64,000 nt of DNA from NCBI GenBank assembly GCA_963703315.1, contig OY969811.1:32001-96000 (forward strand). The letters are read 5' to 3'. Every line of letters begins with the position of its first letter. The stretch's first letter is position 1. Position numbers and translations under genes: made by a program. The stretch is from an uncultured cyanobacterium. Its GTDB lineage: Bacteria; Cyanobacteriota; Cyanobacteriia; Pseudanabaenales; Pseudanabaenaceae. The notes under the pieces were generated by a model. That model did no database searches. It had not been told where the DNA came from and was given only the letters and a program-made list of their open reading frames with translations. Below, in pieces: positions 1 to 64,000 of this stretch.

Positions 1-28
1 CATCAATATCCATCAGGAGATCAAGAAA

Positions 29-958
29 ATGGCGACAGGAAGCTTAAGTTCCAAATTTTCGGCTAACAAGATAGGTGAATGGTTTCAGCAGCAGGCTAGA
101 TTTATTATCCCGCCCGTCATAGCTTTAATATTTATTTTAGGAACATGGCAAATTCTTTGCTCAGGCAAAACCCCACCATTGCCACCACCGACCAAAGTTT
201 GGCAAGAGACTCAAGAATATATTTGGAATCCTTTCTTCGATCGCGATTATTTTGATGTCAGTGCAGCAGACAAAACTGATAGTCCTGCCCGTCAAGAGTT
301 AAAGGAAAAACTCACCATCGAAAAAGGTTTGGGCATAAAAACGATGGTCAGCTTACGGCGTGTAGCGATCGGCTATACTGCTTCCGCGATTATTGGGATT
401 TCCTTTGGCATTGCGATCGGTACAAACGTATTCCTCTATCGCGCCTTTGACCCGATTTTCCAAGTTTTACGCACGATTCCACCCCTTGCATGGCTACCGA
501 TCGCCATGTCCGCATTCCAAGGTGTGAATGAATCCCTGAAATCCGTTGGTTTAGATGTTACAGAAGCCGCCGCTTTATTCGTAATTTTTGTAACTTCGAT
601 TTGGCCGATTCTGATGAACACGGCAGTTGGGGTACAGCAAGTTCCCCAAGACTATCGCAACGTTTCGCGTGTATTACGTTTGAGCAAGTTTGATTACTTC
701 ATTACGATCCTGATGCCCTCGGCAGCACCCTATATTTTCACAGGTTTACGGATTGCTGTGGGTCTATCTTGGTTAGCGATCGTGGCGGCAGAAATGTTGA
801 CTGGTGGCGTAGGTATCGGCTTCTTTATTTGGGATAGTTACAACAGCCAAAAGAGCAGCGAATTAATTCTGGCGCTTGTGTACATTGGCTTAGTCGGATT
901 TTTGCTAGATAAAGTTGTTTACTACGTCAGCAAATTAGTTGCTCAGTCGGATGCCTAA
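29..958 (+). CDS. nrtB: Nitrate/nitrite ABC transporter permease
   Basis: Multi-TM ABC permease with PIFQVLRTIPPLAWLPIA and WLAIVAAEML motifs; in a cluster with narB. Confidence 0.88.
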   Translation: MATGSLSSKFSANKIGEWFQQQARFIIPPVIALIFILGTWQILCSGKTPPLPPPTKVWQETQEYIWNPFFDRDYFDVSAADKTDSPARQELKEKLTIEKGLGIKTMVSLRRVAIGYTASAIIGISFGIAIGTNVFLYRAFDPIFQVLRTIPPLAWLPIAMSAFQGVNESLKSVGLDVTEAAALFVIFVTSIWPILMNTAVGVQQVPQDYRNVSRVLRLSKFDYFITILMPSAAPYIFTGLRIAVGLSWLAIVAAEMLTGGVGIGFFIWDSYNSQKSSELILALVYIGLVGFLLDKVVYYVSKLVAQSDA

Positions 959-962
959 ATCC

Positions 963-990
963 GTAGGGTCAATTCATGAATTGCCCCTAC
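963..990. repeat. GTAG-type REP-like palindrome GTAGGGTCAATTCATGAATTGCCCCTAC
   Basis: Near-perfect 28-bp palindrome with GTAG/CTAC ends; related core at 43949-43966. Confidence 0.7.
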
Positions 991-1031
991 AGAATGTAAT
1001 TCCTTTTTTGAACTTCACTCATTACTCTCCT

Positions 1032-1868
1032 ATGCAGACTCTCGATCTTACAGACAATCAGCAGAAAAGAAATCAAGACCCCTTTCTGGTCATGGACGGA
1101 GTTTCTAAGGTCTATCCAACACCTAACGGACCTTATACCGTTCTTCAAGATGTTAACTTGACGATCTATGAAGGAGAGTTTATCTGCATCATTGGTCACT
1201 CTGGCTGTGGTAAATCCACACTACTCAACATGGTGGCTGGTTTTAATAGACCGACATCTGGCGAAATTTGTTTGCGATCGAAGCCAATTGTGCGCCCAGG
1301 TCCCGATCGCATGGTGGTCTTCCAAAACTATTCGCTCTTGCCTTGGATGAGTGCCTTTGAGAATGTCTACCTTGCCGTGAAGCAGGTTTATACCGACAAA
1401 TCCAAGGAAGAGAAAATCGCGATCGCCAAGAAGAGTTTAGAGTTAGTTGGCTTAACCGAAGCCATGCATAAAAGACCGAAAGAACTCTCAGGCGGGATGC
1501 GTCAGAGGGTCTCGATCGCCCGCGCTTTATCGATCCGTCCTGAAGTGCTGATCCTTGACGAACCTTTCGGTGCATTGGATGTCATGACCCGTGAAGAATT
1601 GCAGGAAGAATTACTGGCAATCTGGCGTGAAAATCGAGTGACCGCCTTGATGATCACCCATGAAATCGATGAAGCACTGTTCCTTGCCGATCGCATTGTG
1701 ATGATGAGCAATGGTCCCGCCGCCAATATTGCCGAAGTGATCGATGTCCCCTTTGCCCGTCCCCGCAATCGTAAAGCGATCGCCGATGATCCTCGCTACT
1801 ACACTCTGCGTAACTACATTCTCGAATTTCTCTATAACCGCTTTGCGTTGGCAGATGAAGCTGATTGA
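1032..1868 (+). CDS. nrtD: Nitrate ABC transporter ATP-binding protein (short, NrtD-type)
   Basis: Walker A GHSGCGKST, LSGGMRQR signature, ILDEPFGALD, no C-terminal extension; ATG at 1032 preferred over the ORF-track start inside nrtB. Confidence 0.8.
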   Translation: MQTLDLTDNQQKRNQDPFLVMDGVSKVYPTPNGPYTVLQDVNLTIYEGEFICIIGHSGCGKSTLLNMVAGFNRPTSGEICLRSKPIVRPGPDRMVVFQNYSLLPWMSAFENVYLAVKQVYTDKSKEEKIAIAKKSLELVGLTEAMHKRPKELSGGMRQRVSIARALSIRPEVLILDEPFGALDVMTREELQEELLAIWRENRVTALMITHEIDEALFLADRIVMMSNGPAANIAEVIDVPFARPRNRKAIADDPRYYTLRNYILEFLYNRFALADEAD

Positions 1869-1870
1869 TA

Positions 1871-1961
1871 AATTACGAATTACGAATTACGAATTTCTAA
1901 TTTGTAATTTGTAATTCGTAATTCCTAATTTTTAATCCCCAATTACCAATCCCCAATTACC
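1871..1961. repeat. Short tandem heptamer repeats (AATTACG x3, inverted TGTAATT/CGTAATT, CCCCAAT)
   Basis: Directly visible; STRR-like repeats typical of filamentous cyanobacteria. Confidence 0.75.
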
Positions 1962-3983
1962 ATGTCCAAATTCCTTGAAATCGATCACGTCAGTCGTATT
2001 TTCAAAACCCAGAATGGGAAGCCTTATGTTGCGGTTAAAGATGTCTACTTTGAGATGAAAGAAGGCGAGTTTGTCTCGATTATTGGACATTCTGGCTGTG
2101 GAAAATCAACGGTTCTGAATATCTTGTCTGGGCTGGATAAGGCAAGTGCGGGCGGTATTGTTTTAGAAGGGCGCGAAATTCGGGAACCAGGTCCTGATCG
2201 GATGTTGGTGTTTCAAAACCATTCGCTATTGCCTTGGTTAACAGTGCGTCAAAATATTGGTTTGGCAGTTAATCGGGTTTTGAGAGATTTGCCAAAGGAA
2301 GAACGCAACCGCATTATTCAGGAAAATATTGATCTGGTTGGTTTAAGTCATGCGGCTGATAAGTATCCTAGAGAGATTTCGGGCGGGATGAAGCAACGGG
2401 TAGGTATTGCTCGCGCTTTATCAATTAAGCCCAAAATTCTCTTGCTAGATGAACCCTTTGGCGCATTGGATGCCCTAACCAGAGGTCGTTTGCAAGAGAA
2501 GTTAATGCAGATCTGTAATGAGCATAAAATCTCGGCGGTAATGATTACCCATGATGTTGATGAAGCTCTGTTATTAAGCGATCGCATTGTGATGATGACC
2601 AATGGTCCCGAAGCCAAAATTGGTCAAGTCCTTACCGTCGATCTGCCCCATCCCCGCAAAAAACTAGAAGCAGTTAATCATCCTAATTACTATCGTCTGC
2701 GCGGTGAAGTTGTTAACTTTCTTGATCGCCAGAAGCAAATTAAGCTGGAGCGGGCTAGAAACAAGAGCAATGCTGCGATCAGTCTCGGCAATATCGAGAA
2801 GACCAATCTCACCATTGGCTATATTGCTCTTACCGATTGCGCTCCCTTTGCGATCGCTCAAGAAAAAGGTCTATTTGCTAAATATGGACTTGATGTTACG
2901 CTCTCCAAAGAAAATAGTTGGAATGATCTAGCAGAGGGAATTCGCGAAGGGCGTTTAGATGCCGCGCAAATGGTCACAGGTATGCCCCTTGCGATCACTT
3001 TAGGCATGGGAAATCAAATTCCTGTACCTGTAGTGACTTCCTTAACGTTAAGTCGCAATGGCAATGCGATTACCCTCGGTAAAAGGCTCCAAAATGAAGG
3101 TGTCCATGATCTCGCATCACTCAAAGCTTACATTTTAGAAAAATACCAAGATGCTTATAACCCTGCATTGGGGATGGTGCATCATGCCTCTATGCATAAT
3201 CTCCTATTGCGTCACTGGCTGGCTAGTGGTGGCATTGAACCCGACAAGGATGTGGATGTGATTGTGATTCCGCCGCCACAGATGGTCTCGAACCTGATGG
3301 CAAATAATATCATCGGTTACTGTGTTGGTGAACCTTGGAATGTCCGTGCGGTAAATGATAACGTCGGTTTCGTTGTCGCCACTGACCTTGATATTTGGCG
3401 TGGACATCCAGAAAAAGTCCTCGGAGTTCGCAAAGACTGGGCAGAACAATATCCCAATACTCACCTTGAAGTTGTGAAGGCATTGCTAGAAGCCTGTCAG
3501 TTCTGTGAACCCCTACAAAATCGCGATGAAGTCGTCTTGACTCTCGCCAAGCCCAATTATCTCAATCTCGATCCTGTGTACATTCGCCCTGGATTTGCAG
3601 GACCTTATCGAGTTAGCACTACAACCGCAAAATACGATCAAGATTTCTGCCAATTTGGCGTGAGTAATATGCCTTCACGCAAAGAGCATCTGTGGGTGTT
3701 AACGCAAATGGCGCGTTGGGGACTAGTTCATTTCCCCGAAAACTATGCTGAGGTAATCTATAATCTGCTTGCTACGGATGTGTATAACCAAGCCGCCAAA
3801 GAATTAGAATTACCTTACGAGCAAGAAGACAAGGAGCTAATTTTACTGGCAGATGGCTCTACCTTTGATCCAAGTGACCCGATCGCAGCATTGCAATCCA
3901 TGCCATACTCACGATTTACTGAGACTAGCTATTTTGATCCCGTTAAAGGTTTCGCCACCAAAAAAGTAGCTGTTCGCCAATAG
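1962..3983 (+). CDS. nrtC: Nitrate ABC transporter ATP-binding protein with C-terminal NrtA-like regulatory domain
   Basis: N-terminal ABC ATPase plus ~400-aa binding-protein-like domain (IGYIALTDCAP, GYCVGEPWN, HPEKVLG). Confidence 0.88.
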   Translation: MSKFLEIDHVSRIFKTQNGKPYVAVKDVYFEMKEGEFVSIIGHSGCGKSTVLNILSGLDKASAGGIVLEGREIREPGPDRMLVFQNHSLLPWLTVRQNIGLAVNRVLRDLPKEERNRIIQENIDLVGLSHAADKYPREISGGMKQRVGIARALSIKPKILLLDEPFGALDALTRGRLQEKLMQICNEHKISAVMITHDVDEALLLSDRIVMMTNGPEAKIGQVLTVDLPHPRKKLEAVNHPNYYRLRGEVVNFLDRQKQIKLERARNKSNAAISLGNIEKTNLTIGYIALTDCAPFAIAQEKGLFAKYGLDVTLSKENSWNDLAEGIREGRLDAAQMVTGMPLAITLGMGNQIPVPVVTSLTLSRNGNAITLGKRLQNEGVHDLASLKAYILEKYQDAYNPALGMVHHASMHNLLLRHWLASGGIEPDKDVDVIVIPPPQMVSNLMANNIIGYCVGEPWNVRAVNDNVGFVVATDLDIWRGHPEKVLGVRKDWAEQYPNTHLEVVKALLEACQFCEPLQNRDEVVLTLAKPNYLNLDPVYIRPGFAGPYRVSTTTAKYDQDFCQFGVSNMPSRKEHLWVLTQMARWGLVHFPENYAEVIYNLLATDVYNQAAKELELPYEQEDKELILLADGSTFDPSDPIAALQSMPYSRFTETSYFDPVKGFATKKVAVRQ

Positions 3984-3998
3984 CTAAACACTTTGTCT

Positions 3999-6170
3999 AT
4001 GTCTGCAACCACTTCTGTTTTAACCAATACCACACCTCAAATCGTCAAAACCCTTTGCCCCTACTGCGGTGTTGGTTGCGGTTTAGAAGTGGTGGAAACT
4101 ACTAAAGAACCCACGATCAAATTTCCCGATCGCTTTAAAGTCCGAGGCGATCGCGATCATCCTTCTAGTCAAGGCATGGTTTGTGTCAAAGGCGCAACCA
4201 TTGCCGAGTCTATTCAAAAAGATCGGCTCTTACATCCGATGATGCGCGATCGCCTCGATCAGGAATTTCGTCAAGTCAGTTGGGATGAGGCTCTTGAGAC
4301 GATTACGCAACGCATTCAGCAAGTGCTAGCCACCAAAGGTGCAGATGCTCTCTGTATGTATGGTTCGGGGCAGTTTCAAACCGAGGATTATTACACAGCC
4401 CAGAAATTATTTAAAGGTTGTTTAGGAACCAATAATTTTGATGCCAACTCCCGTCTCTGTATGTCTTCCGCCGTGTCAGGCTATGTTAAAAGTTTTGGCT
4501 CCGATGGACCTCCCTGCTGCTATGAAGATTTTGATTTAACTGATTGTCTGTTTGCGATCGGCACAAATACCGCCGAATGTCATCCGATTATTTTTAATCG
4601 CTTTCGCAAACGCCACAAAAAGAATCCCCATGTCAAGCTAATTGTCATTGATCCTCGGCGGACGCAAACTGCTGAGGTTGCCGACTTACACTTAGCGATT
4701 CAACCCGGCACTGATATTGATTTATTAAATGGCATTGCCCACCTGTTATTGAAATGGGAGAAATGCGATCGCCAATTCATCGAAAACCACACCACAGGCT
4801 TTAGCGAATTTACGGAAATCACCCAACTCTATACTCCCGAATTCGTGGCAAGACGCTGTGGAATTAGTGTAGAAGATTTGGAACTAGCCGCGAAATATTG
4901 GGCAGAATCGCAGCGAGTTCTCTCAATATGGTCAATGGGAGTCAATCAGTCCACTCAAGGCACTGCCAAAGTCCAATGTATTATTAATCTGCATTTACTT
5001 ACTGCTCAAATTGGCAAAGCAGGAACAGGCCCTTTTTCGCTCACTGGTCAGCCCAATGCAATGGGAGGCAGGGAAGCAGGAGGCTTAGCCCATTTATTAC
5101 CAGGCTATCGCTTTGTCACGAATCCTGAACATCGTGCGGAACTAGAAACATTTTGGAATTTGCCTACGGGACAAATTTCCTCTCAAGTTGGACGTACCGC
5201 ATGGGATATGGTGCGCGGTTTAGAAACCGATGAAGTGGATTTGCTTTGGATTGCCGCCACTAATCCTGCGGTTAGTTTTCCTGACTTAGTACGAACTAAA
5301 GCGGCATTGAGGCGATCGCCTTTTACCGTTTATCAAGATGCCTATTACCCGACCGAAACTTCTGAATTCGCCCATATCTTGCTACCAGCAACCCAATGGA
5401 GCGAGAAGACTGGCACAATGACTAATTCTGAGCGTTGCGTTACGCTCTGTCAATCCTTTCAGCCTCCCCTCGGTGAATCCCTTGCTGATTGGGAAATTTT
5501 TGCCGCAGTTGGACGTAGATTAGGTTTTGCTGACAAATTCCCGTTCCAAAACTCCGCCGAGGTCTATGCCGAATTTGTGCAGATAACTCGCGATCGCCCC
5601 TGTGATATGACAGGTATCAGCCACGCTAAACTCACACAATTAGGCGCGATGCAATGGCAAGCTTCCGATCAACATCCTGAGCAAGATCAGGTTCACGATA
5701 AGCGTCTCTACACGGATTTACAGTTCTATACCCCTGACCGCAAAGCCAGATTTGGTATTTATCATTCCCAAGGTGTATTTGAAGTTCCCGATGAGCAGTA
5801 TCCATTTATTCTCACTACTGGCAGACTATACGGACATTGGCATACGCAAACTCGCACAGGTAGAATTGACAAGATTCGGCAAATGTATCCCAATCCATTT
5901 ATCGAAATCCATCCCAAGGATGCACATAAATTTGGTATTAATAACGGTGATCTAGTAGAAGTAAAGTCACGTCGCGGTTCTTCTAAGTTTCCTGCATTGG
6001 TGACGGAAGCGATCGCGCGAGGTGTATTATTTGTACCGATGCACTGGGGCGCACTCTGGGCAGACAATGCCGAAGCTAATGCCCTCACTCATCCTGAAGC
6101 TTGTCCCGACTCCAAGCAGCCAGAGTTAAAGGCTTGTGCAGTGGCGATCGCTCTAGTTAATTTGCATTAG
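3999..6170 (+). CDS. narB: Ferredoxin-dependent assimilatory nitrate reductase
   Basis: CPYCGVGCG Fe-S motif, [42 protein letters not shown]. Confidence 0.93.
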
Positions 6171-6386
6171 GAGAGAAGCTCTTGGTGTTTGTTATACAGT
6201 GCCACAATTAGCCGCATTGATGGTTGATTGTCAAAATCATGGCGATCTCCTTGATTTTGGCAGATAGTGAATACGCGATCGCTAAAATCCTCGATTCACA
6301 AAATAGTGGTAAAACTGCAACATTTTACTTTTTGGGTGAAATTTGCCATAATTAATTAAAACTTGCTAAATAATTAGTGAATTTAT

Positions 6387-6881
6387 ATGTCTTCTAAAGA
6401 TCTTGAGATGCTTGAGAAAAACATAGAGAGGTTACGTGAACAAATAGCGGGGGTGCAAGAAGCGCTGGTACTAGCTGAAAGACTTGACAAGCCCAGAATT
6501 AAGCAAGTAATTGGTAAATTACGTGAGGAACTTCTTGATTTTGAGCAGGAAAAGTGGAATCTGATTGCTGAGGTTACATCAGATGCAGAGATCGCTAATG
6601 ATGAAGCTGAGAACATCGTAGCGGAACTTGTGGCAAAAGCGACTAATCCTCCTGATGACGCTTCAACAGAAGTTTTGGCATTATTGCAACAAATCCTGAC
6701 GAAGATTAACGAACAAGATAAAACGGCGGCGGCAAAGTTAAAGGGGGCAATTTCACTTTTACCACCTTTTGTATCGCTGGTCTTTGAGACAGAAATGGAT
6801 ACAGAGAATACAGTTAAGAAATATTTTCCGACCTTTAGCCGTTGGATAAAAAAGGAGGCAGTAGGTCGCCTAAAAAAGTAG
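6387..6881 (+). CDS. Hypothetical helical/coiled-coil protein; probable N-terminal module of the downstream NB-ARC-TPR protein via -1 frameshift
   Basis: 164-aa ATG-started ORF ending CTA AAA AAG TAG and overlapping the next ORF in the -1 frame. Confidence 0.75.
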   Translation: MSSKDLEMLEKNIERLREQIAGVQEALVLAERLDKPRIKQVIGKLREELLDFEQEKWNLIAEVTSDAEIANDEAENIVAELVAKATNPPDDASTEVLALLQQILTKINEQDKTAAAKLKGAISLLPPFVSLVFETEMDTENTVKKYFPTFSRWIKKEAVGRLKK

Positions 6882-9232
6882 CTTTTCCAGAAGAGCATAA
6901 TTCTGCAAAATCTGGTATCAAAATAGCGCAAAACATACAAACTGCTTTAGAAAATCCTGTGGCTGGTGGTGATATTAATGCACCCATCACACAGAAAATC
7001 GAGAACAACCCAAATAAGGTAGCTGAAAATATAGGGGTGCTGGCTCAGTCGGGTAGCAACGTAACTATTCAAAACCTGAATGTTGCTAGTAGCACACCAC
7101 AACTAGACGCTAATCCCTTTGCGCCGCCATCTGTGCGTGATAGTGGATTGTTTGGACGAGTGGACGATCTAAAACGATTGCATGAGTTGTTGCAAGGTGG
7201 AAAAAATGTCTGCGTGGTCACAGGTATGGGCGGTGCGGGCAAGACAGAACTGGTACGGGATTATGCGGGTAGTGCGGAATGTCGCGAGTTATTTGCGGGT
7301 GGGGTGTTTTATGTAGTTGTGCGCGATCGCCAAAATTTAGCGGCGGAAATTGTCACTTTGACTGAATGGCGGTTTAAGAGTCCGTTGCCCAAAAATTTGA
7401 CACTGAAACAGCAAGTTAAGGCTTGTTGGGATGTATGGAAACGTCAAAATGTAAAGTCATTGTTGATTTTAGATGATGTGTCTAAGTTGGCGGAGAATGT
7501 GAAACCCTATTTGCCAACCTCAGATTTGACATCGTTGCGCCTATTGATGACTTCGCGGGAAAGCCCAGACAGTGCTATTCAAAAGTTAGAACTACAGGAG
7601 TTATTGCCTGATCCTGCAAGGGAATTTTTGGCTTCAATTATTGGGGCGGCGCGGGTAGAACAGGAAAGCGAGCAAGCCGATTTGCTCTGTGAGGATTTGG
7701 GGTATTTGCCTTTGGCGTTGGAACTAGTGGGCTATTACTTGATAGATGATGACAATACTGAATTGTCACTGGCAGCGATGCGGGGCAAGTTACAGGAAAA
7801 GGTAAATCATGCTTCTCTCTCTCCTGAAGATATGCCGATGGGGATAGCTGCGGAAAGAGGTGTGATGGCTGCGTTTGACTTGAGTTGGGAGGAGTTGAAA
7901 ACAGAAGCGCAATATCTCGCCTGTGTATTAGGGGCATTTGCATCGGCTCCGATAGATTGGAGTCATGTGGAAGGCATATATGTTAAGTCGCAAGGAGAAG
8001 CATTTAATCCTGATAATCTAAAAGAGCGCTGGTTAAAATCCTTACTGAAACTACATTTAGTCAAGAAAACAGAGTCAGGTATTTTCGTTCTACATTCTCT
8101 CCTACGAGACTATTTTACTTCACAACTAAATAAGCATAGTGATCGAAGCCAAATTTTGTCTTCTTTTATCGCTGTCTTTGTCGATGTAGCAAAAATTATC
8201 GAGTTATATACAACTCTCGCAATTTTCAAACGACTCGAACCCCAACTTAAACAAATCATCTCTCTTCAAAATAACAAGGAAGATCCGCAACTTGCTATTT
8301 GCTTGAATGGCTTGGCAGGACTATATCAATCGCAAGGTAAGTACGGAGAAGCAGAACCACTCTTTGTTCATGCTCTATTGATTCGGGAAAAAAGACTAGG
8401 AGCATATCATCCCAATGTTGCAACCAGCCTTAACAATCTAGGATTACTGTACGAATCGCAGGGGAAGTATAGAGACGCAGAATTGTTCTATTTGCGATCA
8501 ATCGAAATTTATACAAGACAATTTGGCGTAGACCATCTCACTATCGCAGACAGTTTTAATAATTTGGCAGAACTATACCATACGCAAGGAAGGTACAACG
8601 AGGCACAACCTCTTTTTGTAAAATCTCTTTTAATTTATGAAAAAGAACTTGGTGCAGATCATCTTAATGTTGCTATTGTTCTTAATAATTTGGCATTACT
8701 TTATCAAACTCAAAAGAAATATAGCAAAGCAGAACCACTATTTGTAAAATCACTCTCAATCAGGAAACTGAGACTAGGAGTAGACAATTTGCTTGTCGCT
8801 ACTAGTCTAAATAATTTGGCATTACTTTATAAAGATCAAGGGAAGTACAACGAGGCAGAACCACTCTTCGTGCAATTACTTGAGATTTTAAGAGGACAGC
8901 TAGGAGAAAAACATCCTACCTTTGCTAATAGTCTAAACAATCTGGCATCACTTTACGATTTGCAGAAAAAGTATAGTGAGTCAGAACCTCTATATGTTCG
9001 ATCACTCGAAATTAAAAAACTTACATATCAAGGAGATCACCCTGAAATTGCAATAAGCATGAACAATTTAGCACTATGTTATAGATTTCAAGGAAACTAC
9101 GGCAAGGCAGAACAGTTCTATGTAGGAGCGATCCAGATTCTTGAACAAACATTTGGCTCTAATCATCCCAGCACGATACAAGTGAGCGAAAACTATAGGC
9201 TCTTACGCAATGCAATGTATGAATCCTCATAA
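6842..9232 (+). CDS. NB-ARC (STAND NTPase) plus TPR repeat protein, bacterial NLR-like
   Basis: Walker A GMGGAGKT, Walker B LLILDDV, LLMTSR, GYLPLALEL, LHSLL, then seven ~42-aa TPRs (SLNNLAxLYxxQGKY); first in-frame ATG lies within Walker A. Confidence 0.88.
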   Translation: MDKKGGSRSPKKVAFPEEHNSAKSGIKIAQNIQTALENPVAGGDINAPITQKIENNPNKVAENIGVLAQSGSNVTIQNLNVASSTPQLDANPFAPPSVRDSGLFGRVDDLKRLHELLQGGKNVCVVTGMGGAGKTELVRDYAGSAECRELFAGGVFYVVVRDRQNLAAEIVTLTEWRFKSPLPKNLTLKQQVKACWDVWKRQNVKSLLILDDVSKLAENVKPYLPTSDLTSLRLLMTSRESPDSAIQKLELQELLPDPAREFLASIIGAARVEQESEQADLLCEDLGYLPLALELVGYYLIDDDNTELSLAAMRGKLQEKVNHASLSPEDMPMGIAAERGVMAAFDLSWEELKTEAQYLACVLGAFASAPIDWSHVEGIYVKSQGEAFNPDNLKERWLKSLLKLHLVKKTESGIFVLHSLLRDYFTSQLNKHSDRSQILSSFIAVFVDVAKIIELYTTLAIFKRLEPQLKQIISLQNNKEDPQLAICLNGLAGLYQSQGKYGEAEPLFVHALLIREKRLGAYHPNVATSLNNLGLLYESQGKYRDAELFYLRSIEIYTRQFGVDHLTIADSFNNLAELYHTQGRYNEAQPLFVKSLLIYEKELGADHLNVAIVLNNLALLYQTQKKYSKAEPLFVKSLSIRKLRLGVDNLLVATSLNNLALLYKDQGKYNEAEPLFVQLLEILRGQLGEKHPTFANSLNNLASLYDLQKKYSESEPLYVRSLEIKKLTYQGDHPEIAISMNNLALCYRFQGNYGKAEQFYVGAIQILEQTFGSNHPSTIQVSENYRLLRNAMYESS
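6853..6910 (+). promoter_or_regulatory. Putative programmed -1 ribosomal frameshift signal: internal SD AGGAGG, slippery A_AAA_AAG, 3' hairpin
   Basis: AGGAGG at 6853-6858; A AAA AAG at 6872-6878 in the correct phase; TTTTCCAGAA-N8-TTCTGCAAAA at 6883-6910. Confidence 0.72.
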
Positions 9233-9305
9233 ATTTGGCACAAAACTCTATAACAGTAAGGCATATAAAACGATACCAATCCTCAAAGTAACAGAAGAAA
9301 AATAT

Positions 9306-9626
9306 ATGAAAACCAAAGATATTTCGGCTAAATCTATGAATGTACTTAAATTGCGATCTAATCACCCAGAATCGATCAAGGAAATGATCGAAAGTGACCT
9401 CGCTAAAAGGTTACAAATCATTGAAGTAGCAATACAAACTACCCACAAAAAACTAAAACAGTTTGAATCCCAATATCAGTGGTCAACTGAAAAATTCGTT
9501 AATCTCTTCACCAGTGATCAATTGCAACATAGTCTAGATTTTGATGAATGGCTAGGAGAAGCGTGGATGTTAGAAAAATTGCAACAAAAACAAGCAATCA
9601 TCAAGGAGATCGAATTTGTTGATTGA
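9306..9626 (+). CDS. Putative antitoxin partner of the DUF6516/TumE toxin
   Basis: Small ORF (LKQFESQYQWSTEKF...DFDEW) overlapping the downstream toxin-like gene; start uncertain (9306 or 9336). Confidence 0.6.
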   Translation: MKTKDISAKSMNVLKLRSNHPESIKEMIESDLAKRLQIIEVAIQTTHKKLKQFESQYQWSTEKFVNLFTSDQLQHSLDFDEWLGEAWMLEKLQQKQAIIKEIEFVD

Positions 9627-10005
9627 TAACTATTTTGAACGCATTAGGAGTGTACTTTCCCAGCCTTCAATTATTCAAAAAGTTGAACTTGAGACAGAAA
9701 AGCGCACAGATACACTTGGTTTTATTAGAGGTAATGTCTATTTTAAAGATGGCTCATTACTGCATATTCGAGAATTTGTTGATGTAGAAACATCCATTGA
9801 CAGAGGCAAATATACTTATCAGTACATGAATAAAGAAGGCGATCTAATTTTTCGTTATGACAATGCTCTCCATCATCAAAAGCTAAACCTGTCAACATTT
9901 CCCCACCACAAACATGATCGCCATGAAGACAATATAGTTATTTCGACTGCTCCTTTACTAGAGGCTATTTTCCAAGAAATAGAAAGAATTATAAGCCAAT
10001 ATTAA
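9616..10005 (+). CDS. DUF6516 / TumE-family toxin-antitoxin protein
   Basis: FKDGSLLHIREF, YTYQY, IFRYDNALHH, TFPHHKH motifs. Confidence 0.72.
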   Translation: MLIDNYFERIRSVLSQPSIIQKVELETEKRTDTLGFIRGNVYFKDGSLLHIREFVDVETSIDRGKYTYQYMNKEGDLIFRYDNALHHQKLNLSTFPHHKHDRHEDNIVISTAPLLEAIFQEIERIISQY

Positions 10006-10197
10006 TAATGCCATCACCTATCCTGAAGCTGATCGCTATTCTAAGCAACCAGATTTAAAGGATTGTGCTGTAGCGATCGCTTCTTGTTAATTGCCTTAGT
10101 AGATTTGTAGCACCAAAGTGTTTCCCTAAGACTGATGTAAAATGAAAATATCAGTAGACTTGGTAGTGATGTTCCACTGATTTAGGAGATATATGCG

Positions 10198-10858
10198 ATG
10201 GAAGAATTGTTAGAACTTCAGGGATTTTTACTTGATGGCAATATCCATGAAGCTTTGCTGTTGGTTGAGGAAATGACGGAAATGAGCAAAGACGACAAGC
10301 TGAATAAAATCTCCAGTTTTGCCAAGCTCCTCTTGTTACATTTAACCCACATTCCGCTCGTAATGGAGGCCTAAAAATATTTACAACGAGACAATGAGGG
10401 TTTCAGCGATTTTCTGGAAAATTAATGATAATGACTCCTATTAGTACGTCATTATTGACAATATTAAGATAGTGTTATTTTTCTGACGAAAGCCCAAAAT
10501 ACTTACTGTATAAGGATTTGTTTTCTAAATATTTTTTTCAGTAAAATAAGAGCGGAATGTGGGTTTAATCAAACGCCAAGCAGAAGGAAGAACAACGAGA
10601 TCGTGGGATGCTTCCATTGAGAATGCTGTCTATGAAATTCAAAAAACCAATCGTCGCCGTAAAGCTGGTGGTAACTATCTATCAATCGAGGAATTGAGGG
10701 AAGCTATCAATGATGCCTATCGAGTGGCTTTGTCTGGTGCGGCGGCTGAGGCTTTTGGTGGTTGCTATACGGTGTCACAATTAGCCGCAATGGTTGATCG
10801 CAATACTATTGTCGATCAAGCGATCACCTTAATATTAGACTATCCAACTCCTCCATAA
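10198..10858 (+). pseudogene. DUF29-family gene interrupted by a MITE
   Basis: RBS AGGAG, ATG 10198 giving MEELLELQ...MSKDDKLNKI...LLLHL; after the insertion it continues IKRQAEGRTTRSW...; excision restores a 145-aa ORF. Confidence 0.85.
10345..10564. mobile_element. 220-bp non-autonomous MITE with 15-bp terminal inverted repeats (IS982-like ACCC ends)
   Basis: ACCCACATTCCGCTC ... GAGCGGAATGTGGGT flanked by duplicated TTA (or TTTAA if the TIR is taken as 14 bp); no transposase. Confidence 0.88.
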
Positions 10859-11547
10859 ATCGCCAGTTTCTCATTACTAATCCACGCCCAAAGTTGATCA
10901 CCATAGGAGAAATGCCACCATTCATTAGGATGTCTCACAAATCCTCTATGGGTCATCACTTCGTTTAATAATTGCCGATCGCGATGAAACTCCACCGCTT
11001 GAGCATTACGGAAACTTGCAAAATAATCTGGTAAAGAGCGAGCGCTAATTTCATCAATTGGCGAACCCATATTTATTTCTTGCATAGAGTCCCCATTAAA
11101 GGTAGAGACTCTATACAGGGTGACATCGATCGCTGCACCCGTACTGTGAGGCGGCGGCGTTTTTGGGTCATGGCTAGGAATTGCCCAAAACTTCATCACT
11201 TCTGTCATGAGTGAATTTTTTTGCTCTTCAGAAAGAGAATCAACTTTTAATCCCTTACTTTCTACTAACTGAGTGAAACTGTAATCCACCATAAACTGCT
11301 GCACAGGAATCGGGCGATAAGCATCAAAAATGGCAATTTGATAATTAGGGCAAATCGTTTGCAAATAGGCTTGGGATTTTTGCAATCTTTCTAAAATGCC
11401 TTGACGTACAAAAAAAGGAGAGCGATCGCCATAGGGTGCGCCCAATGATATGTATGGATGCGGAGCGATGGTGATGATCTCTGCGGCGATTGCGACAAGT
11501 TGCTCACCACATTCTGCGATCGGAATACTTTGATAGGGTTTGATCAA
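10840..11547 (-). CDS. D-alanyl-D-alanine dipeptidase (VanX/M15 family)
   Basis: IFDAYRP, PPHSTGAAIDVTL, NEWWHFSYGD motifs. Confidence 0.85.
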   Translation of the reverse strand: MIKPYQSIPIAECGEQLVAIAAEIITIAPHPYISLGAPYGDRSPFFVRQGILERLQKSQAYLQTICPNYQIAIFDAYRPIPVQQFMVDYSFTQLVESKGLKVDSLSEEQKNSLMTEVMKFWAIPSHDPKTPPPHSTGAAIDVTLYRVSTFNGDSMQEINMGSPIDEISARSLPDYFASFRNAQAVEFHRDRQLLNEVMTHRGFVRHPNEWWHFSYGDQLWAWISNEKLAIYGGVG

Positions 11548-11663
11548 TGATTTTATGGATTTATATTTAGGTTGCTAATTTTTAAGAAAATTAATAATTT
11601 TTTCGGATCTTGTAAATCTTATTTAATGATATCTTAGGCTCATTCAGCGCAGAGATAACTCGA

Positions 11664-12647
11664 ATGAAAATCGTGTCTAAAGTTGCAGCTTCAGTGACTG
11701 TTTTAGGGTTGCTTATATCAACCCCTTTTTTTGTCCCTACAGATATCTATGCTCAAGGCGTACAACAGCGCAAACAGGCTAAAAAACGTGTAGCTGTGCT
11801 TGACTTTGAATTTGCTAGCACAGGTCTAACAGGCTCCCAATTTAGTCTATTTGGTACTGGTGGTCCTTCTAAAGGAGTCAGCGATCTGATCACTAATAGT
11901 TTAGTGAAAGATGGAACTTATACCGTAATTGAACGTAGTCGCATCGATCAGATTTTTAAAGAACAGAATCTAGGTGCATCAGGACGGATTGAGCCAACGA
12001 CAGCAGCACAGATTGGGCGGGCTTTGGGAGCCGATGTCTTAATTATTGGGACAGTCACCCGATTTAATCTAGCATCAAGTACTTCTGGTGGCGGATTTTT
12101 AGGATTTGGTAGTACGAATACTACCAATGTAGCGGAAGTTAAGCTAACTGCCAGAGTAGTGGGTACGACCACTGGTGAAATCTTAGTTGTGGCTGACGGT
12201 GAAGGCAAAGAAGAACAGAATGATAGTTCTGTCTCTATTGGTGGTTTGGGTGGCGGAGGTTCTACTACAAACAATACCGATCGCCTACTAAGTGCTGCCG
12301 CCGAAAAGGCAGTTGGGCAAGTTGTTTCTCAACTGGCAAGTGCTGCACCTAAGCTCGCTGCTGTTGCTACTGTTGTACCGAATGTTAGTGCCTTAGTTGC
12401 CGATGTCACTGGCAATCTTGTTACCCTTAATAAAGGTGCTAAGGATGGATTTACCCCCGGGTTAATTGTTTCTGTGGAGCGTGTTGTCAAAGAAGTAAAA
12501 GATCCCTCTACTGGCAAAGTATTGCGGGTAATTTCTAACTCTGTGGGACGGATTCAGCTTACAGAAGTAGATGGAGGCTCTTCTCTCGGCAAGATTATAA
12601 GCGGCGGCGGCTTTAACGTTGGTGATATCGCGAAGCCCGTTGAGTAG
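11664..12647 (+). CDS. CsgG/HfaB-family exported protein
   Basis: Signal peptide, RVAVLDFE, YTVIERSRIDQIFKEQNLG, AAQIGRALGADVLIIG. Confidence 0.78.
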   Translation: MKIVSKVAASVTVLGLLISTPFFVPTDIYAQGVQQRKQAKKRVAVLDFEFASTGLTGSQFSLFGTGGPSKGVSDLITNSLVKDGTYTVIERSRIDQIFKEQNLGASGRIEPTTAAQIGRALGADVLIIGTVTRFNLASSTSGGGFLGFGSTNTTNVAEVKLTARVVGTTTGEILVVADGEGKEEQNDSSVSIGGLGGGGSTTNNTDRLLSAAAEKAVGQVVSQLASAAPKLAAVATVVPNVSALVADVTGNLVTLNKGAKDGFTPGLIVSVERVVKEVKDPSTGKVLRVISNSVGRIQLTEVDGGSSLGKIISGGGFNVGDIAKPVE

Positions 12648-12658
12648 CTAGTTAAAAC

Positions 12659-12709
12659 AAACCGAAAATAGAGTTGCAACGCTTTGCGTTGCAACTCTAT
12701 TTTCGGTTT
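12659..12709. repeat. Triloop palindrome within a dispersed ~100-bp repeat element
   Basis: Perfect inverted repeat around C-TTT-G; flank homologous to the reverse complement of 53995-54094. Confidence 0.8.
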
Positions 12710-12735
12710 TGGGTTTGTCCTCATAAAGGTTGAGA

Positions 12736-13173
12736 ATGAAAAAAATTAGATGCAAGGCGGTATGTGTTTTTTCTTACCAGCAATCAATATTAGTTGCTAA
12801 GGATGCAGATCCTCAAAATGGCGCAACATTCTATGTGCCTCTTGGTGGAGGAATTGAATTTGGAGAGACAAGTCAAGCTGCAATCGTAAGAGAAATTCAA
12901 GAGGAAATCGGGGCTGAGATTGCAGATGTAAAATTTTTAGGGGTTTTAGAAAATTTGTTTTGGTATGGAGGAGCGCCATGTCATGAGGTGATATTTATCT
13001 ATGATGCCAAATTTGTCGATCTGAGTTTTTACAAAAAAGAATCAATTATTGGTCAGGAGACTAGCGGTTTAGAGATAATCGCTACATGGCAAAAGCTTGA
13101 TGATTTTCCAGCACAAGGCAGACTTGTGCCAGATGGGCTATTTGAGTTATTGACAATGCGACTTAATCACTAA
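12736..13173 (+). CDS. NUDIX hydrolase
   Basis: Nudix box GGGIEFGETSQAAIVREIQEEIG. Confidence 0.85.
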   Translation: MKKIRCKAVCVFSYQQSILVAKDADPQNGATFYVPLGGGIEFGETSQAAIVREIQEEIGAEIADVKFLGVLENLFWYGGAPCHEVIFIYDAKFVDLSFYKKESIIGQETSGLEIIATWQKLDDFPAQGRLVPDGLFELLTMRLNH

Positions 13174-13339
13174 TAATGAGTAAATACACTTACTGTACAA
13201 AAGTTAACAAGTTTTCGGATATACTCCGCTAAACTTTTAGCCACGTTAATTCTGATGTGAGGAGGATAAGGCGATCGTTTCTACAACCAATTCAAACAAT
13301 GCAGGTACAACCAGCACTCTACAGTCAACAATACAATCT

Positions 13340-14719
13340 ATGCAATCGACGATGGATCTCGGCAACGCTTCACAAATCATTGAGCCAATCGAATTAACCA
13401 CGCTCGAATCTTCGCAAATGCCCCAAATCGAACCCAACGCCCCAGTCCTCCGCATCATCGGCAAAGCGCCATTATCTGGTCATGTCTCCATTAGCGGCGC
13501 AAAAAACTCGATTCTTGCCCTCATGGCAGGTACACTTTTATCATCTGAAGGCTGCCGTATTCGTAATGTCCCCTATCTCGCTGATGTGCAGCGCATGAGC
13601 GACATTCTTGAAGCCCTCGGTGTCAAAATTTCTCGCAATGGTGAAGTCCTCGATCTTGATACTAGTAATCTGACCAAAAATTCTGCACCTTACGAATTGG
13701 TCAGTAAAATGCGAGCGAGTTTCTTTGCCCTAGGTTCACTGTTGGCAAGACTCGGTTCTGCCAAGATGCCATTACCCGGAGGCTGTGCGATCGGAGCGCG
13801 TCCTGTCGAACTGCACGTTCGTGGTTTGCAAGCACTAGGTGCAGATGTCCAAATCGACCATGGTATCGTCATTGCCCATGCCAAGAGCCGTAATGGACGT
13901 TTGCAAGGCGCAAAAATTTATCTCGATTGCCCCAGTGTTGGTGCAACCGAAACCTTGATGATGGCGGCAACATTAGCCGAAGGTCAAACAATTATTGAAA
14001 ATGCTGCCCAAGAGCCTGAAGTGATCGATCTGGCGGATCTTTGCATTGCAATGGGTGCAAAAATTTATGGTGCTGGCACAAATACGATCATCATTGATGG
14101 TGTGGATAAGCTCCACTTTGCCGATTTTACTGCGATTCCCGATCGCGTTGAAGCGGCAACATTTATGGTCGCCGCCGCCATTACGCGATCGACTCTATCC
14201 ATGTCGCCCGTAATTCCTGCACACCTCACCGCCGCGATTTCTAAGTTGCAAGATATCGGTGTCACTGTACGGATTGATTCGCCAGATACGATTACGGTGA
14301 TTGGGGGCGATCGCTATCGGGCTGTGGATATCGAAACCTTGCCTTACCCCGGCTTCCCCACCGATATGCAAGCGCAGTTCATGGCATTGCTGACCATCTG
14401 CGAAGGCAATGGCGTAGTCACCGAGACTGTATTTGAAAACCGTTTACAGCACGTTGCCGAACTCAATCGGATGGGTGCAAATATTCGCCTCAAAAATAAT
14501 GTGGCAGTCGTCACAGGTGTTACGCAGTTGTCAGGCGCTCCTGTCATGGCTACTGATTTACGTGCTTCAGCCGCATTGGTCATCGCAGGACTAGCTGCCG
14601 ATGGTGAAACGACAGTGATGGGCTTGCACCACCTTGATCGCGGCTATGATCGCATCGAAGAAAAGTTACGCAAGGTCGGTGCAAAGCTCTATCGCACCAC
14701 AGAAACGGTAATTGCTTAA
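13340..14719 (+). CDS. murA: UDP-N-acetylglucosamine 1-carboxyvinyltransferase
   Basis: [17 protein letters not shown] (catalytic Cys), [20 protein letters not shown]. Confidence 0.96.
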
Positions 14720-14721
14720 CA

Positions 14722-14766
14722 TCAAAATATTAGTAGCGGCGCGAAGCGCCGCTACTAATATTTTGA
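14722..14766. terminator. Perfect palindrome (GC-GAA-GC loop) between convergent genes; probable bidirectional terminator and repeat-family member
   Basis: TCAAAATATTAGTAGCGGCGC GAA GCGCCGCTACTAATATTTTGA. Confidence 0.72.
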
Positions 14767-14770
14767 GCTT

Positions 14771-15787
14771 TTAAATTTTGAGTAACTCGATCGCTGATTC
14801 GGCGGCGGCAAGCCCTGAATGATAGGCAGCTTCGATATTTTTACCTGCACACCAATCACCAGCACAGACAAGGGCTAAAGGTATCGCCGTTGATAGGCAA
14901 GAAACCCCTAAAGACTCTTCGGCTAGGGCATAGCGCCAACGATGTACTTGCCACCATTCAGGATTGGCTAACCATTTTGCTAATAACTTGCCCACTTGAT
15001 TAAGCAAGGGTTTACCTGCAATTTCTAGATCAGGCTCTTCCATTGATTGTTTGGCAAACTCAGCAGTGCTTTGCAGCACAAAAACAGGTTGCGAGGATTT
15101 GTCAGGATGTTTGCTGCTATCGTAACTAATCCAGTCAAGAATCGGATCATTCACGCATCTAATTGCTTGCCATTCCACAGGCACAGCATTACTAGGATTA
15201 TAGCCAGCCATAATGGTGACGCTGGGTGCAAATTTGACAGATTGAACTGCTTGTAAAAAACTAGACGCGGGAGAAAGCACCTCCTCAAATACAGGTAGAA
15301 ACTGGGGTGCAGGCATAGTAGAGACGATCGCTTTAGTTTCTAGAACTTCTTGGCGATCGGTCAGTAATTGCCATCTAGTATCGTTGTGATTGACTCCAAT
15401 CACACGGGTATTGTTAATAATTGATAGTTCATTACTAAGGTATTTAGCGATCGCCGTCATCCCAAGAGGACAGCAATAGCGCGTATGTCGTTTGTCAGCA
15501 TCAGGAGGAAATAGACCTGCATCCGACAGTTGATAAACATTGCGAGTCCATTCCTGCACGATCTGCTTTTCTTGCAGTTTACGAATAAACCGATCAAAGC
15601 TATCGCTTTTGATCGATATTAACTGTGCGCCATGATCGACCCAAGTTCCTTGCAAGCGTCTAGTTGCCATCCTTCCGCCGACCCCTGCGGATTTTTCGAC
15701 TATGCTGACATCTAGACCTGCTTGTTTTAACTGTTGAGCGCAGATTAAGCCTGCCATACCTGCGCCGATCACGATTACATCTTTCAT
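14771..15787 (-). CDS. Renalase-like NAD(P)/FAD-dependent oxidoreductase
   Basis: GAGMAG, EKSAGVGGRMATRR, DHGAQ, HRWRYA, AGDW. Confidence 0.85.
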   Translation of the reverse strand: MKDVIVIGAGMAGLICAQQLKQAGLDVSIVEKSAGVGGRMATRRLQGTWVDHGAQLISIKSDSFDRFIRKLQEKQIVQEWTRNVYQLSDAGLFPPDADKRHTRYCCPLGMTAIAKYLSNELSIINNTRVIGVNHNDTRWQLLTDRQEVLETKAIVSTMPAPQFLPVFEEVLSPASSFLQAVQSVKFAPSVTIMAGYNPSNAVPVEWQAIRCVNDPILDWISYDSSKHPDKSSQPVFVLQSTAEFAKQSMEEPDLEIAGKPLLNQVGKLLAKWLANPEWWQVHRWRYALAEESLGVSCLSTAIPLALVCAGDWCAGKNIEAAYHSGLAAAESAIELLKI

Positions 15788-15941
15788 AAAGTTTCAGTTC
15801 ATGCCTCTTGAAGAGCTTAGCTCATGTTGAATTAATCGCAACCATCAAAAATAGTTTTTCACCGCTATGGCGATGCAAAACTAGGTAGTTATGTAATTGT
15901 GTCGCAGCCACGAAGCACCCGTAACACATTAAAAACCAGAG

Positions 15942-15984
15942 CTAAAACCTGTGGCGCACGCGCAGCGTGCGCCACAGGTTTTAG
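15942..15984. repeat. Triloop palindrome (GC-GCA-GC), same core as 47230-47266
   Basis: CTGTGGCGCACGC GCA GCGTGCGCCACAG present at both sites. Confidence 0.8.
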
Positions 15985-16012
15985 GGTTTTATATCTAATT
16001 GCGCCTAGCTAT

Positions 16013-16885
16013 TTATAGAGTATCTTGCATTTTCTCACCGTCATGATACGCAGCGAACAATACGGGACAAGTTTTACCCCATGCGATCGCGCCAGTAGCA
16101 TCGAGACAAATTGCGCCAAAATCGCGATCGCGACTTTTTGCCTCATTAATCGACTTTTCAACTGCTTGCTGAAGGGTCATCCCATCGGTGACCCGTACCA
16201 CCACTCTAGTCGCAAAGCCTTCATCGAGAATGTCTTCACCAACACCTGTACAGCTTACGCCTGCAAATTTAGTGGCATAGTTCCCCGCAGGGGTTGCCGA
16301 GTCGCTGACTCGACCAATCCGTTCAAAGCCACGTCCACCCGTCGATGTCCCCGCACAAATGCTGCCATATTGGTCTAGCACCACTGCTCCGATTGTTCCC
16401 ATCGCCACATCTGCCATTTTGCGAGTGAAGTTAGTCTTGCGTTCCTCCACCCATTCCGCAAGGCGTTCATCGGTGAGGGGATTATAAATCGGGATACCAA
16501 GTTCGCGAGTGAGTTCCGCTGAGCCGTAATCAGAAAGAACGCGATCGTCGCTAGTTTGCAAATGTTTAGCCAGATCAATCGGATTCTTAACTCTTGCGGT
16601 ATTAATGACACCACTAAAACTTTGGCGATCGCCATCCATAATCGAGGCACTCATCCGCACCTGTCCATCGGACTGCAAGACAGAGCCAGTCCCCGCATTA
16701 AATCGGGGATCGTCTTCGAGCATTTGACAAGCTTTGACGACAGCATCGATCGCCTTCGTGCCATTAAGCAGCATCGGATAGACAGTTTCGAGAACTGCAA
16801 ATAATGACTTGCGAACAGGTTCGTAGCCGCCTTTGCTTTCGACAGTGCTACCCGCACCGCCATGAATGATGATTTTTGGTTGCAT
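16013..16885 (-). CDS. Isoaspartyl peptidase / L-asparaginase (Ntn hydrolase)
   Basis: IIIHGGAG, FNAGTGS, GTIGAV, TSTGG, GRVSDS, CTGVGE. Confidence 0.88.
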   Translation of the reverse strand: MQPKIIIHGGAGSTVESKGGYEPVRKSLFAVLETVYPMLLNGTKAIDAVVKACQMLEDDPRFNAGTGSVLQSDGQVRMSASIMDGDRQSFSGVINTARVKNPIDLAKHLQTSDDRVLSDYGSAELTRELGIPIYNPLTDERLAEWVEERKTNFTRKMADVAMGTIGAVVLDQYGSICAGTSTGGRGFERIGRVSDSATPAGNYATKFAGVSCTGVGEDILDEGFATRVVVRVTDGMTLQQAVEKSINEAKSRDRDFGAICLDATGAIAWGKTCPVLFAAYHDGEKMQDTL

Positions 16886-17004
16886 TTTTTGTTTGGTGAT
16901 TGGGAATTGGGAATTGGTCTCTTAGAATTTAAATTATTGATTGCCTATAGACTCAATAAACTTGAGTGTAGCTAAATCTTTTTATGTGGCATTAGATCTA
17001 AATT

Positions 17005-17340
17005 TCAGATCGTATTGACATTACAAGAATTTGGACAATTCGATTGATTCTTAATGTCACTATTTCTTATAGTCCAATTTTCTTTACACCATAAACAAAT
17101 ATACTCACGAGGGTAAGGATGCTCACTATATTCCCTCCAAGTTGGAGATGCTACACCTGCCCTGATAATTTCAGGATATCTGTTGTAGCTGTTCGGCTTT
17201 GTAACAAGAAGCTGAAAAGTCTTTTTTAGATTTAACTCAACTTCGGGACTAAGTTTTTGTAACTCTTTTAGTTTCTCTCTCAAATCTAGGAGCGCATATA
17301 AGGCAGGTGCTGACTCCCGATCATCTTTCATTTTACTCAT
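17005..17340 (-). CDS. Hypothetical protein with C-terminal Cys pairs
   Basis: 111-aa ATG-started AT-rich ORF with CLWC...CPNSC. Confidence 0.5.
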   Translation of the reverse strand: MSKMKDDRESAPALYALLDLREKLKELQKLSPEVELNLKKTFQLLVTKPNSYNRYPEIIRAGVASPTWREYSEHPYPREYICLWCKENWTIRNSDIKNQSNCPNSCNVNTI

Positions 17341-17387
17341 AGCAATTGATTAAACCTACTCAATAAATAATTTAGAATTAAAAAATT

Positions 17388-18032
17388 CTAAGCGCGAAAT
17401 TGTTCCATTAGCCATGCAGTGATAGAGCTTTGATTTTCTTGGCGGCTACGTTGGAGAGCTTGTTCGAGAATTTCTAGCTTTAATCCTGTTAAAACCAATG
17501 ATTCGCGAATACGCCTAATGCTTCCATCATTTCCATGCGTGAAAGCAAAAATTTGCATAGTTTGAACATTCACAATCCAATATTCGGAGATTCCTAAATC
17601 CTCATATTGCAAGCGTTTTGCGCCTAAGTCATCGGCAAGAGAAGTATCTGAGATTTCAATAACTAGATCGGGTAATGGATACTGATCTAAGTCAATGATT
17701 CTCGTTCCCCAAGGGATAACATCGGCATTTGCACCAACATAGTATGAGGCATCAGGCTGAAATTCCGTATATCCTTTTTTGCGAAAGGAGCAGTCATTAT
17801 GTCCATTGATTGGAATACCTTGCAAAGATGCAAATAGACCAACACTCATAATGATGGTCATGTGGTCTTTGGAATGGTCGGAGCCTGTGGATATGGGTTC
17901 AAACCTCATCTTGCCGTTGTAATAGTAGCTTTTGAGTTTGGTGGAATCTGGAGCATCGGCAATATTCACAAATTCTTGCCAAGGGGCTGATATCCATGTT
18001 TCTAATGGTGTTTGGGTTTGTAGTAGGGGCAT
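17388..18032 (-). CDS. Uma2 (DUF820) family endonuclease-like protein
   Basis: FQPDASYY, PDLVIEISDTS, YEDLGISEYWIVN. Confidence 0.85.
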   Translation of the reverse strand: MPLLQTQTPLETWISAPWQEFVNIADAPDSTKLKSYYYNGKMRFEPISTGSDHSKDHMTIIMSVGLFASLQGIPINGHNDCSFRKKGYTEFQPDASYYVGANADVIPWGTRIIDLDQYPLPDLVIEISDTSLADDLGAKRLQYEDLGISEYWIVNVQTMQIFAFTHGNDGSIRRIRESLVLTGLKLEILEQALQRSRQENQSSITAWLMEQFRA

Positions 18033-18071
18033 AGGTTTCACCTGCACTCATTTGGTGCTTTAAGTCTGTTG

Positions 18072-18236
18072 TCAATCCCAAAATTTAGCATTCAACATTG
18101 TGTCAATCTCCTCTATCAATTTCTCAACATCAAGATTTTGGAAATCACCCGCTTTTAATTGGGCGATCGCTGTCTCTAACCATAGGTCAAGATCGCGATC
18201 GTACAAGCTTAGTGGAGGTGCTATTGCCTGTGACAT
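18072..18236 (-). pseudogene. Truncated DUF29-family gene (N-terminal fragment)
   Basis: Manual translation MSQAIAPPLSLYDRDLDLWLETAIAQLKAGDFQNLDVEKLIEEIDTMLNAKFWD* fits the DUF29 N-terminus and stops at 54 aa. Confidence 0.72.
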
Positions 18237-18278
18237 TGGTGCTGCTCCCTACTCAAGACGTTATTCAAGATATTGCTT

Positions 18279-19712
18279 TTACAACTCTCCAAAACCCTTC
18301 TTCTTTTTCTTCTTCTTGCCATAGGCAGGATTGCCCGATGGAGCTTGGTTACCCATGCCACCCATGCCAGGGAATCCACCGCCACCCATGTTTGGCATTC
18401 CTGGGAAGTTGGGCATTTTACCTTGTCCCATTTGCTGCATGAGCGATCGCATCTTCTGGAAGTCAGCAACTAGTTTGGTGACATCTTGCAGCTTATAGCC
18501 AGCACCATTAGCAATCCGTTGTTTACGGCTAGGACTTTTGGCGATGAGATCGGGATCTTTGCGTTCCTGTTTGGTCATCGAAGAAATCATTGACTCACAG
18601 CGTTTCAGTTGCTTTTCCGCTTCTTGAATTTGCGCGTCATTGATTTTCATGCCGGGCAGCATTTTCAACATTCCACCGAAAGAACCCATGTTTTTCATCA
18701 TGCGGGTATTCTTCAGGAAGTCGTCAAAGTCGAACTTGGCGCTGAGAATTTTTTCTTGAAGTTTTGCAGCATCAGTAATGTCAATTTCTTCTTGAGCTTT
18801 CTCCACCAGAGTCAGCACATCACCCATGCCCAAAATCCGCGAAGCCATCCGCTCAGGATAGAAGGGTTGTAACGCCTCAACCTTCTCACCGACACCGATA
18901 AATTTAATCGGCTGTCCCGAAATCTGCCGCACCGATAGCGCTGCACCACCACGAGTATCACCATCCATCTTGGTCAAGATTGCACCCGTAACCCCAATCT
19001 CATCATGGAAAGTACGGGTCAGCGTTGCCGCCTCTTGCCCTGTCATCGCATCGACAACCAGCAGCACCTCATCGGGATTAATCGCATCCTTGACGCGCTT
19101 GAGTTCATCCATCATGTCGCGATCGATCTGCAAGCGTCCCGCCGTATCGACGATCACGGTATCAACGCCTAATTCCTTCGCCTTAGCCAAGCCTTGACGG
19201 GCAATCTCCACAGGGTCAGCATCAGCACCCATTTCAAAGACTGGCACATTGATTTGCTTACCAAGAGTGATCAACTGATCGATCGCCGCAGGACGATATA
19301 CGTCAGTCGCCACCAGTAAAGCCGTGCGCTCTAATTTGCGTAAATGTAAAGCTAATTTGGCGGTAGCCGTCGTTTTACCCGTACCCTGTAAACCCGCCAT
19401 CAAAATTACGGTTGGCGCATTGTCTGCCTCGGCAAGTGGCACATTTGCCTCGCCCATCGTCCTTACCAATTCGTCATAGACGATCTTGATAAACTGCTGA
19501 TCGGGGCGCACACCTGCGATTACATCAGCGCCTTGAGCCTGTTTGGAGATTTCTTCAACAAATTCTTTGACAACCTGTAAGTTGACATCTGCCTCTAAGA
19601 GCGCCCTGCGTACTTCACGAATTGCGCCTTGGATATTGGAGTCGGAGATTTTGTCCTGTCCGCGTAACTTTTTCCAAGCCGCCTCAAATTTATCGGCGAT
19701 TTCATCAAACAT
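18279..19712 (-). CDS. ffh: Signal recognition particle protein
   Basis: GLQGTGKTT, DVYRPAA, DTAGR, TKMDGDTRGGAALS, Met-rich M domain. Confidence 0.97.
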   Translation of the reverse strand: MFDEIADKFEAAWKKLRGQDKISDSNIQGAIREVRRALLEADVNLQVVKEFVEEISKQAQGADVIAGVRPDQQFIKIVYDELVRTMGEANVPLAEADNAPTVILMAGLQGTGKTTATAKLALHLRKLERTALLVATDVYRPAAIDQLITLGKQINVPVFEMGADADPVEIARQGLAKAKELGVDTVIVDTAGRLQIDRDMMDELKRVKDAINPDEVLLVVDAMTGQEAATLTRTFHDEIGVTGAILTKMDGDTRGGAALSVRQISGQPIKFIGVGEKVEALQPFYPERMASRILGMGDVLTLVEKAQEEIDITDAAKLQEKILSAKFDFDDFLKNTRMMKNMGSFGGMLKMLPGMKINDAQIQEAEKQLKRCESMISSMTKQERKDPDLIAKSPSRKQRIANGAGYKLQDVTKLVADFQKMRSLMQQMGQGKMPNFPGMPNMGGGGFPGMGGMGNQAPSGNPAYGKKKKKKKGFGEL

Positions 19713-19928
19713 ATCTAGTTTTGCTTTTGCTGTTGGTTCTAACTACTAATTTACCGTTACCACCGTTACATTGATCGCGATTGCTGAAAATTACGATGCA
19801 GCGCAAAGTGCTGTAATTGTCTGCAAGCTTTATGTAATATCCATCTACTCCTCATCTGACACTCATTTTTCTCAACTTTAATAAATTTAGTCTTAAATCC
19901 AGCCCCATATTTTATCTAAGCAATTTCT

Positions 19929-20426
19929 ATGAAAGCTAAGTATCTGAACACTTTGACCGCGATCGCCTTGTTAACTGTTGGCACAGCGATCGCTTCAGTA
20001 AAGCTAGAATCGATCCCACAATCTTTGTCTGAGGCGATCGCAGGTGAAGCCGCCTATGCCCAATCAACTTCTGTCGGTGGCTCGCTCGCCAAAAAGTTGC
20101 AAGGAAAGCCCGTTGTGGTTGATATCTATGCTAGTTGGTGTTCTGCTTGCAAAAATATTGCTCCAACTCTTTCCCAACTGAAACAACAATATGCAGGTAA
20201 AGTTCACTTTGTGGTGCTAGATGTATCAGATCGATCCACTACGGCTAAATCAGAGGCGATCGCTAGAGAGTTGGGACTCAGCGCTTTCTTTGCTGCCAAT
20301 AAGACTCAAACAGGTTCATTAACAATCGTCGATCCATCTACAGGCAAAATCTTATCGCAACACCGCAATAATGCTAATAAAGCTACCTATACCAAGGTCT
20401 TAGATGCAGCTTTGGCTAAGAAGTAA
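19929..20426 (+). CDS. Exported thioredoxin-family protein (copy 1)
   Basis: Signal peptide, DIYASWCSACK active site. Confidence 0.8.
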   Translation: MKAKYLNTLTAIALLTVGTAIASVKLESIPQSLSEAIAGEAAYAQSTSVGGSLAKKLQGKPVVVDIYASWCSACKNIAPTLSQLKQQYAGKVHFVVLDVSDRSTTAKSEAIARELGLSAFFAANKTQTGSLTIVDPSTGKILSQHRNNANKATYTKVLDAALAKK

Positions 20427-20531
20427 TACCAAATAAAGAAATGGCTACGTCATTTCTTTATTTGGTATTACGCCCTTTCCAGTCTAAAAACAGACACCAA
20501 CATCTAACAATATTCACCACCTAAAAAATCC

Positions 20532-21050
20532 ATGAAAATTAAGTATCTTGCTTCATTAGCAGCGATCGCACTCTTGAGTACGGGCGTATTTATAGCTTGC
20601 GCCACACCTGAAGTGCCTAAGGACAATGCTGCCAGCACCACAAGCACTGCCGCAGCTAAACCTGATCCTTATGCTGTAAAATCTGCCTCTGCCGCCTCTA
20701 TTGGTGGACCTCTTGCTCAAAAGTTGCAAGGCAAACCCGTTGTGGTTGATGTTTATGCGAGTTGGTGTTCAAAATGTCAAAACATTGCCCCAACTGTCTC
20801 TGAACTAAAGAAACAATACGATGGCAAAGTTGAATTTGTGGTACTAGATGTAACGGATAGAACCACTACGGCGGCGGCGGAAGCTAACGCTCAGGAGCTA
20901 GGACTGAGCAAGTTTTTGGCAGAGAATAAAACCCAAACTGGTTCGCTCACAATTGTTGATCCAGCCACAGGCAAGATCTTGGCGCAATATCGTAATAATC
21001 CTGACAAAATGGCTTACAGCAAAGTTTTGGATGCTGCTCTAATTAGATAA
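20532..21050 (+). CDS. Thioredoxin-family lipoprotein (copy 2)
   Basis: Lipobox-like FIAC, DVYASWCSKCQ; close paralog of the previous gene. Confidence 0.8.
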   Translation: MKIKYLASLAAIALLSTGVFIACATPEVPKDNAASTTSTAAAKPDPYAVKSASAASIGGPLAQKLQGKPVVVDVYASWCSKCQNIAPTVSELKKQYDGKVEFVVLDVTDRTTTAAAEANAQELGLSKFLAENKTQTGSLTIVDPATGKILAQYRNNPDKMAYSKVLDAALIR

Positions 21051-21175
21051 TTTCAAAACTGTTCATTCACTTACAGCGTTTTGCGTTGACTTCAAAACTC
21101 TCTCTGGACTACTCAAAGCCTTCGTAAGTTGTAAATGGATGGAAAGTTTTTCATCTTTCGTATGAGAATATTTGC

Positions 21176-22042
21176 ATGAACAACCTTCACAAGCCCGATC
21201 TCGACAGTACCCTAGCTACGGCAACCAAAAAGACTAGCCCTAAAATTCCTAAAAAATGGTTTGTTTTTGGAGGATTAGCACTTCTGGGTTTTGCACTCGC
21301 CCTATTGATTACGGGACCAGTATCCCAAGCACTAGAATATGCCATCTCTGTTGTGGAAAATCGCTATCAGGAATGGTTCGATCAACAAGATACAGCTAAT
21401 CCATTGGTACTAATGCCTCTCGCATTTACTGGTGGCTTGATCGCTAGCATTTCTCCCTGCATTCTGGCGATGCTACCGATTAATTTGAGTTATATCGGCA
21501 CGCGCAACATTACTTCTCGTAAAGATGCTTTTATCAAAGCGGGAATGTTTGTGCTTGGCAATGTGATTGTTCTTAGTCTATTTGGATTAGTTTCTTCCTT
21601 CGCAGGATTAGTAATTGTGGAATATCGTGGTCACATTAATGTGGTTGTCGGAGCGATTATTTTAATCATGGGACTCGGTTTGTTGGGCTTGATTAAGATT
21701 CCATTACCTCGAATTAATGTTGGTGGAACTAATTTTGGTCCTTTTGGCGTTGGTTTAACCTACGCCTTGGTTAGTTCTCCTTGTGCAAGCCCTGTCCTGT
21801 TTGCAGTGCTTGCGGCTTCGGCGGCAAGTGGTTCGCAAGTTCTATCGGTGCTGACGATGGTAAGTTATGCTTTGGGCTACACGATCATCATCTTTTTATC
21901 TAGTCTGCTGACTGGTTTTGCCAAGCAAGCGAAGCTACTGCTGAAATACTCAGAAGGAATTACCAAGTTTGGAAGTATTGCGCTGATTTTAGCAGGAATT
22001 TACTATCTGTTTATAGGGATAAAGTGGTTTATTGGCGTTTAA
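21176..22042 (+). CDS. CcdA/DsbD-family membrane thiol-disulfide transporter
   Basis: GGLIASISPCILAMLP and SSPCASPVL Cys motifs, multiple TM segments. Confidence 0.82.
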   Translation: MNNLHKPDLDSTLATATKKTSPKIPKKWFVFGGLALLGFALALLITGPVSQALEYAISVVENRYQEWFDQQDTANPLVLMPLAFTGGLIASISPCILAMLPINLSYIGTRNITSRKDAFIKAGMFVLGNVIVLSLFGLVSSFAGLVIVEYRGHINVVVGAIILIMGLGLLGLIKIPLPRINVGGTNFGPFGVGLTYALVSSPCASPVLFAVLAASAASGSQVLSVLTMVSYALGYTIIIFLSSLLTGFAKQAKLLLKYSEGITKFGSIALILAGIYYLFIGIKWFIGV

Positions 22043-22118
22043 GTTCTATTAAAACCAACCATAAGCAAAGCTCTAAAAGTGCTTCTGAGTAACGCTTTTA
22101 GAGGCTTGCTTGATAGCT

Positions 22119-22799
22119 CTATCCTTGACTGCGTAAAACGTAGCCCACGCCGCGCACTGTATGTAATAACCGTTTAGAATTATGAACTTCTAATTTGATG
22201 CGTAAAGCCCGAATATAGACTTCAATAATATTTGACTCGCCCATAAAGTCATAGCCCCAAACCGATTCGAGGATCTGGTCACGGGTTAAGACTTGCTGGG
22301 GATGGCGCAGCATAAATTCTAATAAATCAAATTCTTTAGCGGTCAGATCGACCCTCTGCCCCGCCCGATGGACTTCGCGAGAAGTGTGTCTTAAAGTAAT
22401 ATCTTCAAACTGCAAATTGTCGATCGCTTCGGGATACATTCGCCGCATTCTTGCATTGATTCGGGCGAGTAATTCCTCAATGCTGAAGGGCTTCGTGAGA
22501 TAGTCATCGGCTCCTGCATTTAAACCAGTGACGCGATCGCAAATTTCATCCTTAGCTGTCAGCATAATGATCGGCACTCGTACCCCCGTTTTGCGTAACC
22601 TTGTGCAGATATCTAATCCCGATATTTCAGGTAACATCCAATCCAAAATCACTAGATCGGGCTGTGTATCACGGGCTAGTTGTAAACCGTCTAAGCCAGT
22701 CATCGCCACAGTTATCTGATAGCCTTCTAAACCAAGTTCCATTTCAATAAATTTCGATAACTTGGGGTCATCTTCAATCAGCAGAATGCGATTATTCAT
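22119..22799 (-). CDS. OmpR-family response regulator
   Basis: ILLIEDD, LDWMLP, MLTAK, GADDYLTKPF, winged-helix HTVRGVGY; ATGA overlap with the kinase stop. Confidence 0.9.
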   Translation of the reverse strand: MNNRILLIEDDPKLSKFIEMELGLEGYQITVAMTGLDGLQLARDTQPDLVILDWMLPEISGLDICTRLRKTGVRVPIIMLTAKDEICDRVTGLNAGADDYLTKPFSIEELLARINARMRRMYPEAIDNLQFEDITLRHTSREVHRAGQRVDLTAKEFDLLEFMLRHPQQVLTRDQILESVWGYDFMGESNIIEVYIRALRIKLEVHNSKRLLHTVRGVGYVLRSQG

Positions 22800-24235
22800 C
22801 GTTGCGGATTCCATAGCGGTAAACTGATTGTAAAAATACTACCCTCATTTGGTTTGGACATGAGGCTGATTTTGCCATTCATGCCTTCCACTAAGCTCTT
22901 GGCGATCGCTAAGCCCAGTCCAGTACCATCGCGGGAACGAGTGGAAGGATCGTCACTGCGATAAAAACGCTCAAACACTCGCTGTTGATGGGCAAGGGCA
23001 ATGCCAATACCGCGATCGCACACATGGATCATCGCTTGATCTTCTTTAGTTTCTAGTTGAATTTCTACTGGATCGGCGGAATATTTAATCGCATTATCCA
23101 CTAAATTAATCAAAACCTGTTGCAACCGATCTTGGTCTGCCAGAGCCACGATATCTTGATTTAGAGTTGTGGCTGTGACTGAGCGATCGCTAACTTTGGC
23201 ACTCATCGCCGCCACTTCCGTAACTAAGGTATTTAAAAAAACAGGAGCTTGCCGAAAATGCAAATTACCACTATCGGCTCTTGCCAGATCTAACAAATCT
23301 TGGAGCATCTGGATCGTGCGCTCGGTTTCTGCACTGGCGGTTGCGATCGCTTGTTTCTGGTAAATGCTGAGGTTATCGCCACGACGTAGCAAGCTTTGCA
23401 AATAGCCGCCGATCACGGTTAGAGGTGTGCGTAATTCATGGGATACATTACCGACAAATTGACGCTGCTGCTCCCAAGCACTCGACAATCTCTGGAGCAT
23501 TTCATTAAAAGTCTGCGCCAATCCCAAAATCTCATCAGGAGCCTTGGCTAGTTCCAATTTAGCGGCACTAAGATCATCAATGGAAATCAGACTTGCCATC
23601 TGACTCATTTCTTGCAAAGGCGAAAGGGCTTTGCGAATCCGCAGGGCAATCGCCACAATCAAGATCATCGTTGCGCTAATACTAACGATGATCAATCCAT
23701 AAATTCCATTATTTAACTGCAATTGGTCTTTGGTAATATCTTGAGAGAGATAAACTTTACCAACTATTTTGCCATTGACAGTTAGAGCGTTGCCACACAT
23801 CACCACATAGCGATCGCTGATTTGGATCACCTGTGGCGTGGTTGGGACTTCAGAATCGCCAATATTTTGTAAGTCTGCGGCTAGGTCATAATCATTCGCG
23901 GATTTGGCAAGAATTTCACCATTTTCATCCTTGACGAGAATCCCTAATCTTGAAGTGGAAACTTTATTTAATGTGCGTTCTATTCCTGCTTTAATGCCCC
24001 CAGTTTCCATATACATTTCTACTTGATCGGGAAACCGCATCGCCACATATTCCAGAATTTGCTTGTGACTATTTACTACTGTCTGCTCCATCCGCCAACC
24101 CGCCCAAACCGTCACCCCCGTTAAGCTAATTACCGAAAGCGCAATCAATTCTACGGTCAAACGAAACTGAAGTGAGTTTGGGGAAACTCGCTTACCAAAT
24201 ATATTCGCGATCGCAGTTCTAATTGATTTATACAT
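22796..24235 (-). CDS. HAMP-domain sensor histidine kinase
   Basis: Two TM segments, HAMP, VSHELRTPL, NLVDNAIKY, DRGIGI, GTGLGL. Confidence 0.9.
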   Translation of the reverse strand: MYKSIRTAIANIFGKRVSPNSLQFRLTVELIALSVISLTGVTVWAGWRMEQTVVNSHKQILEYVAMRFPDQVEMYMETGGIKAGIERTLNKVSTSRLGILVKDENGEILAKSANDYDLAADLQNIGDSEVPTTPQVIQISDRYVVMCGNALTVNGKIVGKVYLSQDITKDQLQLNNGIYGLIIVSISATMILIVAIALRIRKALSPLQEMSQMASLISIDDLSAAKLELAKAPDEILGLAQTFNEMLQRLSSAWEQQRQFVGNVSHELRTPLTVIGGYLQSLLRRGDNLSIYQKQAIATASAETERTIQMLQDLLDLARADSGNLHFRQAPVFLNTLVTEVAAMSAKVSDRSVTATTLNQDIVALADQDRLQQVLINLVDNAIKYSADPVEIQLETKEDQAMIHVCDRGIGIALAHQQRVFERFYRSDDPSTRSRDGTGLGLAIAKSLVEGMNGKISLMSKPNEGSIFTISLPLWNPQR

Positions 24236-24280
24236 TTATTTCATGGGTTCGGTAGTGACGCGAAGCGTCACCGCCGAATA

Positions 24281-24949
24281 TTAAAAAATTTTAGCGGTGT
24301 GCTGCTCTACATCAAACTCAAAACGTTGGCTATAGTCAGTTATGCCATAGATATTAAAACTAATCGTGGGTTCATCACCGATCGCTTCAACCTGATGAAT
24401 TGCCTCAGGCATCAGACAGAGAATATCGCCAGATGTAAGGATATGCTCTCCTGTTTTGACAATGCGATCGGGAAATTCAGCACTAGGCGATCGCTGCCAA
24501 AATGTATTCTTCTCCTCGCCATCAATCAGCGCCACAATTCCCCAAGTGGCATGATTATGAACCGATGAAACACGCTGCGGCGACCAAGCGACGGTCTGCA
24601 CCGTTAGCGCAAAATCTGGCTCATCATACATCATCTGCACCGACCAACCCGTTTCGCGATCGGGCATTGCAAAACTAGTCAAAATCCATTCTGATTCATT
24701 GAGTAAGCGGCGCACTAATGGGCAGATTTTTTGCAATCGTAGGCGATCATCTGATTCTTGCCAGATGATATTCTCGACATCCGTAAGAAATCGATAGAGT
24801 CGATAGGGGATGGGATATTTTTTTGTGAATGAATCTTCTGGCAGATCTTCCTGCATAGATGCAAGGGGAATACATTGGCTTTCATTAGTAACTAACCAGT
24901 CTTGAGCGATCGCTTGCTTTGATTCTGTTGATTGCACTGGATTTTCCAT
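24281..24949 (-). CDS. Cupin / cysteine dioxygenase-like protein
   Basis: VHNHATWG ... GEEKN ... AIHQV ... FNIYG cupin motifs. Confidence 0.72.
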   Translation of the reverse strand: MENPVQSTESKQAIAQDWLVTNESQCIPLASMQEDLPEDSFTKKYPIPYRLYRFLTDVENIIWQESDDRLRLQKICPLVRRLLNESEWILTSFAMPDRETGWSVQMMYDEPDFALTVQTVAWSPQRVSSVHNHATWGIVALIDGEEKNTFWQRSPSAEFPDRIVKTGEHILTSGDILCLMPEAIHQVEAIGDEPTISFNIYGITDYSQRFEFDVEQHTAKIF

Positions 24950-25161
24950 CCTTGAATGAAAGCCGCTATAGCCTGAAATATGGATTTGTTCTAGTCTAGA
25001 GCTAGTTTGAAGGTTACAGATGAGTAGTAAGTGACTCTAAGATAAATTTTTGATGAGGAGATTATATTCAGACATTTAATTTCATCGTGGTCACTTTTTG
25101 ATGGGTTTTGATTGTAGCGATCGCGCGTTGTGGATATTGAGTTGAGGAGCGATTGCACACC

Positions 25162-26595
25162 TTAAAAATCAGACAAGAGATTAGCTCCCAGAATATAAGC
25201 ATAGAGACTAGATGGACAAAATTCAAATCCTACCCCTTTATATTGAATGCCTCTATCTGAGATAGTTTGACTAGTTACCAAAATTGGCTGAGATATATTG
25301 AGATGCTTATTTACAAATTCAACGCAATTATCTAGTTCTGCAAGGGTTCTGTAAGGGCGATCGCTCCACTTCACTTCAACAATCCAAGAGGGTAATTGAT
25401 TAACCTTATCTAAGTGAACGATATCAACCTCCCCCGACTTCCATCGTGCATAATAAAGTTCAGTAATTTCACTGTGCTGCCATTGACTAAAAATTGCAGT
25501 TTCAGTCATAGCTCCCATAGCTTCGGAATTTGCATCAATTTGTCCAAACAAAGCAGCTCTCATGGATGGATTGGTCAAGTAGACTTTGAAACACATCGCT
25601 CTCTTAAATCTTTTAGCATTGTTGTCTATGCGCTCAACTCGCCGAATTAGGAAGGCAGCCTCAAGATATTCGAGATAACGCTTGATCGTGTTTTTAGCAA
25701 CACCAGAGGATTTAGATAATCCATCTAGACTTACTTCATTCCCAGAGTTATAAGCTAGTGTTGTAAACAGTCTATTTAATTCTTGAATATCATTGATACC
25801 ATAAAGACTTGGCAAATCTCGAAGTAATACCTTATCGATAATGTCACTTTTGATATACTGACTGGGGTTTTGCCTGATAGTTTCTGAAAAAACAGCCTCT
25901 GGATAGCCACCAAAGTTTAAGTAGTTTATGAACTCTTCATTGAGCGCTTTGATATTTGTAACAGAATATTCATTTTTCTCTAAATCAAAATCTTCAACTG
26001 GTGTGAACTTTATCAGTTCAGATTCTCTACCAATAAACATTAAGTACTCAGCAAAAGTTAGTGGTGGTAGAACATAATCGCTAAAGCGACCAGCACCAGA
26101 CTCATTACTCTTGAGTCTTAATGCTGCTGCCGCAGAACCTGTGGCAATAAAGCGATAGTCGGCATAGGAGTCAACTAGAGATTTGAGATGTACTTCCCAG
26201 TTACGCAAATACTGAATTTCGTCAAAGAAGACAAACAATTTTGCATTGCGTTTATGTTCAAAAAGTTTCTGAAAATAATTAAGTATCCTTTCTAGATGTA
26301 ATCCTGTATAGATTGGAGTTTCAAGGGAAATGTATAAAATATTTGTTGCTTCTACACCAGAGTCTAAGAGTTCGCGAATGGTGTGATAAACCATAACAGT
26401 TTTACCAACACGCCTTGGTCCCATTAAAACGATCGCTCGACGAACATTTGAGTCCAAAATATTTTTATAAAAAGTCTCGAAGTACTTACGTCGAGGTGTA
26501 TTTTCGTAAGTTATTTTTCCTTCTTTACCTTGTTCCCACCAAGGGTTATCAAACCGAAGTCGGGACAAAATATCTGCTTCTGAAATTTCAAGCAT
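25162..26595 (-). CDS. AAA_14 ATPase with DUF4143-type C-terminal region
   Basis: GPRRVGKT, FFDEIQY, ATGSA, FGGYPE, EVDIV...VEVKW. Confidence 0.82.
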   Translation of the reverse strand: MLEISEADILSRLRFDNPWWEQGKEGKITYENTPRRKYFETFYKNILDSNVRRAIVLMGPRRVGKTVMVYHTIRELLDSGVEATNILYISLETPIYTGLHLERILNYFQKLFEHKRNAKLFVFFDEIQYLRNWEVHLKSLVDSYADYRFIATGSAAAALRLKSNESGAGRFSDYVLPPLTFAEYLMFIGRESELIKFTPVEDFDLEKNEYSVTNIKALNEEFINYLNFGGYPEAVFSETIRQNPSQYIKSDIIDKVLLRDLPSLYGINDIQELNRLFTTLAYNSGNEVSLDGLSKSSGVAKNTIKRYLEYLEAAFLIRRVERIDNNAKRFKRAMCFKVYLTNPSMRAALFGQIDANSEAMGAMTETAIFSQWQHSEITELYYARWKSGEVDIVHLDKVNQLPSWIVEVKWSDRPYRTLAELDNCVEFVNKHLNISQPILVTSQTISDRGIQYKGVGFEFCPSSLYAYILGANLLSDF

Positions 26596-26788
26596 AGATT
26601 TTAAATAAGATTAGTTAACTAATCTTATTTTATCTTGATTTTGCAATCAAGGTCAATCAACTAATCTTATTTTTTGTTTTGTAAGTGTAGCGATCGCAGT
26701 ATGTAGAAATTTAAATGTGAAGAAATCGCCTTACAGCATCTAAAAATTCAAGCTAAAATCGTGACGTTAAGCTGTGAGTCTCCAAGCC

Positions 26789-27361
26789 ATGATCCAAACT
26801 TTAACTGAGGGCGATCGCGAACATATTGTTAGGCAGTTCGTAACATGGGAGCAGTTCCAAGTCTTAGAATCTGCTTTTGCGGATATTGATGGTGTGCGCC
26901 TGATTTATTGTGAGGGAGTTTTAGAGATTGTGGGTATTGGACGACCTCACGAAATGATCCGTACTTTGCTTGGTGCGTTGTTAGGGCAATATTTCATGCT
27001 CAAGCGCATTCGTTTTGTATCTACTGGCTCATATACGCAGTCCTTGCAAGGACGTACCAAGTTTCAGGCAGATTTATCCTATAACTTTGATACGGAGAAA
27101 GAGATTTCGGATTTGTGTATTGAGGTGGTGGTGACGAGTGGGAATGTCGCTAAGCTCAGAAAATATCAATTGCTAGAGGTTCCTGAAGTTTGGGTTTGGG
27201 AAGAAGGGAAGATTAGTATTTTTTGCTTTCAGGATGGGGATTATGTGCAGAGTTCCCATAGCTTATGTTTGCCTGATTTGGATATTGAGCATTTGGAGCA
27301 ATGTCTATTAATGGATTCTCAGTTAGATGCGATGTTGGCTTTGGGTGATAGATACAAATAG
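26789..27361 (+). CDS. Uma2 (DUF820) family protein
   Basis: VTWEQF, QADLSY, DLCIEVVVTSG, YQLLEVPEVWVW. Confidence 0.82.
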   Translation: MIQTLTEGDREHIVRQFVTWEQFQVLESAFADIDGVRLIYCEGVLEIVGIGRPHEMIRTLLGALLGQYFMLKRIRFVSTGSYTQSLQGRTKFQADLSYNFDTEKEISDLCIEVVVTSGNVAKLRKYQLLEVPEVWVWEEGKISIFCFQDGDYVQSSHSLCLPDLDIEHLEQCLLMDSQLDAMLALGDRYK

Positions 27362-27371
27362 GTTGGTTTTT

Positions 27372-27704
27372 ATGGATTCAGAAGTGCAACAATTTGAGCG
27401 TGTTTGTGTGTTGCTTGAGAAAGATATTGTTGAGGCGCTAAGGGTTGCTAATTCTACGCTCAAAAGCAAAAAATATTTTCAGGATTTGCTGGAAAGAGGG
27501 TTGGAGGTTGCTGATGCTAGTGAGATTGAGGTTTGGCTAAGGTATCTGGTTCCTTGGTTGGGAATGCGATATGTGATCAATGTGCTTGAGGGTAAGTTAA
27601 TTGAGAAACCGCAACAGGTGAAGAAGGCTATGTATTGGTTGCCAAAGTTTTTAAACAGGGCAAATGAAAAGGAGAAAAGTTTATTCAGAAATCTGAAAAA
27701 TTAA
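27372..27704 (+). CDS. Hypothetical protein
   Basis: ATG 11 nt after the Uma2 stop; 110 aa. Confidence 0.55.
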   Translation: MDSEVQQFERVCVLLEKDIVEALRVANSTLKSKKYFQDLLERGLEVADASEIEVWLRYLVPWLGMRYVINVLEGKLIEKPQQVKKAMYWLPKFLNRANEKEKSLFRNLKN

Positions 27705-27809
27705 ACGCTATGAGAACAATATAGATCTGTGATCACTTTTGATAAAGCATACAAATCCCCCTTTTTTCAATTCGCAATCTAAAATATTAGTAGTATAAAT
27801 AATAGTCTT

Positions 27810-29234
27810 ATGCCACAAAAAATAAGTGAAGTCTTTGGGATTCTTGATGACGATCTAAAAAAAGAAGGCGTATTTAATGGATTTATAGATTTCGATTCAA
27901 AGTTCTATGTTGATCCACACCTTCTTGGCATTACAAAAATTCCAGAACTTGAAAACTCTTATGGAGACTTTAAAAATCATTTTGCACAAATCGTTCACAT
28001 TTTAGAGAAAGCAAAAAGCACTGATGATATATTCTTTCGTGCTGCACACAAACGACTAATATTTCCAGAATCACAATTTGTATCTTTGGGCTATTCTACA
28101 GAAGGAAATTCAGGTAGTGGTATTGGGGAAAAAATAGCTTTAGGATTAACAAAAACAGCTTGGGAAATCATTAAGGTAGGTATATCTGATCCAGTCATCT
28201 TTGAGTTGGTAGGACTTATTGAAGAAAATATTGGCGCAGATCGAGTCAGTGATATGGCGATCCATGTCATTATCTTAGACTTGCTAGCTTATTCAGAGCG
28301 TGTTGCAAAAAATCTAAATCTAAACACAATAAAGGTTAAAGAACAAGGTAAAGAATTCTTACTCCCTGCAATTCCAAATAGTAATCATCCAACTGTGTTT
28401 ATCCCTAGTGAGATTCTTACAGATCTTCCTGTAGCAAATGGAGCGGGTGATATTGATCGTGTTTGCTCTCACAATGAAGATTTACGTAACCGTGTTAATG
28501 AAATTATTGGAGATTCGTTTAAGGATTCTAAAGGGAAGCCTCGGAGACCTTCAAAGCGAGAGTTGAAATATTTGCTTTTGCATAATCCTGAACTCTTACG
28601 AGAATTGGTTGAACAATACAAGAGAAATCCTGCTGAAAAATACGATTTTGATAAAGATCCATCAGGACAGATTATCTGGCACGATATTGCAAAAGATTTT
28701 GCAAACCGCTATCCCATTTCACTAGAGGTAGAGAAAGTAACTCCCGACAATATACTTCAAGTGGTTCTACAAATATGTAAGCATTTCAAAGTTTTAGTTG
28801 AGGATAATGGCTTATCTATACATTTATGGAATGACTCAGAGAATTTAAGAAATGAACGTTATGCACAGATGCTATTTTTTGGTATTGCAGATGCTTATTG
28901 CAAAGCTCATAATCTAGATTTAAATAGAGAACCGAACGCAGGAAGAGGTCCAGTTGACTTCAAAATTTCTAGTGGCTATACCTCACGAGTCAATGTCGAA
29001 ATTAAGTACACCTCAAATAACATTAAGTCAGGTTATGAGAAACAACTTCCCATATACAATGCTGCTGAACGTGCGGAACACAGCATTTTTTTAATTATTA
29101 AAACAACTGATACTTTCAAAGCTTTAGAGGAACTAATTAAATTTAGGCAAAATGAGGTGGCTTCTGGGAAGAGAATGCCAGAAATAGTTGTTGTAGACGG
29201 TAGGATTTTTCCTTCTGCAAGTAAAGTTAGATAG
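27810..29234 (+). CDS. Hypothetical protein with C-terminal PD-(D/E)xK-like nuclease motif
   Basis: 474-aa AT-rich ORF; REPNAGRGPVDFKIS...VNVEIK resembles a restriction-endonuclease-fold active site. Confidence 0.65.
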   Translation: MPQKISEVFGILDDDLKKEGVFNGFIDFDSKFYVDPHLLGITKIPELENSYGDFKNHFAQIVHILEKAKSTDDIFFRAAHKRLIFPESQFVSLGYSTEGNSGSGIGEKIALGLTKTAWEIIKVGISDPVIFELVGLIEENIGADRVSDMAIHVIILDLLAYSERVAKNLNLNTIKVKEQGKEFLLPAIPNSNHPTVFIPSEILTDLPVANGAGDIDRVCSHNEDLRNRVNEIIGDSFKDSKGKPRRPSKRELKYLLLHNPELLRELVEQYKRNPAEKYDFDKDPSGQIIWHDIAKDFANRYPISLEVEKVTPDNILQVVLQICKHFKVLVEDNGLSIHLWNDSENLRNERYAQMLFFGIADAYCKAHNLDLNREPNAGRGPVDFKISSGYTSRVNVEIKYTSNNIKSGYEKQLPIYNAAERAEHSIFLIIKTTDTFKALEELIKFRQNEVASGKRMPEIVVVDGRIFPSASKVR

Positions 29235-29269
29235 TTTCAGAAAATACATTTACAGAGATTAGATTTAGG

Positions 29270-29410
29270 GGCGATCGCTTTTTAATTGGTTGTGATTTAG
29301 GCGATCGCGGGTGGTTGAGATTGGGTTGAGAGGCGATCGCGGGTTGATGGGTTGTGATTTAGGCGATCGCTGGTTGTTGAGATTGAGTTGGGGGGCGATC
29401 GCGGGTTGTT
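29270..29410. repeat. Tandem HIP1-anchored ~31-bp repeat array (five GCGATCGC at 30/32-bp spacing)
   Basis: HIP1 at 29271, 29301, 29333, 29363, 29395 with alternating similar G/T-rich spacers. Confidence 0.88.
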
Positions 29411-29465
29411 TTGAATTAGATAGACGATAAATTTGTTAATATTTAGTAACTAACCGCGAAAAATC

Positions 29466-29666
29466 ATGACAAAAATAGAGCTAATAGAAAAGCAAATTGC
29501 TGATCTTGACTATGACTCATTTGCACAATTGCGTGAATGGTTTATTGAATTCGATCAATCCATTTGGGATAAAAAACTCGAATCAGATTCTAATTCTGGC
29601 AAACTTGACTTCCTGATTAATGCTGCACTTGCCGAACATCAATCGGGAGAAACGACAGATCTGTGA
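29466..29666 (+). CDS. Putative antitoxin
   Basis: 66 aa (WDKKLESDSNSGKLDFL); GTGA overlap with the toxin gene. Confidence 0.65.
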   Translation: MTKIELIEKQIADLDYDSFAQLREWFIEFDQSIWDKKLESDSNSGKLDFLINAALAEHQSGETTDL

Positions 29667-29917
29667 AGCATAAAACAGCATCTAGCTTTTGGAAATATTA
29701 CGAGCATCTACCAGTAGACATTCGCGACCTTGCTGATAAAAACTTTCAGCTATTGAAAGATAATTCTTCGCATCCATCCTTACAGTTTAAAAAAGTTGGG
29801 AAAGTATGGTCTGTAAGAGTTGGTTCTAATTACCGAGCGATCGCTACCCAGATTGAAGAAGGATATTTATGGATTTGGATAGGCACTCATGCCGAATATG
29901 ATAAATTGCTGAGATAG
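29663..29917 (+). CDS. RelE/ParE-superfamily toxin
   Basis: FWKYYEHLP, HPSLQFKKV, WSVRVGSNYRA, WIWIGTHAEYD. Confidence 0.8.
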   Translation: MKHKTASSFWKYYEHLPVDIRDLADKNFQLLKDNSSHPSLQFKKVGKVWSVRVGSNYRAIATQIEEGYLWIWIGTHAEYDKLLR

Positions 29918-29926
29918 GTGCTAAAT

Positions 29927-30175
29927 ATGTTAACAAGTTCAGTAAAACTTTTAGATGTCGTAGCTCTGACTATCGATCTTCCCCAAGATAATCTATGGCG
30001 TGGACAGGTTGGCACAGTTGTTGAAATACTTGCCAATGGTCAAGCCTTTGAAGTCGAATTTAGCGATCGCAATGGGCGTACATACGAATCTCTAGGATTA
30101 ACTTCAGAAGAATTTATGATCCTACGTTTCGAGCCAACATTACCTAATCCAAAAGCTCCATTAGTCACAGCATAA
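29927..30175 (+). CDS. DUF4926 domain protein
   Basis: LLDVVALTIDLP...GQVGTVVE...AFEVEFSD..GRTY. Confidence 0.8.
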   Translation: MLTSSVKLLDVVALTIDLPQDNLWRGQVGTVVEILANGQAFEVEFSDRNGRTYESLGLTSEEFMILRFEPTLPNPKAPLVTA

Positions 30176-30305
30176 TCTCAGTAGAAATTGCTAGTATTTG
30201 AGGCGATCGCTGGTTGTTGAGATTGATTTGAGAGGCGATCGCTTGTAGCCATCACAACTATAGAAACTGGTATAATCCAAGAGTCAGTTTTAGCAAATTC
30301 GAGCC

Positions 30306-30509
30306 ATGTTGTTTGATTGGGATGAGGAAAAAGCCAAAAGCAATCTTGCTAAGCATGGAATCTCTTTCGATGAAGCCACTTCTGTATTTGACGATCCGTT
30401 ATTTTTAACCTTTGCTGATCCAGAACATTCCGTGCAGGAACAACGTTTTCTTATTATGGGAGAATCAGCCAGTCGCAAAGAACGTAAAGCATATGAATCA
30501 GGACTTTGA
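30306..30509 (+). pseudogene. BrnT-family toxin with apparent internal in-frame deletion
   Basis: FDWDEEKAKSNLAKHGISFDEA...EQRFLIMGES joined directly to ASRKERKAYE; the usual LLVVV...IRIISAR segment is absent. Confidence 0.7.
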
Positions 30510-30738
30510 AATGGAAGATGATTTACGCCCCGAATACGACTTTACTCAACTCACTGTTGTCGCTCGTGGGCAAGGTAGAAAGCGATCATCTCTCACAGTC
30601 CAACTAGATCCTGATGTTGCCAAACTTTTCCCAGATTCAGGAGCAGTTAATGAAGGCTTGCGCTTATTAATGAGACTGATTAAGCAATCTCCATCTCAAC
30701 CCAATGAACAGTCTTTAACAACATCCAACAACTCGTAA
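30493..30738 (+). CDS. BrnA-like antitoxin
   Basis: DDLRPEYDF, VQLDPDVAKLFPDSGAVNEGLRLL; overlaps the BrnT 3' end. Confidence 0.7.
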   Translation: MNQDFEMEDDLRPEYDFTQLTVVARGQGRKRSSLTVQLDPDVAKLFPDSGAVNEGLRLLMRLIKQSPSQPNEQSLTTSNNS

Positions 30739-30987
30739 ATATAGCTTTTCACATATTTTAGGCGATCGCGTGTTGTAGAGATGCAGTTGGGAGCGATCGC
30801 TTTTTGATGAGTTATGATTATTTTAATTGCTCTAGGTAATTGATTATGGAATGGAAAGAGGTTTGTGAGAATAAACAGCTACAAGATTTACCCTTCAAAA
30901 TTGAGTTAAACAAGTGGGGGCAAATCGTCATGAGTCCAGTGTTTTGGATGGGTTGTGATTTACAGGCTATTGAAGCTTGAAGCAGTA

Positions 30988-31038
30988 CAAAGACATTTTT
31001 GAAAGCGCGGCAGAGCCGCGCTTTCAAAAATGTCTTTG
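30988..31038. repeat. Triloop palindrome (GC-AGA-GC)
   Basis: Perfect ~24-bp arms. Confidence 0.78.
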
Positions 31039-31178
31039 GGTTTTAATTTAGCGCAAAGCGCTGTAGGCGATTGCGGACATAACCTCAAGATAGCAAAATG
31101 TTATCCCCTAACTTAAAATCCATGACATTTGCGTTAAACTAAAAAAGATAAGTCTCTTAATTATGTAGTTGCTTTAAG

Positions 31179-31697
31179 ATGGAGTCACTGTTTTCTACTC
31201 AAGGCATCATGGTTATGCTACTTGGTGCATACGCTGTTGCTATGTGGATGTTCCTCACCAGCGCACCAAAAGTACATACGATCATGGTTTCTAATCTTGA
31301 TCAAGCACGATATTTTTATGAGGGTGAGTTAAAACTGGCGATCGCCGATGTGCCACTACATTATTACTATGGCTATGAGTATGGTATGGGCGCACCTGCT
31401 GACCCGATTTATATCCCTGCCGAAGCTAGAGTTGCCAAGTCAAAATATTCAGCAGACATGGAAGGCGCTTGGTATCAGTTAAAGAAAAACGTGCAACTGC
31501 ATATCGTTCCTGGGGCAAATATTACTGACCCAAATCGTGGGCGGCATATTTGTTTTAACCGTGATTGTGTAGAACAACTCTTGCTACAAATTCAGGTCAA
31601 AGGGATCAAGCACAAGATTCGGAGTGAAAAGCCATTAAATTTTTTAGTTAGAGACCCTGACGGACAGGTAATTGAAATCGCTGAAGTAATTAGTTAA
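31179..31697 (+). CDS. VOC/glyoxalase-like protein with N-terminal TM segment
   Basis: VHTIMVSNLDQARYFY, QLHIV, RHICF, FLVRDPDGQVIEI. Confidence 0.75.
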   Translation: MESLFSTQGIMVMLLGAYAVAMWMFLTSAPKVHTIMVSNLDQARYFYEGELKLAIADVPLHYYYGYEYGMGAPADPIYIPAEARVAKSKYSADMEGAWYQLKKNVQLHIVPGANITDPNRGRHICFNRDCVEQLLLQIQVKGIKHKIRSEKPLNFLVRDPDGQVIEIAEVIS

Positions 31698-31705
31698 AAA
31701 TACAT

Positions 31706-31772
31706 TTAAAACCCAGAAAAAACTTGGAAAGTACGTCTCTGCCATACTTTCCAAGTTTTTTCTGGGTTTTAA
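31706..31772. terminator. Long inverted repeat downstream of the VOC gene
   Basis: ~28-bp perfect arms TTAAAACCCAGAAAAAACTTGGAAAGTA. Confidence 0.6.
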
Positions 31773-31932
31773 CAGTGGCAGCACTTCGCACAGCCACTCT
31801 CAACTATCCAAATTAGACTTGGTATAACTTTCATGAGATAGTGTGATTTGTAACGCAACATCAACAAACAATCAGCTAATATGCATAGAATCAAGCCAAG
31901 CTTGACTTTATGCATATTACTTATTTCTCACG

Positions 31933-33324
31933 ATGCAACAATTAACACCCAACCCCAGCTTTAGCTTGACCTTTCGTGTACAGCTACTTAATCGCGCAGG
32001 AATGTTATCCTCAGTCATTAGCGCTCTGGCTGACGCGGGAGGGAACCTCGGACAGATTGATCTAATCCAGCAGACTCGCAAAATTTCGGTACGGGATATT
32101 ACCGTAAATGCCTATAGCTCTGAACACATGGATAAATTGATAGCTGTGGTGAAGGCAGTCCCCGAAATCCGAGTTTTAGATGTTTACGATCGCACTTTCC
32201 AAGTTCACAAAGGCGGCAAAATCCATCTTGAATCGAAGGTTGCCGTTAAGGGGCAAGATGATCTGGCAATGGTCTATACGCCGGGGGTAGGGCGTGTTTG
32301 TATGGCGATCGCGGAAGACAAGCGTAAAGTCTATGACTACACGATCAAGTGCAATACGATCGCGGTGGTTACCGATGGCACGGCAGTACTCGGACTGGGT
32401 GATATTGGTCCTGAAGCAGCGATGCCTGTGATGGAAGGTAAGGCGATGTTATTTAAACAATTTGCAGGACTAGATGCATTTCCAATCTGTCTTAATACCA
32501 AAGATGTTGATGAAATTGTCGAAACCGTGAAGCGTATTTCTCCAGCCTTTGGCGGTGTTAATCTCGAAGATATTAGCGCCCCTCGATGCTTTGAAATCGA
32601 AAAGCGTCTCAAAGAAGAATTAGATATTCCTGTGTATCATGATGATCAGCATGGCACAGCAGTTGTCGTTGTGGCTGCGACGATTAACGCGCTCAAAGTG
32701 GTTAGCAAACCAATCGATACTGTCCGCATTGTCATGAACGGTGCAGGAGCTTCAGGAATTGCGGTAGCCAGACTCTTACGGGAAGCGGGGGTAAAACGCA
32801 TTTCTATGTGTGATTCTAAGGGCTGTATCAGTAAGGATCGGACTGACTTGACTGCGGAGAAATTAGAATTTGTCAGCGAGGTATCTGGTTCTCTGGCTGA
32901 TGTGATTAAGGGAGCCGATATGTTTATTGGTCTGAGTGTCAAGGGTGCGCTCACTCCTGAAATGGTCAGAAGTATGGCTCCTGCACCAATTGTCTTTGCA
33001 ATGGCAAATCCCAATCCTGAAATTCAACCTGAACTTGTAGAAAATGATGTTGCGGTAATTGCTACAGGGCGCAGTGACTACGCCAACCAAATCAATAACG
33101 TCTTGGCATTCCCTGGAATCTTCCGAGGTGCGCTCGATGCCAGAGTTACCAAAATCACAACTCAGATGAATTTAGGTGCTGCCCAAGCGATCGCCTCTCT
33201 AGTGAGCAGTAGTGATCTCGCCCCTGATTTTATTATTCCCTCAGTGTTTGATCCCCGTGTTTCCCATGCTGTCTCTGCCGCCGTTCATGCAGTGGCACGT
33301 CAACAAGGACTAGCTAACGCCTAA
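31933..33324 (+). CDS. NAD(P)-dependent malic enzyme with N-terminal ACT domain
   Basis: VYTPGV, TDGTAVLGLGDIG, VMEGKA, HDDQHGTA, NQINNVLAFPG. Confidence 0.9.
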   Translation: MQQLTPNPSFSLTFRVQLLNRAGMLSSVISALADAGGNLGQIDLIQQTRKISVRDITVNAYSSEHMDKLIAVVKAVPEIRVLDVYDRTFQVHKGGKIHLESKVAVKGQDDLAMVYTPGVGRVCMAIAEDKRKVYDYTIKCNTIAVVTDGTAVLGLGDIGPEAAMPVMEGKAMLFKQFAGLDAFPICLNTKDVDEIVETVKRISPAFGGVNLEDISAPRCFEIEKRLKEELDIPVYHDDQHGTAVVVVAATINALKVVSKPIDTVRIVMNGAGASGIAVARLLREAGVKRISMCDSKGCISKDRTDLTAEKLEFVSEVSGSLADVIKGADMFIGLSVKGALTPEMVRSMAPAPIVFAMANPNPEIQPELVENDVAVIATGRSDYANQINNVLAFPGIFRGALDARVTKITTQMNLGAAQAIASLVSSSDLAPDFIIPSVFDPRVSHAVSAAVHAVARQQGLANA

Positions 33325-33377
33325 AAATCAAAAGGGTAAAATGAAAAGGGTCATGCGTCGCATGACCCTTTTCATTT

Positions 33378-34046
33378 TTATTTTTGCATGGTGATAAATT
33401 CATCAACTAAATTTAACAGTCGTTCGATCGCCTCATTGAGATTGAGTGACTTCACTGGAAATCCATGAGCAACACGATTTCTAATTTCATTTAAGGCGAT
33501 CGCCCTTGCAAATTGATCTTCCGAAATCTCCGACTGTTGATGGAGATGATGAATCATTAAAGTCGTCGGTAATCGGTCAATAGGAATTAACGCTTGCCTT
33601 GCGTATCTTCGCATTAAGACTTCAGCAAAAATCCAAAGTGATAGAAAGGCAGCCTCATGCTCACCAATCGAAATCAATTTCGCAATCCGTTCCTTACGAT
33701 GTAAAATTTGCGATCGCGTTAATTTTTGATCAGCAATATCTTCTTCCGCGATCGGTGTGGCATCTTCACCAGTAATTAGTAGAAAACGCCAACCACTATA
33801 GCCAGATATAACCTTGGCTAATTCACGATAGTGGCTGATGGACAAATTGGAAGCTATATTCTCAATCTCGACAATAAACCCTTGATGCTCTGAGAGCTTT
33901 ACCAATAAATCTGGTTCATACTGAGCTAAATCAAAGGGAATTTGATGGATATTGGGCTGAGAAATAACCTCATATCCTTGAGAGCTATAACATTGAGCAA
34001 CTTTTGTTTTGAGCAAATTCTTAATATCTATATGATCTAAACACAT
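33378..34046 (-). CDS. Hypothetical protein, restriction-endonuclease-like N-terminus and HEPN-like C-terminus
   Basis: YEPDLLV...FIVEI and IRNRVAHG (RxxxxH) motifs. Confidence 0.55.
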   Translation of the reverse strand: MCLDHIDIKNLLKTKVAQCYSSQGYEVISQPNIHQIPFDLAQYEPDLLVKLSEHQGFIVEIENIASNLSISHYRELAKVISGYSGWRFLLITGEDATPIAEEDIADQKLTRSQILHRKERIAKLISIGEHEAAFLSLWIFAEVLMRRYARQALIPIDRLPTTLMIHHLHQQSEISEDQFARAIALNEIRNRVAHGFPVKSLNLNEAIERLLNLVDEFITMQK

Positions 34047-34101
34047 TCATAAGTCCTGCTGCATTTGTTTTAGGAAACTTAGAAAACTTGTGGAACCTGC
34101 A

Positions 34102-35421
34102 CTACATAAAATCGCGAGGATCGGTGATATGTCCTGTCAAAGCAGATGCTGCGGCAGTATAGGGTGAAGCAAGGTAAATCTGTGCTTGCTTATTACCCAT
34201 CCGTCCGGGGAAGTTACGGTTTGTCGTCGAGACACAAACTTCTGCTTCATTGACGCGCCCAAAGGTATCTTGCGGACCACCTAAGCAAGCAGCACAGGAA
34301 GGAGAAGCGGGTTCAATGCAACCTGCTTGTAAGAAGATTTCTGAAAGCGTTAAGCCATCAATCTTCAAGTTAAAGAGATCGTTGTATACCTTTTGGGTAG
34401 CAGGTACAAGATAGGTAGGAACTTTGACCTGTTGACCTTTGATGATTTTGGCGGCGTGATAGAAGTCCTCAGACTTGCCTCCAGTGCAGGAACCAATATA
34501 AACACGATCAATCTTGACATCTTGGACTTCTCTTACAAGAGCGCGATTGTCAGGAGAGTGAGGTTTAGCAACGACAGGTTCCAACTTCGAGACATCATAA
34601 TGCTTCACATAGTAGTACTGAGCATCATTATCAGCATAGAGAGATTCAAAGGGCTTATCGGTACGCGATCGCACATAGTCAAAGGTAGTTTGGTCTGGTG
34701 CAATCACGCCATTTTTACCACCCGCCTCGATCGCCATATTGCAAAGAGTCATGCGCTCTTCCATTGTTAATTGGGCGATCGCTTCGCCTTCAATCTGCAT
34801 CGCTCGATAATTAGCACCACTCACACTGATGTCACCAATGACTTGCAAAATCAGATCCTTTGCCAACAAGTAAGGAGGCATTTCGCCATCAAAGACAAAC
34901 TTCATCGAAGCGGGTACTTTTAGCAACAATTTGCCCGTACCCATGACAAAGGCAGCATCAGTATTACCAATACCTGTGGCAAACTGTCCAAAGGCTCCTG
35001 CATTACAAGTATGCGAGTCAGTACCAAATAGAACTTCTCCAGGGCGAGTGTGACCTTCTTGAGCTAGTGCTACGTGGCAAACGCCTTTGTAGTCAGGATT
35101 AGCCTTAAAGTTAGCAAGATCGGTAATGTCGTAAAAGTATTTAATATCTTGCTCTTTCGCAAAGTCGCGCAAAATATCGACATTGCGGTTTGCTCTTGCA
35201 TCTTTGGTAAAAATATAGTGATCGGGAATCAAGACGATTTTTTCTTTATCCCAGACCTGAGCTTCACTACCAAATTCTTTTTTAAAAATGCCAATCGTTC
35301 CAGGTCCGCAAACATCATGGGTCATCAGTAGGTCAGCATTCACCCAAATATTTTCGCCTGGAGTAACGTGGCTTTTTCCCGAAGCTTTTGCTAAAATCTT
35401 TTCGGTGAGTGTCATTCCCAT
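34102..35421 (-). CDS. leuC: 3-isopropylmalate dehydratase large subunit
   Basis: DSHTC, YIGSCTGG, CAACLG, STTNRNFPGRMG. Confidence 0.92.
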   Translation of the reverse strand: MGMTLTEKILAKASGKSHVTPGENIWVNADLLMTHDVCGPGTIGIFKKEFGSEAQVWDKEKIVLIPDHYIFTKDARANRNVDILRDFAKEQDIKYFYDITDLANFKANPDYKGVCHVALAQEGHTRPGEVLFGTDSHTCNAGAFGQFATGIGNTDAAFVMGTGKLLLKVPASMKFVFDGEMPPYLLAKDLILQVIGDISVSGANYRAMQIEGEAIAQLTMEERMTLCNMAIEAGGKNGVIAPDQTTFDYVRSRTDKPFESLYADNDAQYYYVKHYDVSKLEPVVAKPHSPDNRALVREVQDVKIDRVYIGSCTGGKSEDFYHAAKIIKGQQVKVPTYLVPATQKVYNDLFNLKIDGLTLSEIFLQAGCIEPASPSCAACLGGPQDTFGRVNEAEVCVSTTNRNFPGRMGNKQAQIYLASPYTAAASALTGHITDPRDFM

Positions 35422-35709
35422 AGTTGTGATGTCCTTGTGTAGATGCTGATTCCTACTTGCGTTTTACAAATTAAATAGTAATGCTAAAGAAGTAATAATT
35501 TCTGAGTAATGAAGTGTCGCGCTTTGCGTGGCACTTCACTACTTCTTTAGGAATACCACTTAAATTATAGTCTGAGATCGGAAATTTTGTGATACTAAGC
35601 AACCTTTAGTGGTGTGCAGCTTTGCCTCACATCATTAAAGGTTCCCATAGATATAGGCGATCGCCTATACTAATATCGTTAAATTTTAAGTATTTAAGTA
35701 GATTCTCCT

Positions 35710-36897
35710 ATGACTAAATTTCTCCCCATTGCGTCATGGCTCTTGGGAGCCTTATCTTTGAGCGCTCTTGTGGGTTGTAGTGATAACTCCATTGCGATTA
35801 AGCCCCCAATTAATTCTCAAAATACTTCAGTAGCCGCAACCCCAAAATTAGAGTCATCTAACCTTGCTACTACTGCATCTCCTACAACTTCAGTAGCTCA
35901 AGTTCCCCCAGTACAAGGAAATCTTCTAGATGCATCCCAAAAAATGCAGCTTCAGGAATTAGCCGTGCCGATTGTTGTACCGACCTATCTCCCTGAAGGA
36001 TTTCGCTTGATTAAACTTGATTCTGGGAAGGAAGAGTTACGCTCTGGTAGTTATGCTTACTATTCCATTCTTTATCGGGGCGAAAACGATACTTGCTTGG
36101 ATATTTCTTTGAATACCGATCCTGCAATGTTGACTTCACGGATGCCAAGAAGGTTTATACAAATTCCAATTAGTCAGAAAGAAGTAACGATCATTTATGG
36201 CAAGTTAGAAGATAAATCTATTACATTAGGGCGCTTTGGAGTTGCAAATGGATCGCCCAATAGTGCATATATGCTCAGAACTGGAGGCTGGATGCCTTCT
36301 GGTCAAGAGGGAAAAAATATTCGTTGTAATTCTATTAGTGAAGAAGAGTACAACAAAGTATTGCAATCCCTAAAAGTGCTAGATTTTAAAGAAAATACGA
36401 GTACCAACAATTCACTAGATCAAAGTGCGATCGCGTCCAATTCCAGCAATTCTGACAATCTCTTGTCCGTAGAGCAGAAAGAGCAATTATCTCAATTAGG
36501 GATTGAAGTGATCTTACCAACTTATTTGCCTATGGGAACTAAACTTGACAGCTTTAAGGCATCCAAAAAGAAAACCTCACAAATTGCCGACTCTTCTTTT
36601 TACAATATTCAATATATTGGCACAGACAACACTTGTCTTGAAGCAGGATCTGGCTATCAATCAATGTGGCAAAAGAATCCCAGTAAGATTCAAATTGACA
36701 CGAAGGTTGGAGTCGTTGAAGTTTCTTCGGGAACTCATAGTCGTAGTGGAACCTTGCAGCACTGGGGCTGGATTCGGAAGAATGCGGAAGGTCAGTCTTT
36801 GATTACAGGGGGAAGATCCTCCACTGGAAAGCCTTGCAATCCGATCAATTTTGAGGAATATAAAAAGGTTTTGCAATCGCTGGAAGTCCTAAAATAG
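35710..36897 (+). CDS. Lipoprotein with two internal repeated domains
   Basis: Lipobox LVGC; repeats of PTYLP...Y.I.Y.G..NTCL...C..I..EEY.KVLQSL. Confidence 0.7.
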   Translation: MTKFLPIASWLLGALSLSALVGCSDNSIAIKPPINSQNTSVAATPKLESSNLATTASPTTSVAQVPPVQGNLLDASQKMQLQELAVPIVVPTYLPEGFRLIKLDSGKEELRSGSYAYYSILYRGENDTCLDISLNTDPAMLTSRMPRRFIQIPISQKEVTIIYGKLEDKSITLGRFGVANGSPNSAYMLRTGGWMPSGQEGKNIRCNSISEEEYNKVLQSLKVLDFKENTSTNNSLDQSAIASNSSNSDNLLSVEQKEQLSQLGIEVILPTYLPMGTKLDSFKASKKKTSQIADSSFYNIQYIGTDNTCLEAGSGYQSMWQKNPSKIQIDTKVGVVEVSSGTHSRSGTLQHWGWIRKNAEGQSLITGGRSSTGKPCNPINFEEYKKVLQSLEVLK

Positions 36898-36975
36898 ACT
36901 AGATTGGGGCGTAAAAAAACACAAATAGACCCGTTATTTTGAATAAATAAGGTAGGTTAACAGTATGATAAGTTC

Positions 36976-38100
36976 ATGAATCAATATTTTGCAACTGTGG
37001 CGAGGGGCTTAGAAGCACTTGCAGCACAGGAATTAGAACAATTAGGCGCACATTCCGTTGAGGCGGGATTTTGTGGTGTGAGCTTTGAAGGCGATCGCAC
37101 TTTACTGTATCGCGTTAATCTTTGGGCGCGTTTACCATTCCGCATCTTGATGCATCTTGATCAGTTTGATTGCCTTGATGCCGATGATCTCTATCAAGGA
37201 ATTAAAGCGATCGACTGGTCAGAATTTTTAACTCCTGAAATGACTTTAGCGGTGAATGCTACTGGTAAAAACGATCGCCTCAATCATACGCATTTCACGG
37301 CGCTTCAAGTTAAGAATGCGATCGTTGATCAGCAGAAAGAAAGATTTGGCGAGAGATCGGATGTGGATGTGCAGGAAGCTGATTTGCGAATCGGGGTACA
37401 TATTGACGACAATGGTTGCACAGTCAGCCTCGATAGCTCTGGCAATAGTCTCCACCGTCGCGGTTATCGTCCTGCCGTAGGTGCAGCACCACTAAAGGAA
37501 TCCCTTGCGGCTGCCTTAATCCAGATGTCAGGTTGGCAACCCGATCAAATGTTTTATGATCCTCTCTGTGGCTCAGGAACCCTGCCCTTAGAAGCCAGTT
37601 TAAAAGCGCTAAATATTGCCCCCGGAATGTTTCGCGAGCATTTTGGCTTTGAGACTTGGCTAGATTTTGATCAAGAGCTTTTAGCACAACTAATTCAAGA
37701 AGCAGATGATAGTCGTTTAGATGCTTTACCTGCTCCCATCTGGGGTAGCGATCGCAATCCTGAGGTGGTCGATCAAGCGATCATCAATGCCAAAAATTGC
37801 GGTCTCTCTAATCATGTCTATTTCTCAGCCTTAGAGCTTGCGGAAGTCGTCGCTCCTGCTGATAGTGGCGTTCTCTTTTGCAATCCTCCCTATGGTGAGA
37901 GATTAGGACGCGATAGTGACTTGGGCGCTTTCTATAAGCAGTTAGGGAATGTACTCAAACAGCGTTTTAAGGGATGGACGGCTTTTGTACTGAGTGGGAA
38001 TAAGGAGCTATCACAAACGATTGGGTTAAAGTCTTCTCAACGCACAGCCGTTTTAAATGGAACTTTACCCTGTCAATTAATGAAATATGAACTCTATTAA
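36976..38100 (+). CDS. THUMP-domain RNA methyltransferase (RlmL-like)
   Basis: LDSSGNSLHRRGYR, APLKESLAAA, DPLCGSGT, CNPPYGER. Confidence 0.88.
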   Translation: MNQYFATVARGLEALAAQELEQLGAHSVEAGFCGVSFEGDRTLLYRVNLWARLPFRILMHLDQFDCLDADDLYQGIKAIDWSEFLTPEMTLAVNATGKNDRLNHTHFTALQVKNAIVDQQKERFGERSDVDVQEADLRIGVHIDDNGCTVSLDSSGNSLHRRGYRPAVGAAPLKESLAAALIQMSGWQPDQMFYDPLCGSGTLPLEASLKALNIAPGMFREHFGFETWLDFDQELLAQLIQEADDSRLDALPAPIWGSDRNPEVVDQAIINAKNCGLSNHVYFSALELAEVVAPADSGVLFCNPPYGERLGRDSDLGAFYKQLGNVLKQRFKGWTAFVLSGNKELSQTIGLKSSQRTAVLNGTLPCQLMKYELY

Positions 38101-38111
38101 TCAATGGAGCT

Positions 38112-38257
38112 TATGTTACACAGAATCAGCTAAAACCCTCACCCCTAGCCCCTCTCCCATTAAGGGAGAGGGGAACAAGAAAAACTCTTACTCCCCTTCT
38201 CCCGTTCTGGGAGAAGGGGTTGGGGGATGAGGGCAATTTAGATTTTGCGTAAGTCCT
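38112..38257 (+). repeat. ~145-bp dispersed element with two CCCCT(C/T)CTCCC...GGGAGA(G/A)GGG hairpins (copy 1)
   Basis: Aligns by eye with the reverse complement of 39296-39442; ends TGCGTAAGTCCT. Confidence 0.8.
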
Positions 38258-38264
38258 CTATTGG

Positions 38265-39263
38265 CTATAAAGGTGGTAAATAACCCATTGCATCTTTGAC
38301 AGCGTTGAGGGTTTTAAAAGCAGTTTCAGATGCTTTCTCACGACCTTCTTTTAATACGCGATCGAGATAGCCCGACTCTTTTATCACTTGATCATATTTA
38401 GATTGAATTGGCTCAAGATGAGCGATCGCTGCATCCGTCAGCACCGTCTTAAAATCACCCCAACCGCGCCATGTAGCTGCCTCAGCTTGCACCTGTTCCT
38501 TAGTTTTATTCGCAAAAATTGCGTATAAGCCCAACAAATTATTGGCTTCAGGGCGATCGCTATCATCAAAGGCTAACTCGCGCACCGCATCCGTTTTACA
38601 CTTCTTGATTTTCTTAGCAATCTCATCGGGCTTGTCTAACAAATGAATCCGACTCATTTCTGAAGGATCAGACTTAGACATTTTTTTAGTGCCATCAGTG
38701 AGGCTCATCACCCTTGCACCTTCTTTGCGAATCAATGGCTCAGGTACTTTTAAAACGGTTGCAAATTGATCGTTAAATCTTCCCGCGACATCTCGCGTTA
38801 ATTCTAAATGTTGCTTCTGATCTTCACCGACAGGTACTAAGTCCGCTTGATATAGCAAAATATCCGCCGCCATCAGTACAGGATAGTCCAGCAAACCCAC
38901 GCCAACATTTTCGCCTTGTTTGATAGCTTTCTCTTTGAACTGAATCATGCGCTCTAACCAATTTAGCGGCGTGATGCAATTCAGCAGCCATGTGAGTTCA
39001 GCATGGGCGGACACATGGGACTGCACAAAAATGGTGGAAATGCTCGGATCAATGCCGCAAGCAATATATAGCGCTGCAATATCGCGGGTATTGCTCGCTA
39101 AGGTTTTGGGATCGTGAGGAACGGTAATCGCGTGCAGATCGACAACACAAAAGAAATTTTCGTAATCAGCCTGAGTCTCTACCCAGTTGCGAATTGCGCC
39201 CAAATAATTGCCAATATGAAGATTGCCAGTTGGTTGTACGCCAGATAGAACTCGTTTTTGCAT
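38265..39263 (-). CDS. trpS: Tryptophan--tRNA ligase
   Basis: HIGN, VPVGEDQKQHLEL, KMSKS; ATG at 39263 preferred. Confidence 0.96.
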   Translation of the reverse strand: MQKRVLSGVQPTGNLHIGNYLGAIRNWVETQADYENFFCVVDLHAITVPHDPKTLASNTRDIAALYIACGIDPSISTIFVQSHVSAHAELTWLLNCITPLNWLERMIQFKEKAIKQGENVGVGLLDYPVLMAADILLYQADLVPVGEDQKQHLELTRDVAGRFNDQFATVLKVPEPLIRKEGARVMSLTDGTKKMSKSDPSEMSRIHLLDKPDEIAKKIKKCKTDAVRELAFDDSDRPEANNLLGLYAIFANKTKEQVQAEAATWRGWGDFKTVLTDAAIAHLEPIQSKYDQVIKESGYLDRVLKEGREKASETAFKTLNAVKDAMGYLPPL

Positions 39264-39295
39264 GGAAAGTGATTTATCAATAAATTGAGTAGCAA

Positions 39296-39442
39296 GGGGC
39301 TTACGCAAAGTCCAAACTGCCCTCATCCCCCAACCCCTTCTCCCAGAACAGGAGAAGGGGAGTAAGAGACTTTTCTTGTTCCCCTCTCCTTTTTTGGGAG
39401 AGGGGCTAGGGGTGAGGGGCTTAACAATTTCTGCGTAATTCT
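39296..39442 (-). repeat. ~145-bp dispersed element (copy 2, inverted)
   Basis: Imperfect terminal repeats GGCTTACGCA...TGCGTAATT enclosing the two hairpins. Confidence 0.8.
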
Positions 39443-40101
39443 TATAGGTTGGGATTACAGGTCGATAAGGTATTTACAGGAACAGGGGAGGGAAAAACGA
39501 TCGCTCGACAAAAAGGTAAGCTCACTTTTCCTAAATCCTGCTCAAAAGCTTTCGGTATTGTACCAATTAGTGTTTCGACTATACTCTTGCGCAGATCAGA
39601 TGGGGCAACTTGGTAAATAACACTCAGCATATCGTCAGGAAACCATGCTCTGACCAAGATTAAAAGTTCATTGACGGTGATGGCGCGATCGCGGTTATCA
39701 GGCACTAGCCTAATCCCAACTAAGCGCTCCCGTTCAAAATAAATATTTGCCGTAAAACCTCTGACATAGACCAATTTGCGATCGGGCAGCGCGTACAGTC
39801 CCTCGCCTCCTGGTTGCAAATGATGCATCGTATATTCATCACGATGAATTGTGGCAATTGCTGCCCAATTATTATCCTTGGCATACTCAAAAAATTGCTT
39901 CTCTAACATACCGAGATGCAAAGTTGTGGGCTGTAATGGTGGACGCGCCCTTGTTTGTAAGCTCGGTAATGTCCTGACTGTACCTAATTTTTCTTCGGCA
40001 GAACCCTCCGATCGCGCCATAGGCGTGTAGGCGATCGCGCTCAAGAAAGTATAGGCGATCGCAAAACTGGTGCAGATATAAAAGTTAAATCTAATCGCCA
40101 T
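39442..40101 (-). CDS. Hypothetical exported protein
   Basis: 219-aa ORF with hydrophobic N-terminus. Confidence 0.6.
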   Translation of the reverse strand: MAIRFNFYICTSFAIAYTFLSAIAYTPMARSEGSAEEKLGTVRTLPSLQTRARPPLQPTTLHLGMLEKQFFEYAKDNNWAAIATIHRDEYTMHHLQPGGEGLYALPDRKLVYVRGFTANIYFERERLVGIRLVPDNRDRAITVNELLILVRAWFPDDMLSVIYQVAPSDLRKSIVETLIGTIPKAFEQDLGKVSLPFCRAIVFPSPVPVNTLSTCNPNL

Positions 40102-40357
40102 ATTCTAATCGCCATTTAATTATGGATACGGCTGACGGCATTGATGTTTCTAGTTACTACCTTATCAGACATAAGGAAGGAATTTTTAGTGGCGCGGCTT
40201 AGCCGCGTTTTACTTTGGTGCGTGCCTAAACAAGAACATTTAAAATACTACCCATTTGATAATATGAAAATTTCAAGCCCTGATATTTTTTATTAAAGTG
40301 GTGTAGCTGTTTCATGTTATAGGTAACAATTAGCCGTTTCTGTGCAATTTTTAATTT

Positions 40358-40723
40358 ATGTCCCTTACCCCAGATTCAGATCGCGGAAAAAATAAAGCTT
40401 CCTCTAAAAGTTTCGAGGCAATGCGAAAGTTCTCTGAGAAATACGCAAAAAATACAGGTACTTTTTTTTGTGTCGATCCTAGTGTTACCAATGCCGTTAT
40501 AGAAGGGTTAGCAAAGCATAAGGAAGAGTTAGGCTCTCCGCTCTGCCCTTGTCGCTATTATGAAGACAAGGAAGCTGAGGTCAAAGATACCTATTGGAAC
40601 TGTCCTTGTGTGCCAATGCGCGAACGGAAAGAATGTCACTGTATGTTGTTTCTCACTGAAGATAGTCCTTTTGTCGGTACAAAGCAAGAATTAGAAATCG
40701 TAGAAATTGTTTACGATGCCTAA
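40358..40723 (+). CDS. ftrC: Ferredoxin-thioredoxin reductase catalytic subunit
   Basis: PLCPCR, WNCPCVPMRERKECHCMLF. Confidence 0.93.
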   Translation: MSLTPDSDRGKNKASSKSFEAMRKFSEKYAKNTGTFFCVDPSVTNAVIEGLAKHKEELGSPLCPCRYYEDKEAEVKDTYWNCPCVPMRERKECHCMLFLTEDSPFVGTKQELEIVEIVYDA

Positions 40724-40761
40724 AAAATAGAAGCGGCGTTTTGCGTCGCTTTTACTTTTTG

Positions 40762-40810
40762 GTTAATAATGAGTGGTGTGCGGCAAAGCCGCACACCACT
40801 CATTATTAAC
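40762..40810. repeat. Triloop palindrome (GC-AAA-GC)
   Basis: Perfect 23-bp arms. Confidence 0.78.
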
Positions 40811-40837
40811 GTAGGAAAGTCATTTTCAGTAAAAACT

Positions 40838-40975
40838 ATGACAGTGCAATCCTCAACTGATCAGGAATCATCGAGTAAACCTCAAGATGAACCAATCCTC
40901 TGTCCCCATTGCTTGCGTACTGCGAGTAATGGCATTAAATGTCAGGGGATTTGTGTTTCTGATAGTGGTTATTGA
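40838..40975 (+). CDS. Small Cys-rich (putative Zn-binding) protein
   Basis: 45 aa, CPHC...CQGIC; ATG at 40838 lies outside the upstream palindrome. Confidence 0.55.
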   Translation: MTVQSSTDQESSSKPQDEPILCPHCLRTASNGIKCQGICVSDSGY

Positions 40976-41090
40976 ACCCCAAGAGATGAGTAGCAAAGCC
41001 ACTTGTTGGATTTAAAAACCTAGCGATCGCTATAAAATATTGCTGCGATCAGATCAATGGGATATAAGCAGTTTTACAAAATAAATTACT

Positions 41091-41137
41091 CAAACCCATA
41101 AAGTTGCACCCCTGCGGGGTGCAACTTTATGGGTTTG
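41091..41137. repeat. Triloop palindrome (C-TGC-G)
   Basis: Perfect 22-bp arms. Confidence 0.78.
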
Positions 41138-41177
41138 GATTTGCAATCAATTATGTCTATCTAATTAGAAATTTTCT

Positions 41178-42311
41178 ATGGCAATCAAACGGCGACAGTT
41201 ATTGATATTAGGTGGGTTGGCAATAGGTGGCGGGCTTGGTGGAGCGGCAGTCTCAGGTATCTTGAGCCGTAAACCTGAAGCGATCGCCCCTGTAGATTCT
41301 AAGGCAACTACAGCCAATAACCCTAAACCTGTCAAAACAACTACAGTCAAGCGATCGCCAAATCCTGCCCCCAAAGGTTTATATGCACCTGCAAGGGGTG
41401 ATGTGCGAATTGTGGTGATTAGTGATCTTAATAGTGCCTATGGTTCCACAGATTATATTGATCAAGTCAAACAGGCGATCGCCTTTCTGCCAGCTTGGGA
41501 ACCAGACTTAGTGCTGTGTGGCGGGGACATGGTAGCTGGACAAGACAATAGTCTCACGCCTTCGGAAATAGAAGCAATGTGGCAAGGATTTGATAAACAT
41601 ATTGCTGCACCAATTCGCAAAGCCAAACTTCCCTTTGGATTTACGATTGGGAATCATGATGCATCAGGCTCATCCTTTGGTGGCAAATCTACCTTTGAAA
41701 ATGATCGCAATGCCGTCATCAAATATTGGAGCAATCCCAAACATGATCCCAATTTAAACTTTGTCGATCGCACAGGTTTCCCTTTTTACTACACATTTGA
41801 GCAAAATGATATTTTCTTTTTAACTTGGGATGCCTCAACAGCAGAGATTCCTTCAGCACAATTAAAATGGGCAGAAAAGAGTCTGACAAGTGAATCGGCT
41901 CAAAAAGCGAAGTTACGGATTGCGATCGGGCATTTGCCTCTGTATGCGGTTGCTAAGGGGCGGGAGACTGCTGGAAATTATTTAGATGATGCCGATCGCT
42001 TGAGAGCTTTGTTCGAGAAATACAATGTTCATACCTACATTAGCGGACATGATCATGCCTACTATCCTGCCCATAAAGGCAAGTTAGAACTGCTAAATGC
42101 GGGTGTTTTAGGCGATGGACCGCGCCGCTTACTGAGTGGCGATATTGCGCCAAATCGCACCGTGAGCGTAATCGATATTAAGCTGGAAACTGCGGAAACG
42201 ATTTATACGACCTACGATATGGATACACTGAAGGTTGTCGATCAAAATACTTTGCCCCGCTATATTGACGCACCTAATGGTCGGATTACGCGCCGTGATA
42301 TCAAGATATAA
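41178..42311 (+). CDS. Tat-exported metallophosphoesterase
   Basis: KRRQLL twin-Arg signal; SDLN, GGDMV, GNHD, SGHDH motifs. Confidence 0.83.
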   Translation: MAIKRRQLLILGGLAIGGGLGGAAVSGILSRKPEAIAPVDSKATTANNPKPVKTTTVKRSPNPAPKGLYAPARGDVRIVVISDLNSAYGSTDYIDQVKQAIAFLPAWEPDLVLCGGDMVAGQDNSLTPSEIEAMWQGFDKHIAAPIRKAKLPFGFTIGNHDASGSSFGGKSTFENDRNAVIKYWSNPKHDPNLNFVDRTGFPFYYTFEQNDIFFLTWDASTAEIPSAQLKWAEKSLTSESAQKAKLRIAIGHLPLYAVAKGRETAGNYLDDADRLRALFEKYNVHTYISGHDHAYYPAHKGKLELLNAGVLGDGPRRLLSGDIAPNRTVSVIDIKLETAETIYTTYDMDTLKVVDQNTLPRYIDAPNGRITRRDIKI

Positions 42312-42349
42312 AAGATGGCACGAAGTGCCATCTTTTATATCTTGATATC
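42297..42349. repeat. Triloop palindrome (C-GAA-G) overlapping the gene end
   Basis: Perfect 25-bp arms; the left arm includes the last four codons and the stop. Confidence 0.8.
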
Positions 42350-42461
42350 GCTAAAACGGGAACATGATTTAGTTTCGTTTCCGAATGTGTAACCAAACTA
42401 CTTTCTATTGAGGAGGGTGATATCTTAAGAATAAGAGAAATATAACTAAGGATTTAATAAT

Positions 42462-43196
42462 ATGCGTCATCTCACTACATTTGTTCTCAGTCTTGCCTTT
42501 TGCGTTCCCGCGATCGCCGCGATCGCCCCTTCCGCAAAAGCTCAAGAAAGCTCAACCAGTATTCAATCAGTAAAAAATGAGCGTGTTCTCACAGTAACAG
42601 GACGGGGAGAACGGTCAGTAAAAACTACCAAAGCCAGAATCCAACTAGGTGTGACGGCTGAGGGTAAAACCGCGATCGCTGTTCAAGAAGAAGTTGCGCG
42701 TCAGGCTAATAGTATTGTTTCGCGCTTGCAGCAACTAGGTGTAGAGAAATTACAAACCACTAGTATTCAGCTTAATCCTAAATATGTTTACGAAAATAAT
42801 CGTCAACGCCAAGATGGATTTACTGGACAAACTAGTGTCAGTTTTGTCGTAGCGATCGCTCAAGCAGGCTCCACCCTTGATGCGGCTGTAAACTCTGGTG
42901 CAAACCAAATCGAGCAGATTAGTTTCATTGCCACTGATGTTGAGTTAAATGCCGCTAAGCAAGTCGCGCTTCAAGATGCGATCAAAGATGCTCAAACTCA
43001 ATCGAATACTGTGTTGAGTGCTTTAGGTTTCACGCCCAAAACGATCAAGACGATTAATATTAGTGATTCGGCGATCGCCTATCCAGTTCCTCAACCACGC
43101 ATGACAACCTTTGCTAAAGATGCGGCTAACTCCGTGCCGATTTTAGGTGGTGAGCAGAAAGTCGAAGCTTCAGTCACTTTGCAAATCACTTATTAA
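42462..43196 (+). CDS. SIMPL (DUF541) domain protein
   Basis: Signal peptide, LTVTGRG, LDAAVNSGANQI, GGEQKVEASVTLQITY. Confidence 0.83.
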   Translation: MRHLTTFVLSLAFCVPAIAAIAPSAKAQESSTSIQSVKNERVLTVTGRGERSVKTTKARIQLGVTAEGKTAIAVQEEVARQANSIVSRLQQLGVEKLQTTSIQLNPKYVYENNRQRQDGFTGQTSVSFVVAIAQAGSTLDAAVNSGANQIEQISFIATDVELNAAKQVALQDAIKDAQTQSNTVLSALGFTPKTIKTINISDSAIAYPVPQPRMTTFAKDAANSVPILGGEQKVEASVTLQITY

Positions 43197-43267
43197 AATA
43201 ACTGTATAACTGTGGCGCGGCTTAGCCGCGTCACAGTTATTTTAATTGAGGGGCTTTAAGCTTTAGA

Positions 43268-43924
43268 ATGACTGAAGACCCCTTAACCAATTTCATGCTG
43301 GACTATATCCGTGATGGCAACGCCATTTATCAACAATCCTTTGCCACCATCCGCGCCGAAGCCAATTTAGCGATTCTGCCTCAAGACTTAGAAGTAGTGG
43401 CAGTGCGGTTAATCCATGCCTGTGGAATGACGGATATAGTTGAGGATCTTGCCTATTCTGAAGATGTGGTCAAAGTCGGTAGAGAGGCACTAAAAAATGG
43501 GGCAAAGATTTTCTGTGACGCGCAAATGGTTGCTAATGGTGTGACCCGCAAGCGTTTACCTGCTAATAATGAGGTAATTTGCACCTTAAATGAGCCTGAA
43601 GTCCTAGATCTTGCTAAGCAAATCGGCAATACCAGATCCGCCGCCGCTATGGAACTATGGCGATCGCAGATTGAGGGGGCAATTGTAGCGATCGGCAATG
43701 CCCCGACTGCCCTATTTCGACTATTAGAAATGCTCGATCAAGGTTTGCCTAAACCAGCCGTTATACTAGGATTCCCTGTTGGTTTTGTCGGTGCGATCGA
43801 ATCAAAGGCAGCATTGGCAGCAAACAGTCGTGGTGTCGCCTTTTTGACCATTCACGGTCGGCGAGGTGGTAGTGCGATGGCGGCAGCCGCCTTGAATGCC
43901 TTAGCAATGGAGAATGAGCTATAG
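43268..43924 (+). CDS. cobH: Precorrin-8X methylmutase
   Basis: RLIHACG, TRSAAA, IGNAPTAL, PVGFVGAIESK, GRRGGSA. Confidence 0.92.
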   Translation: MTEDPLTNFMLDYIRDGNAIYQQSFATIRAEANLAILPQDLEVVAVRLIHACGMTDIVEDLAYSEDVVKVGREALKNGAKIFCDAQMVANGVTRKRLPANNEVICTLNEPEVLDLAKQIGNTRSAAAMELWRSQIEGAIVAIGNAPTALFRLLEMLDQGLPKPAVILGFPVGFVGAIESKAALAANSRGVAFLTIHGRRGGSAMAAAALNALAMENEL

Positions 43925-43931
43925 CAGTTCG

Positions 43932-43985
43932 ACTAAAACATTCATTAGAGGCAATTCATAAATTGCCTCTAATGAATGTTTTAGT
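43932..43985. repeat. Long palindrome with GGCAATTCATAAATTGCC core
   Basis: Inverted repeat; core related to 963-990. Confidence 0.7.
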
Positions 43986-44030
43986 TTCGCAAGGAAAAAA
44001 TTTCTCTAACCCATGATTTAGGATTGTTAT

Positions 44031-44756
44031 ATGAAGCCAATTGCAGAAGTAATTACCAAAAAAGGAAGTCTCTATGGTTTAGGAATTGGACCTGGTGATC
44101 CAGAGTTGTTAACCATCAAAGCCCATCGCATTTTGACTTCAGTGCCTGTCATTGCCTATCCCACAATGGAAAGTGGTAAGGTCTTCGCAAGGGCGATCGT
44201 TGCTGATTATATTCGTCCTGAACAGATTGAAGTTCCAATGCCACTTCCCTTTAGTGTGGAACGTTCTTCCCAACCCTATTACGATATTGGTGCGGAAAAA
44301 ATTGCAGAACATCTAGAAGCAGGACGTGATGTAGCTGTCCTTTGTGAAGGCGATCCGATGCTTTACGGTTCGTTTATGTATATTTTTAATCGCCTTGCGG
44401 ATAGGTTTCATACAGAAGTCATTCCAGGAATATCTTCCACTTTTGCTAGTGCGGCGATGCTCGGCGCTCCGCTTACCTATCGCAATGATGTATTAAGCAT
44501 TATGCCAGCTACTTTAGAAGCCGATATTTTGCGCGATCGCCTAGCCGTTGCCGATGCCGCAGTAATTATCAAACTTGGTAGACATTTCGCCAAGATTAAA
44601 TCAATTTTGCAAGAATTAAATCTCTTTGAACGTGCCTTATATATAGAGCGAGCAACCTTGCCCAATCAAGTGATTAAGCCGATCGCCTCAGTTGTTGCCG
44701 AGGAAGTTCCCTATTGGGCGATCGTGATGATTCCGAGTCAAACTAATCCGCAGTAG
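44031..44756 (+). CDS. cobI: Precorrin-2 C20-methyltransferase
   Basis: GIGPGDPELLT, LCEGDPMLYGSF, VIPGISS, IIKLGRH. Confidence 0.9.
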   Translation: MKPIAEVITKKGSLYGLGIGPGDPELLTIKAHRILTSVPVIAYPTMESGKVFARAIVADYIRPEQIEVPMPLPFSVERSSQPYYDIGAEKIAEHLEAGRDVAVLCEGDPMLYGSFMYIFNRLADRFHTEVIPGISSTFASAAMLGAPLTYRNDVLSIMPATLEADILRDRLAVADAAVIIKLGRHFAKIKSILQELNLFERALYIERATLPNQVIKPIASVVAEEVPYWAIVMIPSQTNPQ

Positions 44757-45495
44757 TGATTAAATTATTTTTAGGATCTGTGTCAATGTTATCAATTTCA
44801 TTTAACAACTTGTTGAGAAACAGATTTTTTTGTAAATCTTCATCTAGCTGAGCCTTATTCTTTTCAATGTGTTTGGTAATTACATCCCTCAAAGAATTAC
44901 TTTTATTAGTAGTTATCGAAGATGATGCTACATCTAAACTGGTTTTGCGTAAAAATAAACGTTTTTTAGTTGATGATAGTTTTTGATATCGCCAACTTAT
45001 CTCATCGACAATTTGATTATTGAGATTTTGAATCGGATTGATTTTATCTTGATTAAAGTAAAACAATACCCCAACAATACAAATAATAAAGGTAAATATA
45101 TTTATAAAATGATTGATTCTATAGGATTGTTTATACTCTTCAATTTGCCTTTCATAGATTTGGCGAGGTTTTTCTTTCCAGAAAAATTCGACAAACTTCT
45201 TTCGCAAACGAATACCAACTAATAATTTATTTAGACTACTTGAATCTTTTTTGAGAGCCTGAATTCTTACTGTATGTAACTTTGGTGCTTCACAATCTCT
45301 TGCACCAGCAATCCTTTTATTCAGGTCAGGTTCATCAGCAAAACAGAGAATATTTTCTGTTTTAGTTGCTAGGTTTTTAGCATCAATGTATGGATTTTCT
45401 TTGCCAATTCGCCATTTACCACCGATTCTCACTAGATAATATGCCTTGCCAATCTCAAAGCCAGTAACGTTCTTTATTTCTTCGATTGTTGGCAA
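44743..45495 (-). CDS. AT-rich hypothetical membrane protein inserted in the cob cluster
   Basis: 250-aa ORF with one TM segment; TTG start uncertain. Confidence 0.5.
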   Translation of the reverse strand: MPTIEEIKNVTGFEIGKAYYLVRIGGKWRIGKENPYIDAKNLATKTENILCFADEPDLNKRIAGARDCEAPKLHTVRIQALKKDSSSLNKLLVGIRLRKKFVEFFWKEKPRQIYERQIEEYKQSYRINHFINIFTFIICIVGVLFYFNQDKINPIQNLNNQIVDEISWRYQKLSSTKKRLFLRKTSLDVASSSITTNKSNSLRDVITKHIEKNKAQLDEDLQKNLFLNKLLNEIDNIDTDPKNNLITTAD

Positions 45496-45777
45496 TTCAT
45501 CTAGCCACTGTTCAAGTTCTGTTAAGGTCGGATTAGGACTTTTTACTGAATTTTTGATGTAAAGTGATTATAGAAAAGTTTTAGAGACAATCATTGAATC
45601 TAAAATATAGCTAAATTTCAAATTCAAGTCAATAATTTATAGATCAAACAACAGTAAAATAAGCCAAAATACTTACTCTGGGATTTGTCCCAAATATTAC
45701 TAATGGCAATATTTAAAGTTGAATCAAAAGTATTCGATAAAGCATAGTAGTTAAATATTAATAAATAGCAAAAGTAA

Positions 45778-47190
45778 ATGAAGTCGCCTGTAATTATTGT
45801 CTTAGGGGAAAAAAGTATTGCGATCGCTCGCAAAGTTCAAACAGCCATTGCTAATGCCACAATTTATGGACTCGCAACACGCACCCGAAATGCCGATCTC
45901 CATTACGATAAATTTAGCGAAACCATTAACGAATTATTTAGTCAAGGACATTCGATAATTGGCATTTGTTCCGCAGGAATTTTAATTCGATCTTTAGCAC
46001 CTTTACTCTCCGATAAACGTGCTGAACCACCTGTAATTGCGATCGCGGAAGATGGCAGTGCGGTAGTTCCCCTGTTAGGTGGACTCAATGGAGCTAATGA
46101 TCTAGCAAGAGCGATCGCTGATGTTCTCCAAATTCAACCTGCTATTACTACTACAGGCGAATTAAGATTTCGGGCTTCTTTATTAGCTCCTCCTGCTAAT
46201 TATCGGTTACTTAATTATGATGAACAGGCAAAGACATTTTTAGCAGATTTATTAGCAGGAGCAACTGTTAAACTGATTGGTGATGCTCCTTGGCTCAGTG
46301 ATAGCCAGCTTCCTTTTGCAGGTGATGCTAGCCATCAAATAGAAATTATTGCTGGTGAAGTAGAGTTAAAGGCGATCGCCGCCAAGCTAAGCTCAAATTA
46401 TTTAATCTACCAAGCGATCAATATCCCCAATCCAATTATTAAAGGCAAAGTCTCGATCATTGGTACAGGACCTGGTGCAGCGAAATGGATGTCGCCCGAA
46501 GTTAAAGCGATTCTCGAATCAGCAACGGATTTTGTCGGTTATAAAACCTACGTCAATCTAGTCAAGGAATTCACCAAAGGAAAAATTATCCATGCTTCTG
46601 ACAATCGAGTGGAACTAGACCGCGCCCGTCATGCCCTCGAATTAGCCACTGAAGGCAAATCTGTAGTAATTGTCTCATCTGGTGATGCAGGTATTTATGG
46701 TATGGCTTCGGCAGTTTTTGAAGTTGTAGATCAAGATAGCCCCAAATGGAACCATGTCGATATCCATGTTGCTCCTGGGATTTCTGCTGTCCAAGCGGCG
46801 GCGGCGGCGATCGGCGCACCAATTGGACATGATTTCTGCACGATTTCTCTTTCAGATATTCTCAAACCTTGGGAAATCATCGAACAGAGATTAGCCGCCG
46901 CCGCTCAAGCCGATTTTGTGATTGCAATTTATAATCCCATTTCCACACAGCGTAAATGGCAACTTTCATCTGCTAAAGAGACTTTACTAAAATGGCGATC
47001 GCCTAATACACCTGTAGTTTTAGGTCATAGGATGGGGCGCAAAGGTGAAAATGTGAAGGTGATTACGTTGGCAGAATTAGCACCTGAATTGGCAGATATG
47101 CAAACAGTGATTATTGTTGGGTCTAGTAAAACTAAGGTGTTAGAAATAGGCGATCGCTTACGAGTGTATACACCCCGCAAATACGATTAA
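45778..47190 (+). CDS. cobJ: CbiG-N / precorrin-3B C17-methyltransferase fusion
   Basis: N-terminal GILIRSLAP..DK..EPPV..VPLLGG..GAN; C-terminal GTGPG, SSGDAGIYGMA, GHDFCTISLSD, YTPRKY. Confidence 0.87.
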   Translation: MKSPVIIVLGEKSIAIARKVQTAIANATIYGLATRTRNADLHYDKFSETINELFSQGHSIIGICSAGILIRSLAPLLSDKRAEPPVIAIAEDGSAVVPLLGGLNGANDLARAIADVLQIQPAITTTGELRFRASLLAPPANYRLLNYDEQAKTFLADLLAGATVKLIGDAPWLSDSQLPFAGDASHQIEIIAGEVELKAIAAKLSSNYLIYQAINIPNPIIKGKVSIIGTGPGAAKWMSPEVKAILESATDFVGYKTYVNLVKEFTKGKIIHASDNRVELDRARHALELATEGKSVVIVSSGDAGIYGMASAVFEVVDQDSPKWNHVDIHVAPGISAVQAAAAAIGAPIGHDFCTISLSDILKPWEIIEQRLAAAAQADFVIAIYNPISTQRKWQLSSAKETLLKWRSPNTPVVLGHRMGRKGENVKVITLAELAPELADMQTVIIVGSSKTKVLEIGDRLRVYTPRKYD

Positions 47191-47229
47191 GGTTCTAAGT
47201 AGCTGAGCGCAATTAAAAACCAAAGCCAA

Positions 47230-47266
47230 AAAACTGTGGCGCACGCGCAGCGTGCGCCACAGTTTT
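47230..47266. repeat. Triloop palindrome (GC-GCA-GC)
   Basis: Same core as 15942-15984. Confidence 0.8.
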
Positions 47267-47322
47267 ATATTATGCTCAGCGTACGATGTTGCACATATTC
47301 AGAATATTCAAACTTCAACAAC

Positions 47323-47366
47323 AACAACAGAAAAGCCTCTCCTTTTGGAGAGGCTTTTCTGTTGTT
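47323..47366 (-). terminator. psbA (left copy) intrinsic terminator
   Basis: GC-rich hairpin with U tract ~25 nt after the stop. Confidence 0.85.
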
Positions 47367-47390
47367 TCGATTAGGAATTAGGTTAGAAGA

Positions 47391-48473
47391 TTAACCATTG
47401 ATAGCAGGAGCAGCCATAGCTACAGGAGCAACATCAACAGCAGCCAAATCGAGAGGGAAGTTGTGAGCATTGCGCTCGTGCATTACTTCCATACCCAAGT
47501 TAGCGCGGTTGATTACGTCTGCCCAAGAAGGAACAACGCGACCTTGGCTATCAGAGATTGATTGGTTGAAGTTGAAACCGTTCAAGTTGAATGCCATGGT
47601 GCTTACACCCAATGCAGTAAACCAAATGCCGACTACTGGCCATAGAGCCAAGAAGAAGTGCAATTGACGGCTGTTGTTGAAAGAAGCGTATTGGAAAATC
47701 AAACGACCGAAGTAACCGTGAGCTGCAACGATGTTGTAGGTTTCTTCTTCTTGCCCGAACTTGTAACCAGCGTTTTGGCTTTCGTTTTCAGTTGTTTCAC
47801 GAATCAAGCTGGAGGTTACGAGTGAACCGTGCATCGCACTGAACAATGAACCGCCGAATACACCTGCTACTCCCAACATGTGGAAAGGATGCATCAAGAT
47901 GTTGTGTTCTGCTTGGAATACGATCATGAAGTTGAAAGTACCAGAGATACCCAAAGGCATACCGTCAGAGAAAGAGCCTTGTCCGATTGGGTAGATCAAG
48001 AATACTGCGGTTGCTGCTGCTACTGGTGCAGAGTATGCTACGGCGATCCAAGGACGCATACCGAGGCGGTAAGACAATTCCCATTCACGTCCCATGTAGC
48101 AGAAAATGCCGAGTAGGAAGTGGAATACTACCAATTGGTAAGGACCACCGTTGTATAGCCATTCGTCGAGGCTATCTGCTTCCCAAATGGGGTAAAAGTG
48201 CAGGCCAATCGCGTTAGAGGAAGGTACGACTGCGCCAGAAATCATGTTGTTACCAAATAGCAAGGAACCTGCTACTGGTTCGCGGATACCGTCGATATCG
48301 ACAGGAGGTGCGGCGATGAAGGCGATTACGAAGCAAATGGTTGCTGCGAGTAGGCAGGGGATCATGATTACGCCGAACCAACCTACATAGAGGCGGTTGT
48401 CGGTGCTGGTGATCCAACTGCAAAACTGATCCCAGATCGAAGCGCTTTCGCGTCTTTGTACTGCTGTTGTCAT
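47391..48473 (-). CDS. psbA: Photosystem II D1 protein (Glu130)
   Basis: 360-aa D1 sequence from [10 protein letters not shown] to HNFPLDLA plus C-terminal extension. Confidence 0.98.
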
Positions 48474-48528
48474 TTTTGTGTTTTGGATTAAAACTTGTTT
48501 TTTGTATAAGCTTTCGCTCACATTTACA

Positions 48529-48556
48529 AATATATCAAATTGTAAAGATTTGTCAA
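48529..48556 (-). promoter_or_regulatory. psbA promoter TTGACA-N16-TATATT with overlapping HLR1-like repeat
   Basis: Minus strand reads TTGACAAA tc TTTACAAT ttga TATATT. Confidence 0.6.
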
Positions 48557-48625
48557 CATTACTTTAGATAAAGGTCGAGATTACCGATCCAATAAAAAAG
48601 GAGGCGCTTCGCACCTCCTTTTTTA

Positions 48626-49075
48626 TTATTCGTAAACCCAAGCAGTTAAGTTTGGTTGCCACTCGACTAGTTCTTCAGGTTTAAACCAAAGTGCAATCTC
48701 GGTTTGAGCAGTTTCGATCGCATCAGAACCATGAATAATATTGCGTCCAATGTTTACGCCGAAGTCACCACGGATTGTCCCTGGTTCCGCAGTAAGGGGA
48801 TTGGTTGCACCGATAATCTTACGGGCTGAAGCAACTGCACCATCGCCTTCCCATACCATTGCGACGACGGGACCTGAGGTAATAAAGTCAACTAGACCTG
48901 CAAAAAAAGGTCTTTCTTTGTGAACTGCATAGTGACTTTCAGCGAGTTCGCGACTTGGCTGTACCAATTTCAATCCGACAAGCTTAAAACCTTTTGCTTC
49001 ATAACGACGAATAATTTCTCCGACTAGGTGACGTTGCACGCCATCGGGCTTAACTGCCAAAAAAGTACGTTCCAT
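48626..49075 (-). CDS. ndk: Nucleoside diphosphate kinase
   Basis: [30 protein letters not shown]. Confidence 0.96.
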
Positions 49076-49196
49076 GATCTCTGTAAAAGTATTAAGCAAA
49101 TGTAAAGAAGTTTACAGAAAGCATTATTTCATTTTGTGGCATCAAATTAAAAAACAAAAGAGAGTGGCGGCGCATCGCGCCGTTACTCTCTTTTGT

Positions 49197-49844
49197 TTAC
49201 CAGCCATGCTCAGCGAGAAATGCTGGTGTAACTTCAGGATACGAGAGATTACTGTGGGCGATATTGCCTGATCTGAGAAATTTCTCGACATACTTACCCA
49301 GTAAATCGCCTTCTAAATGCACGGAACTACCAAGATCAAGATTTTTCAAAGTGGTGTTGTCGTAAGTATGCGGAATTACGGCAACCCGAAAATTTGTACC
49401 TGAGTCATTGCAATGGGAAATGGTAAGACTGATCCCATTAATCGTAATACTGCCTTTAAAAACTATATAACGAGCTACATCAGCGCTAGCTTCAAAACTT
49501 AATTCCCATGAATTGCCAACGAGGGCGCGATCGCTTAATTTGCCCATGCCATCAATATGACCTGAGACAAAATGTCCACCGATGCGATCGCCTACAGCTA
49601 GAGCTAATTCGAGGTTAACGTATTTTAATTTGCGATCGCCAAAATTTGTGCGTCCCAAAGTTTCGGGTGAAACATCGGCAGTAAAATTGGTTGATGAAAT
49701 TTGGGTGGCAGTGAGACAGACCCCATTGACGGCAATGCTATCACCGATCGCAATTTTGGCAATAAGATCAGGACAATGGATTACAAGGCGATCATGATCG
49801 CGCTGTTCAATTATGCCAATGGTTTGCACAAGTCCTGTGAACAT
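49197..49844 (-). CDS. ribE: Riboflavin synthase (alpha chain)
   Basis: MFTGLV N-terminus, GDSIAVNGVCLT, GGHFVSGHIDG. Confidence 0.92.
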   Translation of the reverse strand: MFTGLVQTIGIIEQRDHDRLVIHCPDLIAKIAIGDSIAVNGVCLTATQISSTNFTADVSPETLGRTNFGDRKLKYVNLELALAVGDRIGGHFVSGHIDGMGKLSDRALVGNSWELSFEASADVARYIVFKGSITINGISLTISHCNDSGTNFRVAVIPHTYDNTTLKNLDLGSSVHLEGDLLGKYVEKFLRSGNIAHSNLSYPEVTPAFLAEHGW

Positions 49845-49900
49845 TTTGAATAATTGGGTTTGGTAATTGGGGTTAATTGCAATTTTATTATTAAAATATC

Positions 49901-49917
49901 GCTAGCATTATGCTAGC
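49901..49917. promoter_or_regulatory. Palindromic operator candidate for the VapBC pair
   Basis: GCTAGCA-TTA-TGCTAGC ending 36 nt upstream of the RHH antitoxin start. Confidence 0.55.
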
Positions 49918-49953
49918 ATTAGATCGCAATCAAATTTTAGTATTCTCAAGATT

Positions 49954-50184
49954 ATGGCTGCTATCACGATTCGCAATATTTCCGATGAATTGGTTGATCG
50001 CATTAAATTTTTAGCCGAACAAAAAGGTGTTTCGATGGAGCAGGAAGTCCGAGATCTGCTACAGACACGTTATGGTAATCGCTTAGAAGTGATTGCTCGA
50101 ATTCGCCTCAGAAACGAGACTCTACCACTTGAGCAAGAGAGTCATGTCCAAGCATGGCAAGATACAGGACGGATCACCATATAA
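49954..50184 (+). CDS. FitA-like ribbon-helix-helix antitoxin
   Basis: MAAITIRNISDEL...A...GVSMEQEVRDLL. Confidence 0.8.
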   Translation: MAAITIRNISDELVDRIKFLAEQKGVSMEQEVRDLLQTRYGNRLEVIARIRLRNETLPLEQESHVQAWQDTGRITI

Positions 50185-50202
50185 ATTATCAAGATAAATT
50201 AA

Positions 50203-50595
50203 ATGATTATCGATACTATGGTGTTTGCTTATGCATTACTTCATGTGGAAGGAAAGTCCGAGCAAGCGCTGAGCGCTTTAAGCTCTGCACCGCAGATCGT
50301 CGTTCCTGATTCGCTGTTTGTTGAATTAGGCAATGTGATTTGGCAATGGATTAAATTTCAAAACCTACCTTTACGGACTGGACTTGATGCATTGCAGGAT
50401 GCGGAAGCATTAGTTGATATAACAATTAAGAGTTCTCAGCTTCGTGATCTCGCCTTAGAGTTAGCCGTCAGTAATGATCATCCTTTTTACGACACCTTGT
50501 TTGTGGCTGCGGCAATGCAAATCAATACAGAGGTTGTCACCTTTGATCGGAAGTTAGCTAATAAATTTTCCAACCATGTCATATTAATTACATAA
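50203..50595 (+). CDS. VapC/PIN-domain toxin
   Basis: MIIDT, ELGNV, FYDTLFVAAA, VTFDRKL. Confidence 0.83.
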   Translation: MIIDTMVFAYALLHVEGKSEQALSALSSAPQIVVPDSLFVELGNVIWQWIKFQNLPLRTGLDALQDAEALVDITIKSSQLRDLALELAVSNDHPFYDTLFVAAAMQINTEVVTFDRKLANKFSNHVILIT

Positions 50596-51303
50596 CTCAG
50601 TTAGATGACGAATGCTTCGGGCTGCTAGTTTAGCTGGATCATTTGTGGATTGGCGATCGCGATTTAGCCAAAATGCATGAATCCCTAATGCTGATGCCCC
50701 TTGATAGTCTTCGCGAAAGCTATCGCCAATATGCCACGCTAAATCGGGAGATTGAGCAATTTGATGTTTGGCTAAGGCAGAGGCAAAAATTAAGCGATCA
50801 GGCTTGGCTGCACCGATTTCCGTAGATATGGTGATCGAACTAAAGTAATGAGTTAGTCCCAAAGCATCAATTACTTTATAGATGCGACTATCAAAATTGG
50901 ATAGGAGGGCGAGCGTAATACCTTGCTGTTGCCATGTATCTAAAGCGAGGTGAGCATCGTCATAGATACACCAAGGTGCAGCAGTCGCAAAGTATGAGTA
51001 TAGACATTTAAAAAAATTGTCAAAGTTGGAAAACTTAGCAAAATCACCTGTTAAGCTAAAAGTCTGTTCAGCTAGCGATCGCCACCATTCATATTCTGCG
51101 ATCGGGATGTCTGATGGTGACATATCTGCAAATGCCATTGGTGGTGCAGACTTGAAACTTTGATAAAAAGCTCGATTGATTAATTCCGCATCAAGTCTAA
51201 CGTCAAAATCAGCAGCCACTTTGGCATATTGCTCACCAACACTACCCTTGACCCCAAACAGAGTGCCAACTGCGTCTAAATAAATAACTTGAGGCGATCG
51301 CAT
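50584..51303 (-). CDS. HAD-superfamily hydrolase
   Basis: LDAVGTL, SNFD, KPD, HIGDS..EDY. Confidence 0.85.
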   Translation of the reverse strand: MRSPQVIYLDAVGTLFGVKGSVGEQYAKVAADFDVRLDAELINRAFYQSFKSAPPMAFADMSPSDIPIAEYEWWRSLAEQTFSLTGDFAKFSNFDNFFKCLYSYFATAAPWCIYDDAHLALDTWQQQGITLALLSNFDSRIYKVIDALGLTHYFSSITISTEIGAAKPDRLIFASALAKHQIAQSPDLAWHIGDSFREDYQGASALGIHAFWLNRDRQSTNDPAKLAARSIRHLTELCN

Positions 51304-51461
51304 TAGATTTTTCAGAGAGATTACCGATATAAACTTGAAGGTACTGCTACAATTACTGCCAAAGCTTGTAAAAAATCAGTGCAGATAGTCTAACTCTATT
51401 ATCATGTACAACAGGTACTAATTTTCTAATGATGAGATGGTTGGATTAAGGAATACTTTAT

Positions 51462-52982
51462 ATGGGCATATCTCAATTTTGTAAATTAACTTTATTTGCA
51501 TTGATTGCTTGTAATACTTTGCCAATGTTGGCACAGACTACGACAATTAACAAAACATCCACACCATCTACACCTAGTTCTCAACCTAGTTCTGAAAACT
51601 CCAATCTAAAACTATCACCCCAGTTTAATAGTAATACTCCAACCCTAAATGTAGGGGAATCTCAAAACATATTTAGCTATACTCTCGGTGCAGGTGATAA
51701 TCTCAAGATCGAAGTCTTTAATGTACCAGAGTTGTCGGGAACTCAAACGATTGCTCCAGATGGAACAATTAATATCTCATTAATTGGAGCCGTTAAACTA
51801 GAGGGATTAAGCCTTGATGAAGCCAATGTCTTGCTCCGTCAAAAACTCAGTCCATTTCTCGTACGGAATATCGTCAATGTATCGCTGATTTCGCCACGAC
51901 CGCTCAACATTGCGATCGTGGGAGAAGTAAATCGTCCCGGTCCTCGTTTCTTAAGTTATGCGAGTGCAGGCATCAATGCCGCGACTTTAACTAGAGCGTT
52001 GGAATCAGCTTCAGGTATCACTTCCAGAGCCGATATCAGTAACATCCAAATTTCACGCCGTGATGGAGCTTCAGGTCGGCGCATTCTTAAAGTGAATCTC
52101 CAAAATCTGCTTGAAAAAGGTGATATCAGCCAAGATGTTCGTATTCTTGACGGAGATTCTATTCTTGTACCACCACTCCCTCTAGCGAGTACGGCACAGT
52201 CACGCACTGTTAGCAACTCCACTTTTTCTCCAGACACCTTTACCATTCAAGTTGCGATCGTTGGAGAAGTGAATCGTGTTGGTACTCAAACATTAGTTTA
52301 TTCACGTAATGGGACTATCTCTACAGGTTTAACAGGTGCAACCACTTCGGCTGGAACTGCCTCAAATGGAGGTCCTGTTACACTCAGTCGTGCCTTGCAA
52401 GCAGCCAATGGCGTTACTGAAATTGCTGATATTCGGAATGTCCAAATTTCGCGATTGAATGATAAGGGACAACGCACAATTGTCAAAGCTAATTTGTTGG
52501 ATTTGATTACTAAAGCCGATCTTACTCAAGATATTACTCTTACCGATGGTGATTTGATTACAGTGCCACGTTTAGAAAAAACAAATCCTACTGAGTATCT
52601 GCAAGTTGCTAAAGCGACTTTCTCGCCTACTTCTATTATTGTGCAAGTAATTGGTGAAGCAGTTCGTCCTGGACCTCTGCAACTTCGCCCTAACAGCTCC
52701 TTTACTGAAGCAATCTCTTTTGCTGGTGGACTAACTAATGATGCTGATTGGCGGGCGATCGAACTTTATCGGGTCAATCCTGATGGCTCGATTATGCGGC
52801 GCAATCTTGTTGCTGACTTAAATCTACCGTTGAGTGAAGAATTTAACCCAGGACTACGCGATCGCGATGTGATCGTAGTACGTCCATCTTTTGGGGCAAG
52901 TATTCTTAACTCAGCGACGAAATTTCTCGGCAATATTGTTACTCCTTTCTCACTGGTGAACAATCTCTTTAGAAGTTTTTAG
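51462..52982 (+). CDS. Polysaccharide export protein (Wza/OPX family, SLBB domains)
   Basis: YTLGAGD..I.VFNVPELS, PDGTINI, repeated GEVNRPG units. Confidence 0.83.
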   Translation: MGISQFCKLTLFALIACNTLPMLAQTTTINKTSTPSTPSSQPSSENSNLKLSPQFNSNTPTLNVGESQNIFSYTLGAGDNLKIEVFNVPELSGTQTIAPDGTINISLIGAVKLEGLSLDEANVLLRQKLSPFLVRNIVNVSLISPRPLNIAIVGEVNRPGPRFLSYASAGINAATLTRALESASGITSRADISNIQISRRDGASGRRILKVNLQNLLEKGDISQDVRILDGDSILVPPLPLASTAQSRTVSNSTFSPDTFTIQVAIVGEVNRVGTQTLVYSRNGTISTGLTGATTSAGTASNGGPVTLSRALQAANGVTEIADIRNVQISRLNDKGQRTIVKANLLDLITKADLTQDITLTDGDLITVPRLEKTNPTEYLQVAKATFSPTSIIVQVIGEAVRPGPLQLRPNSSFTEAISFAGGLTNDADWRAIELYRVNPDGSIMRRNLVADLNLPLSEEFNPGLRDRDVIVVRPSFGASILNSATKFLGNIVTPFSLVNNLFRSF

Positions 52983-53003
52983 AACATAAATTAGAACATA
53001 AAC

Positions 53004-53942
53004 ATGAAAATCCTAGTTACTGGCGGTGCGGGCTTCATTGGATCTCATTTAGTTGATCGTTTAATGGAAGCTGGACATTCAGTTATATCGCTTGACAATC
53101 TTTACACAGGGCAAAAATCTAATAATGCTCAGTGGATAGAACATCCTAATTTTCAATTTATTGAACATGATGTCGTCAATCCGATTGCCATTGATCATGT
53201 CGATCAGATATATCATCTTGCCTGTCCCGCTTCCCCTGTGCATTACCAATCCGATCCTATTAAGACTGCTAAAACCAACTTTTTGGGTACTCTCAATATG
53301 TTGGAGTTGGCAAAACAAAAGCAAGCTCGAATTTTACTAGCATCCACTTCTGAAGTTTACGGTGATCCTTTGCTGCATCCCCAAACTGAAGACTATTGGG
53401 GCAATGTGAACTGTACAGGTATTCGGAGTTGCTATGACGAAGGTAAAAGGATTGCCGAGACATTAACTTTTGATTATCACCGCCAATATGGAACTGAGGT
53501 ACGAGTTGTCCGCATTTTCAATACGCATGGTGTGAGGATGCTCGAAAATGACGGGCGAGTAGTGAGTAACTTTATTGTTCAAGCTCTTCAGGGAATTCCC
53601 CTCACAATTTATGGCGATGGCTCGCAAACTCGGAGTTTTTGCTATGTATCGGATCTTGTAGAAGGCTTAATACGTCTGATGAATGGCAATTACATTGGAC
53701 CTGTTAATTTAGGTAATCCTGGTGAATATACGATTCTCCAATTGGCTCAAACTATTCAGCGCCTGATTGATCCAACGGCGGAGATTATCTTTAAACCCCT
53801 ACCTCAAGATGATCCGCAACGCCGTCAGCCCGACATTTCACGAGCCAAGTTCCATTTAGATTGGGAACCTAAAGTTCCCTTAGAAGAGGGATTGGCAAAA
53901 ACGATCGCCTATTTTCGCGATCGCCTCAAAACCGATAAGTAA
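53004..53942 (+). CDS. UDP-glucuronate decarboxylase (UDP-xylose synthase)
   Basis: [48 protein letters not shown]. Confidence 0.88.
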
Positions 53943-53994
53943 TCAAATTCACAGCCATTTCAGTAGATTTTACCCTGAAATGGCTTTATAGGGA

Positions 53995-54094
53995 TAGCCA
54001 GTTATGTTTAGGACAAACCCAAAACCGAAAAGAGAGTTGCGGCACGAAGTGCCGCAACTCTCTTTTCGGTTTTATGTCTTAACTTACTTGGCTA
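53995..54094. repeat. ~100-bp dispersed element with central C-GAA-G palindrome
   Basis: TAGCCA...TGGCTA ends; homologous to 58950-59058 and 12650-12726. Confidence 0.78.
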
Positions 54095-54134
54095 CCGCTA
54101 TATTGTAAATAAATCAAACTCATAGGTATAGGAT

Positions 54135-55481
54135 ATGCGTGTTTGTGTAATTGGAACTGGTTACGTTGGTTTGGTGACAGGTGCTTGTCTTGCTTACATT
54201 GGTCATGATGTCATTTGTGTCGATAATAACGAAGAAAAAGTCAAGCTGATGAAATCTGGGCAATCGCCAATCCATGAGCCAGGATTGCCTGAAGTTATTT
54301 CCGAATCAATTCGTCAAGGGAAGATCGAATTTACGACGGATATCGCGGCGGGAGTTAAGCATGGCGAGATTTTATTTATTGCCGTTGGTACACCTTCACT
54401 TCCTGATGGTCGTAGCGATATGCGCTATGTGGAAGCCGTTGCCCGCAGTATTGGTGAAAGCCTAACCGAAGGGTATCGAGTGATTGTCAACAAATCAACT
54501 GTGCCAATTGGTTCTGGTGACTGGGTGCGAATGATTGTATTGGATGGTATGGCTGGCAAGAGCAATATCGATCAGATTCAGTTTGATGTGGTTAGCAATC
54601 CCGAATTTTTGCGTGAAGGCGTAGCGGTTTACGACACCTTTAATCCTGACCGCATCGTGGTGGGTAGTGGTAGCGATCGCGCTCTGAAGTTGATGCAAGA
54701 TCTTTACGCACCAATTATTGACCGTTCCTTTGCCAATGACAAAACCTTGCCACCAGTACCAGTAGTAGTCACGGATTTGAACTCTGCGGAAATGATTAAG
54801 TATGCCGCAAACGCATTTTTGGCAACTAAGATTAGCTTTGTCAATGAAGTTGCAAATATTTGCGATCGCGTTGGTGCAGATGTCAGAGAAGTTGCTAAGG
54901 GCATTGGACTAGATTCACGCATTGGTTCCAAATTCTTACAAGCAGGTATTGGCTGGGGCGGTTCTTGCTTTGGAAAAGATGTTTCAGCTCTGATCTATAC
55001 TGCTGAGGACTATGGCTATTCTACCGAGATCTTAAAAGCCTGTGTACGGGTGAATGAGCTTCAACGCACTTTGGTAGTTGAAAAGTTGCAACAAGCCCTG
55101 AAAATCTTGAAGGGTAAAACCATTGGCTTATTGGGAATGACCTTTAAGCCTGATACTGATGATATGCGTGATGCTCCTGCCTTAACTTTGATCGATCAAC
55201 TGAGCCGTTTGGGAGCCAGAGTCAAAGCTTATGATCCTCTGGTTTCTCAATCAGGATTGCGTCAAGGTTTTTCCAATGTAATTGTTGAAACTGATCTAGA
55301 ACGCCTAGCCGATGGCTGTGATGCTGTGGTTTTGGTGACTGATTGGCAAGAGTTTTTGAGCATTGATTATGCCAAGATGTTGACGCTGATGGCACATCCC
55401 GTAATTATTGATGCTCGTAATTTCCTCGATGGCAAAGCCCTTAAAGAATTGGGATATCAATACATCGGCATTGGTCGCTAG
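54135..55481 (+). CDS. ugd: UDP-glucose 6-dehydrogenase
   Basis: GTGYVGL, NKSTVP, SNPEFLREG, GWGGSCFGKD, FKPDTDDMR. Confidence 0.92.
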   Translation: MRVCVIGTGYVGLVTGACLAYIGHDVICVDNNEEKVKLMKSGQSPIHEPGLPEVISESIRQGKIEFTTDIAAGVKHGEILFIAVGTPSLPDGRSDMRYVEAVARSIGESLTEGYRVIVNKSTVPIGSGDWVRMIVLDGMAGKSNIDQIQFDVVSNPEFLREGVAVYDTFNPDRIVVGSGSDRALKLMQDLYAPIIDRSFANDKTLPPVPVVVTDLNSAEMIKYAANAFLATKISFVNEVANICDRVGADVREVAKGIGLDSRIGSKFLQAGIGWGGSCFGKDVSALIYTAEDYGYSTEILKACVRVNELQRTLVVEKLQQALKILKGKTIGLLGMTFKPDTDDMRDAPALTLIDQLSRLGARVKAYDPLVSQSGLRQGFSNVIVETDLERLADGCDAVVLVTDWQEFLSIDYAKMLTLMAHPVIIDARNFLDGKALKELGYQYIGIGR

Positions 55482-55570
55482 GGATTTAACTCTACATTTT
55501 AAGGTTTGCATTTGCGAACCTTAAAATGTTCAAGAGACTGCACACGTTATAAAGCAAAGAGATCAAGTAT

Positions 55571-56494
55571 ATGTCTAAAAAGCATAACGATAGTAAGTCT
55601 AAACACTCTAAAAAATCTAAAACTTTTTTGGAGGAACCCCTAAGTGAGGTAAGCGATCGCTTAGATGATACTGCACCTTCTGTAGATGATCAGCCCCTCG
55701 ATTTACCAAAATTATCCAAGAAGATCTACGAGAAGGAGCTTCAAAATTTACAGATAGAACTCGTCAAACTCCAAGAGTGGATTAAACATCAAGGACTAAA
55801 AGTTGTCATTATTTTTGAAGGTCGGGATGCCGCAGGAAAGGGTGGTGCGATTAAAAGTATTACTCAATCTCTCAATCCACGTATTTGTCGAGTAGTTGCT
55901 TTAGGTAAACCATCTGATCAAGAACGTACTCAATGGTATTTTCAGCGTTATACAGCCGAATTACCTGCGGGTGGTGAAATGGTACTGTTTGATCGCAGTT
56001 GGTATAACCGTGCTGGTGTTGAACACGTGATGGGCTATTGTACCCACGAAGAATATGTCGAGTTTCTGCGATCCTGCCCTGAATTTGAGAATATGCTTCA
56101 GCGATCGGGAATTATTTTAATCAAGTATTGGTTTTCAGTTAACGATAGTGAGCAGGAAAAGAGATTTAGCGATCGCATTAAAGATCCGCGTAAACGTTGG
56201 AAGTTCAGCCCGATGGACTTAGAGGCGCGATCGCGTTGGGTGGAATATTCTAAAGCCAAAGACGATATGTTCAATGCAACAGATACGCAGCTATCACCTT
56301 GGTATGTAATTGATGGCGATGATAAGCGTCGCGCTCGCCTGAACTGCATCAATCACTTACTAGCAAAGATTCCCTATGAGGATGTAATACCCAAACCTTT
56401 TGATTTGCCTCCACTACAAAACAAAATGGTTTATGTACGTCCACCCATTCATTTACAGAACTTCATTCCCAATGTCACAGCACATTTAGAATAA
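55571..56494 (+). CDS. ppk2: Polyphosphate kinase 2
   Basis: FEGRDAAGKGG, WYFQRY, FDRSWYNRAGVE, WKFSPMD. Confidence 0.93.
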   Translation: MSKKHNDSKSKHSKKSKTFLEEPLSEVSDRLDDTAPSVDDQPLDLPKLSKKIYEKELQNLQIELVKLQEWIKHQGLKVVIIFEGRDAAGKGGAIKSITQSLNPRICRVVALGKPSDQERTQWYFQRYTAELPAGGEMVLFDRSWYNRAGVEHVMGYCTHEEYVEFLRSCPEFENMLQRSGIILIKYWFSVNDSEQEKRFSDRIKDPRKRWKFSPMDLEARSRWVEYSKAKDDMFNATDTQLSPWYVIDGDDKRRARLNCINHLLAKIPYEDVIPKPFDLPPLQNKMVYVRPPIHLQNFIPNVTAHLE

Positions 56495-56535
56495 AACGAG
56501 TTTCGGCGCTTCGCGCCGAAACTCGCAGCTATACA

Positions 56536-57666
56536 TCAGCCTAAGTAGCCAGTAATTAAAAAGTCTGTACCAATTTGTTGAAACTGCGATCGCGATAATT
56601 TGAGAGCCTCAGTCATCAGATTTAAGCCCAGATTATCAATAGGACTAGGCGCATTTAATCCACCAATTAATTTAGGAGCAATAAATGCATAAACTTTCTG
56701 TACCATGTCTGCCTTAATCGCTGCCGCGCCCAACTTGCCCCCACATTCCCACAGCACCGTATTACATCCGCGTCTACCTAACTCTTGCATGACAATTTGA
56801 GGTGATATATCTGCCAGTTCTAAAATCTCAACATGGCGATCGCGTAGTTTTTCTTTTAGTTGCAAATTAATATCAGGCAAAGTAATCAGCAAAGTTTTCT
56901 CTGTATCTGTGATTTTCCATAAATGTGCCTCGTCTGGTAGCTCACAACTACGAGTAATTACCACCCGCAAAGGACAATGTTTGCTCAGCCCATGCGTATT
57001 TAAGTGGGGATTATCAAGCCTCACCGTATTACCACCCGTAATAATGGCATCACATCCCACTCGCAGATCATGCACCAATTTTCGTGATTCTGCCCCTGTA
57101 ATCCAATAGCTATGTCCTGAAGTAGTCGCAATTTTGCCATCAAGGGTCATTGCATATTTAAAAATGCCAAACGGTAGCCCTGTTTTGACATGATAAAAGA
57201 AAGCCTCATTTAGTTCTAAGCATTGCTGCTCTAAGATGCCTGTCGTGACCTTGATTCCTGCCGCTCTTAGGCGATCGCGCCCCGTACCTGACACCAAAGG
57301 ATTAGTATCGATCGCGCCAATAACCACATGACCAATCCCTGCTTGAATAATTGCCTCTGAGCAAGGAGGCGTGCGTCCATAATGATTGCAAGGCTCAAGA
57401 TTGATATATATAGTCGCATCACTTAAATCTTCACCTGTTTGTAAAGCCTCTCGAATCGCGAACACCTCCGCATGAGGTTGTCCCGCCTGCGGATGAAACC
57501 CTTGACCTAATACTTGACCATTTTTGACAATCACACTACCCACCATCGGATTTGGTGCGGTTTGCCCCTTCGCTAATTTTGCTAACTCAAGACATTGCTG
57601 CATATAGCGATCGTGCTGTGTGGACTCAGCCGTTGATGAAACTTGGGGGTGTGGGTATCCAGACAT
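56536..57666 (-). CDS. ribD: Riboflavin biosynthesis deaminase/reductase
   Basis: PNPMVG, HAE, LEPCNHYGRTPPC, KYAMTLDGKIA, ECGG. Confidence 0.94.
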   Translation of the reverse strand: MSGYPHPQVSSTAESTQHDRYMQQCLELAKLAKGQTAPNPMVGSVIVKNGQVLGQGFHPQAGQPHAEVFAIREALQTGEDLSDATIYINLEPCNHYGRTPPCSEAIIQAGIGHVVIGAIDTNPLVSGTGRDRLRAAGIKVTTGILEQQCLELNEAFFYHVKTGLPFGIFKYAMTLDGKIATTSGHSYWITGAESRKLVHDLRVGCDAIITGGNTVRLDNPHLNTHGLSKHCPLRVVITRSCELPDEAHLWKITDTEKTLLITLPDINLQLKEKLRDRHVEILELADISPQIVMQELGRRGCNTVLWECGGKLGAAAIKADMVQKVYAFIAPKLIGGLNAPSPIDNLGLNLMTEALKLSRSQFQQIGTDFLITGYLG

Positions 57667-57692
57667 GGCGATCAACCTAAAGATAGATTAGT

Positions 57693-57733
57693 GTTACAAA
57701 CGCTTTACATTAGTTGATATGTAAAGTTATATT
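57693..57733 (+). promoter_or_regulatory. psbA (right copy) promoter candidate with HLR1-like direct repeat
   Basis: GTTACAAA cgc TTTACATT, then TATATT 18 nt after TTTACA. Confidence 0.45.
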
Positions 57734-57787
57734 ACTTACATAGCGAAAGCTAATTATAAATTTTTAACTCAACGCAATCATAAATCA

Positions 57788-58870
57788 ATGACAACAGCAG
57801 TACAAAGACGCGAAAGCGCTTCGATCTGGGATCAGTTTTGCAGTTGGATCACCAGCACCGACAACCGCCTCTATGTAGGTTGGTTCGGCGTAATCATGAT
57901 CCCCTGCCTACTCGCAGCAACCATTTGCTTCGTAATCGCCTTCATCGCCGCACCTCCTGTCGATATCGACGGTATCCGCGAACCAGTAGCAGGTTCCTTG
58001 CTATTTGGTAACAACATGATTTCTGGCGCAGTCGTACCTTCCTCTAACGCGATTGGCCTGCACTTTTACCCCATTTGGGAAGCAGATAGCCTCGACGAAT
58101 GGCTATACAACGGTGGTCCTTACCAATTGGTAGTATTCCACTTCCTACTCGGCATTTTCTGCTACATGGGACGTGAATGGGAATTGTCTTACCGCCTCGG
58201 TATGCGTCCTTGGATCGCCGTAGCATACTCTGCACCAGTAGCAGCAGCAACCGCAGTATTCTTGATCTACCCAATCGGACAAGGCTCTTTCTCTGACGGT
58301 ATGCCTTTGGGTATCTCTGGTACTTTCAACTTCATGATCGTATTCCAAGCAGAACACAACATCTTGATGCATCCTTTCCACATGTTGGGAGTAGCAGGTG
58401 TATTCGGCGGTTCATTGTTCAGTGCGATGCACGGTTCACTCGTAACCTCCAGCTTGATTCGTGAAACAACTGAAAACGAAAGCCAAAACGCTGGTTACAA
58501 GTTCGGGCAAGAAGAAGAAACCTACAACATCGTTGCAGCTCACGGTTACTTCGGTCGTTTGATTTTCCAATACGCTTCTTTCAACAACAGCCGTCAATTG
58601 CACTTCTTCTTGGCTCTATGGCCAGTAGTCGGCATTTGGTTCACTGCATTGGGTGTAAGCACCATGGCATTCAACTTGAACGGTTTCAACTTCAACCAGT
58701 CTATCTCTGATAGCCAAGGTCGCGTTGTACCTAGCTGGGCAGATGTAATCAACCGCGCTAACTTGGGTATGGAAGTAATGCACGAGCGCAATGCTCACAA
58801 CTTCCCTCTCGATTTGGCTGCTGTTGATGTTGCTCCTGTAGCTATGGCTGCTCCTGCTATCAATGGTTAA
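57788..58870 (+). CDS. psbA: Photosystem II D1 protein (Glu130), same protein as the left copy
   Basis: 360-aa D1. Confidence 0.98.
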
Positions 58871-58895
58871 TCTTCTAACCTAATTCCTAATCGAA

Positions 58896-58937
58896 ACAAC
58901 AGAAAAGCCTCTCCTTTTGGAGAGGCTTTTCTGTTGT
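58896..58937 (+). terminator. psbA (right copy) intrinsic terminator
   Basis: Same hairpin stem as the left copy. Confidence 0.85.
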
Positions 58938-58949
58938 GAAATCTCTTTC

Positions 58950-59058
58950 TATAGCTGTAGTTAGCTATGTTCGGACAAAATCAAAACCCAAAAGAGAGGT
59001 GCGGCGCTTTGCGCCGCACCTCTCTTTTGGGTTTTATGTCTTAACTTGCTTGGCTATA
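58950..59058. repeat. ~100-bp dispersed element with central C-TTT-G palindrome
   Basis: TATAGC...GCTATA ends; homologous to 53995-54094. Confidence 0.78.
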
Positions 59059-59173
59059 ACTTAATGAGGTCGAGGATAAGGATTTAACTTAAATAATCAG
59101 TAATAATTTCTAGGATTACTTGTTCAATATTGGAAATTTTAGAAGGACGGTTATACTGGAGGCAAACACAAGC

Positions 59174-59208
59174 GAATGAGTTGCGGCGCAAAGCGCCGCA
59201 ACTCATTC
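59174..59208. repeat. Triloop palindrome (GC-AAA-GC), related element
   Basis: GAATGAGTTGCGGCGC AAA GCGCCGCAACTCATTC followed by TTTTGGGTTTT. Confidence 0.75.
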
Positions 59209-59320
59209 TTTTGGGTTTTTAATTTGTACTAGCTAAATCTTGCTTTGCTATAGTGCCAAATAAAGGTAGGATTTTCGATAGGTTATTAACACCTTTTTAT
59301 CGCCAAATACTGCCAACATC

Positions 59321-60331
59321 ATGGATACTCCAAAAAAATTGGGCTACACTCAGCTAGCTGAATGGCAGCCTCACAAAGCCTGTTGGCTAGCCTTTCCCAG
59401 CCATCGCGACCTGTGGTTAGAATATCTCGATATTGTCCAAGCAGAATTTGTCGCCCTTGCTAAGGCGATCGCCACATCTGAAAGGCTAGAAATTTTAGTA
59501 TTGGCAGAAACTGCGGCACTCGCAAAGGAACTTCTCGGAGATTTGCCTGTACGATTCCATCAAATTCCCTTTGGTGATATCTGGATGCGGGACATAACCC
59601 CCGTCTATGTCAAAAATACTGAGGGAGATCTTGGAGCATTACATTTTCAATGGAACGGCTGGGGTGGAAAATATTTACTCGAACATGACGATCGCGTAGC
59701 TGAGAATATTTTACAAACTCTTGATATCCCTAAGTTTAAATTTGATTGGGTGCTGGAAGGCGGGGCGATCGAGGTTGATGGGGAAGGAACTTGTCTCACT
59801 ACCAAGCAATGTTTGCTCAATCCCAATCGCAATCCACATCTTGATCAAGAATCAATTGAATCAGGATTAAAATCTGCGTTAGGAGTTGAGAAAGTCCTGT
59901 GGATTGAAGAAGGTCTGCTCAATGATCATACTGATGGACATATTGACACGATCGCTCGTTTCATTGCACCCCATACCATTATGTGCATGGAACCGACATC
60001 CAAAGATGATCCTAACTATCAAGTTCTTCATGATATTGCCGCTCAATTGGAAGAGATGACTGATGCCAAGGGAAGAAAAATAAATGTAGTCAAAATTCCC
60101 TCACCCAATCTTATCCTTGATGATGAAGGCGAAATCATGCCCGCTAGCTATCTCAATTTTTATATTTCCAATGATAGCGTGATTATACCCACCTATGGCT
60201 CTCCCAATGATGATCTGGCAGTCGCAGCAATTGCCAAGCATTTTCCTGACCGTAAAGCGATCGGGCTGTCTGCACAACATATTCTCTTAGGGGGCGGCGC
60301 ATTCCATTGCATCACCTGTCATCAACCTTAA
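59321..60331 (+). CDS. aguA: Agmatine deiminase / peptidylarginine deiminase family
   Basis: DIWMRD, LEGGAIEVDGEG, DHTDGHID, ASYLNF, GGGAFHCIT. Confidence 0.87.
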   Translation: MDTPKKLGYTQLAEWQPHKACWLAFPSHRDLWLEYLDIVQAEFVALAKAIATSERLEILVLAETAALAKELLGDLPVRFHQIPFGDIWMRDITPVYVKNTEGDLGALHFQWNGWGGKYLLEHDDRVAENILQTLDIPKFKFDWVLEGGAIEVDGEGTCLTTKQCLLNPNRNPHLDQESIESGLKSALGVEKVLWIEEGLLNDHTDGHIDTIARFIAPHTIMCMEPTSKDDPNYQVLHDIAAQLEEMTDAKGRKINVVKIPSPNLILDDEGEIMPASYLNFYISNDSVIIPTYGSPNDDLAVAAIAKHFPDRKAIGLSAQHILLGGGAFHCITCHQP

Positions 60332-60386
60332 TAGAGAAGTCAGCACTTCGTGCTGACTTCTCTATTTCTTATATTGAGAAATAATT

Positions 60387-61340
60387 ATGTCATGGATCGA
60401 ATTAAACCTAGATACCACCAATGAAGCCGTCGATTGGGTCTATACTTTGCTGGCAAAGGCGATCGCTACTGAAGATATCCACATTAGTGAATATGAGGGA
60501 GATCCTGCAAAATGGACATTTACGATTCAAATGTACTTACCTGAAAATGCACGTATCCATCAACGGATCGATGAAATTGAGAAGATTCTCACGCCACTGC
60601 ATCGTACAGGTATGACCAGTAAATTACAAACTTTTGTCGTTCCTCAGAAACCAATCAGCATAGAATCAGGACAAAACGTACGAAACTCTTTGATTAGGCG
60701 GATCGGCGATCGCTTTGTGATTTTATGTGCTGACTCGGATTATCAAGCGCGTAATTCCCAAGAAATTATTCTCCAATTGCAAACTAGTCTTGCCTTTGGT
60801 AGTGGACTGCATCCTGCTACGATTCTCAGTTTACAGCTACTAGAACGCTATGTTGAACCCACCCTTTATACCCTCGATCTCGGCTCAGGCTCAGGAATTC
60901 TCAGCATTGCGATCGCAAAGTTAGGTGCGAAGGTGCTAGCGATCGATAATGATCCCATTGCTGTAGCTGCTACTCAAGATGCAGTGGAACGTAACCAAGT
61001 GACATCGCAGGTGCAAGTACAAGAAGCTAGCCTCGGTAGTGCCAGCCAACTAGGTCATTGGATGGGCGGTGATAGCATTGAATCGATAACGGCAATCGAG
61101 GCTAAGGGACAGTTCGATCTCATCGTCGCGAATATTTTTGCACGAGTGCATATTTCCCTCGCGCCTGAATTTTACAAAGCGTTACGTTCTACTTCCACTC
61201 ATTCAGGAATCTTAATTACCGCAGGCTATACCAGCGATCGCGCAGACAATGTGACTTCAGCCATGATTGAAGCTGGTTTTGAGGAATATGATCGCGCTCA
61301 AATTGATGAATGGACAGCGATCGCTTTTCGTACTTACTAG
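60387..61340 (+). CDS. prmA: Ribosomal protein L11 methyltransferase-like protein
   Basis: AFGSGLHPAT, LDLGSGSGILSI, IDNDP, FDLIVANI. Confidence 0.72.
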   Translation: MSWIELNLDTTNEAVDWVYTLLAKAIATEDIHISEYEGDPAKWTFTIQMYLPENARIHQRIDEIEKILTPLHRTGMTSKLQTFVVPQKPISIESGQNVRNSLIRRIGDRFVILCADSDYQARNSQEIILQLQTSLAFGSGLHPATILSLQLLERYVEPTLYTLDLGSGSGILSIAIAKLGAKVLAIDNDPIAVAATQDAVERNQVTSQVQVQEASLGSASQLGHWMGGDSIESITAIEAKGQFDLIVANIFARVHISLAPEFYKALRSTSTHSGILITAGYTSDRADNVTSAMIEAGFEEYDRAQIDEWTAIAFRTY

Positions 61341-61423
61341 CCAATTTACTGATCTCTCATAAAACTTGAGCGTAAACCCAAATTTGGGAATATGCTTTTT
61401 AATATAGAGATGGAAAACTTCCT

Positions 61424-61747
61424 ATGAACTATCTAAAACTACTACCAATATTGAGTATTTTTTGCTTTCCTACGATGGCGATCGCTCAATATCCGATTAT
61501 TTTTAATCACGTCAAATATATTTCTATCAGTCAAGATACTTGCACAAGGAGAGCTGAATTAGCTGCCAAAAACTCTGGCTTCGATAGCAACTTTGAGCCT
61601 CTGGCTAATGGAGCTTTTGGGGTCAATGGTCGATATAGCGTGTCAGTACGCTGTGAAGCTAATAAGGGGATTGTCTTTTTTGCTGTAGCAGGACCTGATA
61701 ATGCAACTGCACGTAACCTCGTTAAACGAGTACAAAGCGCTTTTTAA
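61424..61747 (+). CDS. Small secreted hypothetical protein
   Basis: Signal peptide ending AIA, two Cys in the mature part. Confidence 0.6.
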   Translation: MNYLKLLPILSIFCFPTMAIAQYPIIFNHVKYISISQDTCTRRAELAAKNSGFDSNFEPLANGAFGVNGRYSVSVRCEANKGIVFFAVAGPDNATARNLVKRVQSAF

Positions 61748-61966
61748 AGCCCAAAGAATTGCCGCGCAGAGTGCGGCAATTCTTTGGGCTTTAGGTTTGA
61801 CTTGTAATTGAACGTAACAATTTCTTAGACATGGCATAACACAAAAGGTTCGCTCAAACCTGATAATAGTAATTGACTAGGCTAGTAGCGATCGCTACTA
61901 ACTCAACTTATGTCTTACCTAAACTAAGTACCAGTTTAAAAATAGACTTTTCAAGTAAGCGAGTTA

Positions 61967-62009
61967 CAGAGTATTGTTTCCCCGCCTTTGGCGGGGAAAC
62001 AATACTCTG
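61967..62009. repeat. Triloop palindrome (C-TTT-G)
   Basis: Perfect 20-bp arms. Confidence 0.75.
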
Positions 62010-62077
62010 ATTAACTAGACTATGAAACGTTATATCTATTTTTAAACTTTCAATCGCAAAGAGGAGTTAAAAAATAT

Positions 62078-62305
62078 ATGGTGTATACCCCTTTGATTGG
62101 TTTCACTCTATTTGTCATCCTGTTTTTAGGAGTAGCATTTATGCTCAGTTATTTTTGGTGGGCTGATCGCTACAAAACTCCAGAAGTAATTGCCGCAGAA
62201 GTCATGCAGTTTTCCGAACAGTTCACTAACGCAGTATCAGTTTTTGCAGTAGGAATGCTAGCCTTTGGCATCATGCTCATATTTATTAACTTTTCCATCA
62301 AATAA
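62078..62305 (+). CDS. Small two-TM membrane protein
   Basis: RBS GAGGAG, 75 aa, two hydrophobic segments. Confidence 0.62.
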   Translation: MVYTPLIGFTLFVILFLGVAFMLSYFWWADRYKTPEVIAAEVMQFSEQFTNAVSVFAVGMLAFGIMLIFINFSIK

Positions 62306-62338
62306 ATAAGAAGGGCGTGCAAAGAACGCCCTTCTTAT

Positions 62339-62689
62339 TTATAAAAAACCTACTGCGCCACCAAGTAAAACACTCATCCCTGCGATCGCCACAGGATGAA
62401 CGATCAAAGCCCAAATATTGGGAATTCTGATCCCTTCGCACAGGGGAAATACTAAACGGGCGATCGCCGCATTCACAATTAAAAATATCACTGCCCATAA
62501 TGGGATCAAGCGCAAATTTAGCCCTGCTAGTACAAACCAAATCAGGATATTGGCGATCGCTACAGCGCCAACTCCCTGCACCCATCCTTTACCTGATTCA
62601 ATCGGGCGGTTAGGTGACATCCACACCAAACCTAACCAAGTCAGGCTTGCCAATAACCCACAGGCGATCGCATTGTAAAAAAGTTGCAT
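62339..62689 (-). CDS. Hypothetical membrane protein
   Basis: 116 aa, about four TM segments. Confidence 0.65.
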   Translation of the reverse strand: MQLFYNAIACGLLASLTWLGLVWMSPNRPIESGKGWVQGVGAVAIANILIWFVLAGLNLRLIPLWAVIFLIVNAAIARLVFPLCEGIRIPNIWALIVHPVAIAGMSVLLGGAVGFL

Positions 62690-62720
62690 ATATTTTGCGT
62701 CTCAAGGGCGACTTAACAAT

Positions 62721-63977
62721 TTATTCAATTCTGGCAGGAATTCCCTGACGGCGCAATTGTTCAATTCTTTGCTGAGCTGCATTCGGATCTCGGTAAGAAC
62801 CAACCTGTACTTGTCCATCGCTAGGTCTCACGTATGCATCTCGCTCAATCTGGCGAGCGTTAGATGCGTAGCTATTTTCCACAACTACACGATAGCTGCT
62901 GTTGTTATTAGGTGTAGTAGCTACGGGAGCAGGTGCAGATGATAGAGGTGCAGCATATTTCACCGCCGTATTACTACGGGGGGCGACATAGACCGTTGTG
63001 GGTACTACGGCTGGACTGGTGGCACGACTTACTGGGGCAGCAGTCGAACTTGTGGTACGAGGACTGCTTGATGAACTGCGTTGACTGGGTTCGCTATAGG
63101 TGGCGGCAGGAGGCTCCGTATAGGTTCTGCGAGGAGAAGATGCTGGTGGATTATAGCTTCTCTCTATAGGGGCTAGAACTGGTGGCAATGGTGCAACTGA
63201 AGTCGTCGGGAAAGATGATGAAGGTACAGTTCGCAGTGGTGGACTAGGAACAAAGGTCGTACTTGGGGCGAATAAAGCTGATGATTTTGAGGGATTAGTT
63301 AATGTGTTTTTTGCCGCAGAATCAGTTAACGGTTTGTTAGATTTCGTTAAACCATTAATTGCTTGATTGGATTGAGTTTTATCCCCTGCAAAAGGCACGA
63401 AAGATAAGCCTGTATCATTGGCTCTTTGCTGATTTTGTAAATTAATATCACTGCCTAAATCTGTATTTTTACCGTCAGTTTTACCATCAGTCTGGGCGGC
63501 TTTGGGGCGTGATTCAGGTTTAAAAAGTTTCATCACTCCTGATGGATCAACCATCAGATATCCGATCGCCGCACTAGAGCAGAGCAATAACAACAGCGAG
63601 ATAATTCCCACAGGATTCATCAAGCTGCGTAAAGCACTTTTTTCTTGCGGATATGGCGACTGGTAATTTTGATCAACTGAATCTTGATCGCGATCGGCAT
63701 AATGATCGGCATAGTCATTAGCAAAACTTTGCAAAATATCATCATCATCAGGTTCAGGTATTTTTGCCATTGGCGGTGAGTCTAGCTGCGTCGCATCGCC
63801 ATCAAAACTACTTAGGTTTTGAGCGTAGGCTAAAGGCTCATTGGAGACAACATTATTTGCACTATCAAATCCGCCGAGGTTATCGTTAAGATCTAGCCCT
63901 TTATATCTATGTAATTCTGCGGCAGAAATATTAATCGATGGCGATGACACCGTTCCTAAGTTTGGCATCACAGGCAT
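62721..63977 (-). CDS. SPOR-domain membrane protein (frame open to the window edge, possibly 5'-incomplete)
   Basis: One TM, Pro/Ser/Thr linker, C-terminal VQVGSYRDPNAAQQRIEQLRRQGIPARIE. Confidence 0.72.
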   Translation of the reverse strand: MPVMPNLGTVSSPSINISAAELHRYKGLDLNDNLGGFDSANNVVSNEPLAYAQNLSSFDGDATQLDSPPMAKIPEPDDDDILQSFANDYADHYADRDQDSVDQNYQSPYPQEKSALRSLMNPVGIISLLLLLCSSAAIGYLMVDPSGVMKLFKPESRPKAAQTDGKTDGKNTDLGSDINLQNQQRANDTGLSFVPFAGDKTQSNQAINGLTKSNKPLTDSAAKNTLTNPSKSSALFAPSTTFVPSPPLRTVPSSSFPTTSVAPLPPVLAPIERSYNPPASSPRRTYTEPPAATYSEPSQRSSSSSPRTTSSTAAPVSRATSPAVVPTTVYVAPRSNTAVKYAAPLSSAPAPVATTPNNNSSYRVVVENSYASNARQIERDAYVRPSDGQVQVGSYRDPNAAQQRIEQLRRQGIPARIE

Positions 63978-64000
63978 CTGAATGGTGCGCTGCTCATGCT

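Follow-up and report, generated by a model that had tools for sequence, protein, structure and literature searches.

In the 64,000-nucleotide stretch of DNA analysed here (the window), a short ORF of the forward strand, ORF1 (6387-6881), runs into a second, ORF2 (6878-9232), that lies in the -1 frame and encodes an NB-ARC-TPR protein. The question raised by this locus is whether the two are separate genes or whether, as an earlier note proposed, ribosomes shifting frame at the end of ORF1 join them into one protein. Sequence anatomy and comparative evidence led us to conclude that programmed -1 ribosomal frameshifting of the dnaX/IS3 type very probably links the ORF1 module to ORF2. All features described below are on the forward strand.

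The junction between ORF1 and ORF2

ORF1 ends with the codons CTA (6870-6872), AAA (6873-6875), AAG (6876-6878), and TAG (6879-6881). The heptamer A_AAA_AAG (6872-6878), the predicted -1 shift site, is thus in the X_XXY_YYZ phase and abuts the 0-frame stop, exactly as the earlier note had it. Termination at that stop would give an all-helical module of 164 amino acids (18.5 kDa), while a shift would add 784 residues from ORF2 to yield a fusion of 948 amino acids (106 kDa). The -1 frame has no stop over 6839-9232, and its earliest ATG, at 7226, encodes the second residue of Walker A, again in agreement with the note. A second in-phase A_AAA_AAG (6848-6854), which the note had overlooked, overlaps the Shine-Dalgarno-like element described below and has none of its own; a slip there would likewise reach ORF2. 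It is a strain-level feature, present also in the closest relative (L002) and missing from the other close relatives inspected. Genome-wide, 11 of the 4498 ORFs of at least 100 amino acids end in A6G or A7 within three codons of the stop, and two of these 11 have a -1 frame of at least 100 codons: ORF1 (784) and one other (173). Two further contigs cross the junction without a gap and reveal no indel in the A run: X1, possibly from the same source sample, spans 6197-7314 with no differences, and X2, from another study, spans 6655-7235 with 35 substitutions.

We then considered the elements that could stimulate a shift. The Shine-Dalgarno-like element (6852-6858) contains AGGAGG (6853-6858), separated from the heptamer by the 13 nucleotides that the note had counted, a spacing within the 6 to 17 nucleotides upstream of the shift site given for such elements (PMC4066793). 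Its pairing with the 3' tail of the genome's own 16S rRNA is worth -11.6 kcal/mol. In the family it is moderately conserved (23 of 58 loci, versus 99 of 522, or 19%, in controls). The hairpin that the note had placed at 6883-6910 exists but is weak (-4.8 kcal/mol), with a z score of -2.55 for the 30-nucleotide piece alone and values between -0.19 and -0.75 once it was folded within any of three longer windows. It competes with a candidate stem-loop at 6887-6915, in which 6887-6891 pairs with 6911-6915 (-7.6 kcal/mol) and which relatives prefer; the latter is extended in the close relatives L144 (-16.7) and L017 (-10.1). Across the family, z scores below -1.5 were found in 24 of 58 non-redundant flanks against 0 to 8 of 58 at ten control offsets, and at least seven Watson-Crick pairs 3' of the heptamer in 23 of 58 flanks against 10 of 290 controls, the pairing climbing about 6 nucleotides past the heptamer. 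An RNAalifold consensus had four pairs with compensations, but it was built on 28 of the 58 flanks, hand-chosen mostly for visible stems, and this biased sample was left out of the evidence. The idea that the Shine-Dalgarno element and the hairpin compensate for each other was dropped, because their strengths were not correlated (rho -0.09, p 0.44).

The shiftiness of A_AAG in Escherichia coli has been tied to that organism's single tRNA-Lys (PMC5009743). The host genome, by comparison, encodes tRNA-Lys(CUU) besides tRNA-Lys(UUU), so that shift efficiency at A_AAA_AAG may be low here. A promoter scan returned hits at chance level (3 found versus 2.7 expected).

Conservation of the signal and alternative readings

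Relatives of the module were collected as 167 distinct module ends, cyanobacterial wherever named; the family is present in 38 of 401 sampled cyanobacterial genomes. An in-phase slippery heptamer with a nearby stop and a -1 ORF of at least 150 codons is retained in 118 of the 167, which is a pattern that the earlier note had proposed to look for in homologs, as it had in-frame fusions, of which there are eight. Another 19 keep the heptamer before a short -1 ORF, three have a long +1 ORF, and none of the 12 relatives without a heptamer has a -1 ORF of at least 150 codons. The stop follows the heptamer within 0 to 1 codons in 57 of 70 relatives. Many loci come from Microcoleus and Microcystis, and since the loci are related, these counts overstate their independence. 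The family tree is a quick version with 32 of its 95 inner branches open, and no order of events was read from it.

Among the 118 loci the site is six A residues and a G in 99 and A_AAA_AAA in 17. Two loci use G_GGA_AAG, which is recorded as very prone to shifting in E. coli (PMC5009743), and G_GGA_AAA; both obey the tandem re-pairing rule although they lack a long run of A. The first base of the heptamer, left free in the search, is A in every one of the 70 unfused loci with an A run, whether its codon is one for Ala, Leu, Lys, Pro, or Val. By eye, 90 of 96 module relatives end in Lys-Lys no more than two residues from the C-terminus; A_AAA_AAG encodes 93 of the 2508 Lys-Lys pairs genome-wide and 2 of the 40 other pairs within modules. 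The genome-wide count of 93, against 141 expected, is no specific support, since A_AAA_AAA is similarly under-used. Three of the fusions (L028, L059, and L066) have one extra A at the shift site, which could be a homopolymer assembly error. In L048 and L102, where the module ends a long protein, the site reads GCG AAA ARG and no -1 ORF follows.

In 68 of 76 loci no ATG, GTG, or TTG occurs from the upstream -1 stop up to the heptamer. Over this start-less stretch, 15 pairs had 133 synonymous and 220 non-synonymous differences in the -1 frame, as opposed to 47/298 and 53/294 in the other two, so that it is the -1 frame on which coding selection acts.

One alternative is two separate proteins, with ORF2 starting by itself or by re-initiation (at TTG 6842, GTG 6959, or GTG 7037) and the A-rich end merely encoding a conserved Lys-Lys. 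A sub-clade lacking the heptamer does just this, with an ATG or GTG no more than a few bases after the module in L124, L125, L127, and L129 and a TGATG overlap with an 846-codon ORF in L126, and two paralogues in the host genome start with their own ATG. Some start precedes Walker A in 51 of 58 relatives, 27 of them with a Shine-Dalgarno value of -5 or better, but the other seven have no start codon whatever there. The window's own candidate starts lack a Shine-Dalgarno sequence (+0.1, -0.1, and -1.6 kcal/mol), though that of the ORF1 start itself is only -3.9. Neither TTG 6842 nor GTG 6959, the independent starts that the earlier note had itself named as rivals, is conserved in relatives; both L002 and the X2 contig have GTA in place of GTG 6959, and starting there would cut a conserved linker motif. 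Nor would separate proteins account for the invariant synonymous choice and -1 phase, for the hairpin, or for the fusions, and we regard this reading as improbable.

We hold it about equally improbable that the fusion arises by transcriptional slippage, in which RNA polymerase would insert an extra A and a minority of the mRNA would encode the joined protein. Runs of more than seven A residues have been linked to such slippage (PMC3711429), and the 17 A_AAA_AAA loci mostly have runs of 9 to 10, a length found in 13 of 70 unfused relatives. Run length and phase also vary there: L059 (A10) is fused while L061 has A9, and L122 (A10) has a +1 ORF while L220 (A9) is fused. The window and 99 of the 118 loci, however, have only six A residues before a G, the G_GGA_AAR loci have three to four, and a stem-loop about 6 nucleotides downstream with a Shine-Dalgarno element upstream suits a ribosome. 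Slippage is thus plausible in the long-run sub-family and unlikely at the window locus. That the gene is broken, misassembled, or switched on and off at the DNA level, the true gene being a single ORF from which an A has been lost, is less credible still: the in-frame fused forms and the A9/A10 variation, which is compatible with phase variation, would fit it, but the contigs of two studies are gap-free and the split has an identical position in many cyanobacterial families whose long -1 ORFs are intact. Programmed -1 frameshifting, as the earlier note had read the locus, is thus supported by the retained heptamer and -1 ORF, the fusions, the gap-free contigs, and the lack of a conserved alternative start.

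The module, its linker, and its partners

The ORF1 protein matched no family in Pfam, NCBIfam, or PADLOC. Its AlphaFold2 model has helices at residues 3-29 and 32-65, which form an N-terminal hairpin (residues about 3-65; 6393-6581) that is weakly EAD9-like, followed by a C-terminal helical domain (6597-6878; mean pLDDT 66), the most conserved part, which closes in a basic helix. EAD9 (PF19962) was the commonest weak Pfam match in the family (7 of 80 members, best E 3.7e-4), and coiled-coil families matched weakly too; member P0067 scored 16.6 bits against EAD9, under the cut-off of 25, and the window module had no Pfam match to it. Fold searches with the whole model found generic helical hairpins only (Z up to 10.3, on residues 1-66), while the C-terminal domain gave a best Z of 6.1 (rmsd 4.0, 85 residues aligned) and no Foldseek match at E 0.001. 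A sequence search of the PDB returned apolipoprotein-like coiled coils only, the ESM Atlas three cyanobacterial clusters, all unnamed, without any usable match that has a name, and the viral contigs searched no relative. The module is single-copy in the host genome, which therefore has no effector-fused partner copy; each of five other genomes had one to three matches.

Downstream of the junction lies a conserved linker motif (6929-7084) that encloses GTG 6959. It shares 62% identity with the N-terminal end of an NLR-like paralogue encoded at another place in the host genome and matches the C-terminus of a 139-amino-acid protein (E 1e-3, 13 of 26 identical) encoded beside that paralogue at 1.066 Mb, about 1 Mb from the window locus. 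This resemblance may point to a bacterial amyloid-signalling (BASS-like) motif. ORF2 continues with an NB-ARC (STAND) ATPase domain (7178-7804; PF00931, E 1.7e-9, 37.7 bits against a cut-off of 23.5), which includes Walker A (7223-7246), and ends in a TPR sensor region with approximate limits 8195-9211, delineated by TPR_12 (E 1.5e-72), seven TPR_10 stretches, and paralogue alignments. An NB-ARC domain with Walker A and C-terminal repeats is the STAND/NLR-like architecture. PADLOC gave a generic TPR match only for ORF2; the nSTAND4 partner in L056 matches the candidate system PDC-S60, the match beginning at position 186 of a profile of 906 positions.

The earlier note was right about the NB-ARC-TPR partner here but missed that the signal travels with the module onto many others. 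Partners across the family include NB-ARC-TPR, NACHT, nSTAND4, AAA_35, WD40, TPR, and CHASE2 proteins, in 19 clusters over 76 loci, and the near-identical modules of L015 and L016 have the first 20 or so -1 codons in common and then different partners. Because the partners differ, the module and its frameshift signal appear, on sequence evidence, to be a portable cassette on many unrelated partners. Pfam matches in the window and in 63 partners included no transposase or tail-chaperone domain. A scan of 61 of the 97 listed flanking ORFs revealed no conserved partner gene, the neighbours being a mixture of housekeeping, toxin-antitoxin, and nuclease genes.

Proposed mechanism, significance, and known systems

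We propose that the 3' stem-loop and, at this locus, pairing of 16S rRNA with the upstream Shine-Dalgarno element would slow ribosomes translating ORF1 when they reach A_AAA_AAG. The majority would terminate at the adjoining TAG and release the free module, while a minority would slip back one base and make the module-linker-NB-ARC-TPR protein. The unit of evolution would be a cassette of module, heptamer, stop, and hairpin that has come to precede many different STAND ATPases and sensors of other kinds. The module may be an EAD-style adaptor or effector, the shift supplying many free copies per receptor; the fixed ratio of free module to receptor and the role in conflict that the earlier note envisaged are conjectural. 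There is about an even chance that the free module is a partner co-assembling on the activated receptor; a brake or decoy is a less likely role, and a by-product of keeping the receptor scarce an unlikely one. More speculatively, and with odds rather against it, the cassette could be a one-gene signalosome that makes any sensor behind it plus an excess of free N-terminal module, which would co-assemble on the activated receptor as an adaptor or death effector. How strong the heptamer, Shine-Dalgarno element, and hairpin are would determine the ratio, lysyl-tRNA supply in infection or starvation could alter it, and evolution would re-tune it by moving between ribosomal shift, slippage on long A runs, hard fusion, and separate genes.

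To our knowledge, few cases have been proven in which bacteria use -1 frameshifting in cellular genes that are not mobile. Our literature search found no report of this module-frameshift family, which, if the reading is true, would be the first -1 frameshift family for NLR-like conflict proteins as far as that search goes. Annotated receptors would then miss their N-terminus; RefSeq splits the copy on plasmid pCRI9333.05 of Crinalium epipsammum PCC 9333 into two genes, with ORF2 annotated from 168 nucleotides past the stop, and in that case screens cloning only the annotated STAND gene would be working with a protein cut short. Natural controls for this short signal exist in its fused, long-A, G_GGA_AAR, and separate-gene versions, and the family offers a way to ask whether A_AAA_AAG still shifts in a cell with tRNA-Lys(CUU).

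Among effector-associated domains (EADs; Kaur et al. 2020, 2021), of which EAD9 is nearest, the module finds its likeness in being small, helical, and non-enzymatic and in its spread over both sensors and effectors: it occurs on STAND sensors and on TIR, SEFIR, SNF2, Roc-COR, TRADD-N, vWA, GUN4, EAD8, and EAD11 proteins. It differs in its length of about 165 residues with an extra C-terminal domain, in scoring under the EAD9 cut-off, and in having no second copy in the host operon or genome; the word frameshift is absent from the main text of both papers. In Bell/BASS-NLR pairs (Dyrka et al., bioRxiv 2020.01.06.895854), an N-terminal motif of an NB-ARC-TPR protein similarly recurs at the C-terminal end of a small protein, about 140 residues long. 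Their effector is a separate, adjacent gene, whereas the window module would be linked through the frameshift and showed no likeness to Bell in the tests applied, and the small protein with the matching motif is encoded far from the locus.

As regards recoding, E. coli dnaX (tau/gamma) has the same A_AAA_AAG with an upstream Shine-Dalgarno-like element and a downstream stem-loop (PMC3711429, PMC6771820), but its shift shortens the product while that in the window would lengthen it, and the window host has two tRNA-Lys and a Shine-Dalgarno element only partly conserved in the family. The two-ORF fusion clusters of Antonov et al. 2013 (magnesium chelatase, DUF111, DUF772, and a spore germination protein) are likewise non-mobile, annotated as two ORFs, and fused in database homologues, but each named cluster has a single fixed partner, unlike the cassette, and no NB-ARC or cyanobacterial cluster is among those that the main text mentions by name (PMC3711429). 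IS3-family OrfA/OrfAB and phage lambda gpG/gpGT also pair a short 0-frame product with a -1 fusion, and for the latter a 30:1 ratio is important for assembly (PMC5009743); the cassette differs from these in being neither a transposase nor a phage gene and in having as partners sensor ATPases that are exchanged between lineages.

Anatomy of the junction

The window is part of a complete genome of 4.57 Mb, and the 164-aa module encoded by ORF1 (6387-6881, plus strand) is 91% identical to its closest named relative, from Pseudanabaena sp. BC1403. ORF1 ends with the codons CTA AAA AAG TAG, and ORF2, encoding NB-ARC and TPR repeats on the same strand, is open in the -1 frame from 6839 to 9232, with the first ATG of that frame lying within Walker A. 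Judging from the sequence, the two are very probably joined by a predicted ribosomal -1 shift at the heptamer A_AAA_AAG (6872-6878); a second in-phase heptamer (6848-6854) is a strain-level feature. An SD-like element ends 13 nt 5' of the heptamer and pairs with the genome's own 16S tail at -11.6 kcal/mol. The 3' hairpin claimed in the earlier note does fold (-4.8 kcal/mol) but competes with a helix at 6887-6915 (-7.6 kcal/mol), and it is this rival that is lengthened in two other module loci, L144 and L017. The stem is modest in many loci, the window among them.

Nitrate transport and nitrate reductase-like genes (29-6170, by eye) lie 216 nt 5' of ORF1. Immediately 3' of ORF2 is a toxin-antitoxin pair of the TumE type (9306-10005; TumE E 7e-25; PADLOC PDC-M44B), its upstream gene probably beginning at ATG 9306.

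Conservation of the signal and alternative explanations

Searches recovered the module from 9 of 61 related genomes, from 38 of 401 genomes of the phylum, at 76 GTDB loci and at 80 metagenome loci kept out of 106. Pooling the genome, GTDB and metagenome sets, with identical ends and matches short of the profile's C-terminal end removed, gave 167 module C-termini. The arrangement that the earlier note had proposed to look for in homologues recurred in them. The 167 include non-independent kin, and 58 members remain once redundancy in the 3' flank is removed. Of the 167, 118 had an in-phase heptamer followed by a -1 ORF of at least 150 codons (A_AAA_AAG 99, A_AAA_AAA 17, G_GGA_AAG 1, G_GGA_AAA 1), and 8 were fused in frame. 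The remainder had a heptamer with a frame that was still open where the contig ends (8) or was short (19), had no heptamer (12, none with a long -1 frame), or were truncated (2).

Six Microcystis-like loci (L026, L091, L157, L170, L171, L180) keep the full signal while the -1 frame ends after 32 codons, a common broken allele. L169 has the same flank, yet its -1 frame is open for 731 codons. L150 carries two near-identical modules on one contig, one with the signal and the other running in frame into unrelated sequence.

Selection acts on the RNA. The first base of the heptamer, left free in the search, was A in all 70 unfused A-run loci among the first 77 loci, across five amino acids, and A_AAA_AAG encodes 93 of 2508 Lys-Lys pairs in the window's genome and 2 of 40 elsewhere inside modules. 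A stem-loop 3' of the heptamer reached z < -1.5 in 24 of 58 flanks, versus 0-8 at ten other offsets, and at least 7 Watson-Crick pairs in 23 of 58, versus 10 of 290 controls; stem sequences vary from clade to clade. The SD signal was less marked (23/58 versus 99/522).

Production of ORF2 by separate initiation is very unlikely and, as far as the sequences tell, does not account for the pattern. A start precedes Walker A in 51 of 58 loci and has a fair SD in 27 of them, so that some loci may also initiate ORF2 independently. However, the other 7 have none, with first starts as far as 250 codons in; between the upstream -1 stop and the heptamer, 68 of 76 loci lack any start codon, and the -1 frame is under coding selection across this start-less stretch. 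The window's candidate starts have no SD, and GTG 6959, one of those raised in the earlier note, is replaced by GTA both in the closest relative and in a contig from another study (6655-7235). Natural controls agree: three fusions are set apart from their shifting sisters by one extra A, the heptamer is lost and a -1 ORF absent in the two long proteins that have the module at their end, and a sub-clade without the heptamer has downstream genes with their own start.

Transcriptional slippage in place of a ribosomal shift has similarly little probability for the window. It or phase variation may act in a long-A group, mainly Nostocales with nSTAND4 partners, in which the run length changes. In L122, L123, L220, L074, L059 and L067, runs are A9 or A10 and the phase differs among relatives (fused, -1, +1), which suggests one or the other process. 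A broken gene or assembly error is the least probable explanation, as contigs of two studies, one of which may be the source sample, are gap-free across the junction and contain no indel.

Partners and possible role of the module

The -1 frames encode 76 partners in 19 clusters. Pfam, run on 63, returned NB-ARC-TPR, NACHT, nSTAND4, AAA_35, AAA_16, WD40, TPR-only and CHASE2; four further partners resemble, by eye, the fused nSTAND1 protein P0145. L015 and L016 have near-identical modules and -1 frames that begin alike and then diverge, placing the exchange downstream of the hairpin. Module and signal together form a portable cassette. A plasmid-borne copy (L224, Crinalium pCRI9333.05, 3152-5565) has a NACHT partner and is annotated as two genes. 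Three TRADD-N-module proteins (L071, L078, L082) end at the slippery site, so a shift would yield three-part fusions; the TIR-module protein P0112 ends similarly at the protein level.

Two low-confidence models (pLDDT 68 and 66) show the module as entirely helical, and it had no family match; 409 representatives (50% identity) score E 0.001 or better. It also occurs on TIR, SEFIR, SNF2, Roc-COR, TRADD-N, vWA, GUN4, EAD8 and EAD11 proteins (14 + 36 scanned), the same pattern as the spread of EAD adaptors over sensors and effectors described in PMC7159879. By this analogy, we infer an EAD-like adaptor role. In one partner the match to the candidate defence protein PDC-S60 does not begin until profile position 186, which would leave the N-terminal slot to the module; the window's ORF2 had no defence-system match. 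Since the genome has a single module copy, only the free module could serve as a homotypic partner.

The ORF2 linker resembles a BASS-type motif common to a distant paralogue and the small protein beside it, which suggests that the window's NLR may have derived from an amyloid-type pair. In the same genome, L142 (G000:C1 ~1,060,400-1,066,100) holds a 139-aa Bell-like gene and a 1167-aa NB-ARC-TPR gene, both with this motif, separated by a HicAB-like pair and, on the opposite strand, a transposase-like element (names by eye). Two overlapping transposase-like ORFs on its plus strand (3961-4836), the first with Lys-Lys-Lys near its end (by eye), are possibly another programmed frameshift. At L143 (G000:C1 ~2,970,000-2,972,900), a second Bell-like gene precedes an NB-ARC-TPR gene whose candidate amyloid motif is a different one.

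Comparison with known recoding systems

The literature within reach of our search, which took in few subscription papers, reported neither the module family nor frameshifting in STAND genes; the searchable part of PMC3711429 gave no match for the family, and prfB is the only frameshifting reported in the accessible part of bioRxiv 2025.12.20.695498. As read from the sequences, the recoding signal is real and conserved, and probably functional. Its type is known and its setting is new; it is used as a portable cassette. The main caveat for the -1 shift is that the window's genome has tRNA-Lys(CUU) and so differs from E. coli, whose shiftiness is tied, according to PMC5009743, to its sole tRNA-Lys. 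A low shift rate, like the lambda G/GT ratio of 30:1 given there, would fit the data.
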